Part shown: positions 1 through 9,994 of the stretch, in pieces
How positions within the stretch are numbered: the first letter of the stretch is position 1
Layout: each line of letters opens with the position of its first letter
The notes under the pieces: generated by a model
Told to the model about the DNA's origin: nothing
Seen by the model: only the letters and a program-made list of their open reading frames with translations
Databases searched by the model: none
From: Octopus sinensis
Lineage: Eukaryota
Assembly: GCF_006345805.1 (NCBI RefSeq)
Contig: NW_021827744.1
Location: 1-9,994, forward strand
DNA length: 9,994 bases
Direction: 5' to 3'
Translations under genes and position numbers: made by a program

Positions 1-308
1 CGGTCATGCTAAACCATGATATTGTACCTAGAAAGTTACCCTCCCAGGCACAAGTCTGGGCAAGGTTGTTTATGGAAGACCAGCAGTCGCCCATACTCTC
101 CACGCCACCAGTGTTATCCAAGGAAAGGGCAAAGGGGCCGAAACAGCTTGGCCCCTGTGACGTCGCAACTCATTTCTACAGTTGAGTGAACTGGAGCAAT
201 GTAAAATAAAATGTCTTGCTCAAGAACACAACACGCAACCCGGTCCGGGATTCGAGCTCACAACCTCACGAACGTAAGCTCGACGCTCTAACCACTGAGC
301 CATGCTCC
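1..308 (-). mobile_element. tRNA-derived SINE, family B; 3' end cut by the window edge
   Basis: The reverse complement begins GGAGCATGGCTCAGTGGTTAGAGCG (Pol III A box) followed by GAGCTCGAATCCC (B box variant) and the central TTCTTGAGCAAGACA motif. It is collinear with the plus-strand copy at 8440-8757. Confidence 0.85.
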
Positions 309-309
309 T

Positions 310-1310
310 ACACATATATCTATATTTATATTAAATATATGCATTAAATAAATTTTACATTGATTATAGTTTGTACTTCCAGTTTGTCGGAATATATTAG
401 ATTTTAGGAAATATACGTTTTGGAAGCTGGTAAGTCTAATGAACTGTAGAGATGAAAAGAAAACTGAAGCGAAGGTGGCGGTGTAGAATAAGATTAAAGT
501 GGGAGTGAAACGCGAGATATTATATGGTCGAAGTTTCTAGAGCTGTAATTAGGGACTAACTTTTCAAAAGTTGTAAAAAATGTAATTGATTTTAATCCTC
601 ATTAAAAGACGTATATTTGATTGAATATGAATATAGGTTTCGTAATATGGCGTCGCCCCCGTACTAAACTTTCGTCAACGTAAGGTAGTTCGTATGAAGC
701 AATAACTTAAAGAAAATTGTTTGAAGAATATGTTATTACATAAAGCGCTTGGAAGAAAAGAGAAAGCGTTTAAATTCTTTAAATAAGCCGAGATAAACTG
801 AGAAACAGGAAGAAATGTAAAATATAATTCGTAGAATATTAATATTTTTGAAATATTTTTAAATTACTGGAGTTTAGAAATTGCTGAAAGAAGATGGGGT
901 TGTTTACAACCAAGTTAATTTAAATGTTTTTCGGGTTATGATTTAAAAGGTAAGAACGAGGTTGTGTTATGATGGGAGAAAAAATGGAGATAATGGAATA
1001 AAGATGATTACGTTAAAATAGATTAAGTTGCAATAAAGAATGAAGTGATGATAAATTCCAATATAGTTTCGAAATGTGTTTTATAAGGAATGAGGAATCG
1101 TTTAGTGTTGAAATGATGGAGAGGTAAATTTGGTATAAACGTCAATGTTAATATTCGCAATGAAATATTATTCAACACTGAGCCTGGATTAAAACAAATA
1201 TGGAACTGTAGAATTCAAATAATACGAATATAAAAATGGTTCCAGGTTTTATTTTTTGAGAACTGGAAATAATTAAGGACTACGTAATTCTTCGAAATAA
1301 TTCACCAATC
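310..1310. other. Unassigned AT-rich, strand-asymmetric block, possibly a decayed transposon ORF
   Basis: The plus strand is purine-rich, the ORF track has no ORF inside the block, and it matches none of the repeat families seen elsewhere in the window. I recognised no protein motif in six-frame translation. Confidence 0.3.
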
Positions 1311-1770
1311 TTGGAGCGTAGGCGAGAAAGATATGCCATAATATACATCTGGAAGATCCTGGAAGGACTTGTCCCAAACTTTGGCATCGAGAGTTACACA
1401 AATGCCAGAACTGGGCGCCACTGCGTGGTGCCAAGGACTCCAAATTTGCCATCAAGATGTAGGACAAGATACTGTGATAGCCTGGGCTTCAGAGGCCCAC
1501 AGCTCTTCAATATCCTCCCGAAGAACCTGAGGGACCTGCATGGGGTGGATGCGGATGTCTTTAAAGTAGGACTGGATCTCTTCATGTCAGGTGTGCCGGA
1601 TGAACCAACTTCACGACAGGAGGTGCAGATGAGGGCAGCTGCATCGAACTCTCTCATGCACCAAATGGCAGTTGCTAAAAAGCATTCGTGAAGTAAAATC
1701 ATGTAGCAACACCAAATGGCGGTGCCCCAGCATGGCCACAGCTCGTGAGCTGAAACTAGATAAATAAAAA
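1311..1770 (+). mobile_element. 5'-truncated 3' end of a CR1/L2-group LINE (C-terminus of ORF2 plus 3' UTR and A-rich tail)
   Basis: ORF 1311-1691 reads LERRRERYAIIYIWKILEG...RGPQLFNILP...FKVGLDLF...VPDEP, the typical post-RT C-terminus of CR1/L2-group ORF2. The frame has no stops and is followed by a short UTR ending TAGATAAATAAAAAA. Confidence 0.85.
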
Positions 1771-2042
1771 ATTTTTTTAATCTGTGAGCAGTAATGTGGA
1801 ACTGCTCATAGACACACATGCGAAAGCTGTGTTCCAGTTTTGCAGCTGTCTTGGTGGCCCGAAACATCGGCACTGATGTGAAATTTCGTCCATATAACTC
1901 CAGTGTTCTGCCTTGGAAGAGCGCAGTAAGGAAACCACACGTCGAGCAAAAGGGCAAAATTCAAAATAAATGTGGATAAATAAGCATTAATTACATTTGA
2001 CAGAGTAATCTGAATGATTTGAGGTTAAGTGAGCATAGTTTG

Positions 2043-2132
2043 TTACTTAAATGACTGTGGGGCCTTCTCAGAAAAAGACGTTTCCCAATGTCTGCCATCA
2101 AAATATTCAGTTTTCATTGATAAGGACCCAAA
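2043..2132 (-). pseudogene. CENPV: C-terminal remnant of the CENP-V/GFA-like sequence
   Basis: The minus strand translates FGSLSMKTEYFDGRHWETSFSEKAPQSFK* (TAA at 2045-2043). This matches the CENP-V C-terminal SMxTExFxGxxWE motif (human ...RSMVTEEFNGSDWE, from memory). It is too short for the ORF track. Confidence 0.65.
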
Positions 2133-2245
2133 CCTAATCTTAATTCACAATAATTCATTTCCCCTACCAAGTTCTCATTTGTTCTCAAGAGCTTCTTCAC
2201 TGTGCCTGTGCCACCTGCCACTTATGTGCACGGAGGGCGGATGAG

Positions 2246-2793
2246 ATTCTTTTCTTCACTAGGCACAAGGCCTGAAATTTTTGGGGAGGGACCCAAGTAT
2301 GCAACTGGTACTTAATTTATCGACCCCGAAAGAATGAAAGGCCAAGCGGACCTTGACGGAATTTGAATTCAGAACATAACGGCAGACGAAATACCTATTT
2401 CTTTATTACCCACAAGGGGCTAAACACAGAGGGGACAAACAAGGACAGACATAGGTATTAAGTCGATTACATCGACCCCAGTGCGTAACTGGTACTTAAT
2501 TTATCGACCCCGAAAGGATGAAAGGCAAAGTCGACCTCGGCGGAATTTGAACTCACAACGTAACGCAGACGAAATACCGCTAAGCATTTCGCCCGGCGTG
2601 CTAACGTTTCTGCCAGCTCGCCGCCTTTAATTTATCGACCCCAGTGCGTAACTGGTACTTAATTTATCGACCCCGAAAGGATGAAAGGCAAAGTCGACCT
2701 CGGCGGAATTTGAACTCACAACGTAACGCAGACGAAATACCGCTAAGCATTTCGCCTGGTGTGCTAACGTTTCTTATTTCTTTATTGCCCACA
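2246..2793 (-). mobile_element. Multimeric tRNA-derived SINE, family C (three copies of the central domain)
   Basis: The element has three copies of the GTCGACTTTGCCTTTCATCCTTTCGGGGTCGATAAATTAAGTACCAGTT-type domain, one complete head (AGGCGGCGAGCTGGCAGAAACGTTAGC, 5' end near 2626), a linker, and a distinct 3' tail (CCCTCCCCAAAAATTTCAGGCCTTGTGCCTAG) ending at 2246. Confidence 0.85.
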
Positions 2794-3096
2794 GCGAGGA
2801 TTGATGCCATAAGAATCTTGGTTTGAACGAGGGACATAGAAACTCTGTACTCCGCAGATTTTGCAGAACATATGTTTTGCTGTCATGGTGTTGAATCGAT
2901 ATGTCGTTAAGTTTTCTTCTCCCTTGAGTATTTCCATATTTGATTCATGTACAATAAAATGAGTATTGTGTTTCACAAAGCAAATACTTCAATTGCATTC
3001 AAGAACCAGTAATGTTTCTAGTGTCCAGCATTGGAATTGAACCGCTCCACAGTGACAGCCACCAAAGTATGCCTTTATATTGATTTCCATTTTCAT
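2791..3096 (-). pseudogene. CENPV: Intronless CENP-V / GFA (glutathione-dependent formaldehyde-activating enzyme) family sequence, codons 1-102, with in-frame TGA at codon 36
   Basis: Translation: MKMEINIKAYFGGCHCGAVQFQCWTLETLLVLECN*SICFVKHNTHFIVHESNMEILKGEENLTTYRFNTMTAKHMFCKICGVQSFYVPRSNQDSYGINPRC. The GGCHCGAV, CxCxxC and FCKxCGVQSFY motifs are diagnostic of CENP-V/GFA. The ORF track shows only the part after the TGA (2782-2976). Confidence 0.9.
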
Positions 3097-3526
3097 GAAA
3101 CTAAATGTACTTCATCAAAGGTGTCTCAGAAAAACTTTGATGGTCAACTGGCAGGAGTGTTACTGTTATATCGCACGTTCGGATTGCCTTCGACTCAACT
3201 CTTCTCTACTCTAGTCTGACCTCGACGTCTAGTCTTCTCCCTCTATATCTACGTATTGGTCTAGCCTATTTCATCATCAGGGGGCGTCCACACAACAGTT
3301 ACAAAAGAGGAGATTCTAAGAAGAGTACAGTCAGAACTAATACAAGAGATTAATAGCAAAGCGCCGATTCTGTGTGGTTGGCCACATTCTCCGTCAAACC
3401 GATCAACGGCACTCGGTAACAGCCGTGACTTGAGTACCACCTGAAGGTAGGAGTAAAACGGACAGGCCAAAGATCACTTGCCGATGGACATTTCAAGATG
3501 ACCTGAAGAGAGTCAGGATTATGCGG

Positions 3527-3680
3527 AATGGATGTGCAAGAGCCAACCGAATCTGGAGGATGAAGCTTGCTGCCAAATGTGTCTTCTGCAATAGCCTCGG
3601 GACGACCAAAGCCTTGTGAGTGGATTTGGTAGACGGAAACTGAAAGAAGCCCGTCGTATCTATATGTATATATATGTGTG

Positions 3681-3726
<46 letters not shown>

Positions 3727-3727
3727 C

Positions 3728-3767
<40 letters not shown>

Positions 3768-3936
3768 TTGTGTGTCTGTGTTTGTCCCCCCGCCATCGCT
3801 TGACAACCGATGCTGGTGTGTTTACGTCCCCGTAACATAGCGGTTCGGCAAAAGAAACCGATAGAATAAGTACTAGGCTTACAAATGGATGTGCAAGAGC
3901 CAACCGAATCTGGAGGATGAAGCTTGCTGCCAAATG
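3527..3936 (+). repeat. Perfect 53-bp direct repeat (3527-3579 and 3884-3936) flanking a SINE fragment
   Basis: AATGGATGTGCAAGAGCCAACCGAATCTGGAGGATGAAGCTTGCTGCCAAATG occurs twice, identically. Confidence 0.95.
3580..3883 (+). mobile_element. Internal fragment of SINE family A, lacking both head and tail, with (TA)n/(GT)n core
   Basis: Collinear with the full-length copy at 7408-7852 from GTCTTCT...ATAGCC to TACTAGGCTTACAAA. Confidence 0.9.
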
Positions 3937-3965
3937 CGCTAAACTGCGCAGAAGAACCTACAGCT

Positions 3966-4264
3966 CGAAAGGATGAAAGGTAAAGTCGACCTCGGCGGAA
4001 TTTGAACTTAGAACGTAGCAGCAGGCGAAATACCTATTTCTTTACTACCCACAAGGGGCTAAACACAGCGAGGACAAACAAGGACAGACATAGGTATTAA
4101 GTCGATTACATCGACTCCAATGCGTAACTGGTACTTAATTAATCGACCCCGAAAGGATGAACGGCAAAGTCGACCTCGGTGGAATTTGAGCTCAGAACGT
4201 AAAGACACGAAATATCACTAAGCATTTCGCCCTGTGTGCTAACGTTTCGACCAGCTCGCCGCCT
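3966..4264 (-). mobile_element. SINE family C, dimeric copy truncated at the 3' end
   Basis: Head at about 4264 (AGGCGGCGAGCTGGTCGAAACGTTAGC), then central domain, linker and a second central domain, in the same order as 2626-2303. Confidence 0.85.
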
Positions 4265-4986
4265 TCAGAGAGATGATGAGATTGGTTACAGATAGCTTTA
4301 TTAGTGTAGCCCCGACCTCAGACTTGTCGTCCAACCTGTACTTATTTTGTCAAGCTTGGTACACCTATTTTATTAATCTAAGTTGCAAGACACAAATACA
4401 AACATAGATACGGATTTAAACAAGATTTAAGCAAGTCTGGCTACCCCTGTACTAGAACTTGTATCAACCTCCATACATTTTGCACCCAACTATATTTTAT
4501 CATCCTATCATTTGATAACTTTATTGTCGTATTTAGGAGAACCATATCTGCTAGAACGTAAGAACGAATAACGATATTGCGTTCAGATAATAAACGAAAA
4601 CATATTGCAATAATTCCAAAGGAAATATAAAATGGTAAGCCGCAATTCCAATTGTCTACGATGTAAATGATTGTGACTGTATTAAAAAGAAGCGACGCGC
4701 GGTGTAAAAAGAATGAATTCATAAAATGAGTCAATGTATAAAATATCACCTGATGGAGTCAATAACGTGTCATACGACAGGATGAATAGACGTATGTTAA
4801 GATGATAAACGAGGTGGGAGGAGGAAAACGTCACGTGATAGAATCCTGTTACACGATTGGTTGAATGAAAATAGACAATTAATAAAAAATGTTTTGTGTG
4901 TCGAGTCAACTGGCGTTGTCTCAATATCCCGATGTTTTTGCACCACAATCCACCCTGTTTCTAAAAAAACTATCTTAAGTAACATA

Positions 4987-5183
4987 GGCGCAGGAGTGGC
5001 TGTGTGGTAAGTCCCTTGCTTACCAACCACATGGTTCCAGGTTCAGTCCCACTGCGTGGCACCTTGGGCAAGTGTCTTCTACTATAGCCTCGGGCCAACA
5101 AAAGCCTTGTGAGTGGATTTGGTAGACGGAAACTGAAAGAAGCTCGTCGTATCTATATGTATATATATATGTATGTATGTGTG

Positions 5184-5225
<42 letters not shown>
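4987..5225 (+). mobile_element. SINE family A, 5' half ending in (TA)n(GT)n
   Basis: GGCGCAGGAGTGGCTGTGTGGTAAG (A box), GGTTCAGTCCC (B box) and the CORE-like CACCTTGGGCAAGTGTCTT motif. Confidence 0.87.
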
Positions 5226-5228
<3 letters not shown>

Positions 5229-5300
5229 ATGTCCGTCGTTTAAGAAACAGATTGGGTTTATTTTTGTTTGTGAAGAAAAAAAAGATATCCTTCCCCCCAC

Positions 5301-5324
5301 CCCTAACCCTAACCCTAACCCTAA
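5301..5324. repeat. Interstitial telomere-type repeat (CCCTAA)4
   Basis: Four perfect CCCTAA units directly preceded by a C-rich run (CCTTCCCCCCAC). Confidence 0.9.
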
Positions 5325-5637
5325 AACAGATTGAAATGCAATAGATCGATGCTAGGGTCATAATTATGGGTGACAATTTCATATGACACCGCTAGAAAAT
5401 ACTGCCGTTCAAACCGAAAAAATGCGTAGATACTGTAGTTTAAACCGTTTTTACTAAGAACGCAACAGTAAATCTAATTTGTGTAATGTGTTTATTAAAT
5501 AATTCAGATATTTTTATATATTTTTGTTTAAAATTTTGTGGTATTTGCGGCCAGTCGATTGTACGGAGGATTAAACCAAATGGTTGGTCATCGTCAGAGT
5601 GAATTGCTTTTGGTGATGAATCTGCTTCTGTTTAGAT

Positions 5638-5780
5638 CAGGGTTCTCAACCCTTTTTCACGATTACTATTTTATTCTGGCGGACCCCTATAGCCAATCGA
5701 TGTTTAAAAACTAGTTTTTTAGAAACTTCTTACAGAATCCCTATTTTGTTTTTCACACATTAACTTGTGTAGGTTGAACT
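5638..5780 (+). mobile_element. Possible left end of a hAT/Charlie-type non-autonomous DNA transposon
   Basis: Begins CAGGGTTCTCAACC, close to the Charlie TIR CAGGGGTTCTCAACC, and is preceded by GTTTAGAT, close to the NTCTAGAN target preference. The partner TIR was not found. Confidence 0.45.
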
Positions 5781-5936
5781 AGGAGTGGCTGTGTTGGTAA
5801 GTAGCTTGCTACAACCACATGGTCTCGGGTTCAGTCCCACTGTGTGACACCTTGGCAAGTAACTTCTACACGATAGCCTCGGGCCGACCAAAATCTTGTG
5901 GGTGATTTGGTAGACGGAAACTGTAAGAGCCCGTCG

Positions 5937-6008
<72 letters not shown>
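5781..6008 (+). mobile_element. SINE family A, 5' half ending in a long (TA)n tract (about 5944-6008)
   Basis: AGGAGTGGCTGTGTTGGTAAG head, GGTTCAGTCCC B box and CACCTTGGCAAGT motif. Confidence 0.85.
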
Positions 6009-6010
<2 letters not shown>

Positions 6011-6011
<1 letters not shown>

Positions 6012-6171
6012 AACACGCTGGAGTTGAACTAGGGACAGCTGATGAAGGGGATTTTTCCTTGTTAGTTGTCTTGTACTCTGTTTTTCGTTGTAAAAAAATG
6101 GTCTGTTCCATGCTTGTTTTTCCGTTTTTGTTTCTCGTTGAGTTCTACGTCTATCGTGGTGTCCTGTACTC
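6011..6171 (+). mobile_element. Possible Penelope-like terminal-repeat remnant
   Basis: CTGATGAAGGGG at 6039-6050 (5' half of a hammerhead core) is followed by a T-rich tract ending GTGTCCTGTAC. The assignment is by resemblance only. Confidence 0.3.
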
Positions 6172-6286
6172 ACGTATATATATTTATATATGCATGTATA
6201 TATACATGTAGATGTAGGTACGTACATATATGTATGTATGCATATATTTTATTTATTACACTATTGTATGACTGAGCGCCCTCGCG

Positions 6287-6330
6287 TCGATTCGATTCGA
6301 TTCGTTCGTTTCGTTTCGTTTCTTCTTCTC
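6287..6330. repeat. Compound CpG-containing microsatellite (GATTC)3-GTTC-(GTTTC)3-(TTC)n
   Basis: Read directly from the sequence. Confidence 0.75.
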
Positions 6331-6341
6331 CAAGTACTGTT

Positions 6342-6380
<39 letters not shown>

Positions 6381-6453
6381 TTGTCTCTCCCAATGGAATT
6401 TTATTAGAAAAAAAACTAGAAAAAGATCTTTTACTTTTTTTCTTTAAGATAAT

Positions 6454-6666
6454 AGGTGTAGGCAAGAACGTGCGGTTAAGAAGTTTGCTTTGCAGCCATG
6501 TGGTTTATGGTTCAAGTCCCACTATGTGGGACCTTGGCCGAATGTCTTCTATTACAGCCCCGAGCCGAGAATTGATTTGGTAGTACTAGAGTCGATTTGT
6601 TTGACGGAAGCCTTCAAAGCAGTGCAGTGCCCCAGCATGGCCGCAGTGTAATGAATGAAACAAATA
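6454..6666 (+). mobile_element. Old, internally deleted SINE family A relative (head joined almost directly to tail)
   Basis: Degenerate head with GGTTCAAGTCCCACT and GACCTTGGCCGAATGTCTTCTA, followed by GAGTCGATTTGTTTGAC and the tail GCAGTGCCCCAGCATGGCCGCAGT...GAAAC. Confidence 0.7.
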
Positions 6667-6670
6667 GCAG

Positions 6671-7203
6671 GCATGTGTGTGTGTGTGTGTATGTGTGTGC
6701 GTGTGCGCTTGTGCGTGCGTGTATGTGTGTGTGTGTGTGTGTGTGCATGTGTGGCGTGTGTGTGTGTGTATTTGGGGTGCGTGGTGCGCTTGTGCATGCG
6801 TGTATGTGTGTGTGTGTGTGTTGTGTGCATGTGTGTCGTGTGTGTGTGGTGTATGTGTGGTCGTGTGCGCTTGGCATGCGTGTATGTTTTTTGTGTGTGT
6901 GTGTGCATGTGTGTGCGTGTGTGTGTGTATGTGTGTGCGTGTTCGCTTGTGCGTGCGTGTATGTGTGTGTGTGTGGTGGTGTGCATGTGTGTGCGTGTGT
7001 GTGTGTGTATGTGTGTGCGTGTGCGCTTGTGCATGCTGTATGTGTGTGTGGTGTGTGTGGTGGTGTGCATGTGTGTGCGTGTGTGTGTGTGTATGTGTGT
7101 GCGTGTGCGCTTGTGCGTGCGTGTATGTGTGTGTGTGTGTGTGTGCATGTGTGTGTGTGTGTGTGCATGTGTGTGTGTGTGTGTGTGCATGTGTATTTGT
7201 GTT
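6671..7203. repeat. GT-based minisatellite with an approximately 80-bp higher-order unit
   Basis: The marker GCGCTT (one TCGCTT variant) falls at 6705, 6786, 6867, 6943, 7023 and 7107, giving spacings of 81, 81, 76, 80 and 84. Confidence 0.95.
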
Positions 7204-7407
7204 TGGTACCCACATATATACATATTTTTTTGTTTTTCAAAATGAAACAAAATTAACAATAAGATGGCAAATTGTTTTTTTCTATTTTTTATTATTTCCC
7301 CCTTTTTATATTTGAAAGGTTTTTTTCCTTTTTTTAATTGTAAAGTCTTTGATCAGATCCTCAATATTAATCTTACGAAACGTCTGATTCTATACTTAAT
7401 AGAGATA

Positions 7408-7852
7408 AGGCATAGGAGTGGTTGTGTGGTAAGTAGCTTGTTTGCCAACCACATTGTTCCGGGTTCAGTCCCACCGCGCGGCACCTTGGGCAAGTGTCTT
7501 CTACTATAGCCTTGGGCCGACCAAGGTCTTGTGAGTGGATTTGGTAGACGGAAACTGAAAGAAGAACGTCGTATATATGTATATATATGTGTGTGTGTGT
7601 GTGTGTGTGCGTGTGTGTGTATGTGTGCGTGTGTGTGTGTGTAGGTTTGTGTGTCTGTGTTTGTCCCCTCGCCCAACATCGTTTGACAACCGATGCTGGT
7701 GTGTTTGCGTCCCCGTAACTTAGCGGTTCGGGAAGAGAGACCGATAGAATAAGTAACTAGGCTTACAAAGAATAAGTCCTGGGGTCGATTTGCTCGACTA
7801 AAGGCGGTGCTCCAGCATGGCCGCAGTCAAATGACTGAAACGAATAAAAGAA
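7408..7852 (+). mobile_element. Full-length SINE family A
   Basis: tRNA-like head with A and B boxes, CORE-like motif, (TA)n(GT)n spacer, 3' half, and LINE-like tail GGCGGTGCTCCAGCATGGCCGCAGTCAAATGACTGAAAC followed by an A-rich end. Confidence 0.92.
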
Positions 7853-7935
7853 TTAAAGCATGTTTAAAGTGATTTATTTTGTGCCGTAGACCATTCACCA
7901 TTTCCATGGTGTCTCTCTCTTTTCTTGATGCCCTA

Positions 7936-8349
7936 ACTCTTTACTCTTTTACTTGTTTCAGTCATTGACTGCGGGCCATGCTGGAGCACTGCCCTTAGTC
8001 GAGCAACTCGACCACCGGGACTTACTCTTTGTAAGCCAGTACTTATTCTATCGGTCTCTTTTGCCGAACCGCTTAAGTGACGGGGAACGTAAAAACCACA
8101 CAGCATCGGTTGTCAAGGAATGCTAGGGTGACAAACACAGACACACAAACATACACACACATATATATATATTTATATATATATACGACAGGCTTCTTTC
8201 AGTTTCCGTCTACCAAATTCACTCACAAGGCTTTGGTTAGCTGAAGGCTATAGCAGAAGACACTTGCCCAAGATGCCACGCAGTGGGACTGAACCCGGAA
8301 CCATGTGGTTGGTTAGCAAGCTACTTACCACACAGCCACTCCTGCGCCT
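7936..8349 (-). mobile_element. Full-length SINE family A, inverted (tail-to-tail) relative to 7408-7852
   Basis: The reverse complement runs from AGGCGCAGGAGTGGCTGTGTGG to CAGTCAATGACTGAAACAAGTAAAAGAGTAAAGAGT. Confidence 0.92.
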
Positions 8350-8439
8350 ATGCACGTATTTATTTTGCTTAATGGTCAAGCCAGCGCTGATTTCTCCGTA
8401 ATCGCTACTAATTTGATACGTCTACTATACATGTGTGAA

Positions 8440-8757
8440 GGCGCATGGCTCAGTGGTTAGAGCGTTGAGCTTACGATTGTGAAGTTATGAGTTCGAATCC
8501 CGGACCGGGCTGCGTGTTGTGTTCTTGAGCAAGACACTTCATTTCACGTTGCTCCAGTTCACTCAGCTGTAGAAATGAATTGCGACGTCACAGTTGCCAA
8601 GCTGTATCAGCCCCTTTGCCTTATCCCTTGGATAACACTGGTGGCGTGGAGAGGGGCTACTGCTGGTCTACCATAAACAACCTTGCCTGGGACTTGTGCC
8701 TGGGAGGGTAGCTTTCTAGGTGCAATCCCATGGTCAGTGTCGTAACCGAAGGGGGTC
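8440..8757 (+). mobile_element. tRNA-derived SINE family B, near full length (head resembles tRNA-Arg(ACG))
   Basis: A box TGGCTCAGTGG at 8446-8456, anticodon-like loop CTTACGA at 8470-8476, B box GTTCGAATCC at 8491-8500, and central TTCTTGAGCAAGACACTT motif. It has no tRNA acceptor stem, so it is not a tRNA gene. Confidence 0.9.
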
Positions 8758-8767
8758 TCGTATACAC

Positions 8768-8965
8768 GTGTGTCTTCGTGTCTATGCTTGTCACACACCT
8801 CCACCGCTTAAATCCACCGTGTGTGTATTTATCTATGTCGCTGTAACTTTGCGGTTCTACAAAATAAACCGATAAAATAAGTACCAAACTTTTTTTTAAA
8901 ATAAAAGTCTTAGAGGCAGTACTCCAGCATGGCCGCAGTCTAATGTCTGAAACAAAGACTAAAAC
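8768..8965 (+). mobile_element. Degenerate 3' half of SINE family A
   Basis: TGTAACTTTGCGGTTC...CCGATAAAATAAGTACC and tail GGCAGTACTCCAGCATGGCCGCAGTCTAATGTCTGAAAC. Confidence 0.7.
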
Positions 8966-9101
8966 AGTAAAAAAAAAAAGAAAAATGAAAATTTAAAAGA
9001 GTTACCTCCCATAATGTATTAATTTCAACAGTTATTTCCCTTTAAATCATTAACTTTTTATATCCAACTCTGAATGTTGTATAAAGGGAAAGTTTACGAA
9101 A

Positions 9102-9412
9102 ATAAACAAAAGATGAAGGCAGGTGGAGTACAAACAAACAAATGTATTAGTATAGCGCTCAGGAATAGAGCCTATAAAGAAGAAACGACATTTATTCAGT
9201 GTCAAGTGATGTAAATCGATCATACAACATTCAGACGCCATGATAGATCGTTAGCTCCTACACGCATTTTTCTCTCCTTGTTTTTTTTCTGTGTATCTTT
9301 CTGTCGAAGAGCGTAGGTTCGAAACGTAAAAGACTTTTTCTATTTCTATTCCTGAGCGCTATACTAATACATTTGTTTGTTTGTACTCCACCTGCCTTCA
9401 TCTTTTGTTTAT
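9102..9412. repeat. Perfect 68-bp inverted repeat (9102-9169 and 9345-9412) with a 175-nt spacer
   Basis: Checked base by base: ATAAACAAAAGATGAAGGCAGGTGGAGTACAAACAAACAAATGTATTAGTATAGCGCTCAGGAATAGA and its exact reverse complement. Confidence 0.95.
9296..9333 (+). ncRNA. Minimal type I hammerhead-ribozyme-like motif with a non-canonical core
   Basis: Stem I TCTTT/AAAGA, core CTGTCGA plus an extra A, stem II GAGC-GTAG-GTTC, GAAA, palindromic ACGT stem III, and a predicted cleavage site after A9328. Core position 6 is U rather than the conserved A. Confidence 0.4.
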
Positions 9413-9594
9413 AATACCACAAAATACTTTTATTTTTATCCAACATTCTAGATGTTCTGAACCCGACACCCGCTGACATTAAACAAGATAGTAAGGACGG
9501 TTTTTAAAGTATTTGCGAGAAAGTTTTTTTAAAAAGTGAGTGACAAAACGTCTGACGAAAAGTCTGTTGTATTTTTTTATTATTATTATTATTT

Positions 9595-9843
9595 GTTTGT
9601 TTCGCGTGTTAGACTGCGGTCATGCTACAGCACCACCTTATAGGTTAATCGAACAAATCACGATAAGTGGTTTATTTTTTATCGTATTTTTTTCTTTTGT
9701 TTTTTTAAAAGTCTGGTTGTACTTCTGTCATCTCCTCTGCCGGACCAGCAAGCTGCGGCAACGACAATAACCGAAGACTCTGCACCCACCAACGCTCACA
9801 CCAACACACACACACATAAGAAAAAGAAAACACACACACACAA
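9595..9843 (-). mobile_element. Highly degenerate 3' half of SINE family A, ending in (CA)n
   Basis: GACTGCGGTCATGCTACAGCACCACCT is the reverse complement of the family A tail. Remnants of CTCTTTGCCGAACC and CACACCAACA follow. Confidence 0.6.
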
Positions 9844-9845
9844 CA

Positions 9846-9936
9846 TGGCTGCGTGGTAAGAAGCTTGCTTCCCAACCATATACTCCTGGGTTCAGTCCCA
9901 CTGCGAGGCACTTTGGACAACCGTCTTCTACTACAG
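9846..9936 (+). mobile_element. SINE family A head fragment
   Basis: TGGCTGCGTGGTAAGAAGCTTGCTTCCCAACC...GGTTCAGTCCCACTGCGAGGCACTTTGG. Confidence 0.8.
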
Positions 9937-9994
9937 AAACAACATCGTGCCACGTACGGCGGTAGCATCGTGACGACACTTTAGGACAGCTGTA

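Follow-up and report, generated by a model that had tools for sequence, protein, structure and literature searches.

Whether a TGA standing in frame exactly at a conserved zinc-binding cysteine is a recoded codon or the mark of a dead gene is the question raised by a short stretch of the Octopus sinensis genome. The locus lies in 9,994 nucleotides of contig NW_021827744.1 (the whole of which is hereafter called the window), where the minus strand from 3096 to 2791, i.e. the reverse complement of 2791-3096, reads as 102 ungapped CENP-V/GFA codons with one stop among them. An in-frame UGA opposite a conserved cysteine is the classical signature used in the search for selenoproteins. The original prediction, made from the letters alone, preferred a recent pseudogene that had acquired one nonsense change (TGY>TGA), and kept a selenocysteine-containing GFA protein, RNA editing and an assembly error as alternatives.

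Our analyses indicate, with high confidence, that the locus is a processed pseudogene (retrocopy) of the octopus CENP-V (GFA-domain) gene, and that the stop is a product of ordinary decay. The TGA encodes nothing, and the functional CENP-V gene, which has the cysteine, is located elsewhere in the genome. Processed pseudogenes are commonplace in animal genomes, and the present one, probably unannotated, is a new instance of a familiar kind.

The reading frame and its internal stop

The frame at 3096-2791 (minus strand) translates as MKMEINIKAYFGGCHCGAVQFQCWTLETLLVLECN*SICFVKHNTHFIVHESNMEILKGEENLTTYRFNTMTAKHMFCKICGVQSFYVPRSNQDSYGINPRC, the asterisk denoting the stop. The prediction that these 102 CENP-V-like codons contain no gap and no stop other than the TGA at 2991-2989 was confirmed by the translation. 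The resemblance to the family far exceeds what chance would give: the Pfam GFA domain (PF04828, cut-off 24.3 bits) is matched with 41.5 bits (E=1.6e-10), and the best protein match, the 137-aa Octopus sinensis centromere protein V, is 91% identical (E=7e-79). The Pfam match places residues 11-98 of the frame on profile positions 3-94 of 115, so that the domain in the copy is cut at about profile position 94. After codon 102 the frame closes (GQ* followed by SINE sequence, the stop falling at codons 103-105).

The TGA (2989-2991, minus strand), found within ...LVLECN*SICF..., is codon 36 of the frame as first drawn and codon 39 (Cys39) of the octopus protein. In an alignment with 122 homologues the column of the stop is occupied by cysteine in 122/122, and all seven conserved cysteine columns are invariant. 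Six of the seven are retained in the copy (CHC, C..xSIC and CKIC), among them the other cysteines of the motif, as originally noted. An intact GFA domain with all seven zinc-ligand cysteines is not encoded, the middle cysteine of CxCxxC having become the stop. In the GFA of Paracoccus, C31, C33, C99 and C102 are the four ligands of a tetrahedral zinc, while C52, C54 and C57, which form CxCxxC, are the three ligands of a mobile, trigonal-planar zinc, and the C54A mutant binds one zinc only (PMC4682968); the equivalents of C52/C54/C57 in human CENP-V are C172/C174/C177 (PMC2532784). The original assignment of CxCxxC to the labile zinc site of the family was hence correct (PMC4682968; PMC2532784), and the TGA stands at the equivalent of Paracoccus C54 and human C174.

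The parent gene and the intron-less copy

CENP-V is encoded by one gene per species in O. sinensis, O. vulgaris and O. bimaculoides (XP_029651357.1, CAI9740815.1 and XP_014790523.1, respectively). The 90% cluster of the O. sinensis protein includes those of the other two species, and CNCSIC is present in all three. In each species an intron-containing parent was found at another locus, adjoining a gene with a CCDC92 domain and composed of five coding exons separated by GT-AG introns over a span of 7-9 kb. The O. sinensis introns measure 5268, 2765, 734 and 118 nt, and its coding exons are located at 10001-10021, 15290-15381, 18147-18216, 18951-19065 and 19184 onward (coordinates of the parent locus).

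All five coding exons are represented in the window, on the minus strand and in order. Alignment to the spliced mRNAs of the three species places the start of the retrocopy in the 3' end of parent coding exon 1 (3085-3099, TTCATGAAAATGGAA). The part derived from exon 2 (92 nt, 2993-3084) joins those of exons 1 and 3 seamlessly, and its blastn matches cover 15290-15385 of the O. sinensis locus and 14940-15035 of the O. vulgaris locus. The exon 3 part (70 nt, 2923-2992) is 98.6% identical to 18147-18217 of the O. sinensis locus, from which its sole difference is the C>A that creates the TGA. The exon 4 part (115 nt, 2808-2922), seamless at both junctions, is 98.3% identical to 18949-19066, and the first 17 nt of coding exon 5 follow at 2791-2807 (GCATCAATCCTCGCTGT, coding G-INPRC; 18/18 match to 19183-19200). 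As judged by alignment to the parent, the remainder of exon 5 to the parent stop (GSLSMKTEYFDGRHWETSFSEKAPQSFK*) is found at 2043-2130, in a frame that differs from that of the 5' part, and the first 85 nt of the parent 3'UTR at 1958-2042, where homology ends abruptly after ...TTTATTTTGAATT. Over the 173 nt from 2130 to 1958, identity reaches 98.8% with O. vulgaris and 97.7% with O. sinensis. Altogether, the four junctions from which introns are absent are exact to the base (3085/3084, 2993/2992, 2923/2922 and 2808/2807), and identity to the spliced parent amounts to ~97% over 482 nt (468/482 for O. vulgaris and 467/482 for O. sinensis).

The copy is truncated at its 5' end, homology starting six bases into the coding sequence. 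Upstream of about 3099, alignment to the three parents revealed no similarity to the region of the parent ATG or to the 5'UTR, so that neither these nor the parent promoter came with the copy. At parent codon 4, to which the ATG at 3096 corresponds, O. bimaculoides has Met and the other two parents have Thr. At the other end, past 1958, the genomic sequences of the three species still align with each other while the copy in the window stops, and the sequence on both sides of the copy is unrelated to the parent locus save for dispersed repeats. A spliced mRNA copied without introns, truncated at its 5' end and embedded in unrelated, repeat-rich DNA is a processed retrocopy.

A 3' poly(A) tract and a target-site duplication are common, although not obligatory, hallmarks of L1-type retrocopies. 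No poly(A) tract was found after the 3' end at 1958, where TTGCCCTTTTGCTCG follows without an A-run, and no clear target-site duplication was found flanking the retrocopy; the only candidate is ACATTTAGTTT in the 5' flank, which agrees at 10/11 bases with ACATTTATTTT at the opposite end, where the sequence is itself parent 3'UTR and so does not qualify as a duplication. Both features may have decayed or been deleted, or may never have formed if a non-L1 LINE made the copy.

The origin of the stop can be read from the same comparison. Parent exon 2 ends with ...GAATGCAA and exon 3 starts with TTGCAGTATTTGC, i.e. T TGC AGT ATT TGC, giving AAT TGC AGT ATT TGC (N C S I C) in the spliced parent; the window reads AAT TGA AGT ATT TGC. 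TGC has thus been turned into TGA by a single C>A transversion, one base past the former exon 2/exon 3 junction. The tabulation of this codon that had been proposed across orthologues returned TGC in the parent genes of all three Octopus species (3/3), alongside the invariant cysteine of the 122 homologues.

A repeat block within the last-exon part

Between the two portions derived from exon 5 lies an interruption of ~640-660 nt (2131-2790, minus strand) without counterpart in the parent exon, as seen from the alignments and from the repeat families D7 and D8. Up to 2791 the copy reads ...GGC ATC AAT CCT CGC TGT, where the parent continues with TTG GAT TCT TAT GAG TCC; CENP-V sequence resumes at 2130 with TGGGTCC, in another frame. 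Read along the minus strand, the block opens with a SINE tail fragment (GGGCAATAAAGAAATA) and a 5'-truncated SINE, continues with a complete SINE unit of ~237 nt (2633-2396) and a 5'-truncated unit that extends to about 2290, and closes with ~140 nt partly akin to other dispersed repeats. At the O. sinensis parent locus, too, this SINE is present in many copies. At the inner edge, 2150-2131 resembles the 11 parent bases that it replaces only weakly, and contains another in-frame TGA. The block also holds a 163-nt tandem duplication (2471-2774; 1.9 copies, 98% identical), which is younger than the remainder of the SINE block.

The break that the original prediction had placed after codon 102, in SINE sequence, was recovered as GQ* followed by the SINE. 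Its exact position is ambiguous by ~10 nt, because the last 10 nt before it (2791-2800, TCCTCGCTGT) are identical to a stretch of SINE tail elsewhere in the window (within 3966-4265, …TTTGTCCTCGCTGTGTTTAGCCCCTTGTGGGTAGTAAAGAAATA). The SINE tail fragment at the break is devoid of ~14 nt of the SINE consensus, and the 10-nt identity hints at microhomology-mediated joining rather than at a clean SINE insertion. The disabling lesions of the copy comprise the TGA at codon 39, the ~650-nt interruption with its change of frame, and the loss of the original ATG.

Substitution pattern and age of the copy

Differences among the copy and the three parents were assigned by parsimony over 130 comparable codons. 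Six nonsynonymous changes are private to the copy (K10I, R23Q, A28T, P29L, C39* and E110G), or seven if codon 9 is counted, at which the copy has a unique third state (Asn), against a single private synonymous change (T67). The resulting dN/dS of ~1.5 fits the neutral expectation (binomial p=1.0), on 7-8 changes only. The three parent genes, in contrast, accumulated 5 nonsynonymous and 13 synonymous changes, a ratio of ~0.09, and the two patterns differ with a Fisher p=0.02 on small counts. Past the TGA the copy has one synonymous and one nonsynonymous private change only, too few for a dN/dS estimate. Nine private substitutions were counted in all, at parent codons 9, 10, 23, 28, 29, 39, 67 and 110 and at one 3'UTR site. 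Five of them fall within the 92 nt from exon 2 (binomial p=0.016, post hoc), whereas the parts from exons 3 and 4 have one each.

The copy shares the state of O. sinensis and O. vulgaris, and not that of O. bimaculoides, at 12 coding sites and at several positions of the 3'UTR; the opposite grouping, with O. bimaculoides rather than with the other two, is seen at three sites (codons 4, 32 and 78). Changes private to O. sinensis or to O. vulgaris are absent from it. On the simplest reading of these states the window would belong to the O. vulgaris/O. sinensis lineage or to a close sister of it, and the retrocopy would have arisen in that lineage once O. bimaculoides had diverged but before the last three substitutions common to the O. 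sinensis and O. vulgaris parents.

What was observed directly comprises the intron-less structure, the 5' truncation, the TGC of the parents, the interruption and the neutral-looking changes. The history that we propose to connect them is that a spliced CENP-V mRNA would have been reverse-transcribed, presumably by a LINE reverse transcriptase, and the cDNA inserted at this locus on the minus strand, where it would have arrived without promoter, 5'UTR or original start codon. The copy would have drifted neutrally since, TGC>TGA being one of about nine private substitutions, and ~650 nt of SINE and other repeats would have split its last-exon-derived part. The single TGY>TGA change in a recent pseudogene that had been predicted is thus upheld by the parental TGC, the second lesion and the neutral pattern; what the prediction had missed is that the pseudogene is an intron-less retrocopy.

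Alternative readings of the stop and of the interruption

Other readings of the TGA differ in what they ask of the locus. It could stem from the assembly or from base calling, or be polymorphic, with TGC as the true or alternative codon; the locus would remain a retrocopy all the same. One C>A difference is checkable only by reads, and look-ups of the exact products of four window ORFs in public assemblies (the 35-aa and 64-aa CENP-V pieces, a 126-aa LINE tail and a 187-aa ORF) found no record, hence no independent copy. One more change is nevertheless unremarkable beside about eight further private substitutions and a 650-nt interruption, and a corrected base would not give an intact gene; we regard an error as improbable. 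Still less credit is due to the possibility that the retrocopy is transcribed and its UGA bypassed, by readthrough or by A-to-I editing to UGG (Trp), to yield a truncated GFA-like protein of ~104 residues. An in-frame ATG at 3096, 66 open codons past the TGA and the extensive mRNA editing of coleoid cephalopods speak for it, but the copy has neither promoter nor 5'UTR of the parent, tryptophan is no substitute for a zinc-ligand cysteine invariant in 122/122 homologues, GQ* follows codon 102, the conserved C-terminal FDGxxWE part is separated from it by 650 nt of repeats and read in a different frame, and the substitution pattern looks neutral. A milder variant, which shares the same slight probability jointly with recoding, holds that A>G differences in the copy preserve RNA-edited positions of the parent mRNA. 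The sole A>G difference from the parent mRNA is GAG>GGG at parent codon 110 (window 2124-2130); such an origin is possible in principle for this site, and one site in nine is no enrichment. Editing, readthrough and base-call error alike would fail to rescue a gene: the frame closes at codons 103-105 in any case, and the part derived from the last exon is disrupted.

A selenoprotein form of GFA/CENP-V, which the alignment of the UGA to a conserved cysteine had brought to mind, is effectively excluded by the missing SECIS, the parental TGC, the invariant cysteine, the broken frame and the retrocopy itself. With Rfam, the whole window was free of SECIS matches at the gathering score, and so were both strands of 1500-3300 when E was relaxed to 10, which extends the earlier failure to find a canonical one between 2043 and 1770. 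TGC is found in the three Octopus parents and no homologue is without cysteine at the column; the ORF is broken downstream of the TGA; and the Sec codon of a retrocopy would need a source in the parent mRNA, which has none. Most of the grounds on which the original prediction proposed to reject recoding are present at the locus. A practically negligible probability attaches likewise to the idea that 2790-2131 is the intron of a real two-exon gene whose only defect is the TGA. C-terminal coding sequence does resume at 2130 with 98-99% identity, but the parent exon is continuous at that point, inspection around 2791 and 2131-2150 revealed no phase-compatible pair of GT donor and AG acceptor, and the block consists of SINE copies found throughout the genome.

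Repetitive surroundings

Neither Rfam at the gathering score nor ARAGORN gave any match in the window. The weak Rfam matches obtained between 1500 and 3300 (a snoRNA, a miRNA and a Streptococcus sRNA; E 1.8-7.3) were dismissed as chance.

On the plus strand, i.e. opposite to the retrocopy, an ORF of 126 aa (…RRRERYAIIYIWKILEGLVPNFG…) occupies 1311-1691, with the frames upstream of it closed. It resembles the C-terminal end of the ORF2 proteins of invertebrate LINEs and would be the 5'-truncated fragment of such an element; Pfam returned no match for it or for the 187-aa ORF. The proximity of this LINE tail to the retrocopy makes LINE activity in the region evident. Directly after it lies a motif (1714-1759) of repeat family D12, further copies of which are found at 6619, 7799 and 8911.

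Several other repeats were recorded along the window. A perfect 53-nt direct repeat (3527-3579 and 3884-3936) brackets a 5'-truncated SINE with a (TG)n/(TA)n tail (3580-3883), an arrangement suggestive of a very recent insertion whose target-site duplication is unusually long. Another SINE family, the head of which is tRNA-like (…GGTTCAGTCCCACTGCG…) although ARAGORN calls no tRNA in it, is represented at 4997-5087, 7419-7509 and 9846-9936 on the plus strand and at 8248-8338 on the minus strand, each copy being followed by TG/TA microsatellites; its presence on both strands creates inverted repeats of ~220 nt (4983-5204 against 8131-8352). Between 6674 and 7202, ~530 nt of degenerate (TG)n with interspersed GCGTG motifs show strong GC and AT skew and contain several spurious ORFs of >200 aa on both strands. 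Lastly, a 68-nt inverted repeat (9102-9169 and 9345-9412), 100% complementary, extendable by ~6 nt and separated by a 175-nt spacer, may represent a foldback or MITE-like element whose terminal repeats are perfect, or else an assembly artefact.

Implications and comparison with known systems

The result is chiefly negative, in that a TGA resembling that of a selenoprotein or a recoded gene is explained by the ordinary decay of a retrocopy. In repeat-rich cephalopod genomes, candidates with TGA at a cysteine position are best checked first for intron loss relative to the parent gene. The retrocopy also provides a modest dating marker for the O. vulgaris/O. sinensis lineage, apparently after the O. 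bimaculoides split, and its nine diagnostic bases separate pseudogene reads from true CENP-V reads in RNA-seq and editing studies.

With genuine selenoprotein genes the copy has in common an in-frame TGA opposite a conserved cysteine, but it differs from them in that no SECIS match was obtained, the TGA is not conserved, the downstream frame is broken and the locus is a retrocopy. The GFA of Paracoccus denitrificans (PDB 1X6M/1XA8), in which CxCxxC is the trigonal zinc site, belongs to the same fold family as the copy, and the GFA-family structure 3FAC matches it with E=1.5e-17, CDCSFC being aligned to CNxSIC; the window sequence nonetheless cannot make a GFA domain, because of the stop at the C54 equivalent and because the C-terminal fifth is not contiguous.

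The closest relative is the octopus CENP-V gene itself, with which the copy shares ~97% nucleotide identity (spliced coding sequence plus 85 nt of 3'UTR) and the same GFA domain, and from which it is set apart by the absence of introns, original start codon and 5'UTR, by TGA for TGC at codon 39 and seven further amino-acid changes, and by the ~650-nt repeat block in the last-exon part. Unlike animal processed pseudogenes that carry them, the octopus copy has no recognisable poly(A) tail or target-site duplication. It nevertheless resembles such pseudogenes in being a CENPV copy located elsewhere in the genome, with disabling lesions and neutral evolution, and among human genes CENPVL1 and CENPVL2 have likewise been described as pseudogenes of CENPV (PMC5393878).
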